DNA from: Campylobacterota bacterium
Lineage (GTDB): Bacteria > Campylobacterota > Campylobacteria > Campylobacterales > Sulfurovaceae
DNA length: 64,000 nucleotides
Assembly (NCBI GenBank): GCA_034721895.1
Contig: JAYEND010000099.1
Span: forward strand, 521-64,520
Reading direction: 5' to 3'
Shown here: one piece after another, positions 1-64,000 of the stretch
Position numbering within the stretch: position 1 is the first letter of the stretch
How the letters are laid out: each line of letters opens with the position of its first letter
Notes under the pieces: model-generated
What the model was told of the DNA's origin: nothing
The model's input: the letters and a program-made list of their open reading frames with translations, nothing else
Databases searched by the model: none
Position numbers and translations under genes: made by a program

Positions 1-1
1 A

Positions 2-160
2 AAAATCAATGAATACAAATCCTACAAAGAGAAACTCAAAAGCTATCGTGAAAAAGTGTTAGGTATCATCAAACCGGAGATTGCGCTCTATCAGAGTACG
101 CTGACACCAGGAGGGCCGCACTATCAGTGTAAATGGAAGATTGCATCCTCTGTAAGGTAA
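2..160 (+). CDS. 3' end of unidentified CDS (partial, begins upstream of window)
   Basis: Frame 2 is the only frame open from the window edge. Stop TAA at 158-160. Tail is ...LYQSTLTPGGPHYQCKWKIASSVR. No family recognised. Confidence 0.3.
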   Translation, partial: KINEYKSYKEKLKSYREKVLGIIKPEIALYQSTLTPGGPHYQCKWKIASSVR

Positions 161-161
161 G

Positions 162-330
162 CCTCGTTCCCACTCTCCGAAAGTGTGCAAGAACTACATA
201 TTTTTAGGGGATGCGACTTCAGTCGCATTAACAATGTCCCATTTCATGGGACTCTTGGACTGAAGTCCAAGCCCCGAAAGCAAAAATAGAAGTTCTTGCA
301 CACTCTCTCCTGAGTGGGAATGCATACGAG
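162..330. repeat. ~170-nt nested palindromic element with cloverleaf-like centre
   Basis: Pairings read directly: 167-175/312-320 (9 bp), 183-195/291-303 (13 bp perfect), 199-205/282-288 and 207-210/272-275. These enclose three hairpins at 211-228, 236-252 and 254-271. Confidence 0.6.
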
Positions 331-377
331 AATACAATCATCAAAAAAATGTCTGTTTGCAACTCATTGTTTGATAT

Positions 378-405
378 GCGTTCCACCTCTGAAGAGGTGG
401 AACGC
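378..405. repeat. perfect 12-bp hairpin GCGTTCCACCTC-TGAA-GAGGTGGAACGC (GTTCC-hairpin family)
   Basis: Read directly. Related stems occur at 164-176/312-330, 1375-1403 and 20711-20819. Confidence 0.6.
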
Positions 406-580
406 AATAGAATTGAAAATGTAAACGGGAGTTTGTGAAGATTGATTATAAAAAATGAAATTTGTGGGGATTTTTCGCTAAATTGCGTCAGAAAGTCTTT
501 TCTGGCGAGGAAGCTTACTCCGGTAAGTGCCCGAGGAAGAGAAAACTTTATGGCGTGATATAGCGAAAAAGATCTCAAAT

Positions 581-1357
581 TTAAAATATCATGCCGTCTA
601 CTGGGGAGCTTGCCGTGGCGAATGGACGCTTCGGAATTCTTCCCGCCAGATAACTCATCCTGCCTGCAATAACAGCATGCTTCATCGCCTCTGCCATCAT
701 CATCGGGTTGTCCGCCTGAGCAATCGCTGTATTGGTCAGGATGCCGTCGGCACCCAGTTCCATCGCAGCAGCGGCATCACTGGCACAACCGATCCCTGCA
801 TCCACGATCACCGGTACGCTGACTGCCTCACGAACGAAGAGGACATTGAATCGGTTTTGCACACCCAGGCCTGAACCGATCGGTGCTGCCAATGGCATCA
901 CAGCATGGGCACCTGCATCTTCGAGTCGTTTTGCGATGATCGGGTCATCATTGGTATATGCCATGATCGTGAAACCCTCTTTGGACAAGACTTCACAGGC
1001 CTTAATCGTTTCGATCACATCTGGATAGAGTGTCTTCTGTGTATCACCGATCACTTCGAGTTTGATCAAGTCGATCCCTGTCGCTTCTCTGGTCAGTCTA
1101 AAAAGTGTGATCGCCTCTTCAGCCGTCACACATCCTGCCGAGTTAGGAAGAAACTTGACATTGGTATCTTTGAAATAATCCATCAGGTTTTCTTCTTCGG
1201 GGTTAGTGATGTTGAGTCGCCTTACCGCTACTGTGATCAATTCCGATCCGCTTGCCAGTGTTGCATCCAGTGTTGTCTGGAAGCTGTCATATTTTCCGCT
1301 TCCGACGATCAGTCTGCTGCCCAGTTCATATTTTCCAATTTTTAAAATTTCGCTCAT
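581..1357 (-). CDS. thiG: thiazole synthase ThiG
   Basis: 258-aa [26 protein letters not shown]...[32 protein letters not shown]. Full-length match by eye to the ThiG family. Confidence 0.93.
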
Positions 1358-1374
1358 ATTTTTCCTTTTAAAGC

Positions 1375-1403
1375 CTCGCTCCCACTCAGAAGAGTGGAGC
1401 GAG
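1375..1403. repeat. hairpin CTCGCTCC(C)ACTC-AGAA-GAGTGGAGCGAG between purN stop and thiG start
   Basis: 12-bp stem with one bulged C. The 5' flank AAGCCTCG.TCCCACTC is shared with position 159-176. It could act as a purN terminator or processing site on the minus strand, but no U-tract follows. Confidence 0.5.
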
Positions 1404-1432
1404 ATATATTTATTCGTGTTTTATATCACACC

Positions 1433-1993
1433 CTAACTTAAAGCCGCTCTAATCCCCTCAGCCAGAGCCTCCTTTTCGATCGTGCGTATCATTTTGTCAT
1501 AGGATTCAAACGACAATCCCTCTTTGGCTATTTCTTTTTGCGTAATGATCTCTCCTCCATCAAGCTCAGAGCTCACCCAGTGGATACTGACTCCACCGGT
1601 AGGATAGTCGTCTTCATAACTTTTTTCTATCGCCTTAAGTCCTTTGTGTCTTGGGAGCAGTGAGGGGTGGAGATTGACAGCTCGGATATGATCGGTAAAA
1701 ACCGGTGTCAGTATACGCATAAAACCTGCCAGAACAGTCAACTCAGGACGGTAAAAGTGAAGTCTCTCCACCACTTTGACATCAAAGTCTTCCCTCTTCT
1801 GAAAAGATTTGGAATCAATGATCTCAACAGGAACGCTATAAGCCTTTGCAATTGCAATCCCTTTGGCATCAGGTTTATTGGTCAGAGCAACAGCAACTTC
1901 AAGTTCCTTTTCGTGCAAATGTTCCAGGATATAGGCCATATTGGTCCCGGTACCGCTAAAAAGCACAGCGATTTGAGGTAGATTCTTTTTCAT
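1433..1993 (-). CDS. purN: phosphoribosylglycinamide formyltransferase PurN
   Basis: 186 aa. Contains IAVLFSGTGTNM..., NLHPSLLPRHKG and GVSIHWVSSELDGGEII, typical of the folate-dependent GAR transformylase. Confidence 0.9.
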   Translation of the reverse strand: MKKNLPQIAVLFSGTGTNMAYILEHLHEKELEVAVALTNKPDAKGIAIAKAYSVPVEIIDSKSFQKREDFDVKVVERLHFYRPELTVLAGFMRILTPVFTDHIRAVNLHPSLLPRHKGLKAIEKSYEDDYPTGGVSIHWVSSELDGGEIITQKEIAKEGLSFESYDKMIRTIEKEALAEGIRAALS

Positions 1994-2078
1994 GAGCGCA
2001 TTGTGGCATAATAATGATTATTGCTCTATTAGTTTTAGAGTCAATTAAAACATTGCCACACAAGGCATACCAAAATTT

Positions 2079-3527
2079 CTAATGGGCACCTCTAATTTCT
2101 AATTTTCCAATCTCTTCAATCAAATCAGTAGGTAACATTGCATAACTTGAGCCCTCGTAGTTTTGGGCTGCAGTCACTAAAGCTAAAGAACCTTGAATAG
2201 CTGCATCTATGGCACTATAGCCTTGTGCAAGCAATGATACGATCAGACCGCTCAATACATCGCCGCTTCCCGCTTTGCTCAATTTGGAAGAGCCCAGGGG
2301 GTTGATCCATACTTTTCCATCCTGAACTATCAGCATATTCGCACCCTTCAGGAGAAGAACCACCTGCGGAAAATACTCTGAAAACTTTCGGGCAAGAGAC
2401 AAACGGTTTTCCTGGATCTCGGCAACAGTCAGCACTTCACCTGTGACAATTTTCCAAAGTGAAGCAAACTCTTTGGGATGGGGAGTTAAAACGATTTGCC
2501 GTTCTTTTTGCTCCAGAACAGATAACAGCTCCTGAGAATAAAAACTGTCGGCATCAAGAATCAGCGGCAGTCTGTTATCCAAAACATACTTTTGAATAAA
2601 CTCGCTCTCAAAATAGCTCCCCAGCCCCATACCAACAGCCAGTGCCGTCGTACTCTCCGGCACTACGGTCGAGGACATCAGATAGGCAGGAGGATCCACC
2701 TGTTCATGGATCACCAGGGTTGCCAACCCTGCACCAAAGCGAAGAGCAGCTGTCCCGGCAATGATCGCGGCCCCCTCTTTCTCTCCACAGAAGAGTGACG
2801 CATGCCCGAAGCTCCCTTTATGGGTTGCCTGTTGTTCCCGTATCGGCAGCCTCAAGTCTTCTTTTCCCAACACATATGTCTCACTCTCCATTTCATAGAG
2901 CATACGGTCAAGGCCCAAATCAACACGAATAATTTCACCCACAAAATCTTTGACTGCATCCAGATAAAGTGCTTCCTTCAAAGCACCCATCGTGATCGTC
3001 ACATCGGCACGAAAAGCTACAGGCAACAACCTGCCATCTTCTCCGATGCCGCTGGGTATATCACAGGCGATCTTAAACCCTTTCAAAGTATTCATCTTTT
3101 CGATCAGAGCCTGACTCTGCTCATCAAGCTCACGGTTCAGACCGGCACCGAAAAGTGCATCGACGATCACATCGGACTCTGCTATCTCTTCGCAGGGAAC
3201 GATGCCTGTCTTCTCTGCTCTTTCAAGCTGTAGTTTTGCCATAGAGGACTTGACACCCAATGGAAGCAGAAGTTTCACCCTATTGCTTCCGCAAAGCAGA
3301 CGCGCCAAAACAATCCCGTCTGCCCCGTTGTTCCCCACACCCGAAACGATCAACACAGAGCTTCCCTCCGGAAAATATTCACGGATATAGTCTGCCATCC
3401 CCTCTGCGGCATGCTCCATCAAAATATCCTCTGTCAATCCATAGGCATCATAGCATCTCTGATCCATCTCATAACAGTTTTTAAATACTTTTTGCACGGG
3501 AGTCCTTTGAGTCATTTTCTGCATCAA
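2079..3527 (-). CDS. nnr: bifunctional NAD(P)H-hydrate repair enzyme Nnr (epimerase/ADP-dependent dehydratase)
   Basis: 482 aa. N-terminal YjeF_N-like region (VSGVGNNGADG) plus a C-terminal carbohydrate-kinase-like region (KAGSGDVLSG). The start is ambiguous among several N-terminal Met codons. Confidence 0.85.
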   Translation of the reverse strand: MMQKMTQRTPVQKVFKNCYEMDQRCYDAYGLTEDILMEHAAEGMADYIREYFPEGSSVLIVSGVGNNGADGIVLARLLCGSNRVKLLLPLGVKSSMAKLQLERAEKTGIVPCEEIAESDVIVDALFGAGLNRELDEQSQALIEKMNTLKGFKIACDIPSGIGEDGRLLPVAFRADVTITMGALKEALYLDAVKDFVGEIIRVDLGLDRMLYEMESETYVLGKEDLRLPIREQQATHKGSFGHASLFCGEKEGAAIIAGTAALRFGAGLATLVIHEQVDPPAYLMSSTVVPESTTALAVGMGLGSYFESEFIQKYVLDNRLPLILDADSFYSQELLSVLEQKERQIVLTPHPKEFASLWKIVTGEVLTVAEIQENRLSLARKFSEYFPQVVLLLKGANMLIVQDGKVWINPLGSSKLSKAGSGDVLSGLIVSLLAQGYSAIDAAIQGSLALVTAAQNYEGSSYAMLPTDLIEEIGKLEIRGAH

Positions 3528-3730
3528 TTATATCACAGCGTTTTTCAGCCAAGCTCACTTTTAGTTTTAAAGTTATTGACTTAGCTTTCAAGCAGGTTTA
3601 AAAAACTTGTAGATTCTCGATCAGGCCGAGAATGGCGGTAAGAATAAGTTATACAAAAGTGGGATTCAAGGCTATTGCACGCAATCCTGCCAAGGGCGCA
3701 CGTTCACACTTGTCTTTCTTTTCCTTCAAA

Positions 3731-3817
3731 GGTATGGGTCCTGCTTTTTAAAGTTATTGCACTCCACCCGTCAGGGCGCTTGCGTTTGCAATGTTTTTAA
3801 AAAGCAGGGCCCATACC
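3731..3817. repeat. long imperfect hairpin (22-24 bp outer stem) in the nnr/rpsU divergent spacer
   Basis: GGTATGGGTCCTGCTTTTTAAA (3731-3752) pairs with TTTTTAAAAAGCAGGGCCCATACC (3794-3817). There is a single T/G opposition, which is G-U only on a + strand RNA. An inner ATTGCA/TGCAAT stem is also present. Confidence 0.55.
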
Positions 3818-3851
3818 ACCCCCATATTTCAATTTCTTATAAACTTATCTC

Positions 3852-3863
3852 GGTATAATTCGC
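3852..3863 (+). promoter_or_regulatory. putative -10 region (GGTATAATTCGC) for rpsU
   Basis: TATAAT at 3854-3859, about 135 nt upstream of the rpsU GTG. The identical 12-mer occurs upstream of leuC (19154-19165, minus strand). Confidence 0.4.
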
Positions 3864-3995
3864 CACTTATTTTCCACATAGTCTTTATCTTTGCAAGGCG
3901 AAAGCTTTGGTGAGATGAATTGAAACTGAACTTGTTTGGCTTCAAGAAGACCTATTAAAGGTGGAGAAAACTGAGAAGGAAGGGGGTGATGACCC

Positions 3996-4208
3996 GTGCC
4001 AGGAATCGTGATAACACCAAGAGACTCTTTTGATGACGCGTACAGAAAATTCAAAAGACAATGCGATAGAAACCTGATCGTCACAGAAGCCAGAGCAAGA
4101 CAATACTACGAAACAGCTACTGAGAAGAGAAAGAAAGAGAAGATCGCTACTCGTAAGAAAATCCTCAAAAAGCTCTTTATGCTTAGAAGATACGAGTCAA
4201 GACTGTAA
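3996..4208 (+). CDS. rpsU: 30S ribosomal protein S21
   Basis: 70 aa, [39 protein letters not shown]...; GTG start preceded by AAGGAAGGGGG. Confidence 0.95.
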
Positions 4209-4348
4209 GTTTTGCTCACCGCTACAGGGTTCTCCTGTAGTCACTACAACTCCTTTATCCCTGCAAATTATATCAATCTATTTAAAACCCTTTTAATTCA
4301 AATCTAAATTTGGTTAAAATCATTCTATATCATCACAAGGGTACAGGA

Positions 4349-5515
4349 ATGACATTTACCACACCACTCCAATCAGACTCTATCAAGATCATGTTGCTGG
4401 GCTCCGGAGAACTTGGAAAAGAGGTTGCCATCGAAGCGCAAAGACTCGGTGTCGAAGTGATCGCTGTCGACAAGTATGCAAATGCGCCTGCCCACCTCGT
4501 CGCCAATCGTGCCCATGTCATCGATATGCAGGACAGGGAAGCCCTGATGAACCTGATCAGAGAAGAGCAGCCTACTTACATCCTTCCTGAAGTTGAAGCA
4601 CTCAGTATCCAGGCGCTCTTCGATGCAGAGGCGGAAGGTTTTCATGTCATTCCCAACGCTGAAGCAGTCAACAAAACAATGAATCGTAAAAATATTCGTG
4701 TTTTTGCCAGCGAAGAACTTGGACTGACCACCAGTGCCTATGAATTTGTCACAAGCGAAGAGGAGCTGCATACTGCTGCTGCGCGTATAGGGTTCCCCTG
4801 TGTAATCAAACCGGTAATGAGCAGTTCGGGGCATGGACAGAGCATCGCCAAAAGTGCCAGCGAAATCCCCCGTTCCTGGGAGGTTGCCAAAGAGGCGAGA
4901 GGGGATGCCAGTGAACTGATCGTGGAAGAGTTTGTCAAATTTGACTACGAGATCACCCTTTTGACAGTACGGACGGAAAGTGAGACAGTCTTCTGTGAAC
5001 CGATCGGACATATCCAGAAAGACGGGGACTATATCCTCTCTTGGCAGCCGATGCCGATGAGTACAGTGGCACTTGACAGAGCCAAAGAGATCGCCAAAGC
5101 AGTAACAGACGGTCTTGGAGGCAGAGGGATCTTCGGCGTAGAGTTCTTCGTCAAGGAAGATGAAGTCTACTTCTCCGAACTGAGTCCGCGTCCGCACGAT
5201 ACAGGAATGGTAACGCTGATCACGCAGAGTCAAAGCGAATTTGCCCTGCATGTCAGAGCGGTTCTCGGACTGCCGCTTGATTTTACCTTCCATGGAGCCG
5301 GTGCCAGCGGTGCCTACAAAGCGACCTCAGAAAGTAAAAACCCAAAAATTGAAGTACCCGAGAGTGCCTTCCGTGAAAACTCATATGTTCGTATCTTCGG
5401 CAAGCCGGAATCACATGTCGGAAGACGCATGGCTATTTCTTTGGTTCTCGATAACAATGTTGAAGAGGCAGAGAAGAGAGCACTTGAGATCATCAATCAG
5501 ATGAGTGATAGCTAG
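4349..5515 (+). CDS. purT: formate-dependent phosphoribosylglycinamide formyltransferase PurT
   Basis: ATP-grasp protein, [41 protein letters not shown]...[12 protein letters not shown] prefer ATG 4349 over the ORF-track TTG at 4310. Confidence 0.9.
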
Positions 5516-5935
5516 TTGAGAAATCTCTCACTGAAAGGCCGAACCTATCCGACCGATCTCAATCCGGGAGGTACTGCATTTGGTGGTTGGGTCATGTCCA
5601 AAATGGACAAAGCTGCAAGCATTGCAGTTGATGATATCATCAAATCCCCGGCTGTCACTGTGACAGTATCCAGAATCAACTTTTTAAAACCTATACACAA
5701 TGGCGATATATTTACGATCTATACTGAAATCACTGCCATTGGCAATTCATCCATCACGGTCTATGTCTCTGTTGAAGTTAAAAACCTGGATACAAACAAA
5801 GAGTATGAAGTAACAAGCGCAGAATTTAAATTTGTAGCCGTAGACGGGCAAGGCAAACCAGTGAATATCCGCAGTGTGATCAGGGATGATATAGACGACC
5901 ATACCAGAACCCTTTTGCACAGAGAAAAGCAGTAG
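5516..5935 (+). CDS. acyl-CoA thioesterase (hot-dog fold, YciA-like)
   Basis: 139 aa with TDLNPGGTAFGGWVMSKMDKAASIA near the N-terminus. The TTG start directly abuts the purT stop. Confidence 0.75.
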   Translation: MRNLSLKGRTYPTDLNPGGTAFGGWVMSKMDKAASIAVDDIIKSPAVTVTVSRINFLKPIHNGDIFTIYTEITAIGNSSITVYVSVEVKNLDTNKEYEVTSAEFKFVAVDGQGKPVNIRSVIRDDIDDHTRTLLHREKQ

Positions 5936-5980
5936 GTGCCCAAAAACAAACCATTATCAAAATGATAGGAGGAGAGAAAG

Positions 5981-6922
5981 ATGAATATAGTAGTCCTGGA
6001 TGCGAAAACACTGGGTGATGATTTGGATATGAGTGCATTAACGAACTATGGTGATGTCGAAGTATATCAAACAACCGATCCCGATCAAACCCTTGAACGC
6101 ATCAAGAATGCGGAGATCATCATCACCAACAAAGTAGTGATCACAGCTGAAATGATGAATGCTTCCCCCGATCTCAAATTGATCTGTATCGCTGCTACGG
6201 GGATGAACAATGTCGATCTTGACCATGCGTCAATCAAAGGGATCACTGTCAGAAATGTTGCCGGTTACTCGACCCAAAGCGTTGTCCAGCACACCTTTGC
6301 CATGGCACTCTATCTTTTGGAAAAGCTTCCCTACTATGATCATAATGTCAAAAGCGGCGAATGGAGCCGCTCAGGGCTTTTTACTAATGTCAGCCGTCCT
6401 TTTTCCGAAATTTCAGGTAAAAAATGGGGGATCATCGGTTTCGGTGCCATCGGTCAGGAAGTTGCCAAAATAGCCACTTCCTTTGGTGCAGATGTCTATT
6501 ATCACTCAACTTCAGGAAAAAACCTGAAACACGCCTATCCCCACCTCCATCTTGAATCCATATTGAGTGACTGCGATATCATCTCGATCCATGCCCCGCT
6601 CAATGAGAATACTGTAGAACTGATCAATGAAAACAACCTTCATCTCATCAAAGAGGATGCAATCCTGCTCAATCTCGGACGCGGCGGTATCGTCGATGAA
6701 ACTGACCTTGCCTTCGAACTTGACCGAAAACGTTTCTATGCCGGTTTGGATGTACTGACCAAAGAACCGATCGATCCGGTCAATTCACTCATGCATATCA
6801 AGCACCCCGAACGACTGCTCGTCACACCCCATATCGCCTGGACAAGTATCGAAGCAAGACAAAAGCTTTTTGAAGGTATTTTGCACAATATTCAAACATT
6901 CATTAAAGATATGGAGAGATAA
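5981..6922 (+). CDS. D-isomer-specific 2-hydroxyacid dehydrogenase (glycerate/hydroxypyruvate reductase-like)
   Basis: 313 aa. Has the NAD-binding motif GIIGFGAIGQEVAK, then LGRGGIVDE and C-terminal TPHIAW. Confidence 0.85.
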   Translation: MNIVVLDAKTLGDDLDMSALTNYGDVEVYQTTDPDQTLERIKNAEIIITNKVVITAEMMNASPDLKLICIAATGMNNVDLDHASIKGITVRNVAGYSTQSVVQHTFAMALYLLEKLPYYDHNVKSGEWSRSGLFTNVSRPFSEISGKKWGIIGFGAIGQEVAKIATSFGADVYYHSTSGKNLKHAYPHLHLESILSDCDIISIHAPLNENTVELINENNLHLIKEDAILLNLGRGGIVDETDLAFELDRKRFYAGLDVLTKEPIDPVNSLMHIKHPERLLVTPHIAWTSIEARQKLFEGILHNIQTFIKDMER

Positions 6923-6937
6923 AATGGTCAACCTATT

Positions 6938-7060
6938 CGTGTTACGTGTTACGTGTTACGTGTTACGATGGAAGTGGAGAGTTTACTCCCACCCAATCAA
7001 AGTATTGCCAGGCAATATCCACCAACACTCTTCACTCTTCACTCTTCACTCTTCACTTCA
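6938..7060 (+). repeat. composite intergenic element, copy 1: (CGTGTTA)x4.3, hairpin, (CACTCTT)x4 plus CACTTCA
   Basis: Left array at 6938-6967. Hairpin TATTGCC-a-GGCAATA at 7003-7017. Right array at 7026-7060. Same architecture as the copies at 22689, 23339 and 24457. Confidence 0.8.
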
Positions 7061-7084
7061 TAAAAACCTCCAAAGGAGTTTTTT

Positions 7085-8719
7085 ATGATCGACGTTCTTA
7101 TCATCGGCTCCGGTGGTGCAGGTCTCACCGCCGCACTCTCTGCCAAAGCCAAAGGGGCAAAAGTCCTCGTCGCAGGCAAATTCCACCCCACCAATTCTCA
7201 GACTTCCATGGCTCAGGGAGGGATCAATGCAGCCCTTGGGAATGTTGGAGAAGACTCAATAGAGAATCATATCGCCGATACCATGAAATCCTCCAGAAAC
7301 CTCTGTGATGAAACAATGGTTCGTACAATGTGCGAAAACGCGCCCGAAGCGATCAGCTGGCTTGAAGCGATCGGTGTACCTTTCAGTCGGACAGAAGAGG
7401 CGAAGATCGCGCAGCGGCAGCTGGGCGGTACCCGCAATAAGCGTGCCTGCTACAGTCAGGACTATACCGGCTTAAAAATTCTTCATACACTCTATGACAC
7501 CTGTCTCAAAGAGGGGATCGAATTTCTGGATGAGCACTACTTTCTCAACCTCATCACACAGGAGCAGGAAAATCCTAAACTTGATCCGCTGATCAAGGGA
7601 GCGACACTTCTGGAGATCGTGTCAGGAGAGGTCAAACAGATCGATGCCAAATCAGTCATCATCGCGACAGGCGGCTACTCCTCGATCTATCACGGCTTTA
7701 CGACCAATGCCTTTGGATCGACCGGTGACGGGATCTCGGCCGTGATCCGTGCAGGCGGGTATATCTCCGATATCGAGTTTGTCCAGTTCCACCCTACCGC
7801 GCTCAAAGGCTCTGCGATCCTCATCTCCGAGAGTGCCAGAGGAGAAGGAGGCTACCTGCTCAACAGCAAAGGAGAACGTTTCGTCGATGAGCTGCAACCC
7901 AGAGATATCGTCGCACGGGCCATTTACGAACAGATCGGCAATGGCGAGGAAGTTTTTCTGGATATCAGACATCTGGGAGAAGAGAAACTGATGGAGCTTC
8001 TCCCTCAGGAGGTGCATCTCTGCAAACTACATGAGCATGTCGATCCGGCCACAGAACTTATCCCCATCAAACCGGTAGCACACTATTCGATGGGCGGTAT
8101 CGATGTCAAACGCTCTCTGGAAGCAAGAGGGATCAAAGGATGTTTCGCAACAGGTGAATGCAGCAATGCGAAAGTCCACGGTGCCAACAGGCTGGGCGGC
8201 AACTCTCTTCTGGAACTGATTACTTTCGGAAAACTCGCCGGTGAAAATGCAACTGCCTATGCTACAGAAGCTGGCAACACCCCTGCAGACGATACACAGC
8301 TGAACTCTGACCGAAACTTTATCAATGGGATCTTCCATTTTACCAATCAGATCAATTTCTACGAGAAGCGTGACTTTATAGGAAAGATCTTTTATCATAA
8401 TGCCGGTATCGTCCGCAGTAAAAGCTCTCTCACTGCTGTTCTTGCCGCGATCCGCCAGATACAAAAAGAGCTCCCTTTCATGGGATTGGGAGATAAAAGC
8501 AGAGAGAATAACACTAACCTTGTCGATTTTATCGAATTTGGGAATGCTTTGGAACTCAGCGAAGTCCTGCTGGTCGGTGCCATCAGTCGCAACGAAAGTC
8601 GCGGCGCACACTACAGAGAAGATTTTCCCGAGCAGAGCGATGAACGTTATGGTGCCCATACGATCTTCTGGAAAGAGGATGGTGTCCTCTGTGCCGATTT
8701 TGAAAGGAGGTATGTATGA
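7085..8719 (+). CDS. succinate dehydrogenase/fumarate reductase flavoprotein subunit (non-classical)
   Basis: 544 aa with GSGGAGLTAAL, QFHPTA, AHYSMGG and HGANRLGGNSL. The covalent-FAD motif RSHTxxAQGG reads NSQTSMAQGG here (His replaced by Gln). Confidence 0.9.
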   Translation: MIDVLIIGSGGAGLTAALSAKAKGAKVLVAGKFHPTNSQTSMAQGGINAALGNVGEDSIENHIADTMKSSRNLCDETMVRTMCENAPEAISWLEAIGVPFSRTEEAKIAQRQLGGTRNKRACYSQDYTGLKILHTLYDTCLKEGIEFLDEHYFLNLITQEQENPKLDPLIKGATLLEIVSGEVKQIDAKSVIIATGGYSSIYHGFTTNAFGSTGDGISAVIRAGGYISDIEFVQFHPTALKGSAILISESARGEGGYLLNSKGERFVDELQPRDIVARAIYEQIGNGEEVFLDIRHLGEEKLMELLPQEVHLCKLHEHVDPATELIPIKPVAHYSMGGIDVKRSLEARGIKGCFATGECSNAKVHGANRLGGNSLLELITFGKLAGENATAYATEAGNTPADDTQLNSDRNFINGIFHFTNQINFYEKRDFIGKIFYHNAGIVRSKSSLTAVLAAIRQIQKELPFMGLGDKSRENNTNLVDFIEFGNALELSEVLLVGAISRNESRGAHYREDFPEQSDERYGAHTIFWKEDGVLCADFERRYV

Positions 8720-9429
8720 AAATCTCAATCGCGCGATTTGACAAAGCACGAGACCCTCAAAGTGCCATAATCCCCTATGAGATTCCCAAAGGGATGACAC
8801 TGCTTCAGACACTTCAGCATATCAAAGGTACGATTGACCCGACACTTACCTTCAAGGCAGGCTGCCGAAGCGGTATCTGCGGCATCTGCTCTGTCCGTGT
8901 CAATGGCAGGGAAGAGCTTGCCTGCAGCTGCAAACCTGAAGAAGGCGATCTGATTGAACCTCTGCAATATCACGAAGTCCTGCGTGATCTTGTCGTAGAC
9001 AAAAACAAAGCCAAAGAAACCCTTAGAACTGCCACCGCCTGGCTCCACCAAAGCCAGCCGGCCACTATCACCATCGAAGAGGAAAAACGCACTGAGCTGC
9101 AAAGTGACTGCATCCTGTGTGACAGCTGCTACTCTGCCTGTCCGGTCTATGCCGTCAACCCTGACTTTCTGGGGCCTTTTGCTCTGACACGCGCCTATCG
9201 CTATACGGCAGACCAACGAGAGGGTGATATCAAAAGTACGATTGACAACATTCAAACCAACGGCGTGTGGGACTGTACCCTTTGCGGAGAGTGTACCGCC
9301 GTCTGCCCGCAGGGTATTGATCCCAAGATGGATATCACACTGTTACGCGGAACCAGCAGCCAATATGGATACAGCGATCCCAACTTCTCTTCGATGAATT
9401 TTGGCTTTGACCCCAGTGGTGGATTTTAG
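8716..9429 (+). CDS. succinate dehydrogenase/fumarate reductase iron-sulfur subunit
   Basis: 237 aa with CRSGICGICSV...AC (2Fe-2S), CILCDSCYSACP and CTLCGECTAVCP. Start overlaps the flavoprotein stop (ATGA). Confidence 0.9.
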   Translation: MKISIARFDKARDPQSAIIPYEIPKGMTLLQTLQHIKGTIDPTLTFKAGCRSGICGICSVRVNGREELACSCKPEEGDLIEPLQYHEVLRDLVVDKNKAKETLRTATAWLHQSQPATITIEEEKRTELQSDCILCDSCYSACPVYAVNPDFLGPFALTRAYRYTADQREGDIKSTIDNIQTNGVWDCTLCGECTAVCPQGIDPKMDITLLRGTSSQYGYSDPNFSSMNFGFDPSGGF

Positions 9430-9439
9430 GTGAGTCCTA

Positions 9440-10402
9440 TTATCTTTTTGGCAGGGGAGTACATCCGTTACCGATCTCTTTCCGTGTAGCTCTTATGATG
9501 GATCGTATCTCAGCGTCAGCCGTCGCAGCCTGTCCGAGCAGCCCCAATGCCTCACCTGATCTACCCGTACGGCACAGAAGGTCAGCCAGATTGTTGAGCG
9601 CAAGGGGATGCCCCGGTTCAAGAGATAAGAGCTTGCGATAGCTCTGTTCCGCCTCAGCCAGATGCTGTGAATGATAATGGGCATTGGCCAATGCAAAAAG
9701 AATATCCACATCCTTCGGCCAACGCAACAGGGCACTTTGATAAGCTATGATGGCTTCATCCATCATCCCTGTTTTTTCAAGCTCGTATGCAGAGTGCAGA
9801 AATGTTTTGGATGAAGCTGATGCCGGCAGATGACCCGGCGGCAGAAGCACAATTCCCCAATTACCGCTTCGTTTCCACAATGCCGCAAATGTCGCGATGG
9901 GCAATGCTTCGTTCGGTCGATCAGAAAAATGTATCAAAATCATTCGTTTTTTTCCATCATATCCTGTCACGGGTGCGTAGTGCCAAAGTGGATACCAGGA
10001 GTAACCGCGGTTTAGCAGCACAATGACGGGATGCTGCTTGCCCAGTTCGGAGAAAAGCGCATCAAGTGTTGGCTCCAAAGGATAGACAAGCAGGCCGCTG
10101 GCCCGTGCAGTGGCAGCCAGCTCTACCTGTAGCGTACCTCTTTTTGCAGGAATCAATGTCCGTCCGTCCAACTCCTTCCGTGATAAATAGGGGACATAGG
10201 ATGTTGTTGATTGCCAATACGAAGAAATCATCTCAATTGATGTTGAACCACACAGGTCTGAGCGCGGAGAGACAAAAGGGACTTTGATATTTGACGAAGA
10301 ATAATATTTACCTGAAGGCAAAGGCTCTTTCGGCGCACAACCGCTCGTTATGATCAAAGCAGATGATGCCAACAGGAAAGAGAGGTGGTAGCTTATTCCC
10401 AC
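9440..10402 (-). CDS. lipoprotein cysteine peptidase, C39-like, with C-terminal TPR repeats (PA2778-family-like)
   Basis: 320 aa. Lipobox LIITSGC, Cys motif SDLCGSTSIEMISSYW, His motif WHYAPVTGYD, and a TPR-like C-terminus (ANAHYHSQHLAEAEQSYRKLLSLEPGHPLALNNLA). Family name is from memory. Confidence 0.7.
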   Translation of the reverse strand: MGISYHLSFLLASSALIITSGCAPKEPLPSGKYYSSSNIKVPFVSPRSDLCGSTSIEMISSYWQSTTSYVPYLSRKELDGRTLIPAKRGTLQVELAATARASGLLVYPLEPTLDALFSELGKQHPVIVLLNRGYSWYPLWHYAPVTGYDGKKRMILIHFSDRPNEALPIATFAALWKRSGNWGIVLLPPGHLPASASSKTFLHSAYELEKTGMMDEAIIAYQSALLRWPKDVDILFALANAHYHSQHLAEAEQSYRKLLSLEPGHPLALNNLADLLCRTGRSGEALGLLGQAATADAEIRSIIRATRKEIGNGCTPLPKR

Positions 10403-10403
10403 G

Positions 10404-10793
10404 TTACCGGACAGAGCGGGTAAACTTAAAGACCTTTGTAAATCCGAGAATATCGGTAATCAGCAAGACTACAAAAACAAAAACAGCGGCACCGATCAAC
10501 GTACCGACAGCGCTGCTGCCGGCTGGCAATGTCTCGATTTGATAAGCGATCTCCGATGCCTCTTCATCCGTCATCGAAGCAACCCTCTGCTCGATCATGT
10601 TCTGATCGACATCCATCTGTTCCAATATTTTGGCTACATCATCACGTGCAGTAAATTGAATGACTTTCTCTTTTGAAGAGGCCGTCACCGGCCGTTCGAA
10701 AAGTACTCCCGTGGAAGCCATCTGTGCCCATGAAACCTGAGCAAACAGTGTTATGCTTAAAATGAGTGATAAAACAAGTTTTGAAACGTTCAT
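10404..10793 (-). CDS. small secreted protein with C-terminal TM anchor (PA2779-family-like)
   Basis: 129 aa. Signal peptide ...AQVSWA, an acidic middle region, and C-terminal VGTLIGAAVFVFVVLLITDILGFTKVFKF. Its stop is 1 nt from the peptidase start. Confidence 0.5.
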   Translation of the reverse strand: MNVSKLVLSLILSITLFAQVSWAQMASTGVLFERPVTASSKEKVIQFTARDDVAKILEQMDVDQNMIEQRVASMTDEEASEIAYQIETLPAGSSAVGTLIGAAVFVFVVLLITDILGFTKVFKFTRSVR

Positions 10794-10934
10794 AGGAATC
10801 CCTTTTTATTAATTTTTGATCTCTTTTAGTATTTCTGTTAATAGATTCTAAATGTCTTAAGGTTAAATACTCCTTATTGCTGCACCAAAGAATAACCGAA
10901 TTTTAATCCGAGGAGGCTCCGAACGAGTTCTCTT

Positions 10935-11837
10935 TTAGCAATAGCCACTTATGATAAAGTCGACAACTTTATCAATATAAGCATTATGCTTATTCTCTTT
11001 GGAGTAAACGATATAGAATTTACGTGTCATCTTATAGCCTCTGAGACGTGCCTCGAACAACTCTCCGTTTTGAACCTCATCAACAATAGCATGTTTTGAA
11101 ATGATCGAAACAACCGGTGTTTCAGCATCTTTCCTGCTTTTTTTGATCATCTGAAGCACTGCGGTTGTATTGCTCACTTCACTCAGCACATTGAAGCTTT
11201 TACATGAAACACCAAGCTCTTTAAAGACGTCTGAAATAATACGCTTCGTATGGCTTCCCTCTTCACGACAGATCCATTTGAAATCATAGAGATCTTCTGT
11301 CTTCAATGTCTTGGGGATCGGTGTATTACTGAAGACGACAAGTTCATCCTCTAACCACTCTCTGTAGATCATACTATCGTCCATAACAGGTGATTCGATC
11401 AATCCCACATCGAGTTTATGATCTTTGAGCTGCTGGATAATGACATCACTGGTTTCAATACTCAGGTTGATTTCGTTACTAATCGCTTCACCAATGGTAT
11501 TGAGGCACTTTCCCGGAATAACATAATTTCCAATGGTAAAGGAGGCTCCCAGACGAAAAATAATCTCTTTATTGATGATCTTCAGAATATCTCTCTCCGC
11601 ACTATGGATTGACTTTTCAAGTTCAGAAACAACTTTATAGAACTCCTCTCCTTTTTTAGTCAATTTAATACCATTTTTTTTTCTCTCAATTATTTTTGCC
11701 GAAAGATACTTCTCGATAAACTTGATCTGTTGTGTTACTGCCGGCTGCGAAACTCCGAGTTTGGCAGAAGCTTTGGAAAAACTCCGTTCCCGGACGACCG
11801 TAAGAAATGTTTCGAGTTTGATGAAATCCTTTAGCAT
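10935..11837 (-). CDS. LysR-family transcriptional regulator
   Basis: 300 aa. N-terminal wHTH (FLTVVRERSFSKASAKLGVSQPAVTQQIKFIEKYL) plus a substrate-binding domain. Very AT-rich. Confidence 0.9.
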   Translation of the reverse strand: MLKDFIKLETFLTVVRERSFSKASAKLGVSQPAVTQQIKFIEKYLSAKIIERKKNGIKLTKKGEEFYKVVSELEKSIHSAERDILKIINKEIIFRLGASFTIGNYVIPGKCLNTIGEAISNEINLSIETSDVIIQQLKDHKLDVGLIESPVMDDSMIYREWLEDELVVFSNTPIPKTLKTEDLYDFKWICREEGSHTKRIISDVFKELGVSCKSFNVLSEVSNTTAVLQMIKKSRKDAETPVVSIISKHAIVDEVQNGELFEARLRGYKMTRKFYIVYSKENKHNAYIDKVVDFIISGYC

Positions 11838-12008
11838 TATCCTACCCTCCTTATTTTATATAATAATTCATATTTTAGTTATTGTATCTGATTATACATA
11901 AATTTCAAATAAGTATATCTTATTTGCAAAAATCAACTATTTCTACAAATATTCTACAAAATAGCTCAAATTTCAACAATATGATTGATAGGGCACCTTA
12001 AGCCAATA

Positions 12009-12030
12009 CCGTTATATATTTTTGTATACT
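12009..12030. promoter_or_regulatory. putative ModE box upstream of modE
   Basis: CCGTTATATATTTTTGTATACT contains the CGTTATATA half-site known from E. coli ModE operators plus a TATAC partner. Confidence 0.4.
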
Positions 12031-12060
12031 ACCATTTATAACAGTGAAAAACGAGGGAAT

Positions 12061-12852
12061 ATGCATAACAATATCGACGGCAGGCTCTGGATCAGCAAAG
12101 AGGAGCAGAACTTTCTGGGCAAAGGACGTATCGAATTGCTGGGGCAGATCGGTCAAACCGGTTCGATCACCAGGGCGGCCAAAGCAATGAAGATGAGCTA
12201 CAAAGCTGCCTGGGATGCGATCGATGCGATGAACAATCTCGCGGAAAAGCCACTTGTGGAGCGTTCTGCCGGCGGCAAAGGAGGCGGAGGAACACATCTG
12301 ACAGCGTATGCCAGGGAGATCATCGCAACCTATGAAGTACTACATGAAGAGCATGAGCGTTTTTTAAACAATCTCTCTTTGCGTATCAATGGAAAAAACG
12401 GACATATCCGCCTTCTCAAAAGGATGACCATGCAAGTCTCTGCACGTAACCAACTGGCAGGAAAAGTGATCAAGATACACAAAGGTGCTGTCAACAGCGA
12501 AGTGGTACTGCAGATGCAGGGCGGGGATACTGTCACTGCCATCATTACCAACGACTCCCTTGGTGCACTTGATCTGGGGATCGATACAGAACTTTTTGCC
12601 CTTTTCAAAGCAGGTTCGGTTATGATCAGTACCGATCTTGACAGCAAACTCAGCACACAGAACCGTTTTCAGGGAAAGATCAAACGTATCAGCCGCGGCG
12701 CCGTGAATGCGGAAGTGATCATTGAACTCAAGGGCGGCAATACCATCTGTTCTACGATCACACTTTCGGCACTGGATGAACTACAATTAGCTGAAAATAT
12801 GGAAACGCTTGCTTTTTGTCAAGCAAATAGTATTATTTTGGGAATGCAATAG
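12061..12852 (+). CDS. modE: molybdate-responsive transcriptional regulator ModE (HTH + two Mop/TOBE domains)
   Basis: MHNNIDGRLWISKEEQNFLGKGRIELLGQIGQTGSITRAAKAMKMSYKAAWDAIDAMNN..., followed by two SARNQLxGKV/NRFQGKI TOBE repeats. ATG 12061 is preceded by GAGGGA. Confidence 0.85.
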   Translation: MHNNIDGRLWISKEEQNFLGKGRIELLGQIGQTGSITRAAKAMKMSYKAAWDAIDAMNNLAEKPLVERSAGGKGGGGTHLTAYAREIIATYEVLHEEHERFLNNLSLRINGKNGHIRLLKRMTMQVSARNQLAGKVIKIHKGAVNSEVVLQMQGGDTVTAIITNDSLGALDLGIDTELFALFKAGSVMISTDLDSKLSTQNRFQGKIKRISRGAVNAEVIIELKGGNTICSTITLSALDELQLAENMETLAFCQANSIILGMQ

Positions 12853-12890
12853 TTATGAAAAATAGTGTATTTATCTATTTTTCAACCCAG

Positions 12891-12912
12891 CGTTATATAG
12901 AAATATATATAA
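12891..12912. promoter_or_regulatory. putative ModE operator upstream of the porin-modA operon
   Basis: CGTTATATAgaaataTATATAA is an inverted repeat TTATATA/TATATAA. It matches the A/T-rich ModE consensus (CGxTATATA-N6-7-TAYAT) and lies about 30 nt upstream of the porin start. Confidence 0.5.
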
Positions 12913-12941
12913 TTCATTCGAATAAGAAAAAGGGAGGTTAA

Positions 12942-14426
12942 ATGAAGCTTTCCTGCAAGTTTATCAGTTTGCTGACAGCCTGTCTGCTTGGGCTGTCAAT
13001 TCAGACATCGGCCCAGGAAAACAAACTTCCCAAACAAACTCTCAAAACAAACTACCAAATCATCTACAATGATCTACCTAAAAGCGTCGATACATTTGCC
13101 AAACTGTTCTCGGAAGGAAAATTTTATGGAAGGCTTCGCTCCAACACCTTCTATTTTGACTGGAAGAAGGAAGATAAAGACCGCTCCATCAATCTGATCA
13201 CAGGACTGGGTGCCTCAATAATTTACAAAAGTGCAATTTATCATGATTATGATTTTTCCCTTGGGCTTTACGGTTCGCAGGCTTTTTTCGATGACAAGAA
13301 AGACCCAATCGCCCATCTCAAACCCGGAAAAGACCTGCTGAGCCGTTATGACTATGCCAATACCGGAACCAGATCCATGGGGGTAGTCGGGCAGGCTTAT
13401 CTGCGCTACGAGGGTATCGATAAGACGAAGATCATACTGGGGCGGCAGCTCGTCGAAACCTTCTATACCAAATCGAATGACAGCAAAATGATTCCCAACA
13501 CTTTCGATGGAATCGTCGCGGAAACAAAAACGATTCCGGAGACAAAGATAAAACTGGCTTACCTTGAGAGGCAAAAACTGCGCGACCATACTCGGGCACA
13601 CTCACTCCTGATGTACGGAGATGCCAACAGTACTTCGGCCATCAAACCGCAATGGAGTGAAAATGACGATGCGGCAATGCATAGAGGATTGACCTATACA
13701 GCACTCAGAGCGGCAGGCAAACCGACAGACGCACCGCTCATCGTAGGTGATCTATATAACCATTCCATACCCGATCTGAAAATCGATGCGTCATTCTATG
13801 TCGTACCGGAATTGCTTTCGCAGGCCATGGCAGAATTCAACTATACCTTTACAGCAGGAGAGAATTTCACTATCACTCCCGGAGTACGATACATCAGACA
13901 GTTCGACAACGGTGCAGGGGCAATCGGCGGGGCATCATTCACCGGCAACTTTACCGGCTACAATGATCCTGCTTCCCTTGATGCCCAGATGATCGCAGCC
14001 CGACTGGTTGCCAGGATGGACAACTACAAATTCAATCTCAGCTACAGTTATATCTTTGACGAAGCCGACCTGATCACTCCATGGCGCGGCTTTCCCACTG
14101 CCGGATATACCCGTTCGATGATTACCTACAACTGGCGGGCCAATACCAAAAGTTACCGTTTCGAAATACAGAAAAATGCCAATAACAAAGGAGTCTATAA
14201 AGACCTGTTCATCCAGGCCTCCGTCCTCTATGTTGACGGGGACGAGAAAAAAACGGACCCGTTTATTGAAGATGAGATATTCTATTATCTGGGCTTTGTT
14301 CAGAATGTCCCGAATATGCCGTCACTTCAGTGGAGACTGCGTCTGGGGTATGCGCAGTTTCTGAATGGTGACGATAGCGACTATAACTTTTTTGATGGGC
14401 GTTTTGAGCTCAATTATCTATTTTAA
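12942..14426 (+). CDS. outer-membrane beta-barrel porin (OprD-family-like), first gene of the mod operon
   Basis: 494 aa. Signal peptide ...SIQTSAQE, alternating beta-strand pattern, and the terminal sequence FELNYLF. Family call is from memory of Campylobacterota annotations. Confidence 0.7.
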   Translation: MKLSCKFISLLTACLLGLSIQTSAQENKLPKQTLKTNYQIIYNDLPKSVDTFAKLFSEGKFYGRLRSNTFYFDWKKEDKDRSINLITGLGASIIYKSAIYHDYDFSLGLYGSQAFFDDKKDPIAHLKPGKDLLSRYDYANTGTRSMGVVGQAYLRYEGIDKTKIILGRQLVETFYTKSNDSKMIPNTFDGIVAETKTIPETKIKLAYLERQKLRDHTRAHSLLMYGDANSTSAIKPQWSENDDAAMHRGLTYTALRAAGKPTDAPLIVGDLYNHSIPDLKIDASFYVVPELLSQAMAEFNYTFTAGENFTITPGVRYIRQFDNGAGAIGGASFTGNFTGYNDPASLDAQMIAARLVARMDNYKFNLSYSYIFDEADLITPWRGFPTAGYTRSMITYNWRANTKSYRFEIQKNANNKGVYKDLFIQASVLYVDGDEKKTDPFIEDEIFYYLGFVQNVPNMPSLQWRLRLGYAQFLNGDDSDYNFFDGRFELNYLF

Positions 14427-14438
14427 AGGATACCAATC

Positions 14439-15185
14439 ATGAAAAAATACTTCTCCGTTCTTATGCTGACACTCTCTCTCCTCACAGCAGGGGAGATCAC
14501 AATCGCTGTCGCCGCCAATGTCAGCTACGCCATCGATGAACTTAAAGCTGAATTCACAAAAACAGACCCTGATACCAAACTGCAGGTCACACTGGGCAGC
14601 AGCGGAAAATTGACGGCACAGATCAAAAACGGTGCACCTTACGGACTTTTTATGTCTGCCAATATGAAGTACCCCGAGGCACTCTACAGCGACAAAATAG
14701 CCATTACCGAACCGGTTGTTTATGCGCAGGGAGCACTGGCTTATCTCAGTATAAAACCTCTGGATTATACCAAAGGGATCTCCCTGCTGACAAGTGAAAA
14801 AATCACTAAAATTGCCATCGCCAATCCCAAAACAGCACCCTACGGCAAAGCAGCAGTCGAAGCAATGAAAAACGCCAAAGTATATGATAGCGTCAAAACA
14901 AAATTTATCTATGGTGAATCGATTTCTCAAACTGTCGCCTATGCCGTCACGGCAGCCGATATCGGCTTCATCGCCAAGTCCTCACTCTACAGCTCTAAAA
15001 TGAGTCAGTACAAAGAAAATGTCAACTGGGCACCGGTCGACCCCAAACTCTACACACCCATCAAGCAGGGTATCGTACTGCTGAAATACAGCAATAATAA
15101 TAAGGAGTACCGAGCTTTTTATGACTTTGTCCTCAGCGACAAAGCCAGGATGATTTTCAAAAAATATGGATATATTGTCAAATGA
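14439..15185 (+). CDS. modA: molybdate ABC transporter substrate-binding protein ModA
   Basis: 248 aa. Signal peptide followed by ITIAVAANVSYAIDELKAEF...LGSSGKLTAQIKNGAPYGLFMSAN. Confidence 0.9.
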   Translation: MKKYFSVLMLTLSLLTAGEITIAVAANVSYAIDELKAEFTKTDPDTKLQVTLGSSGKLTAQIKNGAPYGLFMSANMKYPEALYSDKIAITEPVVYAQGALAYLSIKPLDYTKGISLLTSEKITKIAIANPKTAPYGKAAVEAMKNAKVYDSVKTKFIYGESISQTVAYAVTAADIGFIAKSSLYSSKMSQYKENVNWAPVDPKLYTPIKQGIVLLKYSNNNKEYRAFYDFVLSDKARMIFKKYGYIVK

Positions 15186-15577
15186 ACCGGATAAACGCCA
15201 TCGTTACTGCCATTGAATGTGTCGACAACATCAATATCGTCAGTTTTGAAGCAGCATACCAGCCGATGCGCATGATGGCACTTGAGCTGAATGATACGCT
15301 TGTCATTGGTTCAAAGGTCACACTGGGTATCAAAGCATCCAATATTGCTCTTGCCAAAGAGTTGAGTGGCATGCTTAGTATTTCCAATCAACTCAATGTT
15401 ACTATAGAAAGCATCAACAACGGTAAACTTCTCAGTAGTATCAAGTTTTCTTTTGCAGGCAGCCTGATCGAGAGTATTATTACCAGAGAATCAGCATTGC
15501 GGATGGATCTTCAAGCCGGGAAAAGTATCATCGCTCTTATCAAGTCGAGTGAACTCTCTATTTTGGAGGTCGGATAA
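15182..15577 (+). CDS. TOBE/Mop-domain molybdate-binding protein
   Basis: 131 aa with OB-fold TOBE-like repeats. The ATGA overlap with the modA stop and the TAATG overlap with the modB start indicate co-translation. Confidence 0.65.
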
Positions 15578-16266
15578 TGAATTGGAATGCATTGGATTTT
15601 AGCCCTTTCATACTTTCTTTTAAACTCGCGGGTATTACGACGCTGATTTTATTTATCGTGGCAATGCCGGTGAGCTGGTGGCTGAGCCAGACAAAATGCC
15701 GCTGCAAACCCTTTGTCGAGGCGGTCACTTCACTGCCCATTGTTCTGCCTCCCTCTGTTTTGGGATTCTATATCCTCTTTGCCCTCTCCCAAAACTCCCC
15801 CATCGGTGCCTTTTTTGAAGAGACCTTTGGCATCAGACTGGTCTTTAATTTCACCGGTCTTGTCGTAGCAAGCTGTTTTTACTCTTTTCCGTTTATGGTG
15901 CAACCGCTTCAGAGCGGCTTTGAAGCGCTCAATAAAAATATGCTCGAAGCATCCTATATCGCAGGAAAAAGCAGATTTCAAACACTGTGGCGCGTGGCAC
16001 TGCCCAATATCAAACCGGCATTGATGACCGCATTGATCGTGACGTTTGCGCATACAGTTGGTGAATTTGGAGTAGTGCTGATGGTCGGAGGTTCTATCCC
16101 GGGTGAGACCAAAGTGGCTTCGGTGGCCATTTATGAGTTTGTCGAAGTGATGGATTACGGCATGGCACATATCTATAGTGCGATCATGCTGGTACTGAGT
16201 TTTGTGGTACTGTTGGGTGTCTATCTTTTTAATCAACACCACAACAGACGTATTGGAGTGTCATAA
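15577..16266 (+). CDS. modB: molybdate ABC transporter permease ModB
   Basis: 229 aa and multi-TM, with the EAA-loop region [20 protein letters not shown]. Confidence 0.9.
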
Positions 16267-17120
16267 TGATCAAGATCAAGATCCAAAAAGTACTTCAGGG
16301 CAGTGCTGGTCAAATGAACCTGGATATTGATATTGATATCCAAGAACATGAGTTTGTGGCATTGGCCGGACAAAGTGGCAGTGGGAAAACGACACTGCTG
16401 CGCATTTTAGCGGGATTGGAAAAGGCCGATGGCACTATCAGCGTCAACGATAAAGTCTGGCAAAAAGAGACAACCGCTTTAGCGCCCCAAAAACGCGGTA
16501 TCGGTTTTGTATTTCAGGATTATGCTCTCTTTGCCAATATGAGTGTGGAAGAGAATCTACTGTATGTAAGCAGAGACAAAACCCTTGCAAAGCACCTGTT
16601 GGAGATGACCGATCTGTTTGAATTGAAAGATCGTTTGCCTGCCACACTCAGCGGTGGTCAAAAACAACGGGTATCCCTGTGTCGTGCCTTGATGAACCGC
16701 CCCAAGCTCCTGCTGATGGATGAACCGCTCTCGGCTTTGGACCCTGCCATGCGCACCAAGCTGCAGCAGGACATTCTGACACTACACAAAGAGTTTGGCA
16801 CCACGACGATCATGGTTTCCCATGATCCCAGCGAAATCTATCGTCTGGCAGATCGCGCTATATTGCTTGATCAAGGCAAAATAGTTCAAGACAGTACCCC
16901 CAAAGAAGTGCTGTTGAAAACACAGGGAAGCCAGAAGTTTTCACTGACAGGCGAACTGCTCGATATTATCAAAGCGGATGTGATCCATATCGCCATTGTA
17001 GCGATCGGCCAGCAGATCGTCGAAGTGGTATTGGACGAGCAGGAGGCAAATTTCTTTAAAATCGGTGATGCCGTACGGGTCAGCACCAAGGCGTTTGCCC
17101 CGACACTCAGCCAGGTATGA
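16266..17120 (+). CDS. modC: molybdate ABC transporter ATP-binding protein ModC
   Basis: 284 aa with Walker A GQSGSGKTT, signature LSGGQKQR, Walker B LLLMDEP, and a short C-terminal TOBE-like tail. Confidence 0.9.
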   Translation: MIKIKIQKVLQGSAGQMNLDIDIDIQEHEFVALAGQSGSGKTTLLRILAGLEKADGTISVNDKVWQKETTALAPQKRGIGFVFQDYALFANMSVEENLLYVSRDKTLAKHLLEMTDLFELKDRLPATLSGGQKQRVSLCRALMNRPKLLLMDEPLSALDPAMRTKLQQDILTLHKEFGTTTIMVSHDPSEIYRLADRAILLDQGKIVQDSTPKEVLLKTQGSQKFSLTGELLDIIKADVIHIAIVAIGQQIVEVVLDEQEANFFKIGDAVRVSTKAFAPTLSQV

Positions 17121-17290
17121 ACAGGCAGCCTCCAATCTATTCTCGGCTCACCCGACTCAGTTCGGTATTTTTGATACCATGCCTTCTTCACTATTAGATA
17201 TTTCTTTATTTGTTTTATTAATTTTAATATATTATTTATTATTCGATAAATAATAGATAGAATGTAATAATATCAAAAAAAGGAGCTATT

Positions 17291-17728
17291 GTGAAAAAAT
17301 TAATTTTGATGCTGGGTATTGTCACTCCGCTTTTGTTTGCTGCACAGCCAGAAAAGGTGGAAAACCCGGAACAGAAAGCACTGCAGAGTACAATGCTGAC
17401 GCTTTCGAAGGGGTTGATGCATATTCAACAGGGTATTTTAACTAACAGCAAAGAGGATATCCTCACAGGCGTACGCATGCTCAAGCGGACCGAAGAAGGT
17501 TTTTTGACAAGTCATGGAGAAGCCATGCAAAAGTATATGCCGGAAAATCCGAAATATGCCATAAGTATGGCAAAACAGAGTGAAATAAATATCGAAAGAT
17601 ATACCAGAGAGATGCGAAGCGACATCCTTTCAAACAAGGATTATGACAGAGTGGTAAGAGGATATACCAATATTATGAAAGAGTGTGTCAAGTGCCATCA
17701 GAAGCTTCGAAGATGGGAATGGCGATAG
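17291..17728 (+). CDS. class II c-type cytochrome (cytochrome c'/c-556-like four-helix bundle)
   Basis: 145 aa with a signal peptide and a single CVKCH (CxxCH) motif about 10 residues from the C-terminus. GTG start after AAAGGAG. Confidence 0.55.
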   Translation: MKKLILMLGIVTPLLFAAQPEKVENPEQKALQSTMLTLSKGLMHIQQGILTNSKEDILTGVRMLKRTEEGFLTSHGEAMQKYMPENPKYAISMAKQSEINIERYTREMRSDILSNKDYDRVVRGYTNIMKECVKCHQKLRRWEWR

Positions 17729-17757
17729 CAATTACCCAATCTTACACTTTTAGGTTT

Positions 17758-19047
17758 TCAGGAATTTTCTGGCGCCCTGGGATCGACGATCTTCCCTGCG
17801 ATAGCAGAGGCTGCAGCTACAGCAGAATTGGCGAGATAGATCTCTGAAGTCCTTGCGCCCATACGGCCGACGAAGTTTCGGTTGGTTGTTGCAACACAGC
17901 GTTCTCCGTCACCCAGAATACCCATGTAGCCGCCCAGGCAGGCACCACAGGTCGGATTAGAGACTACGGCGCCTGCTTCGATCAGGATATCCATCAATCC
18001 TTCATGCTGTGCCTGCATCAAAATCTTTTGTGTCGCAGGCGTCACGATCATACGGGTACGCTTCGCTACCCTTTTGCCCTTCATGATCTCCGCAGCAATA
18101 CGTAAATCCTCGATACGGCCGTTGGTACAGGAACCGATCATTACCTGATCGATCGCAATATCATCCGCTACCGCCTGCTCCACCGGCTTGCCGTTGGATG
18201 GCAAAAATGGATAAGCAATAACGGGCGACAGTTTAGCAACATCGATCTCAACGACCTGGCAATACTCCGCATCTTCATCGGAAGTGAATATCTTCGGCTC
18301 GGAACGCAATCCATCGTTTATCTCTGCCCTCTCATCGAGATAGGCCCGAGTCACTTCATCAACTGCAATGATCCCTGACTTGGCGCCCGCTTCGATCGCC
18401 ATATTGCACATGGAAAAACGATCATCCATCCCAAGATATTTGATCGTATCTCCGGTAAATTCCAGTGCCTTATAAAGTGCGCCATCCACTCCCAGAATAC
18501 GGATCAGTTCAAGAATGATATCTTTTCCATAGATATGTTCTCCAGGTTCGCCGTTCAACACAACTTTGATCGTTTCAGGCACTTTGAACCAGTTGCCTCC
18601 AGTAATCATTCCAAAGGCAATGTCCGTACTTCCCATCCCCGTCGAAAAGGCGCCGAGTGCACCATGGGTGCAGGTATGAGAATCCGCACCGATGATCACA
18701 TCTCCGGGAATGACCAATCCCTTCTCCGGAAGCAGAGCATGCTCGATCCCCATATCCTTCTCATCAAAGAAATACTTCAGGTCATGCTTATAGGCAAACT
18801 CTCTGGATATCTTTGCCTGGTTCGCCGAAGCAATATCTTTGGCAGGGATATAGTGATCCAAGACAATACTGAAACTATCCGGTCTGGCCAACTTCTCTGC
18901 TCCGCTCTCTTCAAATGCTCTGATCGAAATCGGTGTCGTGATATCATTCCCGATGATCATATCGATATCGACCCTGACGATCTCTCCGGCTTTGACGTCA
19001 ACTCCGGCATGTTCCGAAAAGATCTTCTCCGTAATGGTCTGTTTCAT
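17758..19047 (-). CDS. leuC: 3-isopropylmalate dehydratase large subunit LeuC (aconitase family)
   Basis: MKQTITEKIFSEHAG...IIGADSHTCTHGALGAF...SCTNGR...NRNFVGRMG. I prefer the Met at 19047 over the ORF-track start 19077. Confidence 0.88.
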   Translation of the reverse strand: MKQTITEKIFSEHAGVDVKAGEIVRVDIDMIIGNDITTPISIRAFEESGAEKLARPDSFSIVLDHYIPAKDIASANQAKISREFAYKHDLKYFFDEKDMGIEHALLPEKGLVIPGDVIIGADSHTCTHGALGAFSTGMGSTDIAFGMITGGNWFKVPETIKVVLNGEPGEHIYGKDIILELIRILGVDGALYKALEFTGDTIKYLGMDDRFSMCNMAIEAGAKSGIIAVDEVTRAYLDERAEINDGLRSEPKIFTSDEDAEYCQVVEIDVAKLSPVIAYPFLPSNGKPVEQAVADDIAIDQVMIGSCTNGRIEDLRIAAEIMKGKRVAKRTRMIVTPATQKILMQAQHEGLMDILIEAGAVVSNPTCGACLGGYMGILGDGERCVATTNRNFVGRMGARTSEIYLANSAVAAASAIAGKIVDPRAPENS

Positions 19048-19153
19048 TGTGACATCCTTCGGATAGGACGCTAACACTGGGTTAACTTCAGCAGTTGGCT
19101 CACGCGACTGGTCGCATTAAATACTGCTTTATGATCCTAGTTTTATTAATTTT

Positions 19154-19165
19154 GCGAATTATACC
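19154..19165 (-). promoter_or_regulatory. putative -10 region (GGTATAATTCGC on minus strand) for leuC
   Basis: TATAAT (reverse complement of 19158-19163) lies about 110 nt upstream of leuC. The 12-mer is identical to the one upstream of rpsU. Confidence 0.35.
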
Positions 19166-19334
19166 AAAAAATATTTATGATAGAATGCGGTTAATAAAAC
19201 ATAGTAATACTTCTCTCACCAAAGGTGTAGCTTTTACGAGAAATCATTTAGTGATTTTCTTGCATCGTGCTTTAGCACAGAAGTGAGAGGAATTGGGAAG
19301 GAGCTTTGCTTCTGCCCAAAGAGAAAGGTTTTTA

Positions 19335-20678
19335 ATGAAACTTTACGAACTCCGGGCAGTAGCAGAACACCTCTCCCATTTTGATTTTATTCGCAATGCC
19401 AAACGGGTGGATGATAATACCATTGAACTGATTTTCGATAAGGAGAACAGCTATTTCTTCAATATGACACGGGGCCACAGCTTCATTTACAAAACAAAAA
19501 GTCAACGACCGCTCAAGAGTTACCAGGCCCCGTTCGACAACCTGCTGCATTCACTTGTCGGAAACAGCAAAATCCTGACAATCGAAACCCAGGGATATGA
19601 CCGGATACTTCGATTCACTCTGGCGCCCAAAAGCAGCTATAAAGACAAGAAGATCGCACTGCAGTTTGAATTTACAGGCAAAAATACCAATGCCATACTG
19701 ATCGATGAGGGTGAAACGATCATCGAAGCCCTGAGACACGTCGACGCAGAGCGCTCTTTCAGGATCATCCGCCCCGGTGCAGCACTTCTTCCCCTGCCTC
19801 CTTATGAGCGAAAAGAAGAGCAGCGTTCCATCGACAATATCGATACCCTGCTCCGGGAAAATTGGGGAAAATTTGAAAGCAAACGGATCGAAGGACTTAA
19901 AAAACAGAAGTTGTCAACAGTCAAAAAAAAGATTGACAAACTTGCCGGACTGCTTGACAAACTACCTGACGAAAATGAGCTTAAAGAGGAAGAGAAGAAG
20001 TACCGGAACTATGGCAATATCGTACTGGCAAACCTCTACCAGATCAAACCCTATGATACAAAACTGAAGACTTATGATTTTGACGGGCAGGAGGTCACCA
20101 TCACTCTACCAAAAGGACTTGTCACCAATCGAATCAGTGAACACTTCTTCAATCTTGCCAAACGGGCCAGGAACAAAGCCAAAAATATCCATATCGAAAA
20201 AGAGAACCTCAGTAGTAAAATGGCTTTTTATCAAAATATCCACTATGCCGTAGAAAATGCCGAAGATGCCTATGAACTCGAACTTCTCGTCCCAAGGAGA
20301 GGAAAATCACAGCGCAAGAAGGAGAAACTCAAAGAGTGTGAATTTTTCTGGATCGAAGATTATAAAGTACTTGTCGGACGCAATAGCAGCGAAAACCAGA
20401 AACTGCTCAAAATCGCCAAATCCAATGACCTCTGGATGCATATCCGTGATGTACCCTCTTCCCATGTCATTATCAAAACAGACAAGCAGAATCTGCCGCA
20501 GAATGTCATCGAAGCCGCGGCCAAACTCTGTGTTGACTTCTCAGTGAAAAATCCCGGCGAGTACGACGTCGACTATACCAAACGAAAATTTGTCAAGATA
20601 CAGGAAGGCTCTAATGTCCTCTATAACAAATATGACACCCTGCGTGTCCGGAAAGAGGGTGTTGAGATTAGAGAGTAA
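19335..20678 (+). CDS. NFACT-family protein (RqcH/FbpA homologue; NFACT-N + coiled coil + NFACT-R/DUF814)
   Basis: 447 aa from ATG 19335. Contains [21 protein letters not shown], a Lys/Glu-rich coiled coil, and C-terminal [14 protein letters not shown]...[16 protein letters not shown]. Confidence 0.8.
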
Positions 20679-20710
20679 CAGAATTTTTGGTTATAATAAT
20701 CTGATAATTT

Positions 20711-20819
20711 CTCTCGTTCCCAACATCCTCGTTGGGAATGTATATTATAGATACTTGAATGTAAATACTACATATCATGCCCAAGTATGCATTCCCAAGC
20801 TGAAGCTTGGGAACGAGTG
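20711..20819. repeat. ~110-bp inverted-repeat element made of two GTTCCCA hairpins
   Basis: Left hairpin TTCCCAAC-atcctc-GTTGGGAA at 20717-20738. Right hairpin TTCCCAAGC-tgaa-GCTTGGGAA at 20792-20813. Outer arms CTCGTTCCCA (20713-22) / TGGGAACGAG (20808-17). Confidence 0.65.
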
Positions 20820-20835
20820 TGACGAGGAAAACAAA

Positions 20836-21594
20836 ATGACACGAATCTTTACTGACTATCAGGAGCGATGGCTGACCGGTATTGCACTCCTTGCAATTGT
20901 GGGCATTATTGGCTGGATCGACAACTTTTTTATTATGTGGGCTTTTTTGGGAGTCGTTTATATCTTTGCTTTTTACGAAGCGATGCAGCTCTTCAAACTT
21001 AGAGCCCCATCAATGTATTTCTGGGCACTGCTGCTCTGGATTTTAGCCTACTTCTACCCCAACCCCGATGATCTCTTCTTTTTGATCGCGATCATTTTTG
21101 CCAGTACCCTGGCCTATACACACAACTTTGACAAAAGACTTTTTCTGCCATTCCTCTATCCGGTCAGCGGTATCCTCTTCTTTTTGATCCTCTATCAGGA
21201 TTTCGGTATTCAGGCGATGTTCTGGCTGCTTGTCACTGTGGCAATGACAGATATGGGTGCTTTCTTTGTGGGGAAACTGATCGGACGCACCAAATTCTCG
21301 GATACCTCGCCCAACAAAACCATTGAAGGTGTCATCGGCGGGGTTGTTTTCGCCACACTGTTTGGAACCTATACCGGTCTCTATATTGCAGAGTTCTGGA
21401 CAGCTCTATTTGTGACACTCTTCACCTCGCTGGCATCTGTCTTCGGCGACCTTTTTGAAAGTTATCTCAAACGTGAAGCGGGTGTCAAAGACAGTGGAGA
21501 TCTGCTGCCTGGACATGGTGGTATCCTCGACCGGATCGATGGCTATCTCTTTGCCGCCGTTATCATGGTCATTACCCTCAGGTCATTTCTCTAA
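20836..21594 (+). CDS. cdsA: phosphatidate cytidylyltransferase CdsA
   Basis: [15 protein letters not shown]..., multi-TM, with C-terminal [28 protein letters not shown]. The ORF-track extension back to 20590 runs through the repeat element and is rejected. Confidence 0.9.
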
Positions 21595-21599
21595 GACCC

Positions 21600-22688
21600 A
21601 TGCCTGATTCGCCTGATTCGATTGTACTGCTCGGCTCAACCGGTTCAATAGGGGTCAATACCCTGGAGATCGCTTCCCGGTATAAAATTCCCATCGAAGC
21701 GCTTGTTGCCGGGAATAATATTGATCTACTCAACAAACAGATTAAAAAATACCATCCCCGTTATGTCGCTATTGCCAATGAAATACACAGGAGCCGTATC
21801 GATCATACCCATGTTTACTGCAGAGAACAGGGAATTCTGGAACTTCTGGAACAAACCCAAAGTCCGACTGTTGTCAACGCACTGGTAGGCTATGCCGGAC
21901 TGGCCCCAACCCTGAAATCCATCGAACTTGGTAAAAGAGTCGCACTTGCCAACAAAGAATCTCTGGTCGTTGGCGGGGAATTTATCGATATAGGCAAAAT
22001 TACCCCGATTGACAGTGAACACTTCGGCCTCTGGTATCTAATGAACGAGAGACCTATCAATAAACTCTATATTACTGCAAGCGGCGGTGCTTTCCGTGAC
22101 TGGAAGAGAGAAAAGATCGCTGATGCAACCTTCGCTGATGCGCTCAAACACCCCAACTGGTCAATGGGCAACAAGATCACTATCGACTCTGCAACGATGA
22201 CCAATAAACTTTTCGAACTTCTCGAAGCCAAGTGGCTCTTTGATACCAGCAATATTGATGCAGTCATCGAACGCAAATCGATCGTTCATGCCCTGGCAGA
22301 ATTCAAAGACGGCTCTACCACTGCCCACTTTGCCGGTGTGGACATGAAACTTCCTATCGCCTTTGCCTTGAGAGGAAAAGTAGAGGAGGAGATTCTTCCC
22401 CCTCTTGACCTCCTTGAGATTGGAAACCTTCAATTCGAGTCCATTTCAAAAGAAAAATATCCTATTTGGGAGATCAAAGAACATTTGCTCAAAAACCCCC
22501 ATTTGGGTGTTATCCTCAATGCCGCAAATGAAGAAGCCATCAAATCCTTCGAATCGGGAAAAAGCACTTTCTTCGGCATGGCGGATATGGTTCTCGATGC
22601 CTACAAAGAATTTGACTCTGTACATGCAAAAGACATAGGCGAAATCATAGAGATAGACAAAGAGGTGAGAAGCTATGTCAATCAATAA
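21600..22688 (+). CDS. dxr: 1-deoxy-D-xylulose-5-phosphate reductoisomerase
   Basis: 362 aa with LGSTGSIGVNTL, LANKESLV, DSEH and NWSMGNKITIDSATMTNK. Confidence 0.95.
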   Translation: MPDSPDSIVLLGSTGSIGVNTLEIASRYKIPIEALVAGNNIDLLNKQIKKYHPRYVAIANEIHRSRIDHTHVYCREQGILELLEQTQSPTVVNALVGYAGLAPTLKSIELGKRVALANKESLVVGGEFIDIGKITPIDSEHFGLWYLMNERPINKLYITASGGAFRDWKREKIADATFADALKHPNWSMGNKITIDSATMTNKLFELLEAKWLFDTSNIDAVIERKSIVHALAEFKDGSTTAHFAGVDMKLPIAFALRGKVEEEILPPLDLLEIGNLQFESISKEKYPIWEIKEHLLKNPHLGVILNAANEEAIKSFESGKSTFFGMADMVLDAYKEFDSVHAKDIGEIIEIDKEVRSYVNQ

Positions 22689-22785
22689 GTGTTCAGCGTT
22701 CAGCGTTCAGCGTTTGAGAAACAATAAAAGTATTGCAGCGCAATACATACCAACACTATTCACTATTCACTATTCACTATTCACT
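22689..22785 (+). repeat. composite intergenic element, copy 2: (GYGTTCA)x3.7, hairpin, (CACTATT)x4.6
   Basis: Left array at 22689-22714. Box AACAATAAAAG. Hairpin TATTGC-agc-GCAATA at 22731-22745. Linker CATACCAA. Right array at 22754-22785. Confidence 0.85.
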
Positions 22786-22820
22786 CAAGATAAGGACTTT
22801 CAATGAAAGTCCTTATCTTG
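22786..22820 (+). promoter_or_regulatory. perfect 15-bp hairpin sequestering SD and start codon of the downstream hydrolase gene
   Basis: CAAGATAAGGACTTT (22786-22800) pairs base-for-base with AAAGTCCTTATCTTG (22806-22820). The loop CAATG contains ATG 22803. Confidence 0.7.
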
Positions 22821-23336
22821 CACGGCTGGGGCGGAAGTGATACCCCGCACTGGCAGGCTGAACTTGCCTGCACACTGGCCAAAGACTATGGAACCGTCAG
22901 CTTTCCGCTGCTGGACAATTGCCACTTCCCAAGCAAAAACAGATGGGTACGGCAGGTTAAAGAAATTTTGGAAGATTTTAAACCCGATACAGTTGTCTGC
23001 CACTCCCTTGCCAACACCCTTTGGTTTTGGCTTTGCCAACAGGAGATGAGAACTGTTGAGAAATTGATTATGGTTTCTCCGCCAAGTCTTACAACGAACG
23101 TCGATACGATTAAAACATTTTTCCCTTGCCCCATGCCACAAATACTTTGCGCAAAAGAAACCATCATGATCGTTTCAGATAATGACCCCTATATTACGAT
23201 CAACGAAGCACAAAAACTCTCAAAGCATTATCATGCACCGCTTACGATCATTGAAAATGCAGGACACATCAATGCTGACAGCGGGTATGGAAAATGGGAA
23301 TATATCGAAAAACTCATTATAAAGAATAAGTCTTGA
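22803..23336 (+). CDS. alpha/beta serine hydrolase, RBBP9/YdeN family
   Basis: 177 aa with MKVLILHGWGGSDTPHWQ, nucleophile elbow VCHSLA, SDNDPY and AGHIN (Ser-Asp-His visible). Confidence 0.75.
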   Translation: MKVLILHGWGGSDTPHWQAELACTLAKDYGTVSFPLLDNCHFPSKNRWVRQVKEILEDFKPDTVVCHSLANTLWFWLCQQEMRTVEKLIMVSPPSLTTNVDTIKTFFPCPMPQILCAKETIMIVSDNDPYITINEAQKLSKHYHAPLTIIENAGHINADSGYGKWEYIEKLIIKNKS

Positions 23337-23338
23337 AA

Positions 23339-23410
23339 GCATTCAGCATTCAGCGTTCAGCGTTCAGAATAGAAGCATTGCAAAGCAATGCCTACCGACA
23401 CTATTCACTT
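23339..23410 (+). repeat. composite intergenic element, copy 3: (GCRTTCA)x4, hairpin, (CACTATT)x1.6
   Basis: Left array at 23339-23367. Hairpin GCATTGC-aaa-GCAATGC at 23375-23391. Linker CTACCGA. Right array at 23399-23410. Confidence 0.85.
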
Positions 23411-23411
23411 T

Positions 23412-23435
23412 CTGAGGATCAAAAATGATCCTCAG
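23412..23435 (+). promoter_or_regulatory. perfect 9-bp hairpin sequestering SD and start codon of tsaD
   Basis: CTGAGGATC (23412-20) / GATCCTCAG (23427-35). The loop AAAAAT overlaps ATG 23425. The SD GAGGA lies in the 5' arm and codons 1-4 lie in the 3' arm. Confidence 0.65.
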
Positions 23436-24444
23436 TATCGAATCAAGCTGTGACGACAGCTCTATCGCCATTACAGAAATCGCAACCAAAAAAGTTCTCT
23501 TCCACAAAAAGATTTCCCAGGAGGCAGAGCACTCCTGCTACGGCGGCGTGGTACCGGAACTGGCCAGCAGACTTCATGCGGTTGCCCTGCCTGAGATCCT
23601 AAAAGAGACGGAACCCTTCTTTTCACATCTCAAAGCCATTGCTGTCACAAACCAGCCTGGGCTTGGCGTCACACTGATGGAAGGGATCGCTATGGCAAAA
23701 ACCCTTGCTGTGCTGCTTGATATTCCACTGATAGCCGTCAATCACCTCAAAGCCCATATCTACTCTCTCTTTATAGAAAAAGAAGCCATTACACCCCTTC
23801 TTGTACTGCTGATCTCAGGAGGCCATACGCAGATCATCCGTGTCGAAAGTTTCGAAAAGATGGAGATCCTGGCCACCAGCATGGATGACAGCGTTGGAGA
23901 AAGCTTTGACAAATGTGCCAAGATGATGGGATTGGGCTACCCGGGTGGACCGGTCATAGAATCATTGGCACTACGGGGAGATGAAAATCGCTTCGACCTC
24001 CCCGTTCCTCTGCGCAACTCACCGCTGATCGCTTTCTCTCTCTCCGGCCTCAAAAATGCGGTACGCTTGCAAATCGAAAAATGCAAAACCTCCAACCAGG
24101 GAGAACTCACTGTACAGGATCAGTGCGATATTGCTGCCTCCTTCCAGAAAGCAGTTAAACTTCATCTTCTGCAAAAGAGTAAAAAGATCTTTGCAAAGGA
24201 GCCGATCAAGGAGTTTGCCATCGTCGGCGGTGCCAGTGCAAACTTCTATATCAGGGATGCCTATGATGCTCTCTGTAAACAGTATGGCAAAACCCTTCAT
24301 ACCACAGCTCTGGAATACTGTTCAGACAACGCCGCCATGGTTGGACGCTATGCCATAGAAGCCTATAAACGAGATGATTTTATCGACCCTGACAAAATCG
24401 ACATCATCAGCAATAAAAAACAGCAAAGCGGCACTCTTTTATAG
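23425..24444 (+). CDS. tsaD: tRNA N6-adenosine threonylcarbamoyltransferase TsaD
   Basis: 339 aa with [16 protein letters not shown]..., [21 protein letters not shown] and GGASAN. Confidence 0.95.
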
Positions 24445-24456
24445 CCCCCTCAACCC

Positions 24457-26896
<2,440 letters not shown>

Positions 26897-26897
<1 letters not shown>

Positions 26898-28333
26898 TGC
26901 TACTGTCAACACGCGAAGAGAGAGAACGACGTTTTAAATTGGCTCTTCGGGCCGGTATTCCTATTTTTCTCCTTATTTTCCTTCTTTTTTATACTACTAT
27001 TTCCGGGGATGGATTTGACAAAATAACACTCGAACATGCCATGCTGATGGGAGGACTGGTATTCATCACCGTCTACTTTATCTATTTTCTTCTGGAACTC
27101 GATGTCAAGGAGACTCTACTTGATCAGACCACAGAGGGGTTTAACCAGGAAACCTTTATTAAAAAACTGAAAAAACATCAGCCTCAGACGGTTGCAGTCC
27201 TCATTGTCAACAATCTCTCTACCGTCAATGAAAACTATGGTGCAGCTGCCACTAATGACCTGCTTCACACGCTTGTCTCCAGACTCAACCACTATACAGA
27301 CAAGTATGGGATCAAAGATTTGTGGATCGGCAGACACTCCGGTGCCGAACTTCTCATCGCTATGGACAGAGAGAGTACTGAAGCTCAGCATATGATGCAG
27401 AAATTTGTCCGGGACAATAGAACAATTGATACCATAGAGATAGATTACCGTTTTGCTGTCATTCACAACACAGGTGATGATCCGGACAAGACCATTGCCC
27501 ATCTCCGGGATCAGCTGAAAGCCCAGGAGATCAAACCAGAGGCCAGAGAAACAGCGGTTAAGGATACTGCGGCACTCTCCAAACTTGAAACGTCCATTCT
27601 CAAGGCACTCGATGATGAAACACTGAATTTCTATTTCAGGCCGCTTTTCAATGTCAGGAAAGATGAAGTTGACAGTTATGAAATTTCAATCAAACTTCGA
27701 TCAGAAACAGGAAAAGAGATTCTCCCCCGTGATTATCTTCCGATCATCAATCGTCTCGGACTGGGTCGCTCCTATGACCTCTCTATCTTCAGGCATGTAA
27801 CCGATATTGCTCTTTTGACGGATGACAATATCTCCTTTAGTTTCAATCTCTCGCCTTTTTCTCTGCGTGACAGGGATTTTCTTGATACGATCTTTGGCAT
27901 CATTGAAGATAAAAATATCGATGCAAACAGACTTATTTTTGAAATCTATGAACGGAAAGCACACCATGATCTGAGCAACTATCTCAAAACTCTCTCCCGG
28001 ATCAGGACAAAAGGGATCCGGGTATGTATCGACAATTTCGGCTCCTCCAATGCTTCCATGGAGTATATGAAACATTTTAAATTTGATGTGGTACAGTTCG
28101 ATAGAGACTTTGTCACCCGGTTGGATGACCAGAACAGTCTCTCGATACTCAAATCCCTGATCGAAATGTCCAAAGGATTGAAGATTACGACTGTTGCAAA
28201 ATGGGTTGACAAAGAGAATCAAAAGCAAATTCTGAAAGATTTGGGGATCGACTATCTTCAGGGCTTTGGCGTAGGGAAACAGTTAACAGAACGCCAGCTC
28301 ATTCAAAAATACAATAACCAGGGAGAATCATGA
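26897..28333 (+). CDS. membrane protein with degenerate GGDEF and degenerate EAL domains
   Basis: 478 aa with 2 N-terminal TM helices. GGDEF reads SGAEL. EAL-domain motifs read EIS, FNLS, FEIYE, DNFG, QFD, AKWVD and QGF. Confidence 0.7.
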
Positions 28334-28707
28334 AGTACGGAGAACAAGAGATCAAAGAGTTTGATATCAATGCAGAAGAGCACTACTGGCCCAATGAGCA
28401 CAAAAAAAACTATGTGATCAACATCAACCTTCCGGAATTTATGTGCCGATGCCCACGTTCAGGATACCCGGATTTCGCAACAGTCAAACTCTCTTACACG
28501 CCGTCAGAGCGAGTGATCGAACTCAAAGCGATAAAACTCTACATTAACAGTTTCAGCGATCGGTACATTTCCCATGAGAACTCTGCCAACGAAATCTATG
28601 ACACACTTTATGGAAAACTCAAGCCCAAATGGATGAAACTCACTGCGGATTTCAACCCAAGAGGCAATGTCCATACAGTGATCGAGATAGACAGCAGTAA
28701 GAACTAA
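28330..28707 (+). CDS. queF: NADPH-dependent 7-cyano-7-deazaguanine (preQ0) reductase, type I
   Basis: 125 aa with CPRSGYPDFATV and the QueF motif ELKAIKLY. Start overlaps the upstream stop (ATGA). Confidence 0.9.
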   Translation: MKYGEQEIKEFDINAEEHYWPNEHKKNYVININLPEFMCRCPRSGYPDFATVKLSYTPSERVIELKAIKLYINSFSDRYISHENSANEIYDTLYGKLKPKWMKLTADFNPRGNVHTVIEIDSSKN

Positions 28708-28826
28708 CACTTTTTCAACCGGGAAATATATCAATTTGACAGACATTTCCCTCTCCTCCTCAAAAAACTACTATCATAACAGGAAAATTGCCTCAGCACA
28801 CTATTGCGTGCCGCAAAAGGAGCCCT

Positions 28827-29060
28827 ATGATAACATTCGACGACGTCATGCTGCGAATCAAACAAATTATCGCTGCAAACAAAGAAAAGCAGAGAATCTA
28901 CAACAAAGAGATCGCCCAGGCACTTGGTCTGACTCCGGAATACTTTGCCGTCATCAAAAAAAGAGGGAAAATTCCCTATGAAGCCATTGCCACCTTCTGC
29001 CGGAACAGGAAAATCAGTATCAACTGGGTACTCTTCGGGCAGGAACCCAAAAAACTTTAG
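28827..29060 (+). CDS. stand-alone phage-CI-type HTH protein
   Basis: 77 aa from ATG 28827 (SD AAAGGAG). MITFDDVMLRIKQII...IAQALGLTPEYFAVIKKRGKIPYEAIATFCRNRKISINWVLFGQ parallels the N-terminus of the S24 repressor at 53879-54532. Confidence 0.6.
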   Translation: MITFDDVMLRIKQIIAANKEKQRIYNKEIAQALGLTPEYFAVIKKRGKIPYEAIATFCRNRKISINWVLFGQEPKKL

Positions 29061-29161
29061 GGCACCTCTAGCATAAAGAAAAAAAAATACTCTGCTTGAA
29101 TATCTTCTTTTTCCCTGCTATAATTATTACCGCACCAACTAAATATACCAAAGGAGAGTCA

Positions 29162-29503
29162 ATGAGTCAACAAACAGAAAAGATCGCACACTATGTGGCT
29201 GCCAACAAAGAGTTAAATCTGGGATTGAGTGAAGAGCTCATTACCAAAGTCACTGTTGGCTTGGGACCATCAATATACAAGCATGATTCCGAAACAGTCG
29301 CATGCAGCAACAGCAGCGAGGTCGATACTGTCCGTGAGAACTTTCTCAAGAATAAATTGGGACTGACACAGTCGGATGATGAACTCAATGCCGCTATCCA
29401 AAATGTATGTGAAATGATGGGAACTTCCAATAAACACAAATATAGAGCACTTTTTTATGCACTCTTGGCTAAAAATTTTGGTAAAGTATCTGTTTACGCA
29501 TAA
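29162..29503 (+). CDS. DUF2853-family protein
   Basis: 113 aa from ATG 29162 (SD AAAGGAGAG). ...KVTVGLGPSIYKHDSETVACSNSSEVDTVRENFLKNKLGL...NKHKYRALFYALLAKNFGK matches my memory of DUF2853. Confidence 0.55.
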   Translation: MSQQTEKIAHYVAANKELNLGLSEELITKVTVGLGPSIYKHDSETVACSNSSEVDTVRENFLKNKLGLTQSDDELNAAIQNVCEMMGTSNKHKYRALFYALLAKNFGKVSVYA

Positions 29504-29630
29504 GCGGACATTGATACGCTCGTACACCAAGGTAATAAAATTATAGGCTGATATGTATTATTTCGCAGTAGTTTACTGTTGATTTGGGTGAATATAGTTT
29601 GTGAAAGTGAGAGAGTTTACTGATAGTACA

Positions 29631-29658
29631 GGTCGAATGGAGCAGGCTCCATTCGACC
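29631..29658. terminator. bidirectional stem-loop between convergent DUF2853 gene and fusA
   Basis: GGTCGAATGGAGC / GCTCCATTCGACC, an 11-13 bp near-perfect stem. Confidence 0.55.
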
Positions 29659-29687
29659 GGAGATGCAGTGCAATACTGCGAAAGAAA

Positions 29688-31769
29688 CTAGCCGTTTCTC
29701 TTTTCGATGATCTCTTTGGCAACATTCTGAGGAACCTCTTCATAGTGATCAAATTCCATGGCATAAGTTGCACGTCCCTGAGTCATTGATCTCAGGTCAG
29801 TGGAGTAACCGAACATTTCGGAGAGTGGCACAAAGGCATCAACGATCTTGTTGCCGGATCTGTCGCCCATACCGCTGACCTGTCCACGTCTCTTGGAAAT
29901 GTCACCGATGACATCACCCATATAGTCTTCAGGTACTTCAACTTCGACTTTCATCATCGGTTCAAGGATGACAGGATTTGCTTCTCTACAACCTTCTCTG
30001 AATCCCATAGAACCGGCAAGTTTAAATGCCATCTCGGAGGAGTCAACATCGTGGAATGATCCATCATAAAGTGTCACCTTGACATCTTCGATAGGATATC
30101 CGGCCTGGATACCTCTACCCATCGCTTCAACGATACCTTTGTTGACAGCAGGGATAAATTCTTTTGGAATAACCCCGCCTTTGATAGAGTCGATGAACTC
30201 ATAACCTTCACCAGGCTCTTGCGGCTCAATCTTGAGATAGACATGACCAAACTGACCACGACCACCAGACTGCTTGGCATACTTATACTCTTTGTCAACC
30301 GCTTTTCTGATCGTTTCACGGTAAGCAACCTGCGGTGCACCGACTTCAGCATCGACATTAAACTCTCTCATCATTCTATCGACAAGGATTTCGAGGTGAA
30401 GCTCACCCATTCCAGAGATGATCGTCTGTCCGGATTCTTCATCAGTTGCAACACGGAATGAAGGGTCTTCCTGTGCCAATTTACCGAGTGCAATACCCAT
30501 TTTTTCCTGGTCTGCTTTGGTTTTTGGTTCAACCGCTACCGAGATAACCGGATCCGGGAATTCCATTCTCTCCAAAATAACTTTGTCTTTTTCACCGGCA
30601 AGCGTATCTCCTGTCAGTGTAGATTTCAATCCGACAACCGCACCGATCTCACCGGCATAAAGGGAATCAACCTCTTCTCTCTTAATGGCATGCATCTTGA
30701 GGAGACGGCCGATACGCTCTTTTTTGCCTTTGGTTGTATTATAAACATACGAACCGGACTTAAGTACACCGCGATAAACACGGACAAATGTCAACTGACC
30801 GACAAACGGGTCTGTCATGATCTTGAATCCAAGCGCAGCAAATTCGCCATCATCAGTAGATTCTACAGTCGTTTCTTCACCATCCTCATATTCACCTCTG
30901 ATCTCATGCACTTCAGTAGGAGCAGGAAGATAATCCACAACAGCATCAAGCAGTGTCTGTACCCCTTTGTTCTTAAAGGCAGTACCGCAAGTCATCGGGA
31001 TCATAGTGATCGCCAAAGTTGCCGCTTTGATACCTGCTTTGATCTCTTCTTCTGTAAGTTCTTCGCCCTCCATGAATTTCTCCATGAGTGTGTCGTCAGT
31101 TTCAGAGATCGCTTCGATCAACTTCTCTCTATACTCTTCAGCCAACTCAACAAGATCCTCAGGAATATCGACAACTTCGAACTCTTGTCCCATTTTACTC
31201 TGATCATCGCCCCAGATAGTTGCCTTCATTGTTACAAGGTCTATAACTCCCTGGAAATTTTCCTCAGCACCGATAGGAAGCTGAATGGGAACTGCATTTG
31301 ACTTCAATCTTTCATTGATTTGTCTCTCAACTTCATAAAAATCAGAACCTGTTCTGTCCATTTTGTTGACAAATACCATTCGGGGAACCATATATCTGTT
31401 TGCTTGTCTCCAAACTGTCTCAGACTGAGGCTGAACTCCACCGACTGAACAGAATACGGCGACAGCACCATCGAGAACTCTCATAGAACGTTCAACTTCA
31501 ATCGTAAAGTCAACGTGGCCCGGAGTGTCGATGATATTGATCTGGTGGCCTTCCCATTCACAAGTTGTCGCAGCTGAAGTGATCGTGATCCCTCTCTCCT
31601 GCTCCTGCTCCATCCAGTCCATTGTCGCTGCACCGTCGTGTACTTCACCGATCTTATGTGAAACACCGGTGTAGAAAAGGATTCTTTCCGTTGTGGTTGT
31701 TTTTCCTGCATCAATGTGCGCAGCGATACCGATATTTCTTACTTTGTCAAGTGGATGTGATCTTGCCAT
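29688..31769 (-). CDS. fusA: elongation factor G
   Basis: 693 aa with [20 protein letters not shown] and DTPGHVDF; full-length EF-G. Confidence 0.98.
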
Positions 31770-31780
31770 ACTTTACTTCC

Positions 31781-32257
<477 letters not shown>

Positions 32258-32367
32258 TCAATCTTTTACATTTGATTTACTCAAGTCTTGTCCCCTAAGG
32301 ATTGCCGACAACACCTGCATAAGTCTATCACTAGACTAAACTTTACGACTTTAAAACTAACTATTTA

Positions 32368-32739
32368 CTATTTAGGTTTTTTAGTACCGTATTTAGAACG
32401 AGCTACTCTTCTGTTCGCAACACCTGATGTATCAAGCGCACCACGAACGATGTGATACTTCACACCCGGCAAATCTTTGACCCTGCCGCCTCTTACGAGC
32501 ACAATTGAGTGCTCCTGAAGGTTGTGACCCTCTCCACCGATGTATGAAATTACTTCAAATCCGCTGGTCAATCTAACTTTGGCAACTTTTCTCAATGCTG
32601 AGTTAGGTTTCTTTGGAGTTGTTGTATAAACTCTGGTACAAACACCTCTTCTTTGAGGACACTTTACAAGTGCTGGTGATTTTGATTTTTTGATCACCTT
32701 TTTACGCTCTTTGCGAATCAACTGGTTAATGGTTGGCAA
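32368..32739 (-). CDS. rpsL: 30S ribosomal protein S12
   Basis: 123 aa, [14 protein letters not shown]...[16 protein letters not shown]. Confidence 0.98.
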
Positions 32740-32927
32740 ATCGTTTTCCTTTCTATGTATTTTATTTTCATAACTGAGTATGAGAATTTAAATCTGGGCT
32801 ATTACACCTCAAAAAAGGGCTTTTTTCAAAGAAAATCGGATGAAATTGCACTTTATTGAAATGTATAGTCAGAAAAATGGAGGCATATTATAGTTAAAAT
32901 AACTTTACTTAAACTTATATATTAATG

Positions 32928-32963
32928 TTCGGCTTCTCCCTCTCACTGGTGGAAGAAGCCGAA
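32928..32963 (-). terminator. stem-loop immediately downstream of rpoC
   Basis: TTCGGCTTCT (32928-37) / AGAAGCCGAA (32954-63), a 10-bp stem 5 nt after the rpoC stop. No strong U-tract. Confidence 0.45.
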
Positions 32964-32968
32964 ATTAC

Positions 32969-41651
<8,683 letters not shown>

Positions 41652-41774
41652 CTAACCTTATAGGGTTTGTAGTTTATGGATGTATTAAAGGATATACAAA
41701 AAAACTATTGTAAAGAGCGTAAATATTAACCCTTAATAGTTTGTCACTATATCCCACTGGGATATTTGGAGTAT

Positions 41775-41809
41775 CTTGCAGGTCTGGTATTCAGAGCCGG
41801 ACCTGCAAG
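41775..41809 (-). promoter_or_regulatory. stem-loop in rplL-rpoB spacer (attenuator/processing-site candidate)
   Basis: CTTGCAGGTC...GGACCTGCAAG, a 10-11 bp stem. The position is analogous to the E. coli rplL-rpoB attenuator. No U-tract. Confidence 0.4.
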
Positions 41810-41817
41810 ATGGAAAA

Positions 41818-42192
41818 TTATTTAAGTTCGCAAGAAGCGCCGGCTTCTTCGATCTGCTTTTTGAACTCTTCAGCTTCCTCTTTGGAAACATTTTCTTTAA
41901 GAACACTTGGAGTCTCTTCAACTGCAGTTTTAGCCTCTTTGAGGCCAAGACCGGTGATTGCCCTAACCACTTTAATTGCATTGATTTTCTTCGCACCGGC
42001 GTCAGTCAATACAACAGTAAATTCAGTTTGCTCTTCAACAGCAGCACCTGCATCAGCAGCTCCGCCACCAGCAACTACAGTTGCTTGTGCAGATACGCCA
42101 AATTTTTCTTCGAATTCTTTTACAAGCTCAGAAAGCTCAAGAACAGACATGTTAGAGATAAATTCAATTACATCTTCTTTAGTTGTTGCCAT
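41818..42192 (-). CDS. rplL: 50S ribosomal protein L7/L12
   Basis: 124 aa, ...[14 protein letters not shown]...[21 protein letters not shown]. Confidence 0.98.
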
Positions 42193-42301
42193 TTTATTTC
42201 CTTAATTAGGTTCTAATATTTATAGTTATTAGTGCATCTATTGATACACTGTAGTGACCTGTGATACACTATAGTGGCCCGGGTCACACCATTCAGCTAT
42301 A

Positions 42302-42793
42302 TTAGGCTGAAGCTTCTTCTTCTCTTTTGGTAGCAAGCGCCTGAAGTCCGATCGTAAAGTTCTGAACCGGTGCATTCCAGACATTAAGCAACATACCAAG
42401 AAGTTCATCTCTGGTAGGAAGTTTAGCCATTGCATTGATCGTTTCCATGCTGGCAACTTCACCCTGGATCAAACCAGTTTTGATAGAGAAGTGCTCTTCA
42501 AATTCTGTTGCTGCTTTATCTGCGATCTTACAAGGAAGTACTTGTGTGTCACCCCAGATAACAAGGTTGGTATCTTTCAAATCAATTGCTTTACATCCTG
42601 CATTTTTCAATGCGATGGCGGCAAGTGTATTTTTAACAACCTTAACTTTACTCTCTTCATCTCTTGCAAGATTTCTTACAGTTTCAAGTTCAGCAACAGT
42701 CAGACCTTTATAATCACAAACGATAATTGCGCCGGCTTCTTTAAACTCGGCTGTCATCTCTGCGACCAACTCTTCTTTTTCTGTTCTTGTCAT
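42302..42793 (-). CDS. rplJ: 50S ribosomal protein L10
   Basis: 163 aa, MTRTEKEELVAEMTAEFKEAGAIIVCDYKGLTVAELETVR. Confidence 0.97.
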   Translation of the reverse strand: MTRTEKEELVAEMTAEFKEAGAIIVCDYKGLTVAELETVRNLARDEESKVKVVKNTLAAIALKNAGCKAIDLKDTNLVIWGDTQVLPCKIADKAATEFEEHFSIKTGLIQGEVASMETINAMAKLPTRDELLGMLLNVWNAPVQNFTIGLQALATKREEEASA

Positions 42794-42918
42794 TTTTTCT
42801 CCTTCCGACTTCTAACCGGGTTGTCTCCTCTCTCAGAGAAAACTGCTGTTGCAGGCAACAGCATTCATTAAGCTTCCGCCCCCGTTATCTTCAGCCTAAG
42901 ATTAAATCTGTTTTACGC
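42794..42918 (-). promoter_or_regulatory. rplJ 5' leader (candidate L10-leader autoregulatory RNA)
   Basis: 125-nt spacer between rplA and rplJ containing the hairpin GCTGTTGCCTGCAACAGC. Called by position only; not aligned to the Rfam model. Confidence 0.35.
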
Positions 42919-43623
42919 TTACTTGATCTCAGTCAGTTCAGCCGTATCAAGTGTGATGGATGGACTCATTGTCAAAGAGATCGCCGCATTGACAATAAAT
43001 TTTCCTTTTGCAGATGCCGGTTTCGCTTTGTTGATCGTTTCCATAAAGGTGATAAAGTTCTCTTTGATCTTTGCTTCATCAAAGCTGGCTTTGCCGATCC
43101 CTGCATGGATATTACCTTTTTTGTCGACTCTAAAGTTGACCTGACCGCCCTTGGCATCTTCAACCGCTTTTGTAACGTCCATTGTAACTGTTCCGGTTTT
43201 CGGGTTAGGCATCAAACCTTTTGGTCCGAGGATTCTTGCTACTTTACCCAGTACACCCATCATGTCAGGAGTAGAGATAACAGTATCAAAATCAAGGTTT
43301 CCAGCTTGTATCATCTCGATCAGTTCATCAGAACCAACCAGGTCAGCACCTGCCGCTTTTGCTTCATCAACTTTTTCGCCTTTTGCAAAGACTGCAACAC
43401 GAACTGTTTTACCTGTTCCGTTTGGAAGGACAACCGAACCTCTGATCATCTGATCTGCGTGTCTTGGGTCAACATTCAGGTTCAATGCGATTTCAACAGT
43501 CTCATCAAATTTTGCTGATTTAAGCCCTACGAGTGTACTCATTGCTTCATCAACACCATATGCTTTGGTTTTGTCAATTTTTTCTAATAGTTGTTGTGTT
43601 CTTTTACTTGTTTTCTTAGCCAT
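42919..43623 (-). CDS. rplA: 50S ribosomal protein L1
   Basis: [27 protein letters not shown]... I prefer the Met at 43623 over the ORF-track start 43650. Confidence 0.97.
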
Positions 43624-43680
43624 TCTCTTCTCCGCTATATTTGCTCCCACATTCTTTTAAATCTATGTGGTCATTAAAGA

Positions 43681-44106
43681 TTAGTCTGTGATTTCTACAC
43701 CCATACTTCTACAAGATCCGGCAATAATTCTCGCCGCCATCTCTCTGTCATTCGTGTTAAGGTCAGCAATTTTCTGATCGATGATCTCGTCCAGTTTTGC
43801 TTTGCTGATAGATCCTACTTTGGTTGTAATAGGATTATCTGTACCTTTTTTGATACCGGCCGCTTTCATGATCAGGTCACTTGCCGGTGGCTGCTTGGTG
43901 ATGAATGTAAAACTTCTGTCTGTATAAACAGTGATCTCAACAGGGATTTTAAATCCCATTTTGTCTTTTGTTGTTTCGTTGAATGCTTTACAAAACTCCA
44001 TGATATTCACCCCGCGTTGTCCCAATGCAGGGCCAACAGGTGGTGATGGGTTTGCTGATCCGGCAGGGATCATCAGCTTGAATTTGTCAGCGATCTTTTT
44101 TGCCAT
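43681..44106 (-). CDS. rplK: 50S ribosomal protein L11
   Basis: 141 aa, ...[32 protein letters not shown]. Confidence 0.98.
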
Positions 44107-44132
44107 CTTTTCTTCCTTTGTTTAATTTGTAC

Positions 44133-44663
44133 CTAAATTATCTTCTCTACTTGTGTATAGAGTATCTCAACCGGAGTATTTCTACCAAATATTGAGACAT
44201 TGAGTTTAAGCTTTCCATGATCGAGATCATACTCTTCAACCATTCCTGTAAAGTTTGCAAATGGTCCATCAATAATACGCACCATTTCACCGGTTTCAAA
44301 GTCAACCTTTGGACGTGGAGCTGATTTTTGCTCCATCTTCTCAAGGATCTTTTGAATGTCCACTTCACTGAGTGGTGTCGGTGTTTTTTGCTCACCAATA
44401 AATCGTGAGACTCTTGGGAGGCTCTGGATCTTATGCCAAAGTGCCGTATCAAGATCAACATGGGCGAATGCATAGCCCGGATAGAGTGATCGTTCCGTGA
44501 TCTTCTTCTCTCCATTCTTGACTTCGATGACTTCTTCGGTAGGAACGACGATCTTATCGACTTTCTCTTCCATTCCATAGTCGATCGCCAGCTGTTCAAT
44601 CGCTCTTTTGACTGATTGTTCACTTCCTGCATAAGTTTGGATTGCATACCATTGATGGGCCAT
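44133..44663 (-). CDS. nusG: transcription termination/antitermination factor NusG
   Basis: 176 aa with MAHQWYAIQTYAGSEQSVK and a C-terminal KOW region GEMVRIIDGPFANFTG. Confidence 0.97.
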   Translation of the reverse strand: MAHQWYAIQTYAGSEQSVKRAIEQLAIDYGMEEKVDKIVVPTEEVIEVKNGEKKITERSLYPGYAFAHVDLDTALWHKIQSLPRVSRFIGEQKTPTPLSEVDIQKILEKMEQKSAPRPKVDFETGEMVRIIDGPFANFTGMVEEYDLDHGKLKLNVSIFGRNTPVEILYTQVEKII

Positions 44664-44671
44664 CTTTTATC

Positions 44672-44851
44672 CTATAAAACTGTTGAGACAATTGATGACA
44701 TTATGAGGTCAACCAATGCTAAAAATATTGATATAACAGTTACAACGAGAATAACCGCTAAAAATGCTTGTCTAACTTGTACTTTTGTCGGAAATATAAC
44801 TTTATGAATCTCTTCTCTAGCATGTGCTATAAATGTTGAAAGTTTTCCCAT
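44672..44851 (-). CDS. secE: preprotein translocase subunit SecE
   Basis: Hand-translated 59-aa ORF, below the ORF-track cutoff: MGKLSTFIAHAREEIHKVIFPTKVQVRQAFLAVILVVTVISIFLALVDLIMSSIVSTVL. Canonical position between tRNA-Trp and nusG. Confidence 0.85.
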   Translation of the reverse strand: MGKLSTFIAHAREEIHKVIFPTKVQVRQAFLAVILVVTVISIFLALVDLIMSSIVSTVL

Positions 44852-44869
44852 TATTGTTTACCTTAATTG

Positions 44870-44945
44870 TGGCAGGCCAAGAGGGACTCGAACCCCCGGC
44901 ACCTGGTTTTGGAGACCAGTGCTCTACCAACTGAGCTATTGGCCT
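44870..44945 (-). tRNA. tRNA-Trp (CCA)
   Basis: Reverse complement AGGCCAATAGCTCAGTTGGTAGAGC...CTCCAAA...GGTTCGAGTCC...TTGGCCTGCCA. Cloverleaf checked by hand; 3' CCA encoded. Confidence 0.93.
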
Positions 44946-44963
44946 AAAAAAGAGTGGAGCTTA

Positions 44964-45116
44964 TTACAGCTTCATCTCTTTGTGAACAGTATGTTCTTTA
45001 CACCATCTGCAATATTTCTTCAGTGCAAGTTTTTCTGTTGTTGTTTTTTTATTTTTTGTGGTGTGATAGTTACGTCTTGTGCACTTCTCACAACCTAAAT
45101 GAACTGTTTCTCTCAT
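44964..45116 (-). CDS. rpmG: 50S ribosomal protein L33
   Basis: Hand-translated 50-aa ORF: [50 protein letters not shown] (CxxC...CxxC form). Confidence 0.9.
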
Positions 45117-45167
45117 TGTGTCTCCTAGACGCTAAACTTACCAGAAGCCGAAGCCTCTGAGTAAACC

Positions 45168-46376
45168 TTATGCGATTACCTTGCTTACAACACCGGCACC
45201 AACTGTTCTACCACCTTCACGGATAGCAAATCTAGTACCTTCTTCAAGTGCTACTGGAGCGATAAGCTCAACATCGATTTTAACATTATCACCTGGCATA
45301 ACCATTTCAGTACCTTCCTGAAGGACAACTGAGCCTGTTACGTCTGTTGTACGTACATAAAACTGTGGTCTGTAGTTGTTAAAGAATGGAGTGTGTCTAC
45401 CACCTTCCTCTTTAGTCAATACATAAACTTCAGCTTCGAACTTGGTATGTGGCGTGATCGAACCTGGCTTACAAAGAACCATACCTCTTTGTACAGCTTC
45501 TTTGTCGATACCACGGATAAGAACACCACAGTTGTCACCGGCTTGACCGCAATCCATCTCTTTACGGAACATTTCAACACCGGTAACTGTAGTAGTCTGA
45601 GTATCTTTGATCCCAACGATCTCGATCTTATCATCTACACATACTGTACCTCTGTCGATCTTACCGGTAACAACTGTACCGCGGCCTTGGATAGAGAAGA
45701 TATCTTCGATTGGCATCAAGAACTCTTTGTCAGTCTCTCTTACCGGCTCAGGGATATAAGTATCAACCGCATCCATAAGTTCAATAATTTTTTCTGACCA
45801 TGGTCCGAGGGTACCACTTTTGGCTTCTTCGAGTGCCTGGAATGCAGAACCGGCAATGACTGGTGTATCATCGCCCGGGAATTCATACTCTGAAAGAAGT
45901 TCTCTTACTTCCATCTCTACAAGCTCAAGCATCTCTTCTTTATCTTCGTCATCCAATTGGTCTTCTTTGTTCAAGAATACAACGATGTAAGGTACACCAA
46001 CCTGACGAGAAAGAAGGATATGCTCTCTGGTTTGTGCCATTGGACCATCAGTCGCAGCAATAACAAGGATCGCTCCATCCATTTGAGCGGCACCGGTAAT
46101 CATGTTCTTGACATAGTCGGCGTGACCTGGACAGTCAACGTGAGCATAGTGACGAATATCAGTTTCGTATTCTACGTGAGAAGTAGCGATCGTGATCCCT
46201 CTTTCTCTCTCTTCCGGAGCATTATCAATTGCATCATAATCCATAAGTGCTGTATTGTTTTTAGTTGCAAGTACAGCAGTAATTGCAGCAGTAAGTGTTG
46301 TTTTACCGTGGTCAACGTGACCGATTGTACCGATATTTACATGCGGTTTAGTTCGTTCAAATTTTTCTTTAGCCAT
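45168..46376 (-). CDS. tuf: elongation factor Tu
   Basis: 402 aa with [32 protein letters not shown] and DCPGHADY. Confidence 0.99.
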
Positions 46377-46482
46377 CTTTTTCTCCTAGCTTTATGTTTA
46401 AAATTACGGCTGATATTATATCAGGTTTTACTCAATATTCCTTGAGAATATTTTAAAGTACTCTTCGGACCCCATACCCTCT

Positions 46483-46532
46483 ATATGGACAGAACTGCTA
46501 CAGGCTGCACCTGGTAGCACTTCTGTCCATAT
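46483..46532 (-). other. ~20-bp stem-loop between tRNA-Thr(GGU) and the tuf leader
   Basis: ATATGGACAGAA (46483-94) / TTCTGTCCATAT (46521-32), plus an inner 8-bp stem with one bulge. Candidate processing or terminator structure. Confidence 0.45.
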
Positions 46533-46536
46533 GTCG

Positions 46537-46611
46537 TGGAGCCCAGAAGCGGAATTGAACCGCCGACCTCTTCCTTACCAAGGAAGTGCTCTGCCTCTGA
46601 GCTATCTGGGC
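46537..46611 (-). tRNA. tRNA-Thr (GGU)
   Basis: Reverse complement GCCCAGATAGCTCAG...CTTCC-TTGGTAA-GGAAG...GGTTCAATTCC...TCTGGGCTCCA. Confidence 0.93.
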
Positions 46612-46717
46612 ATTGTTTTATCATATTTTATATAGTAATATATCAGGTTTTTGAAAGCTTTTGAATGTGAAGTTATTTATCGTATGTTTAATGATAATTC
46701 ACACAGCTCCCAGTATA

Positions 46718-46794
<77 letters not shown>

Positions 46795-46817
46795 GTCGTT
46801 ATATATGACTCTTAAAA

Positions 46818-46903
46818 TGGTGGTGGGTGAAGGATTCGAACCTTCGAAGGTAAAAACCAGCAGATTTACAGTCTGCCCTCTTTGGCCGCTTGAGTAACCC
46901 ACC
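46818..46903 (-). tRNA. tRNA-Tyr (GUA), long variable arm
   Basis: Reverse complement GGTGGGTTACTCAAGCGG...GCAGA-CTGTAAA-TCTGC...GGTTCGAATCCTTCACCCACCACCA. Confidence 0.9.
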
Positions 46904-46953
46904 CTACCAAGTTATCATCATTGATTACTGGTCAAACACTGATAATTATTTTG

Positions 46954-47030
46954 TGGAGCTGGTGAAGGGACTTGAACCCCCGACCTGCTGATTACAAATC
47001 AGCTGCTCTAGCCAACTGAGCTACACCAGC
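46954..47030 (-). tRNA. tRNA-Thr (UGU)
   Basis: Reverse complement GCTGGTGTAGCTCAGTTGG...GCTGA-TTTGTAA-TCAGC...GGTTCAAGTCC...CACCAGCTCCA. Confidence 0.93.
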
Positions 47031-47241
47031 ACTCCGGCATTTGAAGCCATATAGACTAAAAATGGAACGCAATTATAGGGAAAAAGCCAGATAATGTCAA
47101 GGGATATTTGTGCTTTTTTCAAAAAATCTTTATTTTTCTAAAATTTTGCTATATTACGTCATCTATTTAACAAGATTGTTAAAATAGCTATAACTAAAGG
47201 CACGAATAGATTTCAATGTGCCTCATATAGGCTTTGGTCGA

Positions 47242-48243
47242 ATGCATAAAGTGAGAGTTTTTATCAATGGTTTTGGTCGTATCGGTCGAAGTGCTTTACG
47301 TATCATGCTTGAAGATGATGCACTTGAAGTAGTGGGGATCAATGATATTTTTCCTGTTTCTCAATTCAAATATCTGCTGCAATATGATTCTCTTTACAAG
47401 AGCCTCCCTGAACAAATTACACTTGAACATGACAGGCTGACTGTCGGACAGCATCAAATCAAACTCTTTTGCCAAAAGGATCCTTCCGATCTGGATCTTG
47501 CTGCTTTGAATATTGATCTGCTATTGCAATGCAGCGGTCATTTCTTAACGCTCCAATCAAATGAGGCTTATCTTCAACAGGGAGTAAAAAAAGTCATCCT
47601 TTCTACTCCGGCACAGGACAGTATGCCCACCTATATCATGGGGTTCAATCACCAAAATTATCAAAATGAAAAAATCATCTCAAACTCCAGTTGCAGCAAC
47701 AATGCAATTGCTCCTATCATACATACGATAGAAAATCACTATGGCATCCGGCATGCTTGCATCAGCATGATACATAGCTATACCAGTGATCAAAACCTGC
47801 TGGATGGGAAAAGTGTAATCAATGAATTGCGACGATCTCGATCGGCGACACAAAATATTTTACCCCTGCACAGCACGGCAACCTCGACTCTGGCTTCTCT
47901 CTTCCCGCATTTAAAAAACAAACTTTATACAAAAAGTATCAGGGTACCCGTTAATGCGACAACACTGTATGACTTTACACTTTTTATCCAGAACCCGACA
48001 AATCAAGAAGAACTCAATGCTCTTTTTATTGAAAAATCCCAATGCTCTCTACACAATATTATCGATACAGACAATACTCATAAAGTCTCCTCGGATTATA
48101 TACAAAACAGGCATGGCGCAACGATAGATTTGTCCCTTACAGAAGTTTTGGATGATCATTGTGTCAAAATTTCAGCATGGCAGGATAACGAGTATGGATA
48201 TGCCTATCAGCTTGTACAGATGGCCAAATTTATAAGTACATAG
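47242..48243 (+). CDS. divergent glyceraldehyde-3-phosphate dehydrogenase-family protein (GAPDH/Epd-like)
   Basis: MHKVRVFINGFGRIGR..., catalytic-Cys region SNSSCSNNAIAP, and MIHSYTSDQ. The STGAAKA-equivalent reads STATSTL. AT-rich. Confidence 0.7.
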   Translation: MHKVRVFINGFGRIGRSALRIMLEDDALEVVGINDIFPVSQFKYLLQYDSLYKSLPEQITLEHDRLTVGQHQIKLFCQKDPSDLDLAALNIDLLLQCSGHFLTLQSNEAYLQQGVKKVILSTPAQDSMPTYIMGFNHQNYQNEKIISNSSCSNNAIAPIIHTIENHYGIRHACISMIHSYTSDQNLLDGKSVINELRRSRSATQNILPLHSTATSTLASLFPHLKNKLYTKSIRVPVNATTLYDFTLFIQNPTNQEELNALFIEKSQCSLHNIIDTDNTHKVSSDYIQNRHGATIDLSLTEVLDDHCVKISAWQDNEYGYAYQLVQMAKFIST

Positions 48244-48518
48244 GGGGTTTTGGAGGTGTTTTTATCTCCAGATAACCTCCAGGCCATTGGAGAGCCGTGA
48301 TATATCAAAAGGATTTTTTTTCTTCTTTAACTCTTCCGATTGTATTCTCTGTAAAGACAAATGGTTGCAAATAATACGTACTACTGTATCCTCTTTTAAC
48401 TTTTCCAGTATTTCATTTTGATTCATTCTTTTTTTTGTTTTTTAAAAATTTCCTGATCAAGATCAAGAGATCTAATTGGCTATAATGCTGTACATACAAC
48501 CTCTAAAGTGGACAAATA

Positions 48519-49256
48519 ATGAAAATACTTTTAGCGCCGAGTGAAACAAAAAAAAGTGGGGGAAGCAAAAACTTTGATATCGGATCCCTGCTCTTTGAGC
48601 CATTAAAATCCCAAAGAACACTGCTGCTTCATCACTATACCAACATCCTGCAAAAAGGTGAGTTGCAGGTTCTCAGCAAAATGTTTGGTCTGAAAAAAGA
48701 GTCTGATATCCTTGCACATAAAAAAGATATTGTCCACGAATTGACTATGAAAGCAATAGAGCGATATACCGGAGTAGCTTTTGATTACCTTGATTATACT
48801 GATCTGGGAGAGAAGGCACAACGATATATCGATGAACATGTCATCCTCTTCTCAAACCTCTTTGGTCCTATCAGAGCCAGTGATATGATACCCGAATACA
48901 GACTCAAACAGGGAGAAGCCGTGGGAGAGATCAAAGTAGAAAAATTTTACCGGGAACACGGCACTGCACTCATGGAGGAATATTTGGCCAACGAAGAGAT
49001 ACTTGACCTGCGTGCCGGTTTTTACGATAAATTTTACAAACCGAAAAAAGCCTATACCTCATTGAAATTTATCAAAGAGGGCAAAGTAGTCAGCCACTGG
49101 GCAAAGGCTTATCGTGGTATTGTACTGCGGGAAATTGCCAAAACAGGTGTCGAAACAATAGAAGCATTCATGAAACTGCCTATTGAAGGTCTGCAGATCG
49201 ATGAGATCCAAACCAGAAAAAACAAAATGGAGATTATCTATACGATAAGTATTTAA
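48519..49256 (+). CDS. yaaA: YaaA-family (UPF0246/DUF328) peroxide-stress protein
   Basis: 245 aa with MKILLAPSETKKSGG..., ERYTGVAFDYL and HWAKAYRG. Confidence 0.8.
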   Translation: MKILLAPSETKKSGGSKNFDIGSLLFEPLKSQRTLLLHHYTNILQKGELQVLSKMFGLKKESDILAHKKDIVHELTMKAIERYTGVAFDYLDYTDLGEKAQRYIDEHVILFSNLFGPIRASDMIPEYRLKQGEAVGEIKVEKFYREHGTALMEEYLANEEILDLRAGFYDKFYKPKKAYTSLKFIKEGKVVSHWAKAYRGIVLREIAKTGVETIEAFMKLPIEGLQIDEIQTRKNKMEIIYTISI

Positions 49257-49372
49257 TGATGCAGGATAATAACAAGTATGAGAAAGAGTTTGACCGTGTT
49301 TATTGGATCTATATCATCATTCTTACTCTTACTGTCATAATCGGTATTCTTTTTGATACGCATTATGGATAA
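49256..49372 (+). CDS. possible 38-aa single-TM small protein
   Basis: MMQDNNKYEKEFDRVYWIYIIILTLTVIIGILFDTHYG. The start overlaps the yaaA stop (TAATG). There is no independent SD and no homology evidence. Confidence 0.3.
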   Translation: MMQDNNKYEKEFDRVYWIYIIILTLTVIIGILFDTHYG

Positions 49373-49395
49373 AATATGACAAAAAGGCTTGATAG

Positions 49396-49737
49396 ATGAA
49401 AGAGAATCTGTTTGAAATCGGTGCCAAGTTTGAAGATGGCTGGTCATCAGACAACAAAGAAAAATCTTCCAAAAACTCTTCAAATCCCTGTGGAGAGACT
49501 TTGACACCCCAGAAACATCAACTCCACTTTGCCAGAGAGAAACGCAGGGGTAAAATGGTAACCATTGTCAAACCTTTTTGTCTCGAGAAAAAAGAGCTGC
49601 AGTCCCTCCTGAAAACACTCAAGAAAAAGTTGGGTACCGGCGGCACACTGAAAGAAAACAGTCTGGAGTTTCAGGGAGAGCTGGAGGATCAGTTGAGAGT
49701 ACAATTTGAGAAATTGGAGTATCGATTTAAAAAATAG
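49396..49737 (+). CDS. yciH: translation initiation factor SUI1/YciH family
   Basis: 113 aa, ...REKRRGKMVTIVKPF...LLKTLKKKLGTGGTLKENSLEFQGE. Confidence 0.85.
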   Translation: MKENLFEIGAKFEDGWSSDNKEKSSKNSSNPCGETLTPQKHQLHFAREKRRGKMVTIVKPFCLEKKELQSLLKTLKKKLGTGGTLKENSLEFQGELEDQLRVQFEKLEYRFKK

Positions 49738-49738
49738 G

Positions 49739-51013
49739 TTATTTCCCTATTGCCAAAGCATAAAGCACCATCTCTTCATTGTCCACAAAGACATTGACCT
49801 CATCATCATAAAAGGCTCCGATACCGCTGCAACCGATCCCCAGATAATTTGATGCGATATAGAGTCTATAGCCTATGATCCCTGCTTTTTGATAAAGTGC
49901 CTGATAATTTTTGGCGCTTGACGTAAGAAAGAAAGTGACAGCTCCTTCCTCGGCCAGCGAGTATTGTTCCAGGCAGAGATAGCCTGCCTGTCTGGAAAAA
50001 TCACCATATTTGAGGTAGTCTCCATCCTTATAGAGCCCCAGAGGCATATCAAATACACGGTTCACTACGGCATAAATGGATATTTCCTCATCACAATCAC
50101 TTAAAATAGGTTGATGCAAAACATCCATAATATAGTGAAACTGGCCTTTGGTTATGGCACCCTCATTGAATCCTCGTTGAGATCTACGGGCAAAGATGGT
50201 TTCCTGTAGTTTTTGCGTGTGGTAACTAAACTTCGATGCTTTTATCTCTTTTTTGCACCCTTCCGGAAGCATCGTTTCTTCATAGGCTTGTTCGATGAGA
50301 GGGTTTGGCTCAAAAGTACGACTCCCTTCTACATAAGGGAGTTCAAACTGGATAGCTTTTACCTCATCCTTGAGAGGCACAGCCACGCTGGCAGCAGAAA
50401 GAAACCACTCTCTTCCCTCAAAACCAAACATGCGGTTGAGTTTTGCTCTCTCGATCTTATAAATCACCTGTACAGCATGGGGTTTGAGCAATGCACTGGC
50501 TTCAATACTTCCCAAAAGATGTCCACCATCCAAAAGACAATAACGAAAAGCACGATTTTTATATTTCCAACTGGAGCGATAGTAAATAGCAGAGACAAGA
50601 AATAGATAGCCCTTCATGGCTGTTTTGTATCCAAGACAGGGTTCTATCCCCTCACTCCCATCAATGCTTTGAAGCAAAGTAATCGACTGTGAGCTCACCT
50701 CATAATGATAAATACCATCTGTTATCCCCTCGACACCTCTTGCCTGAAAATAAAGTTCATTGGGATAGAGCGCTCCTGCACTGGGATTGATACGGAGATA
50801 GTACTCTGCTCCCGGATAAGTTTTTTTGGCTGTCAAACCCGCAATATGATAAAGAAACTGATCTTCTTCATAATCCAAATCAAGTTTACGTTTCGTATAT
50901 GTTTCCGGGTAGTTTTTATAGGTACTGGGCTGGTTTTCCCAAGAGAGTCTATTGGGATTGGTTCGTACAGAATTGTAGGAGTGTTTGGTCTGCTTATGAT
51001 ACCAAAACATCAA
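49739..51013 (-). CDS. SagB/ThcOx-type dehydrogenase (double nitroreductase fold)
   Basis: 424 aa. N-terminal YHKQTKHSYNS motif typical of the SagB-type dehydrogenase domain. C-terminal nitroreductase-like region (RRSQRGF...GIGAFYDDEV). Confidence 0.7.
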   Translation of the reverse strand: MMFWYHKQTKHSYNSVRTNPNRLSWENQPSTYKNYPETYTKRKLDLDYEEDQFLYHIAGLTAKKTYPGAEYYLRINPSAGALYPNELYFQARGVEGITDGIYHYEVSSQSITLLQSIDGSEGIEPCLGYKTAMKGYLFLVSAIYYRSSWKYKNRAFRYCLLDGGHLLGSIEASALLKPHAVQVIYKIERAKLNRMFGFEGREWFLSAASVAVPLKDEVKAIQFELPYVEGSRTFEPNPLIEQAYEETMLPEGCKKEIKASKFSYHTQKLQETIFARRSQRGFNEGAITKGQFHYIMDVLHQPILSDCDEEISIYAVVNRVFDMPLGLYKDGDYLKYGDFSRQAGYLCLEQYSLAEEGAVTFFLTSSAKNYQALYQKAGIIGYRLYIASNYLGIGCSGIGAFYDDEVNVFVDNEEMVLYALAIGK

Positions 51014-51356
51014 AGACCTCTTTGTATTTCTGCTTTAGCCCTTCTATCTCTATACATGCCTTCCCAAACAAATCTGCATGGTCTACTTCACTCGTGCATA
51101 GGTATTTGTGCCGCTCATAAGAAGCGATCACTCTTTGCGCTTTGATATGTGCATTCTTCCGGTCCCTTTTGAGATGCTCAAAACTGATCGCCCCGTTGAT
51201 CAGCCCTTTGGTGAGATTTTTCAAAGGGTGATCTGCTCTACGCAAAGGATGCCAAGCCTCTTCGAGTACTTCATGGGCATCAAAATATTCCTGCTTCCCC
51301 AAGAGCAGCAAATACTCTCTCAAAGCACCCTCTAAATCATTATTTTCTTTGAGCAT
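50994..51356 (-). CDS. DUF309-domain protein
   Basis: 120 aa, ...GKQEYFDAHEVLEEAWHP...KGLINGAISFEHLKRDR. Its 3' end overlaps the SagB-like start by 17-20 nt. Confidence 0.65.
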   Translation of the reverse strand: MLKENNDLEGALREYLLLLGKQEYFDAHEVLEEAWHPLRRADHPLKNLTKGLINGAISFEHLKRDRKNAHIKAQRVIASYERHKYLCTSEVDHADLFGKACIEIEGLKQKYKEVFDVLVS

Positions 51357-51372
51357 TCGTTGCCTTCATATC

Positions 51373-53403
51373 CTATTTCCATTTCATCGCCGGTTTGGTA
51401 CCTATCATCGCTTTTTCTACTTCGATCTTTTTGATCAATTCATCCAAAGCTTTACTCTCTGCAAAACAACTGTTGAGTTTACAAGCAAGATAATTCTCTG
51501 AATCCTGTACCTTGGTCAGCACAAAAGGATAGTCAATATTCACTATTTTTGCTTCTGCTTTGCTTAAATTCTCAGAATTGGACTTGATCACAATATCCCC
51601 AATCTCCTGACGAAGAAAAACCGTCATAAATTTTGGAGCTTCTGCCGGACTGTTTGCCAGAATCGCACCATAACTCTCCAGACTCTTGTTGACTATTTCA
51701 CTAAGCTTCAAATCTTCCGTCAAAACAGCCAGCGAAGTCAATCCTGAGAGCATCACACTCAAGGGAGATGTGTAATATTTGTCATCAGTATCTGCTATTA
51801 CACCAATACCATCACTACTGAGATACCATCTTCCCTGACAGTAAAAAAGTGATAGTGCTTTCATTGCAAAGCTCTGGGCAAGATGCAGGTAACGCTCTTT
51901 GTGTGTCACCTGATATGCCTCGATCAAAGCATCAACCATAAAGGCATAATCCTCCAGAAGTCCCTCCTGCTCCGGTTTTTTACCAAATAATACCTGATGA
52001 TAAAGTGTCTCTTCTTTTGACATCAGGGCCAACAATTGCTTCATCCGGCCTTCACCCTCTTTGATATATCTTTTTTCTATTCGTCCGGCAGAAAAAAATG
52101 CCTTGACCATCATCGCATTCCAGGCTGTGATGATTTTCCTATCCACAAAAGGGAAAGTTCTGCTGCTTCGCAATGTCTTAAGGCGGGATTTGATCTGATC
52201 AATTTCAGCAGGTGGCTGATCTGAAGTGATATGGATATGGGAAAAGTCCCCATCAAGATTCCCATCCTCTTCTATCCCGAGATATGCCAACGCCTTTTTG
52301 ATTTTTGTCTCGTTGAAACCTCTCTCTTTCAACTCCTTCATAACATTTCGATAATCATAAATAAAGTAACCGCCCTCCTCCCCGCCACTATCAGCATCAC
52401 TCGCAGAATAATAGAGTCCTTTTTGCATCAAGTGCCGATCCATCTCCCCGATAGTCTCATTGACAACTTTGAAGAATAGGGGTTGCGGGTCGACCAGATA
52501 GAGTTGTACATAAAGAGGGATCAGCTCTGCATTGGTATAGAGCATCTTTTCAAAATGGGGTATCTGCCATCTTCGGTCAGTGGTGTAGCGGAAAAATCCT
52601 CCATCGATCTGATCATAAAGCCCACTTTGAGCCATCTTGACCAGTGTCTCTCTGGCCATTGTCAATGCTTTTTGATTGCCATTGATACGATAGATATCCA
52701 GTAGGAGTGCGATTTTTGATGCTTCCGGAAATTTGGGCCGCTTTCCAAATCCTCCATTCTGTGCATCAAAATGGTCTTCCATCTCTTTGAGTATTTTTTC
52801 AATTATTTTCTGATCAAACTTTACCGTTTGACTTTGTTCTGAAGATCCCTTTTTGGCAATCTTTTCATAAGCAGTGGCCAACTTCATGATCTTTTCCGGT
52901 TCTTGACGCGAGAGATCGGCATAGTAAGGCAACAGATTCATCATTCCCCTGGAACCATATCCCTCCTCTTTGGGGATATAGGTCGTCACATAAAACGGTT
53001 TTTGATCCGATGTCAAAAAAACACTCAGAGGCCATCCTCCGCTTCTTCCATTGAGAAATTTAAAAAGCTGTTGATACTTTTTGTCTATCTGAGGCAACGC
53101 TTCCCTATCAACCTTGATAGGGACATAGTCCCGGTTGAGCAATGCCGCTACCTCTTCACTCTCAAAACTCTCCTCCTCCATGACATGACACCAGTGACAG
53201 GTACTGTAACCGATGGAAAGGAAGATCAGTTTATTTTCTTCTTTTGCCTTGGCAAAAGCTTCCTCCCCCCAAGGGTACCAATTGACAGGGTTATGGGCAT
53301 GCTGCTGAAGATAGGGCGAATCTTCATGGATCAGGGTATTGGTGAATTGATGCTCTGCCCATAAAAAATTAAAAATTATTATCAGAAAAATATACTTTTT
53401 CAT
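51373..53403 (-). CDS. secreted thioredoxin-domain protein, DUF255/YyaL (SPATA20-like) family
   Basis: About 676 aa from Met 53403 ([16 protein letters not shown] signal). Contains [14 protein letters not shown] and [14 protein letters not shown], followed by a long alpha/alpha-toroid-like region. Confidence 0.8.
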
Positions 53404-53457
53404 TTTTATCCATTTAATGTATAATCGTTCTAAATATACCATATTTGCGAGCCAACT

Positions 53458-53799
53458 ATGACACAAAAAGAAAAAAATGAAATCAAAGAGAAGATCCGGG
53501 CTGATATCGCCCTATTGGCAGAACAGATCAAAGTACTTGAAGAGAAAACAAAACCCATTTCGCCTGATTGTTCACTGGGAAGATTGACACGCCTTGAAGC
53601 GATGGGCGAGCAGCATGTCAATCACAAAGTCCTTGATGAGTCCAAACTGCGATTTACCAGACTCAAGAATGCCCTCTTGCGTATCGATAAACCCATGTTT
53701 GGTATCTGTATCGAATGCGAGGAAGAGATCCCCATCGGACGAATGATGGCACGCCCGGAGAGCGTGAGATGTGTAGAGTGTGCCAATATACACACGTAG
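53458..53799 (+). CDS. DksA/TraR-family C4 zinc-finger protein
   Basis: 113 aa with a coiled-coil N-terminus and [25 protein letters not shown]. The stop TAG lies inside the REP arm. Confidence 0.8.
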
Positions 53800-53882
53800 G
53801 GTGCGTAACCACGCACCTTTACAAGATAACAAACCTTTAAATCTTACACACAACAAGAGCGGTGCGTGGTTACGCACCCTAC
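53796..53882. repeat. REP doublet (REPIN-like): perfect 22-bp inverted repeat, 43-nt spacer
   Basis: GTAGGGTGCGTAACCACGCACC (53796-53817) and its exact reverse complement (53861-53882). Each arm is GTAG plus a self-complementary GGTGCGT-N4-ACGCACC. Confidence 0.8.
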
Positions 53883-54532
53883 AGGCTCTCTATGTTTCCC
53901 ACCACTTTTCCGACAATTCTCACCTCATCCGGAGCAAGCACCTCTGGCGAGTAGGCTTTGTTGTCTGAGATAAGCTCCACCATGCCATCTGCTCTCTGTC
54001 GAATTCGCTTGATAAAGAGCCCTGCGTTGGTAGCGGCGATAAATACTCCATCTTTGTTGATATTGGTCTGCTCCCTGTCGATAAATACGATCGAACCATC
54101 CTGCAGTGTAGGCTCCATCGATTCGCCGTCGACATGGATCGCTTCCAGGCTGGTACTGCCGTAGCCGACCATATTTTGAACGATCTTTTCATCGATTGTG
54201 ATCAACTCATAATTCTCATCAAAGACCTCCGCTCCGCCTCCGGCACTGGCACGAAGCTCTGCAAAATAACGTACTTGGAAAAACTTATTGGTCTCTTCGA
54301 TCAGCATCTCTACAGGCTGGTCAAAAAAGAGCCAGTTGATGCTGAGCTTCTTAGCCGCACAAAACTGCATCAACTCTTCATAGGGAATAGAATTACGCTT
54401 CTTCATCGTTGCAAATGACGTTTGAGGGATACCCAACTCCATTGCCACATCTTTATCAAAGACCTTCCCCCCGATCTTTTTGGTAGAGATCACATCTTTC
54501 AATTTCTCAATAATTTCACTAAACTCGATCAT
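53879..54532 (-). CDS. CI/LexA-type repressor (phage-CI HTH + S24 peptidase domain)
   Basis: 217 aa. N-terminal HTH ...VAMELGIPQTSFATMKKRNSIPYEELMQFCAAKKLSINWLFF. C-terminal GESMEPTL...LFIKRI (Ser/Lys dyad). Confidence 0.8.
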   Translation of the reverse strand: MIEFSEIIEKLKDVISTKKIGGKVFDKDVAMELGIPQTSFATMKKRNSIPYEELMQFCAAKKLSINWLFFDQPVEMLIEETNKFFQVRYFAELRASAGGGAEVFDENYELITIDEKIVQNMVGYGSTSLEAIHVDGESMEPTLQDGSIVFIDREQTNINKDGVFIAATNAGLFIKRIRQRADGMVELISDNKAYSPEVLAPDEVRIVGKVVGNIESL

Positions 54533-54562
54533 TTTGACTCCTTTATGACTATAGATATAAAG

Positions 54563-54643
54563 AATTGTAACCTTTTAATCCTTAATATATTACAATTTGA
54601 AATAATTTTATAATTATTTCTATTTTTTTCATACAATTTGACA
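54563..54643. promoter_or_regulatory. operator-like repeats upstream of the S24 repressor gene
   Basis: TACAATTTGA at 54591-54600 and 54632-54641 (direct, 41 nt apart), plus an inverted copy AATTGTAA at 54563-54570. Confidence 0.35.
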
Positions 54644-54667
54644 TATTTATTCAAAAAAGGATCTCAA

Positions 54668-54778
54668 ATGGATTTTAAAAGAAACAGAAAACTGATGAAT
54701 GAAGCGCTCAATTCAGGATGTAGAACCATGGCAGAGCTGGCACTCTACCTCAAACTTAGAGGTTTGGTACACGCTTAA
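54668..54778 (+). CDS. possible 36-aa ORF divergent from the repressor (Cro-position)
   Basis: MDFKRNRKLMNEALNSGCRTMAELALYLKLRGLVHA. SD-like AAGGA lies 6 nt upstream. No homology evidence. Confidence 0.25.
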   Translation: MDFKRNRKLMNEALNSGCRTMAELALYLKLRGLVHA

Positions 54779-54783
54779 GGATA

Positions 54784-55989
54784 TTAATTTAGAAGTAGGA
54801 CATTTACCTTTTTCCCTGCTTCTTTGCTCGACTCCTCTTCACTTGTTACAAGCAATGCCGTGTCACCCAGCATATTGGTAAGGATCGCACTGGAGCCAAC
54901 CTTCTTTCCTTTGAAGTCGACTAAATATTCCCCATCAGCCAAAGAAATATTACAGGCAGTGAATTCCGCTTTTTTTGCACGTTTGATGAAAGGTTCTTTC
55001 AGTGTTGCTTTAACCTTGCGAAGTGTGCATTTCCCCTGCTGTAGTTTGGCGATCAGCGGTACAACATAAAGCAGTGCCGTCACTGCTGAAGAATAGGCAA
55101 AGCCAGGCAAGCCGATAATAAATTTATCGCCCTTTCGTGCCACCATGATATGCTGTCCCGGCTTCACGCGAACACCCTTGAAGACAACATCGCATCCAAG
55201 CTCCCGGATCACATCTTTTACAAAATCAAAATCGCCGACACTGACACCACCGGTCGTCACCACAATATCGCTCTGTGCCAATGCAGCCGCTATAGCCACC
55301 GTAATACTCTCTTTGTCATCCGGGATACAACCATGCTGGACCGGTACACCCTCATATTTTTTGACAATGGCTTCCAGAATATAGTTATTGGAACTTCTGA
55401 TCTGCGCATCACCGGTTTGAACTTCCCCCAGTTCCAGAAGTTCACTTCCGGTAGAGAGGATCGAAACGGTTGGCTTGTCAAAGACAAGAGGAGTAACAAT
55501 GTTGAGGCTTGCCATAACACCGATTTGGGCGAAATCGATCTTCGTACCTTTTTGGATCAGGCATTGGCCTTTGGCATAATTCTCACCCACTTCCCGGACA
55601 GAAAATCCTTTGGGCACCTCCTCTTTGATAATGACCTCATCACCCTCTACTTCCACATTCTCAACAGGAATAAGCGTATCGCTCCCTTCCGGCATCAAAG
55701 AACCGGTAAACGTCTTGATGCAGACACCTTCTGTCACCTGATCACTGAGATCTGTTCCCGCAGGATTAATACCTGATATTTTCACTTTTCCTACCTGTAT
55801 ATCCTTATGACGAAGAGCATAGCCATCCATGGCTGAGGTAGGATACTCCGGAGAGTTATGATCAGCCACAATATCCTCGGCCAGAACATAACCAAACGCA
55901 TCGCAGAGATAGAGTTTTTTGGTCTTGTAGCTTCTGATCTCAAGATCACGAATCATTTCGATCGATTCATCAAAGTGCATAAATGCCAT
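54784..55989 (-). CDS. moeA: molybdopterin molybdenumtransferase MoeA
   Basis: 401 aa with SAMDGYAL, ILSTGSEL and VVTTGGVSVGDFDFVKD. Confidence 0.92.
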   Translation of the reverse strand: MAFMHFDESIEMIRDLEIRSYKTKKLYLCDAFGYVLAEDIVADHNSPEYPTSAMDGYALRHKDIQVGKVKISGINPAGTDLSDQVTEGVCIKTFTGSLMPEGSDTLIPVENVEVEGDEVIIKEEVPKGFSVREVGENYAKGQCLIQKGTKIDFAQIGVMASLNIVTPLVFDKPTVSILSTGSELLELGEVQTGDAQIRSSNNYILEAIVKKYEGVPVQHGCIPDDKESITVAIAAALAQSDIVVTTGGVSVGDFDFVKDVIRELGCDVVFKGVRVKPGQHIMVARKGDKFIIGLPGFAYSSAVTALLYVVPLIAKLQQGKCTLRKVKATLKEPFIKRAKKAEFTACNISLADGEYLVDFKGKKVGSSAILTNMLGDTALLVTSEEESSKEAGKKVNVLLLN

Positions 55990-56009
55990 CTTTTATTATC
56001 CTTCTTCGT

Positions 56010-56073
56010 GTAGGGTGCGTACTCACGCACCTTAAATTTAATATATGTATTGGTACGTGAGTACGCACCCTAC
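56010..56073. repeat. REP doublet (REPIN-like), second copy: 22-bp arms, 1 mismatch, 20-nt spacer
   Basis: GTAGGGTGCGTACTCACGCACC (56010-31) / GGTACGTGAGTACGCACCCTAC (56052-73). The moaE stop (56070-72) is the CTA of the right arm. Confidence 0.75.
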
Positions 56074-56504
56074 ATTAATAACCCAGCACCATCCATCGGC
56101 GTGCTGCGATCAGCTGCATAGATTCTTTTTCCATTCACAACATCATATTTCCAGATAGGGGCATTGGCTTTGAAATCTTCGACAAATTCATCGATCAGTT
56201 CAAGTGCCACTCTACGTTTTGGGGAAAATACTGCCGAGATATAGGAGGAAGTGTGTATCGGAACATTTCCCATCGCGTGGGCCATTTTAACGATCGCACC
56301 CTTTTTGGCTGCCCTCTCCTGCCATTCATCGAACCATTTCTGAAGAATCGGCTCATAAATATCAAAACTGAGTGCCTCTATCCCATTCTCTGCCCGTATC
56401 GTACCGACAAAAGGGATATAGGCACCATAGTTCGATTCAGCCTGTTCATCCAGCCATCTGCCAAAGATCTCTTTGACATTCAGCGGCCCCTGATAGAGTT
56501 CCAT
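56070..56504 (-). CDS. moaE: molybdopterin synthase catalytic subunit MoaE
   Basis: 144 aa with ...GAYIPFVGTIR and APIWKYD. Confidence 0.9.
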   Translation of the reverse strand: MELYQGPLNVKEIFGRWLDEQAESNYGAYIPFVGTIRAENGIEALSFDIYEPILQKWFDEWQERAAKKGAIVKMAHAMGNVPIHTSSYISAVFSPKRRVALELIDEFVEDFKANAPIWKYDVVNGKRIYAADRSTPMDGAGLLM

Positions 56505-56507
56505 CCC

Positions 56508-56729
56508 TTATCCGCCACAAACAGGGGGCAGGATAGAGATTTTGTCACCTGTCTTCAAAGGTGTTTCCAGATCACTGACCATGGTATCATTGAGCGCAAC
56601 AGCACATTTGGGGAGCCATGATGAGAGAGTTTCGTCCTTTTTCAACGTATCAGAAACTTCTCTGAGTGTTGCAGCTTCTATCTCCAAAGGTGCTTTACCG
56701 ATAGGACCTAAAAATTCTATTTTTACCAT
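56508..56729 (-). CDS. moaD: molybdopterin synthase sulfur-carrier subunit MoaD
   Basis: 73 aa; ubiquitin-like protein ending ...ILPPVCGG. Confidence 0.88.
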   Translation of the reverse strand: MVKIEFLGPIGKAPLEIEAATLREVSDTLKKDETLSSWLPKCAVALNDTMVSDLETPLKTGDKISILPPVCGG

Positions 56730-56872
56730 ATCTTCTCACTTTTAGATATCTAAAAGAGCTGATATCTTTTTAGTTATATTTTCGGTTGATTATAAAAGCT
56801 CTTCTCTATAATCACGCTTAAGGGTACCTCTAAAGTACCCTTCTGCTATACTTTCTCAAAAAAAGGCTCTGT

Positions 56873-57526
56873 GTGATCTTTGGCTCTATCAGCTATCTCA
56901 ATCTTCTGCCCTTTCAAGTCTTCCTTAAACGTGCAGTACCAAATTCACAATTCAAACAATCGATCAGATACAGAAGGGGTGTCCCCAGTCGCATCAACAG
57001 CGCCTTTCAAAAACACACTATCAATGCCGCTTTTATTTCCAGTGTCACCTCATCCAAATGCCGCTGTACTGACCTGGGTATCATCGCAGATGGCCCTGTC
57101 TACAGCGTTTTTGTCATACCCGGAGAAAATGAGATCGACCGTGAATCAGCCTCTTCCAATGTTCTGGCACACATTCTGGGATTACAGGGGAAAATCATCA
57201 TCGGAGATAAAGCACTGCAACATTTTTTATCAGGCGGAGAAGGAATCGATCTCGCCCGGCAATGGAAAAAAGAAACCGGTCTTCCTTTTGTATTTGCCCG
57301 GTTATGCTACAACGATTATGGGAGAGAAGTCAAATCGCTTGCTGTCAATTTTGCAAAACAGAAAATCAGAGTTCCGCAGACCATCCTCAAAAAAGAGGCA
57401 AAAAAGAGAGGGATCACCCCAAAAGAGCTTCTTTGGTATCTTGATCACATCAAATATAAAATGGATCATCAGGCAAAAAAGTCATTGAAACTGTTTTTAA
57501 AGAAGAGTAAAAAAATCACGGCTTAG
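56873..57526 (+). CDS. mqnA: MqnA-family menaquinone (futalosine pathway) protein, chorismate dehydratase-like
   Basis: 217 aa, [19 protein letters not shown]...SRINSAF...GDKAL...[12 protein letters not shown] start. Confidence 0.65.
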
Positions 57527-58088
57527 TGTTTTTCAGAATTCTCGGCAGAGTGATCCCCGTTTGGCTCTGATATTTTCCTTTACGGTCACGATAGGTCGTT
57601 TCGCACTTCTCATCCCCTTGAAGAAAGAGTACCTGTGCTATCCCTTCATTGGCATAGATCTTTGCCGGAAGGGGTGTAGTATTGGATATTTCGATGGTTA
57701 TATGCCCTTCAAAACCAGGTTCAAACGGGGTCACATTGACGATGATCCCACAACGGGCATAGGTACTTTTCCCAAGGCAGATCGCCAGAGTATCTTCGGG
57801 CATTTTGAAATATTCGATGGTACGAGCCAATGCAAAAGAATTAGGTGGAACGATACAGACATCTCCTTTAAAGTCAACGACATTGTTTTCTCTGAAATCT
57901 TTTGGATCGACCACTTCGGCATTGATATTGGTAAAGATCTTGAATTCATCACTGACACGGATATCATATCCGTAACTGCTCAAACCATAGCTGACAACGC
58001 CTTCTCCTACCAATCCTTCACAAAAGGGGGTGATCATCTCCTCATTGAGTGATTTTTCCCGTATCCACTTATCTGATTTCAATCCCAT
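57516..58088 (-). CDS. dcd: dCTP deaminase
   Basis: 190 aa with [20 protein letters not shown] and [12 protein letters not shown]. Confidence 0.93.
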
Positions 58089-58196
58089 TGTTTTGATTCC
58101 TTTTTGATGAAAAATAGCAAAAGTGGTCTTTTTTATAGGTAGCCACTGTAAATTGATTATGATATTATATCGAATTAAATTTATGCGGGAGACAGA

Positions 58197-58658
58197 ATGA
58201 AACTTGATGAGATTAAAGAACTGATGAAACTATTTGGAAAAAGTAAACTGGGAAAAATAAAAATCAGACAGAAGGATTTTGAGATCGAGATGGTCAAAGA
58301 GTCTGGCACCATCGTCGCAAAAGCTGCGCCAAAGGCTCTTACTGTTACCACTGAATCATCAGCAGTTCCAGTGGCAACAGTAAGCACTATATCTACTGTT
58401 GAGAGCGAGAAGGTTTCAGGCGAAACCATCACTTCTCCTGTGATTGGAACATATTATGCCTCTCCGTCACCCGATTCCCCGGCTTTTGTTCAGGTAGGTG
58501 ATACCGTAGAGAAAGGAACCGTTCTATGTATTCTCGAAGCGATGAAGATCATGAATGAACTTAAAGCAGAGTATGATTGTAAAATTCTGGACATCCTGGT
58601 CAACGATGGTGACCCTGTAGAGTATGACAAACCACTCTTTATCATAGAAAAAATGTAG
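58197..58658 (+). CDS. accB: acetyl-CoA carboxylase biotin carboxyl carrier protein
   Basis: 153 aa. Ala/Pro/Val-rich linker and biotinylation motif [12 protein letters not shown]. Confidence 0.95.
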
Positions 58659-58661
58659 CGT

Positions 58662-58700
58662 ATGGCAAAGATCAAGAGAGTATTGATTGGCAACAGAGGG
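58662..58700 (+). pseudogene. 13-codon remnant resembling the start of accC (biotin carboxylase)
   Basis: ATG 3 nt after the accB stop encodes MAKIKRVLIGNRG, compared with the canonical AccC N-terminus M..I.K.LIANRGEIA. Similarity stops about 8 nt before the convergent gltX stop codon. Confidence 0.4.
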
Positions 58701-58708
58701 AGGAGTTG

Positions 58709-60106
58709 CTACTCACTATTTACGATAAATGCAATGGCTTTCTCAATTCGCTGAACTGTTTCTTCCATCCCTATAATTGCCATAACTTCATCCAGTCCGG
58801 AACCTGTCATGGCGCCAAGCAGGCTGACTCTTAACGGCTGTCCGATCTTCCCGAAACCGATCTCTTTAGTTTCCACAAACGTCTCCAGCACAGCATGATA
58901 ATCGCTTGGAAGGTGCAGCTCTTCATCCCAGCTTTGCAACAGTTCGGAAAAACCCTTTAATATCTCAGGTGCTTCACCCTTAAAAGCTTTTTTTGCGGCT
59001 TTGGCATCATACTCTTTGGGTGCCGTTAAAACCAGGTTGATCTGCCCTGCCAATTCTACCAGTGTCTTGCCGCGCTCTTTCGTTGCATCCAAAAGAATTT
59101 CGAGCTTATCATGTCCTTCGATCTCTACCCCATACGATTTGAGTTCTATGGCCAATTTCTCATTTGGCATATTTTTGATATAGTGGGAATTGAGCCAGAG
59201 CAATTTATCCAGATTGTAGCTGGAAGCACTTTTGTTGATATCTTTGGGATCAAAAAGTTCGATCATCTCTTCAAGGGAGAATATCTCCTGATCTCCGTAA
59301 CTCCACCCCTGTCTGACCAGAAAGTTAAGAAGCGCTTCAGGCAGAAAGCCCATCTTCTGATACTCCATAACATCTGTCGCACCATCACGTTTTGAAAGCT
59401 TTTTCCCCTGTTCGTTGTTGATCATGGCAACATGATAAAAACGTGGCAATGCAAATCCCAATGCCTCATACACAACGATCTGCTTGGGCGTGTTATAAAG
59501 ATGGTCATCCCCCCGGATCACATCCGTCAAACCCATCAGCGCATCATCGATCGCTACGACAAAATTATAGGTTGGCGTACCGTCACTCCGGGCAATAATA
59601 AAATCATCCACTTCATCTGCGGCGATACAAATTTCACCTTTTACCCCATCCTCAAAGATAATTTCACCATCCAGTGGTGCCTTGATACGGACTACCGACT
59701 CGATATTTTCGGGGGGCATGCCGTAAAAATCCCTGTAACGTCCGTCATATCTCGGACGCTCCTTTCGCGCCATCTGCTCTTCACGCAGCGCATCCAACTC
59801 CTCTCTGCTCATATAGCAGCGGTAAGCTTTCCCCTCTTCAAGAAGTTGATCAATATATTTTTTATAAAGGTCGAAACGCCTGGATTGGTAAATCACTTCA
59901 GCGTCATAATCCATTCCTGCCCAGTCAAAGGCCTGAATAATCGCCTGCAGAGCCCCATCGCTGTTACGCGAGAGATCAGTATCTTCGATTCTCAGAAGAA
60001 ATTTTCCCTTATTTTTACGCGCCCAGAGCCAAGAAAAAAGTGCTGTTCTCAAGCCTCCGATATGCAGATATCCTGTTGGTGAAGGTGCAAATCGTGTTAT
60101 TGTCAT
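58709..60106 (-). CDS. gltX: glutamate--tRNA ligase
   Basis: 465 aa with MTITRFAPSPTGYLHIGGLRTALF (HIGH) and KLSKR (KMSKS). Confidence 0.93.
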   Translation of the reverse strand: MTITRFAPSPTGYLHIGGLRTALFSWLWARKNKGKFLLRIEDTDLSRNSDGALQAIIQAFDWAGMDYDAEVIYQSRRFDLYKKYIDQLLEEGKAYRCYMSREELDALREEQMARKERPRYDGRYRDFYGMPPENIESVVRIKAPLDGEIIFEDGVKGEICIAADEVDDFIIARSDGTPTYNFVVAIDDALMGLTDVIRGDDHLYNTPKQIVVYEALGFALPRFYHVAMINNEQGKKLSKRDGATDVMEYQKMGFLPEALLNFLVRQGWSYGDQEIFSLEEMIELFDPKDINKSASSYNLDKLLWLNSHYIKNMPNEKLAIELKSYGVEIEGHDKLEILLDATKERGKTLVELAGQINLVLTAPKEYDAKAAKKAFKGEAPEILKGFSELLQSWDEELHLPSDYHAVLETFVETKEIGFGKIGQPLRVSLLGAMTGSGLDEVMAIIGMEETVQRIEKAIAFIVNSE

Positions 60107-60204
60107 GATATATTGCCTTAAAATAGATATTGAATTGTATCAAAGTTGTGGTTAAAGAGGATTATACGATGTGTTACAGACAGAGGAGAAAGCTCTCCTC
60201 TGTC

Positions 60205-60507
60205 TTAATTCTTCTTGACTACTTTCTTTTTCGCTTTTGACTTGCTCTTGGGCTTATTCGCTTTTTTCACATCTTTTTTGACATTATCTGCCAGTGATGG
60301 ACCTACACCATTGACTCTCTGAAAATCTTCAAAAGATTTGAATTGACCCTTTTTCCGCTCCTTGATAATTGCTTCAGCTTTCGCTTCACCAATACCATTA
60401 ATCTCCATCAACTCCTGCTTGTCTGCCTTGTTTAACTGGTTGAGGCTCATACCGAAAACACTGGTCGTTGCCAAAATCAGAAAACCTGTAATGATCTTTT
60501 TGAACAT
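60205..60507 (-). CDS. comEA: ComEA-family helix-hairpin-helix DNA-binding protein
   Basis: 100 aa from Met 60507. Signal/TM, then LMEINGIGEAKAEAII...FQRVNGVGPSLADNV (two HhH motifs) and a Lys-rich tail. Confidence 0.75.
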   Translation of the reverse strand: MFKKIITGFLILATTSVFGMSLNQLNKADKQELMEINGIGEAKAEAIIKERKKGQFKSFEDFQRVNGVGPSLADNVKKDVKKANKPKSKSKAKKKVVKKN

Positions 60508-60687
60508 TACTACTCCTTTTAGTAAAATTTGCGTCACTTCAATAAGATGACAAAAAGATTTTATCAATATTTTCTTACAATAGGTGGCAATATTGCATTT
60601 TGACATGTTTTATATTAGTACTTATTACTGATTTGCTGCCCAATTTGAAGTCCGGTATGCTAAAATTCTTTGCAAAAAGGCTGAAAT

Positions 60688-61707
60688 GTGGATAAACTGT
60701 GGTGGATAGCTAGTGGTACATTGATTACTTCTTTCGTTATTCAGATTATTGTTATCTACCTTTCCCATAAGCATGATTTCTTCATTGATTCCCATACGGA
60801 TGAGAAACCTCAGAATTTCCACACCTTTTCGACACCAAGGGCGGGGGGTATCGGTATCGTCGTCGCCATGCTCTCTCTCCTGCTGACGCCACTTGGCTGG
60901 AAACTTTTTCTTTCTGTTCTTCTGGCCTTTGCCAGCGGTATTGTTGAAGATTTTCATCTTTCCGTCAAACCGAAAACGCGTCTGCTCCTTCAGTTTGTCG
61001 CTGCCACAGGAGCTGTCCTCCTGACACATTCTGTCGTGACCTATCTGGGATTTGGTATTTATTTGCCTTATTGGCTGGGCGTGGTTTTTAGTATCTTTGC
61101 GATCATTGGAATGATGAATGCCGTCAATATCATCGATGGCTTCAACGGATTGGCTTCCGGCATCATCCTATTGATACTTCTCTCTTTCGGACTCGTTTCA
61201 GACAAAGTAGGAGATACTCAAATCCTGGCTATCATTGTGGTAACTGCTTCGGCAGTATTCGGTTTTTTCCTGCTCAATTTTCCAAAGGGAAAAATATTTC
61301 TGGGAGACGGTGGAGCCTATCTTCTAGGATTTATGGCGGCACTTACCGGTATCTTTCTTGCCGGAAATTATGAAAAAGTAAGCCCCTGGTTCATACTCGC
61401 CGTATTAATTTATCCTGCATGGGAAGTACTTTTTTCTGTTTACAGGAAAATGAAAGCGGGCAGATCCCCTCTCGAGCCGGACCCCTACCATATGCATATG
61501 CTTATTTATCGACATGTGACACACAACAATCCCCTGACTGCTGTAGTCATTCTGGCAGGTGTTGGCCCGTTTATACTGCTTCCTGCCCTCTATGCCAACA
61601 ATTCAGGAGCCAACTTTGCCACATCACTGATATTTATCATCTTCTATACTCTGCTCTACCGATATCTTTATCGGAAAGAAACTGCCAGGAACCAGGAAGA
61701 GAGATAG
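60688..61707 (+). CDS. glycosyltransferase family 4 (MraY/WecA-like polyprenyl-phosphate HexNAc-1-phosphate transferase)
   Basis: 339 aa and multi-TM with ...NAVNIIDGFNGLASG...LGDGGAYLLGF. GTG start. Confidence 0.8.
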   Translation: MDKLWWIASGTLITSFVIQIIVIYLSHKHDFFIDSHTDEKPQNFHTFSTPRAGGIGIVVAMLSLLLTPLGWKLFLSVLLAFASGIVEDFHLSVKPKTRLLLQFVAATGAVLLTHSVVTYLGFGIYLPYWLGVVFSIFAIIGMMNAVNIIDGFNGLASGIILLILLSFGLVSDKVGDTQILAIIVVTASAVFGFFLLNFPKGKIFLGDGGAYLLGFMAALTGIFLAGNYEKVSPWFILAVLIYPAWEVLFSVYRKMKAGRSPLEPDPYHMHMLIYRHVTHNNPLTAVVILAGVGPFILLPALYANNSGANFATSLIFIIFYTLLYRYLYRKETARNQEER

Positions 61708-63810
61708 CTATATCTTCAGTTTGTATATTTTCGTCATTGGATCCAAAATAACCGGTTCAAAAAGATTCTGATCATACTTTTCCAAAACAAACATTTGGAT
61801 AAAAAGCGAATTGAGATAGGACTCATCCATTATAAGAAACGTACGATAACTGCTCATATAGATGACAGAGAGTCTGCCTGAGGGATTCAGTGTTGCCTGA
61901 TCAACCTTGACTTTACCCTCTTTGGTATATCCCACAGTGATATACTTGCCGATATCTACTTTTTCGCTGCCTATCTGCAGTTTGTTCTCTTTTGTCAACA
62001 ATGCAAGATTCTGCCCCAACAATATGACATCTTTCTCTTGTTTAAAATACTGAGTCGAATAGAAAAACGGTTTACTCAAAGCCTTCCCTGTATTCAAATC
62101 CAGATTGCTGAAAAGTTTGACCGTAGGAAGGATGCGCATCATACGCCAGGGAAAATAGAGATAGACATCTCTTGTCTTGGGGGGCATTGCAACATCACCA
62201 TAGCGCAGTTCATCGAGATAATCATTCACATTGACCTGCTCTGCTGTATTGTTCTTGAAGAGCGTATCTGTAATAAGTTGATAATTCGAAGACACATATC
62301 CTTCTACTGCCAACCGTGAAAGACGCGCAGCCTCCAAAGGTGATGATGTCAGCATGATCTCCGAAACGATAAAGTTGTCATTATTGTGCTTACCACCGTC
62401 GATCAGAGTATTCTTATCCGCATAATACCAGATGGGATATCCATAATCCCACCAAGTCACCACATAGTCTTTTGAGGATGAGTTGGCTTTGAGTTTGTCC
62501 AGAACCGTTACTTCCTGCTTATTGAGAACTGTCGGGACTTTATATCCGATAATATGGGCAATATTCGGATAAATCATCACTGCTGTAAAAGACGCCAATA
62601 CAAGATAATAAATTCTTCTGTCCTGTGCATAGGAAGCAATAATATGAAAAAGATAAACGGCACTGATAGCTGCCATAGGTACCGCATAGACGGTGAAACG
62701 CAATCCGCCCACCAAAGAGAAGAGGCCGATCCCGATCAGCGGCAATGCCAAAATAAACTCTTTGTGTCTTATCACCAGGACCACATATCCTGCAAGCGCC
62801 AGCAACACGCCCCATACCGAGCCTGAGATGCGATTGGCCATCACATCAAAAGGAATGATCCCCGCTTCGCGTATCGTCTGGGAAACCTGAAGAAATTTCA
62901 ACCCCTGGTCCACAGTCCCCCGTTCAAAATAGTTGGCAATTTTAGCAAGGACAAGTCCATGCACATTACCGGTATAGAGAAAAATCGGTACCAGAACTAC
63001 TGAACCGTAAATTGCCTGCTTGGCTGTGATCATCTTTTTTTCTAATGCCAAATAGACCAGGACGATAGCCAAAAACTGGCCCCAAAAGTTAAAATGTATC
63101 AATCCGATGGTGATCAACAAAATAGAGCGATAGGTAAAGTCATCTTTGCGATGAAAGAGAATCATATAGCCCATATAGAGCAGCCCCATCGCATAGACGA
63201 TCGTACGTCCCTGGTCATACAAAAACGGATAGATCAGAAAGGCGAGCGCACTGAGTAGTGCATAGATCCTCTTTTCTGTTTTGATCGTTGCCAGCAAAAA
63301 GTAGAGGATAAACATCGGTGCCATGGCCGAAAACATATCCGTATCAAAATAGCCTATCATCGTACGGTTATAATAACTCCAGGCAATAGAACCCAAAAGA
63401 GCAGCAAAAAAGCCAACCTGAATCATCCCAAAAAGACGCCCTATCAAAATCATAGGGATCACAACCAAACTCGAGATGATCGCCGGCATATAAAGTATCG
63501 CGGTATCCAGAGAAAAAGGTAAATATTTGGCCGTAAATGCTGATAATGTCACTGTAGCCGTATAGAAAAGTTCAGGAACACGGGGATTGTACTGAAGTGT
63601 CCCCTCCAGCCACTTCTGAGCCCCGGAAGCAAAAAAATACCCATCATTGGTATTGATCATCAGTTGCCCATGCCACATAAACGACTCATTCCCCTGAAAC
63701 TGATAGACCCAGATCATACGTATTGCAAAACTGAAAATATAGGCAATACCTATTAAAATCAAAGTATACTTTAGTGTGACCTTCTCACTGCTTTCTCGAT
63801 CGTTATGCAT
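61708..63810 (-). CDS. pglB: oligosaccharyltransferase PglB (STT3 family)
   Basis: 700 aa with about 13 TM helices, a periplasmic domain carrying WWDYGYPIWYY (WWDYG) and LIDGGKH (DGGK). Confidence 0.9.
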   Translation of the reverse strand: MHNDRESSEKVTLKYTLILIGIAYIFSFAIRMIWVYQFQGNESFMWHGQLMINTNDGYFFASGAQKWLEGTLQYNPRVPELFYTATVTLSAFTAKYLPFSLDTAILYMPAIISSLVVIPMILIGRLFGMIQVGFFAALLGSIAWSYYNRTMIGYFDTDMFSAMAPMFILYFLLATIKTEKRIYALLSALAFLIYPFLYDQGRTIVYAMGLLYMGYMILFHRKDDFTYRSILLITIGLIHFNFWGQFLAIVLVYLALEKKMITAKQAIYGSVVLVPIFLYTGNVHGLVLAKIANYFERGTVDQGLKFLQVSQTIREAGIIPFDVMANRISGSVWGVLLALAGYVVLVIRHKEFILALPLIGIGLFSLVGGLRFTVYAVPMAAISAVYLFHIIASYAQDRRIYYLVLASFTAVMIYPNIAHIIGYKVPTVLNKQEVTVLDKLKANSSSKDYVVTWWDYGYPIWYYADKNTLIDGGKHNNDNFIVSEIMLTSSPLEAARLSRLAVEGYVSSNYQLITDTLFKNNTAEQVNVNDYLDELRYGDVAMPPKTRDVYLYFPWRMMRILPTVKLFSNLDLNTGKALSKPFFYSTQYFKQEKDVILLGQNLALLTKENKLQIGSEKVDIGKYITVGYTKEGKVKVDQATLNPSGRLSVIYMSSYRTFLIMDESYLNSLFIQMFVLEKYDQNLFEPVILDPMTKIYKLKI

Positions 63811-63830
63811 TATTCCCTCTACTACTGTTA

Positions 63831-64000
63831 TTATTTATATTTTAAAATACTTTTGTAAGTATACCACCCAAAGTAATATACCGCTTTATACATTGGAAGT
63901 TTTTCTATCTCACGGTACATTTTCCAGTTATATTTACTTACAGCAATTTTGTTGCTGGACAAAGAACTTGTGCGTACCCTATAATATGCCAACGGCTCAT
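63831..64000 (-). CDS. 3' end of a glycosyltransferase (GT2-like C-terminus), partial
   Basis: Hand translation gives ...EPLAYYRVRTSSLSSNKIAVSKYNWKMYREIEKLPMYKAVYYFGWYTYKSILKYK*. The YRxRxxSxS tail is typical of GT2 enzymes. The gene continues beyond the window. Confidence 0.5.
   Translation of the reverse strand, partial: EPLAYYRVRTSSLSSNKIAVSKYNWKMYREIEKLPMYKAVYYFGWYTYKSILKYK

What the first reader, a model, noticed from the sequence alone, without database searches (positions are those of the whole stretch)
6938..7084. Fourth copy of the composite element sits in the sdhA/frdA 5' region, with different heptamers and an anti-SD pairing
The architecture is the same, 15 kb away. It has (CGTGTTA)x4.3 at 6938-6967 and the hairpin TATTGCC-a-GGCAATA at 7003-7017. 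The linker is TCCACCAA, followed by (CACTCTT)x4 plus CACTTCA at 7026-7060. The heptamer sequences differ from copies 2 and 3 (GTGTTAC versus GCGTTCA; CACTCTT versus CACTATT), while the period (7), array position and core are kept. This suggests arrays that expand in situ rather than a copied block. Directly downstream, AAAAACCTCC-aaa-GGAGTTTTTT pairs the sdhA SD (GGAG 7075-78) with an upstream CTCC (7068-71), ending at ATG 7085. CACUCUU also loosely resembles the anti-SD tail of 16S rRNA (CACCUCCUU). That resemblance is speculative.
Basis: partly seen in the sequence, partly recalled or inferred. Interest (0 to 1): 0.6.

Follow-up and report, generated by a model that had tools for sequence, protein, structure and literature searches.

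The report
Repeat element read through by relay ORF
The spacer before the sdhA-like gene is one copy of a repeat family of Sulfurovum-group bacteria; a 54-codon throw-away reading frame appears to carry ribosomes across it to a start site locked in a hairpin, as known for mycobacterial MIRU repeats.

Summary

The element belongs to a dispersed family. I collected about 150 non-identical copies, almost all from Sulfurovum, Nitratifractor and Campylobacterales MAGs.

An ORF (ATG 6924 to TGA 7086-7088) starts 1 nt after the stop of the upstream 2-hydroxyacid dehydrogenase gene. It reads through both arrays and the core, and ends in ATGA on the sdhA start.

- Such a bridging ORF is present in 30 of 38 independent gene junctions, against 12.7 expected.
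- Array lengths among orthologues differ mostly by three heptamers (21 nt).
- Starts of element-associated genes fold far more strongly than control starts (median -12.6 vs -5.5 kcal/mol).
- sdhA orthologues without the element have overlapping genes (ATGgtTGA) or a short plain spacer.

The best explanation is a MIRU-like selfish repeat made translation-transparent by a relay ORF, with an occluded ribosome-binding site that enforces coupling.

In-situ array turnover and the anti-SD pairing are supported. The 16S anti-SD mimicry and the promoter idea are not. Translation is inferred only, because no RNA data exist. This is a new variant of a known kind.

The parts
5981..6922 (+). Upstream gene: D-isomer specific 2-hydroxyacid dehydrogenase (hdh), stop TAA 6920-6922
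   Evidence: Pfam PF02826 (8.8e-46) and PF00389. The synteny purT - hdh - sdhA - sdhB is kept in relatives.
6913..6918 (+). GGAGAG, Shine-Dalgarno-like, 5 nt before the relay ORF start; lies inside the last hdh codons
   Evidence: Read directly from the sequence; SD score.
6924..7088 (+). Relay ORF: 54 codons plus stop. ATG is 1 nt after the hdh stop (TAAAATG). TGA overlaps the sdhA start (ATGA). Product MVNLFVLRVTCYVLRWKWRVYSHPIKVLPGNIHQHSSLFTLHSSLHKNLQRSFL
   Evidence: No Pfam family. Equivalent ORFs are present in 8 of 8 element-bearing sdhA spacers.
6938..6967 (+). Left heptamer array (CGTGTTA)x4.3. It has no stop in any frame on the + strand and lies inside the relay ORF
   Evidence: This unit is found in none of the 212 fetched loci.
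6969..6995 (+). Local hairpin GGAAGUGGAGAGUUUACUCCCACC. Its 5' half resembles a decayed inverted copy of the right array
   Evidence: -10 kcal/mol, z -2.2; the centroid structure pairs 6971-6982 with 7049-7060. Absent from orthologues L099 and L100.
7003..7017 (+). Core hairpin of the family (TATTGC-CAG-GCAATA), preceded by the conserved A-rich flank ATCAAAG
   Evidence: On the opposite strand the family core plus TTTTATT is terminator-like.
7018..7025 (+). Linker TCCACCAA (family consensus ATACCGA / AAACCGA)
7026..7060 (+). Right heptamer array (CACTCTT)x4.6 plus CACTTCA. Open in all three frames on the + strand, TGA in every frame on the - strand. Part of a 56-nt G-free stretch with 41% C (7018-7073)
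   Evidence: 31-mers of this array have about 200 times the genome's depth in the source metagenomes.
7058..7088 (+). Hairpin that buries the sdhA SD (GGAG 7075-7078), the AUG 7085-7087 and the relay stop UGA 7086-7088
   Evidence: -11.8 kcal/mol, z -4.97. Conserved with a compensatory pair in 4 orthologues. Family-wide excess of such hairpins.
7085..8719 (+). Downstream gene: SdhA/FrdA-type flavoprotein
   Evidence: Pfam PF00890 (2.1e-99) and PF02910. Orthologues start at the same M-x-D-V-L-I-I-G-S-G-G-A-G.
22689..22802 (+). Copy B of the family (dxr | YdeN-like hydrolase), relay ORF ending in ATGA
23337..23424 (+). Copy C (hydrolase | tsaD), relay ORF from TTGA to ATGA
24445..24581 (+). Copy D (tsaD | gyrB). 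Stops in all frames, no start hairpin, so not bridged

Best explanation
The hdh-sdhA spacer is one copy of a dispersed intergenic repeat family specific to the Sulfurovum group. Each forward unit has an A-rich flank, a 5-7 bp hairpin ATTGC-NNN-GCAAT, a linker, and (CACTMTT)n.

In the sense orientation the unit is transparent to translation. Two of its three frames, and all three frames of the heptamer array, are free of stops.

In copy A the proposed sequence of events is as follows.
1. A ribosome that finishes hdh at TAA 6920-6922, or one recruited by GGAGAG 6913-6918, starts at AUG 6924.
2. It reads 54 codons through the left array, the core hairpin and the right array.
3. It melts the hairpin 7058-7088, which otherwise hides the sdhA SD and AUG.
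4. It terminates at UGA 7086-7088 on top of the sdhA AUG (AUGA).
5. sdhA is then translated by reinitiation and/or by initiation on the transiently unfolded site.

The peptide itself is probably a throw-away product, because the reading frame through the core differs between copies. Translation of the G-free, C-rich array would also shield it from Rho.

In evolutionary terms this is a MIRU-like solution. A selfish repeat landed between two translationally coupled genes, which still overlap (ATGgtTGA) in a relative without the element. It persists because the bridging frame restores coupling. Heptamers shift the frame by +1 each, so only array changes that keep the register, mostly 3 units (21 nt), survive.

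Shown: the anatomy, the family, the statistics on frames, lengths and hairpins, and the orthologue series. Inferred: that the ORF is translated, that the hairpin blocks independent initiation, and the Rho shielding.
For: - Copy A ORF runs 6924-7088, from TAAAATG to ATGA.
- The spacer has 1 stop triplet on the + strand against 13 on the - strand, with 6.2 expected.
- Family: the genome-contig scan gave 98 loci, about 85 of them from Sulfurovum, Nitratifractor or Campylobacterales MAGs. The metagenome scan gave 85 further non-identical matches, 60 of them family-like by my filter.
- In 98 sense copies grouped into 38 gene junctions, 30 junctions have an ORF with a start codon upstream of the core that ends -4 to +14 nt from the downstream ATG. 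Random frame assignment predicts 12.7, and 0 of 200,000 simulations reached 30.
- Bridging ORFs occur in 26 of 31 element spacers against 26 of 169 other co-oriented spacers (Fisher 1.3e-13).
- Within junctions, core-to-ATG distances differ by multiples of 3 in 22 of 28 contrasts (p 1.2e-6), mostly by 21 nt. L099 lacks exactly 21 nt of the right array.
- Most small ORFs have an ATG with an SD 20-33 nt before the core, and two different frames are used.
- Start regions of element-associated genes fold at a median of -12.6 kcal/mol, against -5.5 for 736 control starts (p 3.9e-17).
- The copy A hairpin has z -4.97 and is kept with covariation.
- All 8 element-bearing sdhA spacers keep a relay ORF. 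Orthologues without the element have an 8-nt gene overlap (L102) or a 50-nt plain spacer without a hairpin (L101).
- Left arrays that lie inside relay ORFs are stop-free. Those upstream of the small-ORF start carry stops in 2-3 frames.
- Precedent: MIRUs insert at start codons with an internal ORF coupled at -4 nt (PMC12548453).
Against: - There is no transcript, ribosome-profiling or peptide evidence, and no RNA run holds this or a related locus.
- Part of the openness is compositional, since a stop-free heptamer is open in all frames by construction.
- Gene starts in the loci were called with a crude SD+ATG rule.
- Many copies are orthologues, so the independent sample is about 38 junctions, not about 150 copies.
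- A hairpin abuts the array in uncoupled copies too, where it is the terminator of a convergent gene. Hairpin adjacency may therefore partly reflect how or where the element inserts rather than selection for occlusion.
- 8 of 38 junctions, including copy D before gyrB, are not bridged.
- The tight nucleotide conservation of the core and of perfect arrays is not explained by a throw-away ORF alone.
Confidence: 0.68

Rival explanations
1. The element is a regulatory platform. The conserved core hairpin and the perfect CACUMUU array would bind a trans-acting factor. This could be an RNA-binding protein, Rho on the G-free C-rich tract, or RNAs carrying the complementary (AAGAGUG)n arrays found in reverse-oriented units. 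The factor would control the relay ribosome, and so the downstream gene, across many housekeeping operons.
For: - The core, its A-rich flank (not part of the search pattern) and the arrays are conserved at the nucleotide level regardless of the reading frame used.
- The stretch 7018-7073 is 56 nt long, G-free and 41% C.
- Complementary purine-rich arrays (AGTGAAG / AGTGAAT)n lie upstream in many composite copies.
Against: - No candidate factor was identified.
- Downstream genes have no common theme (coaD, dnaB, ppk, hisA, hisH, purF, tsaD, sdhA and others).
- The orthologous copy L099 has let the array decay while keeping the relay and the hairpin.
- In copy A the left array is not complementary to the right one.
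Confidence: 0.14
2. The element is a phase-variable switch. Slipped-strand gain or loss of single heptamers would put the relay ORF in or out of register with the sdhA start and toggle its translation.
For: - A 7-nt unit shifts the frame by one.
- In copy A the two other frames end differently: one stops at TAA 7061, the other runs 220 nt out of frame into sdhA.
- Array types and lengths differ among relatives.
Against: - Copy numbers cluster at 4.6 and 1.6 units, and differences are mostly whole multiples of three units. This looks like purifying selection against out-of-register states.
- Only 4-5 units are present, and the downstream genes are housekeeping.
- No length variant was seen in four metagenome runs, although Logan contigs break at the arrays and cannot resolve this.
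Confidence: 0.05
3. The element is a decaying selfish repeat with no role for the ORF. On this reading the open frame is a by-product of stop-free repeats, and the hairpin is simply the element's end or its target site.
For: - Stop-free heptamers are open in every frame by construction.
- Every copy, coupled or not, abuts a hairpin.
- Relatives lack the element without obvious harm (L101, L102).
Against: This does not explain several findings:
- ATG and SD at the 5' end of the ORFs.
- Termination exactly on the next start codon in 30 of 38 junctions.
- The multiple-of-3 length changes.
- The 1 versus 13 strand asymmetry of stops, which includes the unique segments.
- The contrast with 169 control spacers.
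Confidence: 0.08
4. The arrays would be a transcriptional or anti-SD-mimic control region: CACUCUU repeats mimic the 16S 3' tail or titrate SD sequences, or heptamer number tunes a promoter for sdhA.
For: CACUCUU shares CAC-UC-UU with CACCUCCUU. Heptamer number in promoters is known to tune expression in other bacteria (my own knowledge, not tested here).
Against: - No promoter-like site was found in 6500-7400.
- The array is predicted to be unpaired, and the SD is already paired with a dedicated CUCC.
- Relatives use CACUAUU.
- The element sits inside what looks like one operon, with no terminator.
Confidence: 0.03

Closest known systems
MIRUs, mycobacterial interspersed repetitive units (Supply et al. 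1997, as summarised in the review PMC12548453)
   Same: Both are short repeats that sit between co-oriented genes. Each carries an internal ORF whose stop overlaps the next gene's start at -4 nt (ATGA), so that insertion barely disturbs expression. Both show variable numbers of repeat units.
   Different: - Different phylum (Campylobacterota) and no sequence relation shown.
- The unit here is a hairpin plus 7-nt arrays, not a 46-101 bp direct repeat.
- The frame through the element is not fixed.
- The downstream SD and AUG are locked in a hairpin.
- The family also occurs in reverse orientation, where it carries stops in all frames and a terminator-like hairpin.
REP / BIME elements, including the GTAG- and CGTC-tagged REPs reported for Sulfurovum sp. 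NBC37-1 (PMC3733652)
   Same: Both are short palindromic, dispersed, extragenic repeats combined with other motifs into mosaics. Pairs of units occur in inverted orientation. Both are often transcribed within operons.
   Different: - The core has no GTAG or CGTC tag.
- It is strongly polar with respect to gene direction.
- It carries tandem heptamer arrays.
- It is embedded in an ORF.
- Genuine GTAG REPs exist separately in this window (55990-56069).
TAACTGA intergenic heptamer direct repeats of marine Beggiatoaceae, cyanobacteria and Bacteroidetes (MacGregor 2015, PMC4679880)
   Same: Both are tandem heptamers in 2-6 copies in intergenic regions just upstream of start codons, before housekeeping genes, in sulfur-oxidising bacteria. 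A role in translation was proposed for them.
   Different: - TAACTGA has stops in all forward frames and overlaps the RBS.
- The arrays of copy A are stop-free and are read through.
- No hairpin core or bridging ORF was described there.
- The purine-rich left arrays of other family members, (ATGAGGA)n and (GTGAAGA)n, are the closer analogue.
Translational coupling by RNA unfolding and termination-reinitiation (for example rpmI-rplT, MS2 coat-lysis, trpB-trpA; review PMC12548453)
   Same: The downstream RBS is sequestered in a structure that an upstream translating ribosome opens. Stop and start overlap (AUGA, UGAUG).
   Different: The upstream partner here is a 54-codon filler ORF created by a repeat element, not a functional gene.
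BOX elements of Streptococcus pneumoniae and Correia elements of Neisseria (from my own knowledge, not tested here)
   Same: Both are modular intergenic repeats with a variable number of internal units. They are co-transcribed with neighbours and change the neighbours' expression.
   Different: No relay ORF or start-codon welding is known for them. They have different module structure and taxa.

Membership tests
MIRU-like translationally coupled intergenic repeat (functional class) | Repeat lies between co-oriented genes of one transcription unit | tested here: met
   hdh and sdhA are both on the + strand, and no promoter-like or terminator-like site lies between them. The synteny is conserved.
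MIRU-like translationally coupled intergenic repeat (functional class) | Internal ORF whose stop overlaps the downstream start at -4 nt | tested here: met
   ATGA at 7085-7088. The same holds in 30 of 38 junctions family-wide.
MIRU-like translationally coupled intergenic repeat (functional class) | The internal ORF is actually translated and needed for downstream expression | not testable with these tools
   No RNA runs are available and the organism is uncultured.
MIRU (the mycobacterial sequence family itself) | Sequence homology to MIRU units; host Mycobacterium | not tested
   No MIRU sequence was compared. The hosts here are Sulfurovum-group MAGs, so membership is not claimed.
REP / BIME | GTAG or CGTC tag at one end of the palindrome (PMC3733652) | tested here: not met
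   Core flanks read AAAG(C/T)-ATTGC...GCAAT-(G/A)(C/T)ATACC. There is no GTAG or CGTC.
REP / BIME | Association with a RAYT (Y1 transposase) gene in the genome | not testable with these tools
TAACTGA-type heptamer direct repeats | Tandem heptamers, 2-6 copies, intergenic, close upstream of a start codon | tested here: met
   4.3 and 4.6 copies are present, and the right array ends 24 nt before the ATG.
TAACTGA-type heptamer direct repeats | Unit TAACTGA, with stops in all forward frames | tested here: not met
   The units CGTGTTA and CACTCTT are stop-free on the sense strand.
Simple-sequence contingency locus (phase variation) | Repeat number polymorphic within a population or between close strains, in single-unit steps | tested here: inconclusive
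   Between relatives the numbers differ, but mostly by 3 units. Logan contigs break at the arrays, so within-population counts cannot be read.
Leader-peptide transcription attenuator | Leader ORF followed by alternative terminator and antiterminator structures | tested here: not met
   No terminator-like hairpin with a T run lies on the sense strand in 6500-7400. The only strong structure is the RBS hairpin.
Known RNA families (Rfam 15) | Match to a curated covariance model | tested here: not met
   There was no hit at gathering threshold in the window other than tRNAs, and none up to E=10 in 6850-7150.

The most novel reading that the evidence does not exclude
The family may be a genome-wide punctuation and control system for operons rather than a tolerated parasite.

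Forward units would license ribosome hand-over to a start site that is otherwise locked. Reverse units (stops in all frames, a terminator-like hairpin, and ATGA/SD arrays) would insulate neighbouring genes.

The perfectly kept CACUMUU arrays and core hairpin would be the docking site for a trans-acting protein, or for RNAs carrying the complementary (AAGAGUG)n arrays. This factor could stall or release the relay ribosome and so set the output of dozens of housekeeping genes together. Array length, changing in steps of three units, would tune sensitivity.
Probability: 0.12. Interest if true: 0.85.

Novelty: new variant of a known kind. Interest (0 to 1): 0.6.

Why it matters
If the relay reading is right, a whole clade of vent and brine sulfur oxidisers has dozens of essential gene junctions (coaD, dnaB, hisA, hisH, purF, tsaD, sdhA and others) whose translation depends on a repeat-borne filler ORF.

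- It extends the MIRU principle, so far a mycobacterial curiosity, to another phylum. It adds two new ingredients: frame-neutral heptamer arrays and a locked ribosome-binding site.
- It gives an explanation for why heptamer repeats are over-represented in bacteria. A 7-nt stop-free unit is open in all frames.
- Gene callers miss these ORFs and annotate the spacers as non-coding.
- It offers a compact natural bicistronic design.
- For this locus, it implies that the sdhA-like flavoprotein is made in fixed proportion to the upstream dehydrogenase.

Tried and rejected
No whole-genome census of copies, orientation or RAYT genes was possible.
- Rfam gave nothing at either threshold.
- The promoter and terminator scan of 6500-7400 gave nothing.
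- RNA runs for the sdhA gene and for a related two-copy locus gave none. Transcription start and translation could therefore not be checked.
- Laying the four DNA runs showed the assembly is supported and that the arrays are highly multi-copy. Logan's 31-mer contigs break at the arrays, so heptamer-number polymorphism could not be read.
- The MFE of 55-nt segments after the array did not separate coupled from uncoupled copies or from random segments. Only the position of the hairpin was informative.
- The idea that the left and right arrays of copy A pair with each other was rejected, because CGUGUUA is not complementary to CACUCUU. In other genomes the left arrays are the reverse complement of the right ones.
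- The anti-SD-mimic idea was rejected.
- A promoter in the reverse-type unit (TGGTATGCT as an extended -10) was considered. The consensus scan did not call it, so it stays a speculation.
- One DNA alignment failed on a malformed reference.

Full report
**Observation.**
The sequence and Tandem Repeats Finder show (CGTGTTA)x4.3 at 6938-6967 and (CACTCTT)x4.6 at 7026-7057, both perfect. The palindrome TATTGCC-A-GGCAATA lies at 7003-7017 and the linker TCCACCAA at 7018-7025. The core ATTGCNNNGCAAT occurs four times in the window against 0.13 expected, always on the + strand between + strand genes. CACTNTT arrays occur only next to these cores. The flanking genes are a D-isomer 2-hydroxyacid dehydrogenase, here called hdh, and an SdhA/FrdA-type flavoprotein followed by its Fe-S subunit.

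**The SD hairpin.**
It folds at -11.8 kcal/mol with z -4.97, and none of 200 shuffles does as well. It buries the SD, the AUG and the next base. The right array stays single-stranded in the predicted fold. This argues against CACUCUU acting as an anti-SD mimic.

Frame 0 of the spacer is open from ATG 6924 to TGA 7086-7088. The ATG lies 1 nt after the hdh stop TAA 6920-6922 and is preceded by GGAGAG. The TGA overlaps the sdhA ATG as ATGA. The ORF has 54 codons. The 162-nt spacer has one stop triplet on the + strand and 13 on the - strand, with 6.2 expected. Copies B and C in the window have the same arrangement; copy D, before gyrB, does not.

**The family.**
A scan of one genome per prokaryote species with ATTGCNNNGCAATRYNNNCCNNCACTNT returned 98 loci. 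About 85 are from Sulfurovum, Nitratifractor or unclassified Campylobacterales MAGs. The rest are pattern-only chance hits in other phyla, without arrays. The same scan of metagenome contigs gave 110 stretches, 85 of them not identical to the first set.

The consensus forward unit is aATAAAAGC-ATTGC-AAA-GCAAT-GCAtACCgA-(CACTATT or CACTCTT)x1.6 or 4.6-CACT. It is followed at once by a locus-specific hairpin. The A-rich flank was not in the search pattern and is nonetheless conserved.

In many genomes the forward unit is preceded by a reverse-type unit. This consists of purine-rich heptamers and then GGTATGC-hairpin-TTTTATT. The heptamers are either (AGTGAAG/AGTGAAT)n, which is the reverse complement of the right array, or (ATGAGGA)n, which is ATGA plus an SD with 7-nt spacing. 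The whole reverse-type unit is an inverted paralogue of the core unit and scores as terminator-like. It is followed by an SD and the ATG of a small ORF. The family is therefore a BIME-like mosaic with strong polarity. It is open to translation and free of terminators in one direction. In the other direction it has stops in all frames plus a terminator-like hairpin.

**Test of the bridging ORF.**
I analysed 98 non-identical sense copies with an ATG-initiated long ORF 35-125 nt after the core. I grouped them by the downstream protein into 38 junctions, including coaD, tsaD, dnaB, ppk, hisH, hisA, sdhA, a YdeN-like hydrolase and purF.

- In 30 junctions an ORF with a start codon upstream of the core ends between -4 and +14 nt of the downstream ATG, mostly as ATGA or TGATG. 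Random assignment of frames predicts 12.7, and 0 of 200,000 simulations reached 30.
- Among co-oriented spacers of 70-260 nt in the same loci, 26 of 31 with the element have an ORF bridging at least half of the spacer. Only 26 of 169 without the exact pattern do (Fisher 1.3e-13).
- Two different frames through the core are used, reading ..SIAKQC.. or ..ALQSNA... The third frame is closed by a TAA in the conserved flank. The peptide sequence is thus not what is conserved.

**Array length and frame.**
Within junctions, distinct core-to-ATG distances differ by a multiple of 3 in 22 of 28 contrasts (p 1.2e-6). The commonest step is 21 nt, that is three heptamers. Examples are 77 vs 56 for coaD, 75 vs 54 for hisA, hisH and purF, 74 vs 53 for another junction, and 78 vs 57 for tsaD and ppk. 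Where the distance changed by a non-multiple of 3, the ORF uses the other open frame (hydrolase junction). Left arrays that lie inside relay ORFs (the three in this window, plus L053 and L088) are stop-free. Those that lie upstream of the small-ORF start carry stops in two or three frames.

**Start-site hairpins.**
The -30..+15 regions of 48 element-associated gene starts fold at a median of -12.6 kcal/mol, against -5.5 for 736 other starts in the same loci (Mann-Whitney 3.9e-17). The drawn structures cover the SD and/or the AUG. The design N5-7-CTCC-AAA-GGAG-N5-7-ATG recurs before at least ten different genes. In other copies the 3' arm is made of codons 2-5 of the gene. One caveat applies: uncoupled copies also have a hairpin starting 0-3 nt after the array, there the terminator of a convergent gene. 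Adjacency to a hairpin may therefore partly be a property of the element or of its target.

**The orthologous spacer.**
SdhA homologues were found and their contigs fetched.

| Locus | SdhA identity | Spacer | Left array | Right array | Relay ORF |
|---|---|---|---|---|---|
| L099 | 90% | 79 nt; same core with the same CAG loop, same SD hairpin | none | 21 nt shorter and decayed | 27 codons, from ATGA on the hdh stop to TGATG |
| L100 | 88% | 102 nt | none | CACTATT units | ends in ATGA |
| L209 | not measured | element present | (GTTCAGG)x4 | mixed | from TAGTG to ATGgTAG |
| L053, L069, L082, L134 | not measured | element present, different hairpin pairing with codons 2-4 | L053: degenerate (GGTTAYT), about 3 units; L082 and L134: none; L069: none evident | present; L082 and L134 carry a 33-nt nested insert | ends 4-13 nt into sdhA |
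| L101 | 83% | 50 nt, plain, no element, no hairpin | none | none | none |
| L102 | 81% | hdh and sdhA overlap by 8 nt (ATGgtTGA) | none | none | none |

The SD hairpin of the W, L099, L100 and L209 group is kept, with one compensatory pair and several wobble changes.

Three conclusions follow. The element is dispensable. It sits where two genes were directly coupled. Every lineage that has it keeps a bridging frame, 8 of 8. The arrays differ in presence, unit and number between close relatives.

**Mechanism.**
The best-supported reading is translational coupling through a filler ORF. A ribosome leaving hdh, or one recruited at GGAGAG, initiates at AUG 6924. It crosses the element, unfolds the 7058-7088 helix and terminates on the sdhA AUG. 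This allows reinitiation and/or initiation on the exposed site. Both coupling models, and the role of Rho on untranslated RNA, are established (review PMC12548453). The stretch 7018-7073 is 56 nt long, G-free and 41% C, so it would be a plausible Rho entry site if left untranslated. That step is an inference.

The published precedent is the mycobacterial MIRU. The same review describes it as a mobile repeat that inserts at start codons with an internal ORF coupled at -4 nt. Earlier notes of this scan pointed me to it, and I checked the statement in the paper.

**Other comparisons.**
- GTAG and CGTC REPs are reported for Sulfurovum (PMC3733652), but the core here has neither tag.
- TAACTGA heptamer arrays upstream of start codons in Beggiatoaceae (PMC4679880) are the nearest published heptamer analogue. 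They carry stops in the forward frames and have no described bridging ORF.
- No Rfam family matches.

**Limits.**
- No RNA data exist for this or a related locus, so translation is inferred from comparative sequence evidence only.
- Logan contigs show the assembly is supported and that CACTCTT-array words have about 200 times the genome's depth. They cannot resolve heptamer counts.
- Gene starts in the fetched loci were called by a simple rule.
- Why the core and the perfect arrays stay so well conserved is not explained by a throw-away ORF. That leaves room for a trans-acting factor.

**Verdict.**
The element is a new, heptamer-bearing, hairpin-locked variant of the MIRU principle in Campylobacterota. 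Confidence in the relay mechanism is about 0.68, and interest is 0.6.

Noticed in passing
L001, L082, L091, L134 (inside the right array): The same 33-nt insert (TACCCCAAGGGCACTTGTCCCTTCGGTCGGGCG, itself a small hairpin) interrupts the CACTMTT array at different gene junctions. Its length is a multiple of 3 and the relay ORF reads through it. It looks like a second, nested mini-element.
   Followed up: partly
window 55990-56069 (- strand): Two GTAG-tagged REP hairpins (GTAGGGTGCGTACTCACGCACC type) lie in inverted orientation in one spacer. This is a classical REP doublet, separate from the heptamer family.
   Followed up: no
window 1940-2078 (- strand): A degenerate reverse-type unit lies right after a stop codon (TAG aaatttt GGTATGC CTTGTGTGGCAATG TTTTAATT). 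It is a probable fifth, decayed family member in the other orientation.
   Followed up: no
L007, L012, L040, L042, L084, L086 and others: Left arrays (GAATGAG)n equal (ATGAGGA)n. Every unit is an ATGA stop/start overlap plus an SD placed 7 nt before the next ATG, so the array stops any incoming frame and offers a start in every frame. L042 has 14 units.
   Followed up: partly
L071, L152, L159, L012, L038: In a few junctions (M16-type peptidase and others) the frame that spans the element runs in frame into the downstream gene, so the element could be part of an N-terminal extension. These genes also have their own SD after the hairpin.
   Followed up: no
L037 5330-5404, L031 6903-6982: The core hairpin plus TATTATTT scores as terminator-like only on the strand opposite to the genes. 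The GCTTTTC..GAAAAGC TTTTATT hairpin of the reverse-type unit scores as terminator-like on the gene strand. TGGTATGCT just before it resembles an extended -10 box.
   Followed up: partly
window 6938-7057, runs X1-X4: In the source brine metagenomes the 31-mers of (CACTCTT)n have about 17,500 summed depth against about 89 for the flanks, and (CGTGTTA)n about 880. The arrays are therefore very abundant in the community, and contigs break at them.
   Followed up: partly
L102 1501-1508: In a relative with 81% SdhA identity, hdh and sdhA overlap by 8 nt (ATGgtTGA) with no spacer. This is the likely ancestral state of the junction.
   Followed up: yes

Follow-up and report, generated by a model that had tools for sequence, protein, structure and literature searches.

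The two genes studied here lie on the minus strand of a 64,000-nucleotide stretch of DNA (hereafter the window) from a Sulfurovum-group genome. The upstream open reading frame (10404..10793, minus strand) encodes a PA2779-family (DUF6627) protein of 129 aa, which we refer to as the partner, and the downstream one (9440..10402, minus strand) a PA2778-family cysteine peptidase lipoprotein of 320 aa. A single nucleotide separates the TAA stop codon of the partner from the GTG start codon of the peptidase (TAA-c-GTG; 10400..10406, minus strand, as read from the sequence), and the same 1-nt gap is found in the Sulfurovum loci L016 and L017. Both reading frames and their close junction had been described in the initial annotation, and our coordinates agree with it. 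No Shine-Dalgarno sequence is evident at the junction. The position of the GTG 1 nt past the partner stop, without an obvious ribosome-binding site, suggests that the level of the peptidase is probably far below that of the partner, and from the junction sequence we infer that peptidase translation is coupled and low-level. A consensus scan of the 141-nt A+T-rich spacer between the LysR gene and the partner gene located a promoter-like site (10812..10841, minus strand; TTAACA-18-AAAAAT) with 9/12 consensus matches, which is weak given that the number of such sites in the region approximates the shuffled expectation.

The previous assignment of the two genes to the PA2778/PA2779 type is supported by all profile searches. 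The peptidase scores 217 bits against NF033920 (E = 2.8e-64, model positions 4-252 of 255; cut-off 150), and the partner scores 101.7 bits against NF033919 (curated NCBIfam cut-off 40) and 81 bits against the Pfam family DUF6627 (PF20332; cut-off 27). The partner gene is located directly upstream of the peptidase gene, on the same strand, in 81/81 other loci where both genes are visible. These loci span five or more phyla, including Campylobacterota, Pseudomonadota, Thermodesulfobacteriota, Nitrospirota and Nitrospinota, in line with the conservation of the pair described, for scattered proteobacteria, in the initial annotation. All-against-all clustering of the neighbours at 83 loci revealed neither a conserved third gene nor a conserved ABC exporter close to the pair; it retrieved only generic response regulators, ABC ATPases and a membrane protein of about 560 aa that is lineage-specific and restricted to nine beta- and gammaproteobacterial loci. 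The peptidase motif occurs in at least 596 species genomes, and the partner profile alone retrieves 4003 clusters at 50% identity. The pair is a true representative of a two-gene unit that is widespread and already catalogued, and the locus represents a self-contained envelope module of the PA2779/PA2778 type in a Sulfurovum-group genome.

The peptidase comprises three segments. Residues 1-22 (10337..10402, minus strand) form a lipoprotein signal peptide with the lipobox ITSG-C22, whose motif predicts lipidation. They are followed by a C39-like papain-fold domain (residues about 40-190; 9833..10285, minus strand), delimited by Pfam and by profile comparison with PDB entries, that contains Cys51 (codon 10250-10252, minus strand) and His141 (codon 9980-9982, minus strand). 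The C-terminal part is a TPR domain (residues about 198-311; 9470..9811, minus strand) with three TPR pairs and capping helices according to Pfam, AF2 and Foldseek; it matches Pfam TPR_2, TPR_16 and TPR_19 and corresponds to helices 198-311 of the AF2 model (mean pLDDT 93.7, pTM 0.87). The lipobox Cys22, Cys51 (in SDLCGSTS) and His141 (in WHY) are each invariant in 79/79 relatives. Lipobox, catalytic-type Cys and His and TPR repeats had all been recognized correctly in the initial annotation. The top 50 Foldseek matches of the full-length model against the PDB are all TPR proteins and therefore uninformative about the catalytic domain, for which the domain-only sequence profile was used instead; a fold search against viral structures was likewise uninformative.

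The relationship to C39 peptidases, proposed previously from the Cys and His motifs, is supported by profile alignments to ComA, LahT150 and 3ERV. The domain matches Pfam Peptidase_C39_2 with 27.7 bits (cut-off 24), and its profile retrieves the PDB entries 3erv (5.5e-7), 6mpz (2e-4) and 3k8u (2.6e-3) with the Cys and His aligned. In the profile-to-PDB alignment, the Gln, Cys and His of the family correspond to Gln11, Cys17 and His96 of ComA, and the column of the ComA catalytic Asp112 is occupied by His158 in the window protein and by Arg (45) or His (32) across the family. A weak profile match of the domain was obtained with the endoisopeptidase PeiR (E = 0.065). Of the 79 relatives, 66 have the oxyanion-hole Gln and 12 have Pro in its place, all of the latter from one Campylobacterota clade, and the window protein has Pro46 at this position. 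This Sulfurovum/Sulfurimonas clade with Pro in place of the oxyanion Gln of the family is a new detail. Its 13 members, set apart by a long stem branch, also deviate at several other columns near the active site (P144, F159), and their activity may be altered.

The partner is composed of a signal peptide, an acidic four-helix ectodomain, a PAGS hinge, a hydrophobic helix and a basic tail. Sequence, conservation and AF2 delimit the signal peptide to residues 1-23 (10725..10793, minus strand), with a predicted cleavage at ...QVSWA|QM; AF2 places a helix at 3-17 in this region, the residue at -1 is Ala in 76/78 relatives and that at +5 is Thr in 72/78. The P-A-G-S hinge, residues 90-93 (10515..10526, minus strand), is the proposed cleavage site. 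In the AF2 model it is the only loop that separates the last soluble helix (76-88) from the membrane helix (95-116), and it is nearly invariant among the relatives (P 77/78, A 76/78, G 73/78). The subsequent position 93 is Gly, Ala or Ser in 76/78 (G55/A17/S4), and Gly, Ala and Ser are the residues tolerated ahead of the scissile bond in double-glycine leaders. Residues 95-129 (10407..10511, minus strand), defined by conservation and AF2, contain the hydrophobic helix, the motif T-D-x-x-G-x-T and the tail (K)VF(P)F(T)R, with T113 kept in 68/78, D114 in 70/78, G117 in 69/78, T119 in 73/78 and F122 in 68/78 relatives. The window protein exhibits the complete set of family features (SWA|Q, PAGS, ITDILGFT), and its C-terminus consists of the PAGS motif, a hydrophobic helix of 22 residues and the basic tail TKVFKFTRSVR. 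The signal peptide, acidic domain, C-terminal transmembrane segment and terminal FTKVFKFTRSVR reported in the initial annotation were all recovered, the last as the tail after the C-terminal hydrophobic helix. A fold search with the partner model gave no match below E = 3.9. The suggestion that the small protein is a candidate partner or substrate of the peptidase also holds, as it is the sole open reading frame in this 99.98%-complete genome that combines P[AS]G[GAS] with a C-terminal hydrophobic stretch.

The distribution of the pair is patchy. Only 3/41 relatives harbor it, and within the genus it is present in 1/14 genomes, being missing from the other 13 species; in a congener, sdhB directly adjoins the LysR gene, and in other Campylobacterota the pair is found in unrelated gene contexts. 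Its rarity within the genus and the empty sdhB|LysR site of the sister species indicate a cassette-like behaviour, with gain or loss of the pair. The peptidases of Campylobacterota form a clade with a support of 100/100, in which the nearest relatives belong to Sulfurovaceae and Sulfurimonadaceae; identity to the window peptidase is 61-78% within this clade (71-78% for the closest homologues, from Sulfurovaceae) and at most 37% in other phyla.

It had been proposed that the peptidase gene lies in a G+C-rich islet of foreign origin, and a recent import of this kind would agree with the missing pair in the 13 congeneric species, the empty site and the overall G+C content of the peptidase gene, which ranks at the 97th percentile of the genome's open reading frames. 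We regard it as quite unlikely. The G+C content is 0.495 for the peptidase gene, compared with 0.433 for the genome and an average 0.454 for the partner gene, and the flanking sdhA and sdhB are even richer (0.505 and 0.513). The GC3 of the peptidase gene (0.464) is about the genome median (49th percentile), its codon-usage distance ranks at the 72nd percentile, and its closest homologues fall into a clade restricted to Campylobacterota. On the genome-wide percentiles of GC, GC3 and codon usage we reject a G+C island, and a foreign origin is not supported by base composition. Windows of 60 nt with a G+C content of 57% or more, as sampled for the initial annotation, do exist, but they account for only 21% of those in the peptidase gene. 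The contrast originally drawn stems from the LysR gene, a low outlier with a G+C content of 0.388 (7th percentile). Gene mobility is consistent with the distribution of the pair and not with its composition; if a transfer took place, it occurred within the phylum and the genes later adapted to the host composition, or else the pattern reflects repeated loss.

A second new detail is the fusion of the partner to an OmpA domain in a large subfamily of Desulfobacterales, whose members retain the hinge (as PAGG) and the TD..G.T helix. None of these DUF6627-OmpA loci has a PA2778 gene within 6 kb, and the retention of hinge and helix in such peptidase-less loci suggests that the motifs may serve a role independent of cleavage. 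Desulfobacterota genomes contain several DUF6627 paralogues each, and the fusion was found in 0/10 of those with classical pairs.

For the pair itself, we consider it about equally probable that it does or does not function as a periplasmic peptidase of the double-glycine type that cleaves its dedicated neighbour at the PAG(G/A/S) loop next to the membrane. According to this model, the small protein encoded by the first gene would be exported via its Sec signal peptide, and after signal cleavage would consist of an acidic four-helix ectodomain of roughly 65 residues, held at the inner membrane by a single C-terminal hydrophobic helix and a short basic tail. The second gene would provide a lipid-anchored periplasmic enzyme, probably much scarcer than the partner, in which the C39-like papain-fold domain (Cys51, His141) is predicted to be rigidly joined to the TPR domain. 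The latter would dock the helical ectodomain, and the peptidase would cut at Pro-Ala-Gly-(Gly/Ala/Ser), the exposed and nearly invariant hinge of the partner right before the membrane helix, by analogy with double-glycine C39 peptidases, which cleave after GG, GA or GS; a soluble ectodomain would thereby be freed from a conserved membrane stub. Family membership, motifs, synteny, the alignment of Cys and His with C39 enzymes and the genome-wide uniqueness of the motif were computed, and from these we infer localisation, docking, cleavage and stoichiometry. An abundant substrate and a scarce enzyme would match the high transcript level of a PA2779-family gene in P. stutzeri, which ranks among the top 3% of transcripts in all four conditions tested (PMC10155442). 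Besides the Pro46 clade, the His or Arg in the Asp112 column and the hinge and helix kept in peptidase-less loci, two observations speak against this scheme. Simple shedding does not explain the strongly conserved intramembrane motif, and for a lipoprotein at the outer membrane (Ala at +2) a site at the surface of the inner membrane seems to be out of reach of the tether of roughly 15 residues.

We assign a clearly lower but still appreciable probability to an alternative in which the partner acts as anchor or regulator of the TPR-peptidase lipoprotein by tethering, positioning or inhibiting it. The true substrates of the lipoprotein would then be other envelope proteins or cell-wall peptides, reminiscent of the TPR lipoprotein adaptors in NlpI-Prc and LbcA-CtpA that steer proteases to peptidoglycan hydrolases. 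TPR domains are typically adaptor modules, the conserved intramembrane motif points to a role inside the membrane, and an anchor or regulator would accommodate both the hinge and helix retained in DUF6627-OmpA proteins without an adjacent peptidase and the multiple DUF6627 paralogues of Desulfobacterota; the weak match of the papain/NlpC-like fold to the endoisopeptidase PeiR would also fit. It is harder to reconcile with the strict one-to-one adjacency with gene 1 upstream, as in precursor-protease pairs, with a residue spectrum at the hinge that equals that of double-glycine sites, and with the lack of any other substrate candidate gene conserved nearby. Moreover, the best relatives in the structure-based sequence comparison are double-glycine leader peptidases and not cell-wall amidases.

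The C-terminal layout of the partner raises the unlikely prospect of a sortase-like reaction on a papain fold, with PAGG, helix and basic tail as sorting signal; the newly exposed C-terminal Gly would be bound as a thioester to the enzyme, which would transfer the ectodomain to an envelope acceptor (peptidoglycan, lipid or protein) instead of water. The order of motif, hydrophobic helix and basic tail mirrors LPXTG and PEP-CTERM signals, but the helix is conserved far beyond known sorting signals and the OmpA domain of the fusions lies beyond it, so that the signal would be internal there. These same fusions to a peptidoglycan-binding domain in peptidase-less loci hint at a link to the cell wall, and one enzyme with one substrate per genome as well as the abundance of the partner in P. 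stutzeri (PMC10155442), as expected of a structural envelope protein, would suit such a role; the transfer step is nevertheless hypothetical, and C39 enzymes are known as hydrolases. On the broadest and rather improbable interpretation, the pair represents a pathway of diderms for processing or sorting outside the cytoplasm that has so far escaped recognition. In it, a lipid-anchored C39-like enzyme of the double-glycine type would cut an abundant Sec-exported mini-protein at Pro-Ala-Gly|Gly next to the membrane and may attach its ectodomain via the thioester to the cell wall or another envelope acceptor, with the OmpA-fused DUF6627 proteins of peptidase-less loci in Desulfobacterales as non-covalent equivalent. 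Least probable by far is a toxin of the type VI secretion system whose immunity protein is encoded next to it. This idea was raised for PA2778 by a TraDIS screen of P. aeruginosa, in which the gene is listed as putatively enzymatic and as located upstream of a candidate immunity gene for the H1-T6SS (bioRxiv 10.1101/733030). The conserved neighbour is located upstream and is itself exported, and the lipoprotein Cys in all 79 members examined indicates Sec/Lol export and not type VI secretion. A search of the 99.98%-complete genome with PF05943 (TssC) gave no match, whereas the E. coli control was found; on the absence of a TssC/VipB homologue and the lipobox in every family member examined we reject this candidate.

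The pair is very widespread and its partner highly expressed in one Pseudomonas, yet no function is assigned to the family, and we found no experimental work on any PA2778/PA2779 member in the literature. If clipping at the membrane surface is true, the enzyme would be the first double-glycine peptidase of the C39 type with a demonstrated action in the periplasm on a substrate tethered to the membrane, and a new maturation step of the envelope would be defined. The window copy adds little beyond one more family member, but two features are useful for the design of experiments, namely a naturally occurring clade that lacks the oxyanion Gln and the DUF6627 fusions to a peptidoglycan-binding domain.

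Among known systems, the closest are the P. aeruginosa PAO1 genes behind NCBIfam NF033920/NF033919 and DUF6627 (PF20332), which share gene order, lipobox, Cys and His, C-terminal TPR, signal peptide, PAG(G/A/S) hinge and C-terminal helix with the window pair. The latter differs in its affiliation with the long-branch Campylobacterota clade, the Pro at the oxyanion position, the PAGS variant of the hinge and a hinge-to-helix linker that is 4 residues longer. The peptidases of C39 exporters (ComA PEP 3K8U, LahT150 6MPZ, PCAT1 4RY2) have a papain-like fold and an alignable Gln-x5-Cys...His in common with the PA2778 family, and their substrates, like the proposed one, present an amphipathic helix followed by Gly-Gly/Ala/Ser. 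However, they are cytoplasmic N-terminal domains of ABC exporters that act on a leader at the N-terminus, whereas the window peptidase is a stand-alone TPR-fused lipoprotein predicted outside the cytoplasm, and its partner is a probably Sec-exported and membrane-tethered protein with the site near the C-terminus; compared with ComA, the window copy also lacks the oxyanion Gln, and the family has His or Arg in the Asp112 column. The putative C39-like peptidase 3ERV from Bacillus, the best match among solved structures (E = 5.5e-7), belongs to the same Pfam family Peptidase_C39_2, but it has no TPR domain and no known paired DUF6627 gene, and is also uncharacterised. Sortase/LPXTG systems resemble the pair in the location of a cysteine enzyme beside a single substrate in which a short motif precedes the C-terminal hydrophobic helix with its basic tail, and single-substrate sortases exist in some Gram-negative bacteria. 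Nevertheless, the beta-barrel fold of sortases is unrelated to that of the papain-like peptidase, the helix of the window pair is highly conserved and transpeptidation by the pair is hypothetical. Finally, NlpI-Prc and LbcA-CtpA unite a periplasmic protease with a TPR lipoprotein module, likewise combined in the window peptidase, but there TPR protein and protease are separate, the enzymes are serine proteases with peptidoglycan hydrolases as substrates, and no small tethered partner is involved, unlike in the window pair.

The partner ORF (129 aa; 10404..10793, minus strand) lies before the peptidase ORF (320 aa; 9440..10402, minus strand), and a single nucleotide separates the stop codon of the former from the start codon of the latter (TAA-c-GTG). 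No Shine-Dalgarno sequence is evident in the junction sequence at the GTG start. The PA2778/PA2779-type family named in the initial annotation proved to be right, because all profile scores exceed their cut-offs. The peptidase matches NCBIfam NF033920 "PA2778 family cysteine peptidase" with 217 bits (cut-off 150), Pfam Peptidase_C39_2 with 27.7 bits (cut-off 24) and many TPR models, and its partner matches NF033919 "PA2779 family" with 101.7 bits (cut-off 40) and Pfam DUF6627 with 81 bits (cut-off 27). The stop codons of sdhB (TAG, 9427-9429) and the peptidase gene (TAA, 9440-9442, minus strand) converge with 10 nt between them, and no terminator-like hairpin was found in this interval (9427-9442).

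The base composition does not confirm the G+C-rich islet proposed earlier. In the source genome (contig C99; 2.22 Mb, 99.98% complete, G+C 0.433) the peptidase gene has a G+C content of 0.495 (97th percentile), but its GC3 of 0.464 (49th percentile) and its codon-usage distance (72nd percentile) are ordinary, the adjacent sdhA (0.505) and sdhB (0.513) are richer, and the partner gene is average (0.454). The excess is located at first and second codon positions and thus reflects amino-acid composition, so that composition provides no evidence for a foreign origin. Samples of 57% as counted by hand do exist but do not represent the peptidase gene, of whose 60-nt windows 21% reach this value. The real compositional outlier, on the low side, is the gene of a LysR-type regulator located upstream of the pair (10935-11837, minus strand; G+C 0.388, 7th percentile). 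It is resident and lies outside the cassette, because in a congener (G002; L116) its orthologue (84% identical) is immediately adjacent to sdhB with nothing in between.

Conserved synteny in other genomes is borne out by our comparison, which took in the window together with 80 fetched loci, two loci on plasmids and the locus of one relative. In 81 of the 83 loci other than the window, the partner gene directly precedes the peptidase gene in the same orientation, and in the remaining two one gene of the pair runs off the contig end. No conserved neighbour beyond the pair was found among these loci. A polytopic membrane protein of ~560 aa, encoded on the opposite strand, converges on the peptidase gene in nine beta- and gammaproteobacterial loci (L039, L053, L058, L063, L068, L074, L086, L089, L093) and is lineage-specific.

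A degenerate-pattern scan of species genomes retrieved at least 596 peptidase relatives, and among the matches listed the public relatives closest to the pair carry the label Sulfurovum. With the partner profile, 4003 clusters (50% identity) were recovered, and E was ≤ 1e-10 for 2509 of these. A true family match is present in only three of 41 relatives, the pair occurs within the genus (14 genomes) in the window genome only, and in other Campylobacterota it sits in unrelated contexts; this distribution shows mobility or loss. In the gene tree the window peptidase groups with other Sulfurovaceae and Sulfurimonadaceae sequences in a 13-member clade (support 100/100) whose stem is long (2.55 substitutions per site), and a second, very divergent Campylobacterales lineage (locus L012) branches elsewhere, which indicates that any transfer was old or within the phylum. 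The L012 pair (6344-7644; genome G030, same order, other family) is located between hemE-like and UbiD-like genes, and its peptidase is 26% identical to that of the window and keeps the oxyanion Gln. Four Desulfobacterota genomes (G041, G042, G047 and G049, via L032, L034, L029 and L061) each harbor several DUF6627 paralogues, up to four or five, so that partners outnumber the one peptidase locus retrieved there; some of these paralogues contain in-frame stops in the six-frame match.

The AlphaFold2 model of the peptidase (79-sequence alignment; mean pLDDT 93.7, pTM 0.87) begins with a signal helix and a low-confidence tether of ~15 residues after Cys22, followed by an alpha/beta domain (~40-190), in which Cys51 begins a helix and His141 lies in a strand, and by seven TPR-type helices (198-311). 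Invariant in the 79 relatives are the lipobox Cys22, Cys51, Trp140-His141-Tyr142, Gly147-Tyr148, Arg100 and Trp182. A profile built from the peptidase domain alone matched the C39-type structure 3erv (E = 5.5e-7), the LahT150 double-glycine protease 6mpz (E = 2e-4) and the ComA peptidase domain 3k8u (E = 2.6e-3). Residues 11, 17 and 96 of ComA, its oxyanion Gln, catalytic Cys and catalytic His, align with the Gln, Cys and His of the family. The C39-like Cys/His assignment hence held when compared with the catalytic residues of 3k8u (Cys 17, His 96). The column aligned with Asp112, the third catalytic residue of ComA, contains His or Arg across the PA2778 family. The oxyanion column is Gln in 66 of 79 relatives and Pro in all 13 members of the clade that includes the window peptidase; columns 53, 54, 144 and 159 likewise carry residues peculiar to this clade.

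The partner model (AF2, mean pLDDT 70.7) consists of a signal helix (3-17), a disordered stretch, four short helices (40-88), a loop (89-94, LPAGSS), a helix (95-116) and a short tail. In 78 partners, counted column by column, the conserved positions are Ala at -1 (76) and Thr at +5 (72) relative to the signal cleavage site, the hinge residues Pro90 (77), Ala91 (76) and Gly92 (73), followed by Gly (55), Ala (17) or Ser (4) at position 93, and a striking motif within the hydrophobic helix, namely Thr113 (68), Asp114 (70), Gly117 (69), Thr119 (73) and Phe122 (68). The basic residues that come after this helix point, under the positive-inside rule, to an N-out/C-in topology. In the soluble part acidic residues prevail (13 Asp/Glu vs 6 Lys/Arg). 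The partner is the only ORF in the window's genome that combines P[AS]G[GAS] with a subsequent C-terminal hydrophobic stretch.

A plausible mechanism is that the lipoprotein acts as a periplasmic double-glycine-type peptidase with the co-encoded partner as its dedicated substrate; the TPR domain would dock the helical ectodomain of the partner, and the enzyme would cleave the partner at its PAG(G/A/S) hinge. We infer every step past the motifs and give the whole scheme about even chances. It is supported by the C39 homology, the G/A/S range following the invariant Gly, the position of the hinge as the sole exposed loop beside the membrane helix in the AF2 model, the strict one-to-one adjacency of both genes, the single candidate substrate of that type in the genome, and the weak, presumably coupled GTG start of the enzyme. 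Very high constitutive expression of the PA2779-family gene of P. stutzeri DSM4166 points in the same direction: in a promoter screen this gene, PSTAA_2481, was one of 39 whose expression fell within the top 3% under four conditions, covering rich and minimal media in exponential and stationary phase (PMC10155442, Table 1).

The peptidase-substrate reading is complicated by the missing oxyanion Gln of the window clade. Moreover, with Ala at +2 and so short a tether, the peptidase, if an outer-membrane lipoprotein, could hardly reach a juxtamembrane site at the inner membrane. A third complication is a DUF6627-OmpA fusion subfamily of at least 170 clusters at 90% identity (protein entries P0037, P0144, P0151-P0269; L120:6001-6846, L121:6001-6867), which apparently belongs to Desulfobacterales, the taxon of all of the few labelled entries. 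DUF6627 with signal peptide, PAGG hinge and TD..G.T helix is followed by a basic linker and a C-terminal OmpA-family domain (65.5 and 39.7 bits, cut-off 27.2), and no PA2778-type gene was found within 6 kb on the two long contigs examined. A peptidoglycan-binding OmpA domain is expected in the periplasm, but a signal peptide plus one membrane helix would place it in the cytoplasm; one of the two, the topology or the function of this helix, must differ from what it seems. These three observations keep up a rival reading, namely that the partner serves as an anchor or regulator, which we regard as rather unlikely, and a sortase-like transfer variant, which seems improbable.

PA2778 appears on a TraDIS candidate list, where a T6SS toxin was suggested (bioRxiv 10.1101/733030). 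This does not fit the window's 99.98% complete genome, in which no TssC was found, and all family members examined are lipoproteins. Our full-text literature search found no functional study of the PA2778/PA2779 families and only passing mentions, namely PA2779 as a hypothetical gene adjoining bswR (PMC3985676), the TraDIS list and the promoter screen in P. stutzeri. The locus is a copy of a gene pair that is already catalogued, and if periplasmic double-glycine processing or sorting holds true, the family would be of higher interest than the window copy alone.

Follow-up and report, generated by a model that had tools for sequence, protein, structure and literature searches.

We consider it somewhat probable that the hairpin over the start of a serine hydrolase gene, in the 64,000-nucleotide stretch of Sulfurovaceae DNA analysed here (the window), is the locked initiation region of a translationally coupled junction, and that it would be opened by ribosomes arriving on a short bridging ORF, or relay, that crosses the spacer upstream. 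The case is computational throughout and is built from the anatomy of the junction, the covariation of the hairpin arms and the statistics of reading frames. From these frame statistics we infer that the bridging ORF is translated, and the hydrolase would by the same reasoning depend on the relay for its synthesis. The kind of mechanism, coupling with a sequestered start, is known, but the coupling partner here is a dispersed repeat. The parts of the junction and of the further element copies in the window are listed in Table 1.

Table 1. Positions of genes, element parts, bridging ORFs and start hairpins in the window
Feature	Position	Strand	Remarks
dxr (DXP reductoisomerase), upstream gene	21600..22688	+	ORF list; Pfam DXP_reductoisom on orthologous neighbours
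Shine-Dalgarno (SD) sequence GAGGTG	22662..22667	+	7 nt 5′ of the ATG at 22675
Bridging (relay) ORF, 43 codons, MSINKCSAFSVQRLRNNKSIAAQYIPTLFTIHYSLFTQDKDFQ and stop	22675..22806	+	ORF list
Left heptamer array, (GTTCAGC) ×3.4	22691..22714	+	no stop codon in any forward frame
Core palindrome, GTATTGC-AGC-GCAATAC	22730..22746	+	AATAAAA before, ATACCAACA after; stem covaries between copies
Right heptamer array, (CACTATT) ×4.6	22754..22785	+	G-free; 0 stops in three forward frames
5′ arm of start hairpin, CAAGATAAGGACTTT	22786..22800	+	carries AAGGA; codes QDKDF in the bridging ORF
Loop CAATG	22801..22805	+	hydrolase start codon ATG at 22803-22805
3′ arm of start hairpin, AAAGTCCTTATCTTG	22806..22820	+	hydrolase codons 2-6 (KVLIL)
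RBBP9/YdeN-family serine hydrolase gene, 177 aa	22803..23336	+	PF06821, E = 4e-34
Second relay, 31-codon bridging ORF	23333..23428	+	crosses element copy C (23338-23409)
Second start hairpin, CTGAGGATCA-aaaa-TGATCCTCAG	23412..23435	+	tsaD gene at 23425-24444
Third relay, 54-codon bridging ORF	6924..7088	+	crosses copy A; starts 1 nt past the upstream stop (TAAAATG)
Third start hairpin, TCATAAAAACCTCC-aaa-GGAGTTTTTTATGA	7058..7088	+	SD (GGAG) and ATG in the 3′ arm
Fourth copy D, core and CACTCTT-type array	24465..24523	+	3′ of tsaD

The arms of the hydrolase start hairpin are exact reverse complements that form a perfect 15-bp stem, as the initial annotation had described, and its placement of the ATG in the loop, of AAGGA in the 5′ arm and of KVLIL in the 3′ arm can be read directly from the sequence. 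As DNA, the complementarity reaches 17+1+17 over 22786-22820, and the 3′ arm is followed by CACGGCTGG. The SD lies at 22792-22796, 6 nt 5′ of the ATG and inside the 5′ arm. The CACTATT array stops at 22785, 17 nt short of the ATG, and the stem follows without a gap at 22786, so that the hairpin adjoins the last repeat and belongs, as had been suspected, to the context of the composite element. The start call is sound, since position 1 of the Pfam Ser_hydrolase profile aligns at residue 3 of the protein. No perfect inverted repeat of the 64-kb window is longer than this hairpin; across 100 shuffles, the maximum stem had a mean length of 9.1 and stayed at or below 14. The RNAfold check that the initial annotation recommended places the helix in both the MFE and the centroid structures, with z = −4.0 in a 181-nt context and a predicted free energy of about −22 kcal/mol at 37 °C for the stem alone. 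A helix of this predicted stability over SD and ATG backs the general idea that initiation would be blocked unless the stem is melted or bypassed. Three independent assemblies, made from different sequencing runs, contain the identical 35-mer 22786-22820, which is therefore not an assembly artefact. The hairpin is also distinct from an intrinsic terminator, as no plus-strand terminator-like site was found within 21500-24700.

Upstream of the hairpin, the last codons of dxr (KEVRSYV) contain both the SD and the ATG of the bridging ORF, which starts 11 nt before the dxr stop (TAA, 22686-22688). This SD and ATG are the same ones that start the hydrolase in species without the element. The bridging ORF is the only frame open across the whole spacer; it reads through the 5′ arm and ends in a TGA (22804-22806) that shares bases with the hydrolase ATG at 22803. 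Neither neighbouring gene is continuous with the element frame, which is bounded by the dxr stop at 22686 on one side and by gene-frame stops at −78 and −12 on the other, the bridging ORF lying in the +1 frame; fusion of the element into a host protein, as in Rickettsia palindromic elements (RPEs), was thus looked for at the dxr-hydrolase junction and not found. In the terms of translational coupling, the start is sequestered (helix of −22 kcal/mol, 5′ arm within the bridging ORF, pairing that covaries), and stop and start overlap as ATGA at each of 22803, 23425 and 7085. A crude scan, which covers AT-rich Campylobacterota promoters only in part, gave no plus-strand sigma-70-like site between dxr and tsaD, and no plus-strand terminator-like site was found between these genes. 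A promoter inside the element was accordingly set aside, as was membership in a known RNA family: an Rfam 15 scan of the whole window at gathering thresholds returned tRNAs only.

The composite element occurs in four copies in the window, all on the plus strand and all upstream of plus-strand genes. At the hydrolase-tsaD junction, the second relay begins with a TTG that shares bases with the hydrolase stop (TTGA) and ends in a TGA that does so with the tsaD ATG (ATGA); the 3′ arm of the second start hairpin comprises the TG of the ATG and tsaD codons 2-4. Copy A (6938-7057) carries its arrays at 6938-6967 and 7026-7057, and the third relay ends in a TGA overlapping the start codon of a flavoprotein gene (ATG 7085; ATGA). 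Copy D, before gyrB (ATG 24582), lacks both start hairpin and bridging ORF and is the exception within the window. Paralogous copies diverge exactly at the border between array and stem, which makes the stem a site-specific companion of the element and not repeated sequence.

The window belongs to a Sulfurovum-like genome. Using 80 orthologous loci from species-representative genomes, and several more retrieved through exact-protein look-ups, we followed the junction across Sulfurovum. The loci fall into three groups: (i) about 40 species without a spacer, in which 17 or 11 nt are shared by dxr and the hydrolase gene and MSTQDKVLIL is the N-terminus of the protein; (ii) species whose spacers are short or carry REP-type inserts and which lack a start hairpin; and (iii) species whose spacers contain heptamer arrays and which have the start hairpin. 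The hydrolase/tsaD overlap is ATGA in 42 of the 80 species. Across nine group (iii) loci of the same geometry, 94.8% of the cells of the 15-bp start helix are paired, and sliding the partner by 1-3 columns in these nine orthologues as a control lowers pairing to 36-55%. Five of the 15 pairs have changed on both sides (11 cells in the nine orthologues), with a covariation score that none of 500 column shuffles reached. Segments of the 5′ and 3′ arms read GGACTTT and AAAGTCC in the window, GGGTTTT and AAAACCC in locus L072, GGAGTT and AACTCC in L035, CAATAT and ATATTG in L204, and CAGAAT and ATTCTG in L209; L210 and L117 provide additional examples of paired change. The comparison of orthologues proposed in the initial annotation thus shows pairing kept through synonymous changes of Ile and Leu codons and also through changes that alter codon 3, and the lack of conserved pairing that it named as an argument against the hairpin is not what the orthologues display.

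The orthologues also bear on where the arms come from. In element-free species, the QDK codons of the long-form N-terminus correspond to the outer half of the 5′ arm (CAAGATAAG), and because of this homology the 5′ arm was not made wholly de novo by insertion. In element-free orthologues, complementarity between the QDK and LIL codons amounts to 5.3 of 9, compared with 2.3-3.3 in controls. The long N-terminus MSTQDKVLIL may derive from the hairpin arm through loss of the element, or the hairpin may have been built on the QDK codons by a 14-nt templated insertion (GGACTTTCAATGAA). Inverted duplication on insertion, which the initial annotation had raised, may have contributed the arms.

Beyond this junction, the element has a recognizable layout: a variable left heptamer array, AATAAAAGC, a covarying palindrome such as GCATTGC-NNN-GCAATGC, ATACCAACA, and a G-free right heptamer array. 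A core-pattern scan of vent metagenome contigs, made with one core variant only, located at least 120 loci. Among the matches listed, a stem over the start codon follows the right array before about 16 gene families, including coaD, hisH, hisA, hisG, murB, purF, dnaB, ruvB, an apaH-like gene and tsaD. Three stem designs occur, namely custom stems with the opening codons of the gene as their 3′ arm, stems of the type ATCATCAGGAG..CTCCTGATGAT, and a generic GAAAATCTCC..GGAGATTTTC-ATG module, and every design covers the SD, the start codon or both. An uninterrupted stem of at least 10 bp lies over 46% of 72 element-adjacent starts; for the remaining 1504 starts of these loci the share is 4.0% (Mann-Whitney p = 3e-19 among the matches listed), and the mean local MFE is −15.4 kcal/mol at element-adjacent starts versus −9.5 kcal/mol at the others. 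About half of the element copies among the matches listed are without a co-oriented gene downstream. Strong stems after the array are found in 41% of cases before a co-oriented coding sequence and in 14% before a convergent gene (p = 0.026), a difference of modest significance only, as downstream context was called by open frames on either strand and is noisy, with 58 of 122 scored as both. Gene starts were taken from simple ORF rules, which missed several GTG/TTG starts and contig-end genes and took in some spurious ORFs; the hairpin and relay counts are approximate for that reason and probably conservative for fractions, and because many loci are orthologous the effective sample is smaller than the counts. 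Compensation between orthologues is seen at other genes too: CCTATCATCT/AGATGATAGG versus CCGATCATCT/AGATGATCGG in hisH, a start changed from ATG to GTG together with CAT to CAC in the 5′ arm in coaD, and further cases in murB.

The reading frame through the element is also constrained. At 39 of 44 hairpin-bearing junctions, a frame stays open from the core to a stop located at −6 to +12 of the start, compared with 21.7% of length-matched controls (p = 2e-20), and part of this signal is compositional because the element is intrinsically stop-poor: both arrays are stop-free, and the core is open in two of three frames, the third being closed by TAA or TAG. For this reason we applied harder tests, of register and of spacer length. 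The core-to-start register never falls in the closed frame in 40 of 40 credible genes from about 16 families among the matches listed. Within a gene family, core-to-start distances differ only by multiples of 3 (53/74/107, 51/72/78/81, 57/90 and 80/83). Of 12 element loci, 11 have a dxr-hydrolase spacer divisible by 3; counted by distinct length, the figure is eight of nine (p = 1e-3). Right arrays of 1 or 4 units, which are 21 nt apart, are enriched before genes (32/38 vs 47/82, p = 0.004). The bridging ORFs span 25-61 codons; nine start at offset −1, overlapping the upstream stop, and most others between −11 and +5. A conserved micro-protein encoded by the element was considered and rejected, since two core frames are used (NKSIAxQCxPTLFT and IKALQxNAYQHYSL) and neither has a Pfam match. 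Judging from these frames, it seems to be the act of translation, not the encoded peptide, that matters.

Together, these features suggest the following course of events. In this genome, the composite element has pushed apart gene pairs that overlap in most Sulfurovum species (dxr/hydrolase and hydrolase/tsaD). With SD and ATG held in a stable helix of 15-16 bp, free 30S subunits would be unable to load at the hydrolase start. Ribosomes leaving the end of dxr would instead use the old SD and ATG (22675), run through the element on the bridging ORF and unwind the helix as they go. Termination on AUGA would then place the start codon in the decoding centre, where the same ribosome, or a fresh one on the transiently open site, could initiate the hydrolase. 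On this model, synthesis of the hydrolase would stay tied to translation of dxr despite 114 nt of inserted repeat. The arms probably arose, and stay perfect, by templated events, that is, fold-back or template switching on an older short quasi-palindrome, with selection retaining the product. RNA unfolding and termination-reinitiation coupling are an established class of mechanism (PMC12548453, PMC6728339). Structure just 3′ of a stop codon has been reported to lower re-initiation (PMC7518266), which counts against the relay; the element copies that precede no co-oriented gene, and copy D, likewise speak against it.

The strongest rival is that the palindrome is purely a DNA-level by-product of fold-back, template switching or quasi-palindrome correction, without a role in RNA and tolerated since coupling expresses the gene anyway; we regard this as unlikely. 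Start stems are nearly pure Watson-Crick (506 pairs, with 18 mismatches and about 1% G.U among the matches listed), and G.U is not favoured over A.C, which suggests templated origin and repair; as a discriminator between RNA-level and DNA-level maintenance, the G.U versus A.C asymmetry itself (5 vs 3) was uninformative. The window palindrome is perfect even at positions unable to pair in RNA, arms tailor-made to unrelated coding sequences are hard to reach via point mutation, and template switching alone would also change both arms without selection. Against such a by-product, pairing persists between species whose proteins are 73-78% identical, with five covarying positions, and strong stems occur mainly where a co-oriented start follows, each design covering SD and/or start codon. 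Moreover, element-free orthologues lack the stem, and their remnant complementarity has decayed to the 5.3 of 9 given above, a sign that the palindrome does not maintain itself once its context is lost.

A second alternative, which we judge rather improbable, makes the hairpin a switch or processing site acted on in trans by RNase III, a CsrA-type protein, S1, a cold-shock protein or a small RNA, perhaps recruited by the array. Perfect duplexes of 10-20 bp inside operon mRNAs, a GGA motif in the arm and an unstructured CACUAUU array directly 5′ of it would suit this role, for which precedents exist: RNase III cuts Correia elements, ERIC sequences modulate mRNA decay (PMC10969869), and start-adjacent heptamer arrays of Beggiatoaceae have been proposed as sites for post-transcriptional regulators (PMC4679880). 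However, a trans-acting factor leaves unexplained the frame register, the spacing in multiples of 3 and the stop/start overlaps found where the bridging ORFs begin and end. It would also find no common recognition sequence beyond the shape of the duplex, as the arms are unrelated between genes and the heptamers differ among copies, and Rfam holds no match.

The initial annotation had also suggested an RNA thermometer, in which heat would melt the helix and free SD and AUG. Sequestration of these elements, in an organism that presumably lives in steep vent thermal gradients, is what such a device would call for, yet the helix is still the predicted MFE structure at 85 °C, and between 10 and 65 °C the initiation region hardly changes in predicted accessibility; this makes a thermometer very unlikely. 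Mismatches and wobbles, which typify ROSE or fourU thermometers, are absent from the stem; it matches no Rfam family and recurs in the same design before the housekeeping genes tsaD, coaD, dnaB and murB. We give equally little credence to a DNA binding or recombination site (operator of a dimeric repressor, hairpin site of a recombinase or transposase), which would fit a perfect 35-bp palindrome bordering directly on a repeat that is presumably mobile, as the sequence is site-specific and covarying, quite contrary to what a protein recognition site would show, one half is coding and is thereby set by the protein, and paralogous copies in one genome lose similarity exactly where the hairpin begins.

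Returning to the coupled junction, the wider pattern of element copies raises the possibility, put forward here tentatively, of an undescribed class of dispersed elements built to be translated, which would combine relay mini-ORFs coupled at both ends with a custom helix that locks the start, making the passage of ribosomes from gene to gene obligatory. Such a class would take in stop-free arrays, or the stop-and-restart variant AATGAGN, around a conserved palindrome. Gain or loss of a heptamer shifts the relay frame by one and could therefore act as a slippage-driven on/off switch for the downstream gene. The Sulfurovum composite element looks like an undescribed repeat-element family; a prior description was not found in the searchable literature, a scope that leaves out most subscription journals.

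Known examples of coupling between overlapping genes include AUGA and UGAUG overlaps, phage f1 VII-IX and MS2 coat-lysis (PMC12548453, PMC6728339). As in these classic cases, the upstream stop overlaps the next start and a hairpin-silenced ribosome-binding site is traversed by the upstream ribosome. Unlike them, the upstream partner here is a frame of 25-61 codons in a repeated spacer, coupled at both ends, and the stem is a perfect, tailor-made one of 10-20 bp repeated at many unrelated junctions. The Salmonella mgtC-mgtQ-mgtB operon (PMC8092293) is similar in that an intercistronic short ORF governs access to a structured downstream initiation region; mgtQ, however, is a single locus with alternative stem-loops and specific codons, whereas here we see a dispersed repeat with no alternative structure and an unconserved peptide. 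RPEs and in-frame MITEs (PMC10969869) are likewise dispersed repeats with stop-free frames compatible with translation. In contrast to RPEs, which become part of a host protein, the element here forms a separate mini-cistron between genes, and its window copies carry heptamer arrays in place of evident terminal inverted repeats or a clear target-site duplication. As candidates for the latter, the flanking direct repeats TCAATAAG and TCAAGATAAG show weak resemblance only. Complementarity between left and right arrays, resembling terminal inverted repeats, exists in loci L032, L058 and L068 and is absent from the window copies; a helix between the two arrays was accordingly rejected as a general feature, being found in only some copies and in neither the window copies nor the MFE structure. 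Correia and ERIC elements (PMC10969869) are also transcribed within operons, fold and alter the expression of neighbours. They differ in folding on themselves by pairing of terminal inverted repeats and in acting through RNase III, RNase E or promoters, whereas the helix here joins a custom edge sequence to host coding sequence.

Tandem heptamers near a start are present at the hydrolase gene, as CACTATT ×4.6, and recur in other copies of the element. The STRR heptamers of cyanobacteria are another type of tandem-heptamer array. There is a parallel in placement with the TAACTGA arrays of Beggiatoaceae, Cyanobacteria and Bacteroidetes (PMC4679880), which consist of 2-6 tandem intergenic heptamers just upstream of start codons, precede genes of unrelated function and have been proposed to act in translation. 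Unlike TAACTGA, which places stops in every frame, the arrays here are stop-free on the sense strand, vary in heptamer between copies, and flank a conserved palindrome that is followed by a start-codon hairpin.

If the relay is correct, a repeat family would be threaded into the translation path of operons and would be more than a mere spacer, terminator or promoter, and host starts would be locked and usable only by ribosomes delivered through the element. The family would then also offer a natural test bed in many copies for the mechanism of coupling (RNA unfolding versus 30S or 70S re-initiation), with graded stem lengths, loops with or without SD, and overlaps of −4, −1, +8 and others, and slippage of heptamers could tune or switch single genes inside operons. 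The findings raise the question of how inverted copies of 10-20 nt of coding sequence form beside an element. In practice, short-read assemblies break at these elements, and gene callers will go astray at gene starts in Campylobacterota MAGs.

Lastly, palindromes tagged GTAG or CGTC (REP/REPIN) have been reported in Sulfurovum sp. NBC37-1 (PMC3733652). The element resembles them as a short conserved palindrome dispersed between genes of the same genus, and differs in that its core is mostly without a GTAG/CGTC tag, is flanked by arrays and is oriented relative to the downstream gene. In the four window copies, the core flanks read GCAATAC followed by ATACC, GCAATAT followed by CCACC, GCAATGC followed by CTACC, and, in the last, CTGCC after the palindrome; outside the window, the flank is mostly GCATACC. 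A tag at the foot of the palindrome is thus missing from the window copies, copy C alone having CTAC. Genuine GTAG REPs are present in the window at 56002-56081, and in other species such REPs occupy the same junctions.

Within the composite repeat element, heptamer arrays of the AATGAGN type form the left array at L058, L068, L072, L101, L107, L109 and L179 of the loci collected for comparison. Every unit of such an array contains ATGA, so that each of the three frames meets a stop codon with a start codon overlapping it. One of these TGAs is frequently the stop codon of the upstream gene, and the overlapping ATG is the start of the bridging ORF, the frame that crosses the element and ends at the start codon of the next gene. 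The AATGAGN left array behaves as if it reset the reading frame, whichever frame comes in. At several unrelated loci, an insert of ~33 nt (TACCCCAAGGGCACTTGTCmCTTCGGTCGGGCGCAC) is nested within the right heptamer array; the insert is a multiple of 3 nt long, and no stop interrupts the bridging frame along it.

The C-terminal codons K-E-V-R-x-Y-V of dxr, the gene upstream of the hydrolase gene, are maintained as AAA GAG GTR AGA nnn TAT GTn in the window (22653-22677) and in the orthologues, and in another frame they supply both the SD (GAGGT) and the ATG for the cistron that follows. This C-terminal stretch is a dual-use sequence with genus-wide conservation.

In other Sulfurovum species, the dxr-hydrolase and hydrolase-tsaD spacers are occupied by REPs (GTAG-tagged palindromes, distinct from the element) like those of the window, in which a hairpin is followed by CCCTACGG. 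Among the REP-type dxr-hydrolase spacers lacking heptamer arrays (loci L004-L083), 14 of 21 have lengths that are multiples of 3, and residue class 1 (mod 3) is nearly missing. This bias suggests that translation through these spacers, as through element spacers, may be under constraint.

The core palindrome (22730-22746) is asymmetric with respect to strand. On the minus strand, TTTTATT comes after it and the site has an intrinsic-terminator-like score; the plus strand, where AATAAAA comes before the palindrome, gives no such score. All other core copies share both properties. The element may permit one-way transcription, with passage in one direction and a stop in the other.

In front of coaD and certain other genes, a second, related element lies head-to-head in reverse orientation. 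It differs from the main element in its palindrome (AAAGC-TTTCT..AGAAA-GCATACC), and its flank is GCTTTTATAAT, with a TATAAT-like box directly 5' of the ATG of a small ORF.

Metagenome assemblies are fragmented by the elements. At the hydrolase locus, 3/3 independent short-read assemblies (contig ends L001-L003) stop within the CACTATT array, at a point 44-47 nt 5' of the hydrolase gene.

Repeat and tRNA features of the window, and loci with the second element or the nested insert
Feature	Location	Remark
Five clustered tRNA genes	window 44873-47030	minus strand
19-bp near-perfect inverted repeat	window 46483-46532	adjoins tRNA cluster
Inverted REP pair, GTAG-tagged (GTAGGGTGCGTACTCACGCACC ... 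GGTACGTGAGTACGCACCCTAC)	window 56002-56081	REPIN-like doublet
Hairpin, GTTCCCAAC..GTTGGGAA	window 20703-20727	spacer upstream of cdsA
Hairpin, TTCCCAAGCT-ga-AGCTTGGGAACGAG	window 20792-20818	spacer upstream of cdsA
Second, reverse-orientation element	L085, L097, L103, L114, L172, L181, L183, L200	
Nested ~33-nt insert	L059 (about 2440-2475), L102, L130, L138, L144, L180, L194	

The two hairpins upstream of cdsA (ATG at 20836) represent another repeat type, and a comparable hairpin, TTCCC...GGGAACGAG, is present at metagenome locus L090.

Follow-up and report, generated by a model that had tools for sequence, protein, structure and literature searches.

How can tsaD be translated if its Shine-Dalgarno (SD) sequence and its start codon are both closed within a perfect hairpin? 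The question is raised by positions 23412 to 23435 of a 64,000 nt stretch of DNA from a member of the Campylobacterota (the whole analysed stretch is referred to as the window, and positions are those of the window unless a locus is named). A stable stem over SD and AUG should prevent de novo binding of the 30S subunit. Since TsaD is essential in most bacteria, a blocked ribosome binding site (RBS) at this gene needs a delivery route. Here we describe a short reading frame that leads from the upstream gene through a repeat element onto the tsaD start codon and that may provide such a route.

The start-codon hairpin of tsaD

The hairpin is composed of the 5′ arm CTGAGGATCA (23412-23421), the loop AAAA (23422-23425) and the 3′ arm TGATCCTCAG (23426-23435), all on the + strand. 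The 5′ arm contains the tsaD SD (GAGGA, 23414-18), the last loop base is the A of the tsaD ATG, and the TG of this codon together with codons 2-4 (I L S) forms the 3′ arm. The gene itself (PF00814; 23425-24444, + strand, 339 codons) starts with ATGA. The sequence-only reading had described a perfect 9-bp stem between CTGAGGATC (23412-20) and GATCCTCAG (23427-35) with the loop AAAAAT. The pairing is indeed perfect, but one additional A-T pair extends the stem to 10 bp (23412-23421 with 23426-23435) and shortens the loop to AAAA; the SD within the 5′ arm and ATG 23425 at the loop/stem junction had been placed correctly. For the hairpin by itself a folding energy of −14.7 kcal/mol was calculated; a stem of this stability over SD and AUG should not allow a free 30S subunit to start at tsaD. 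In a 180 nt context the predicted probability of the SD being unpaired was about 0. The 71 nt context of the hairpin folded with −22.6 kcal/mol (z = −4.9), and none of 200 shuffled sequences was equally stable.

Hairpins of this kind are rare in the window. Six perfect hairpins (stem of 10 bp or more, loop of 3-8 nt) were found in the 64 kb, versus about 0.5 in shuffled sequences, and two of the six are start-codon hairpins behind copies of the same repeat element (E2 and E3, see below). The other four (377-406, 17230-17255, 29631-29658 and 60178-60205) are probably terminators, and none of them lies at a predicted gene start. Among the 56 gene starts predicted in the window (the gene calling in the start-site scans was crude), the longest stems spanning the start were those of a hydrolase gene at 22803 (16 bp) and of tsaD (10 bp), followed by stems of 6 bp. 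Both of the two longest follow heptamer elements. This agrees with the earlier statements that the tsaD hairpin shares its design with a hairpin at the hydrolase start (22786-22820, + strand, 16 bp, between dxr and the hydrolase gene), and that eleven other + strand starts show no pairing between SD and downstream codons.

The heptamer element and the relay frame

Directly upstream of the hairpin lies the repeat element E3 (23338-23411, + strand). It starts with a left heptamer array (AGCATTC/AGCGTTC, 4.3 units, 23338-23367), which is followed by an A-rich box (AATAGAA, 23368-23374), the conserved core palindrome GCATTGC-AAA-GCAATGC (23375-23391), and a conserved spacer CTACCGACA with a G-free remnant of the right array, CTATTCACTTT, of about 1.5 units (spacer and remnant, 23392-23411). 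The hairpin begins directly 3′ of this remnant (23401-11), in the position reported by the sequence-only reading, but what was called an array there comprises only about 1.5 units. Three further copies in the same orientation, E1 (6930-7058), E2 (22689-22785) and E4 (24458-24516, + strand, before gyrB), are present in the window. Common to the four copies is a unit of AAAAG(C/T)ATTGC-N3-GCAAT(G/A)C, then CnnCC(A/G)(A/C)CA, then a G-free tandem heptamer array built of the words CTATTCA, CTCTTCA or CTCCTCA. When read on the minus strand, the core (22730-22746; the other cores alike) and the A-rich box give a hairpin followed by TTTTAT(TGTT), which resembles a terminator for antisense transcription.

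To see how far the element extends beyond the window, species-representative genomes were scanned for its pattern. Of the 120 loci retrieved, about two thirds came from unrelated phyla, matched by chance and were set aside, whereas about 36 are true copies. Altogether, about 40 copies are counted in Sulfurovum, Nitratifractor and MAGs of other Campylobacterales. The type seen in the window, with a GTTCAGC left array, also occurs in loci L070 and L092. Many copies carry an inverted second unit on the left side and are thus composite and REPIN- or MITE-like. In L105 (1397-1700) two units stand head-to-head, 58 nt apart, with the arrays pointing outward, and the unit of palindrome and array is therefore the building block of the composite. 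No description of the element was found in the literature searched on translational coupling with REP or MITE elements and on heptamers of Sulfurovum.

The window belongs to a Sulfurovum of a brine metagenome, and its sequence was matched in four metagenome runs, all of them DNA. In the source metagenome runs the depth of the CTATTCA array word was about 160 times that of the flanks at 22738-22806, and array word depth was about 30 times that of the flanks at 24463-24531; the arrays are therefore highly repeated in the community. Assembly contigs of the source metagenome end at heptamer arrays. The four runs held no indel or copy-number variants of E3 or of the hairpin. Slippage of the heptamers as a frame switch is unsupported, and it is also unlikely for an essential gene.

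The upstream gene encodes a YdeN-like serine hydrolase (PF06821; 22803-23336, + strand). Its stop codon TGA (23334-36) overlaps the first codon of a relay reading frame of 31 codons (23333-23428, + strand), which runs from TTG 23333 (TTGA overlap) to TGA 23426-28 (ATGA overlap with tsaD). Only this +1 frame is open in the spacer between the two genes, the other two being closed. It spans the whole 5′ arm of the hairpin, and its stop lies inside the 3′ arm. No SD could be recognised for TTG 23333, so that ribosome flux into the frame could be low.

Two other copies in the window are arranged in the same way. The relay ORF of E1 (6924-7088, + strand) leads from ATG 6924 (TAAAATG) to TGA 7086-88 on the ATG (7085) of an sdhA-like gene, and a bulged hairpin (7058-7088, + strand) covers SD and ATG of this gene. 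The relay ORF of E2 between dxr and the hydrolase gene (22675-22806, + strand) begins at the ancestral hydrolase ATG, which in element-free relatives is the hydrolase's own start codon, 17 nt inside dxr. In the region of E4 (24458-24581), left array, relay frame and RBS hairpin are all missing. The gyrB start lies 65 nt beyond E4, and the AT-rich spacer (TTACCATTTTTTAGGTAAAATAAAAGG...) is conserved in the element-free relatives L201 and L204 and probably holds gyrB's own promoter. E4 is thus an internal negative control for relay and hairpin.

Beyond these loci, in other gene contexts, a frame through core and array stops within −1 to +8 of the downstream start in 13 of 16 cases; one of these contexts, an M16 peptidase, is an in-frame fusion. 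ATGA was found in 8 of 13 gene contexts. Second codons that start with A give a background which this count does not clearly exceed, and ATGA enrichment alone was not used as evidence. We also considered real small proteins as products of the relay frames. The peptides are not conserved and gave no Pfam matches, and the frame in which the conserved core is read varies from copy to copy (that of E2 differs from that of E1 and E3), so this idea was rejected. Two loci (L004, 6336-6400, and L070, 6131-6200) carry a nested insert of about 36 nt, TACCCCAAGGGCACTTGTC(C/A)CTTCG(G)TCGGGCGCAC, in the right array, through which the relay frame remains open. In L205 (1209-1424) the public gene call turns the relay frame into a 71-aa "gene", and in P0008 and P0009 the public TsaD calls carry N-terminal extensions of 36-50 aa read through the element.

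Insertion at the hydrolase-tsaD junction and the accompanying hairpins

To follow the history of the junction we examined 80 tsaD loci from metagenomes and six from assemblies. The commonest state (20-22 loci) is a hydrolase stop overlapping the tsaD start, ...GGAGAAAAA-ATGA-T..., and the closest relatives of the window (L121, L201-L204) show this direct ATGA overlap. The ATGA start of tsaD is therefore a relic of translational coupling. At overlap-type junctions the tsaD SD lies within the hydrolase reading frame and the region is unstructured (mean minimum free energy (MFE) −4.8 kcal/mol over −35 to +25, n = 20).

An insert between the two genes was found in 27 loci. Seven of these inserts are of the heptamer type (the window, L022, L136, L163, L167, L205 and L206), several are GTAGGG-tagged and REP-like, and a few are short spacers. 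On the TsaD tree at least 4 changes are needed to explain the heptamer-type state, and 6 or more to explain the GTAG-type state. Of 22 distinct inserts 19, of the heptamer as well as the GTAG type, contain one uninterrupted frame that leads from the hydrolase stop to a stop overlapping the tsaD start, versus 5.5 expected from composition-preserving shuffles (P of about 3e-11, Poisson-binomial); orthologous loci are not fully independent in this count, the tree giving at least 10 separate events. Most of the relay frames begin at the relic ATG of the old ATGA, and their stops overlap the tsaD start as ATGA, GTGA, TAATG or TGATG. Insert lengths of 16, 31, 55, 82, 85, 88, 91, 94, 97, 109, 148 and 211 nt each leave a remainder of 1 when divided by 3.

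The GTAGGG-tagged inverted repeats of other Sulfurovum occupy the same junction, about 100 nt upstream of tsaD, in L123, L126-L128, L131, L135, L144, L147, L155-L157, L161, L164 and L166. ATGAT(A) is duplicated at both borders of these inserts, and nearly all of them are bridged by a frame from the old ATGA to a new (A/G)TGA or TAATG. GTAG-type inserts have this relay frame but no dedicated RBS hairpin, so a relay does not need the hairpin. Within the operon, no + strand promoter match was found between dxr and gyrB with the sigma-70 consensus, a weak criterion for Campylobacterota, and no + strand terminator match was found in 22500-24700.

All seven heptamer-type inserts before tsaD are followed by an RBS hairpin, versus none of the 20 orthologues with the ancestral ATGA overlap. 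The seven hairpins all differ in sequence and range from −6.3 to −16.3 kcal/mol. The most stable is that of L022 (13 bp, CATGAAAATCTCC/GGAGATTTTCATG, −16.3 kcal/mol), followed by the window (10 bp, −14.7 kcal/mol), L136 (8 bp with one G.U, −9.3 kcal/mol), L167 (same design as in the window, with four G.U, −7.8 kcal/mol), L163 (−7.3 kcal/mol), and L205 and L206 (−6.3 kcal/mol each).

The association extends to other genes. We compiled 630 distinct SD-bearing starts from Campylobacterota loci, a sample of about 700 kb of Sulfurovum-type DNA rather than a whole genome, and defined as element-adjacent those with a G-free heptamer array within 75 nt of the start. Perfect stems of at least 7 bp over SD or start were present at 9 of 32 element-adjacent starts (28%) versus 15 of 598 others (2.5%), corresponding to an odds ratio of 15 (P = 5e-7). 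The MFE was −12.3 kcal/mol at element-adjacent starts versus −8.9 kcal/mol at the others (P = 2e-4). With an array of only 1.5 units, the tsaD start of the window itself fell into the class of other starts, which makes the contrast conservative. Such hairpins are thus not common at arbitrary starts in this sample, and the view of the sequence-only reading that their link to the element is unlikely to be chance holds both for the orthologues and for the enrichment next to the elements. Almost every copy of the element directly precedes a locus-specific palindrome, including copies that face convergent genes.

The 3′ arm of the tsaD hairpin is invariant at the protein level (first 11 TsaD residues) in the 120 closest homologues, and is for this reason native coding sequence. 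The 5′ arm resembles the native SD region (GAGGATCAAAA in the window versus GAGAAACAAAA in L121), and it seems that a few substitutions perfected a pre-existing GGAG/CTCC quasi-palindrome.

Because the exact tsaD hairpin is limited to one lineage, it has no covariation record of its own, and we turned to the sibling hairpin at the hydrolase start. Here an ancestral quasi-palindrome, GATAAG..CTTATC, has been extended to a 16-bp hairpin, the loop of which contains the new hydrolase ATG. Across seven orthologues 8 of the 16 pairs show compensatory double changes and 93.8% of the cells are paired. None of 500 shuffles matched the observed pairing, and a shift of the partner by 1-3 columns lowers it to 39-55%. 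In several cases a synonymous codon change has its counterpart in the 5′ arm, and between the window and L206 four of five arm changes (in 16 pairs) are compensated. Mismatches in element-linked start stems are G.U in 4 cases and A.C in 1; these small numbers weakly favour sense RNA over DNA as the level at which pairing matters. The arrangement at the dxr-hydrolase junction was compared in the window (22675-22820), L121, L132, L134, L167, L206 and L070; the inserts of L121, L132, L134 and L167 consist only of an array and have no core palindrome.

A possible coupling gate and its alternatives

The reading that we favour, and to which we would give about an even chance, is that free initiation is prevented by the hairpin, and that ribosomes arriving in the relay frame open it and start again at AUGA. 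As an RNA structure, the hairpin would then mark the 3′ border of an intergenic repeat that is translated and behaves like a mycobacterial interspersed repetitive unit (MIRU). In this scheme the element would have inserted into the ancestral overlap (ATGA) of hydrolase stop and tsaD start. The stem would pair the tsaD SD with the UG of AUG and codons 2-4 and thereby exclude free 30S subunits. Ribosomes completing the hydrolase would terminate at UGA, restart on UUG 23333 (UUGA overlap) and pass through the element in the relay frame, 31 codons long and free of stops. Their helicase activity would unwind the tsaD hairpin, they would terminate on UGA 23426-28, which overlaps AUG 23425-27, and tsaD would be initiated either by the same ribosome or by a 30S subunit caught on the SD while it is exposed. 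The insertion would thus leave the coupling of tsaD to the upstream gene intact. What we infer from the sequence is that ribosomes do translate the relay frame, that the stem is formed in the living cell and that expression of tsaD relies on the relay.

Several observations are consistent with such a gate. An element lying in a former stop/start overlap, with a relay frame across it, gives the hairpin a sense. The conserved TsaD N-terminus appears to leave no alternative start, and as judged from the sequence the relay would be the only evident route to tsaD expression. That E4, before a gene which probably has its own promoter, shows neither relay nor hairpin also counts in favour of the coupling gate.

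The most serious alternative, which we regard as rather unlikely, is that the hairpin is a by-product of events at the DNA level, namely templated inverted copying at insertion or a template-switch "correction" of a quasi-palindrome, and has no selected translational role. It would then have been tolerated only because relay-frame ribosomes melt the stem. The physical mechanism is the same as in the coupling gate; the two differ only in whether the hairpin is adaptive. At least four independent heptamer-type insertions at the junction, each with a hairpin, are what copying at insertion would give. The sister lineage of the window (L204) has neither insert nor hairpin, so that the perfect 10-bp stem must have arisen quickly. 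Stems are often perfectly symmetrical around variable centres (murB loci L014, L039 and L118), and the palindromic sequence that extends the ancestral quasi-palindrome at the hydrolase start includes the new ATG. Since copies facing convergent genes adjoin hairpins as well, the association could partly reflect an insertion preference or a DNA-level process. Against a fresh inverted copy, however, the 5′ arm at tsaD looks homologous to the native sequence of L121. The sibling hairpin was retained by compensated changes, wobble G.U is tolerated while A.C is rare, and E4 has no such palindrome; all of this speaks against a mere by-product.

A wider reading, unlikely in our judgement, would make the heptamer-array elements members of a widespread class, not described so far, of insertions that are "translation-transparent", are directed at stop/start overlaps and themselves give rise to the hairpin. 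The G-free and stop-free sense strand may then let the orphaned old start drive the relay frame, an inverted copy or perfected quasi-palindrome of the target may force continued coupling, and the hairpin may be part of the insertion mode and not have evolved locally.

It is improbable that the hairpin acts primarily on the mRNA, either as a 5′ stabiliser of the tsaD cistron after cleavage or as an attenuator or terminator blocked by relay translation. A stabiliser might protect the cistron, for example against RNase J, after a cut within the element. Hairpins 3′ of the array in nearly all copies and in any context could be taken as a sign of such a role, as could the terminator shape (A-run, stem, T-run) of many copies, e.g., AAAACTCCaaaGGAGTTTTTT and CATAAAAAACCCgaaaGGGTTTTTTATG; REPs are known as mRNA stabilisers (PMC3733652). 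The tsaD hairpin is, however, followed by UAUCGAAUC, which has no U-tract, and the G+C-rich stem with U-tract of an intrinsic terminator is not present there (the sequence continues with TATCGAATC); the + strand terminator scan was likewise empty. A stabiliser need not bury SD and AUG, and the relay frame and its exact ending on the start codon would be left unexplained.

A stand-alone translational switch unrelated to the relay frame, i.e., an RNA thermometer or a stem opened by a protein or an sRNA, is very unlikely. As in RNA thermometers, a simple stem-loop closes off SD and AUG, and temperature or salt could vary in the brine or sediment community from which the DNA stems. Against this, the stem is perfect over its 10 bp, with −14.7 kcal/mol, no mismatches and neither a fourU (U4) nor a ROSE motif. 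An Rfam search gave no family, the one sub-threshold sRNA match (over E2, E = 0.18) being disregarded. None of the element-free orthologues has the hairpin, which is therefore no conserved regulator of tsaD. Chance complementarity between the SD (GAGG) and the Ile-Leu codons ATC CTC is hardly credible: the ancestral junction does already pair at about 6 of 8 positions, since GGAG is complementary to CTCC, but 10-bp stems occur at only 2 of 598 non-adjacent starts, one of them this very tsaD, and neither the two best of the 56 window stems, both behind elements, nor the 7/7 versus 0/20 distribution among orthologues would be expected.

The coupling gate has partial precedents. Translational coupling has been explained by RNA unfolding and by termination-reinitiation (models reviewed in PMC12548453). 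Phage f1 genes VII/IX, rpmI-rplT and MS2 coat-lysis resemble the tsaD case in that a hairpin-closed RBS is opened by an upstream ribosome, and a stop/start overlap of 4 nt is common to tsaD and to systems coupled by unfolding or reinitiation (PMC12548453). As in RNA-unfolding coupling, the RBS of tsaD is sequestered (−14.7 kcal/mol) and the upstream frame runs through the structure. Unlike in those systems, the upstream "cistron" would be a throw-away frame in a repeat between two formerly coupled genes. In the synthetic bicistronic design (BCD), a short leader ORF contains the SD of the gene that follows, its stop lies on the start codon of that gene, and ribosome helicase activity removes local structure. 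The tsaD relay likewise has a short leader ORF with the downstream SD and a stop on the start codon. It differs from BCD in being natural, in a leader that would itself be reinitiated from an upstream gene, and in a strong RBS structure, which is not merely avoided.

MIRUs (Supply et al. 1997), as they are outlined in a review (PMC12548453), are mobile repeats that insert at start codons and carry an internal ORF coupled at −4. By this outline MIRU and heptamer element are both short repeats between genes of one operon, both insert at starts or stop/start overlaps, and in both the ORF ends at −4 (ATGA) (PMC12548453). Since this end is coupled to the downstream gene, insertion is nearly harmless. 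Correspondingly, the window holds four copies of a repeated element of about 40-130 bp between co-directional operon genes, and the ORF at tsaD overlaps both the upstream stop (TTGA 23333-36) and the downstream start (ATGA 23425-28). Compared by anatomy alone, the heptamer element differs from MIRUs in its occurrence in Campylobacterota and in its 7-nt arrays, its GCATTGC-N3-GCAATGC palindrome and its G-free right array. The relay peptide is moreover read in different frames in different copies, and the downstream RBS lies systematically in a locus-specific hairpin. To our knowledge, a systematic RBS hairpin has not been described for MIRUs. Relay ORFs in intergenic repeats are thus already known from MIRUs; what is new is the heptamer anatomy and the systematic locus-specific RBS hairpin.

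Two other classes of repeats share traits with the element. GTAG-tagged REP/REPIN elements were reported in Sulfurovum sp. NBC37-1 and, like the heptamer element, are palindromic intergenic repeats, mostly between co-directional or convergent ORFs (PMC3733652). The GTAGGG-type elements even share the hydrolase-tsaD junction in relatives, where a bridging frame is retained too. In contrast to GTAG/CGTC REPs, the heptamer element carries tandem 7-mers and a 7-bp palindrome and has no GTAG or CGTC tag, its core reading AAAAGCATTGC...GCAATGCCTACC. The intergenic heptamer repeats of Xanthomonas and Nostoc (GGGNATC) are G-rich, form G-quadruplexes and are transcribed; alike are the 7-nt units, about four copies, and the location between aligned ORFs near starts or stops (PMC4692102). 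The sense array of the heptamer element differs in being G-free and stop-free, and is combined with palindrome, relay frame and RBS hairpin.

For annotation, our data mean that relay frames at present appear as hypothetical genes of 30-70 aa or falsely lengthen TsaD at its N-terminus (L205, P0008, P0009). One junction that was invaded repeatedly and independently provides a clean comparative system for testing models of unfolding and reinitiation. If the coupling gate is true, the synthetic "bicistronic design" would have a counterpart in nature, and the MIRU principle a second case, unrelated to the first. The old start codon would have been recycled into a relay frame, and the downstream RBS would be locked and opened only by arriving ribosomes. 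The case would then show how repeats, selfish or born of slippage, can be accommodated by a compact bacterial operon in the stop/start overlaps of essential genes.
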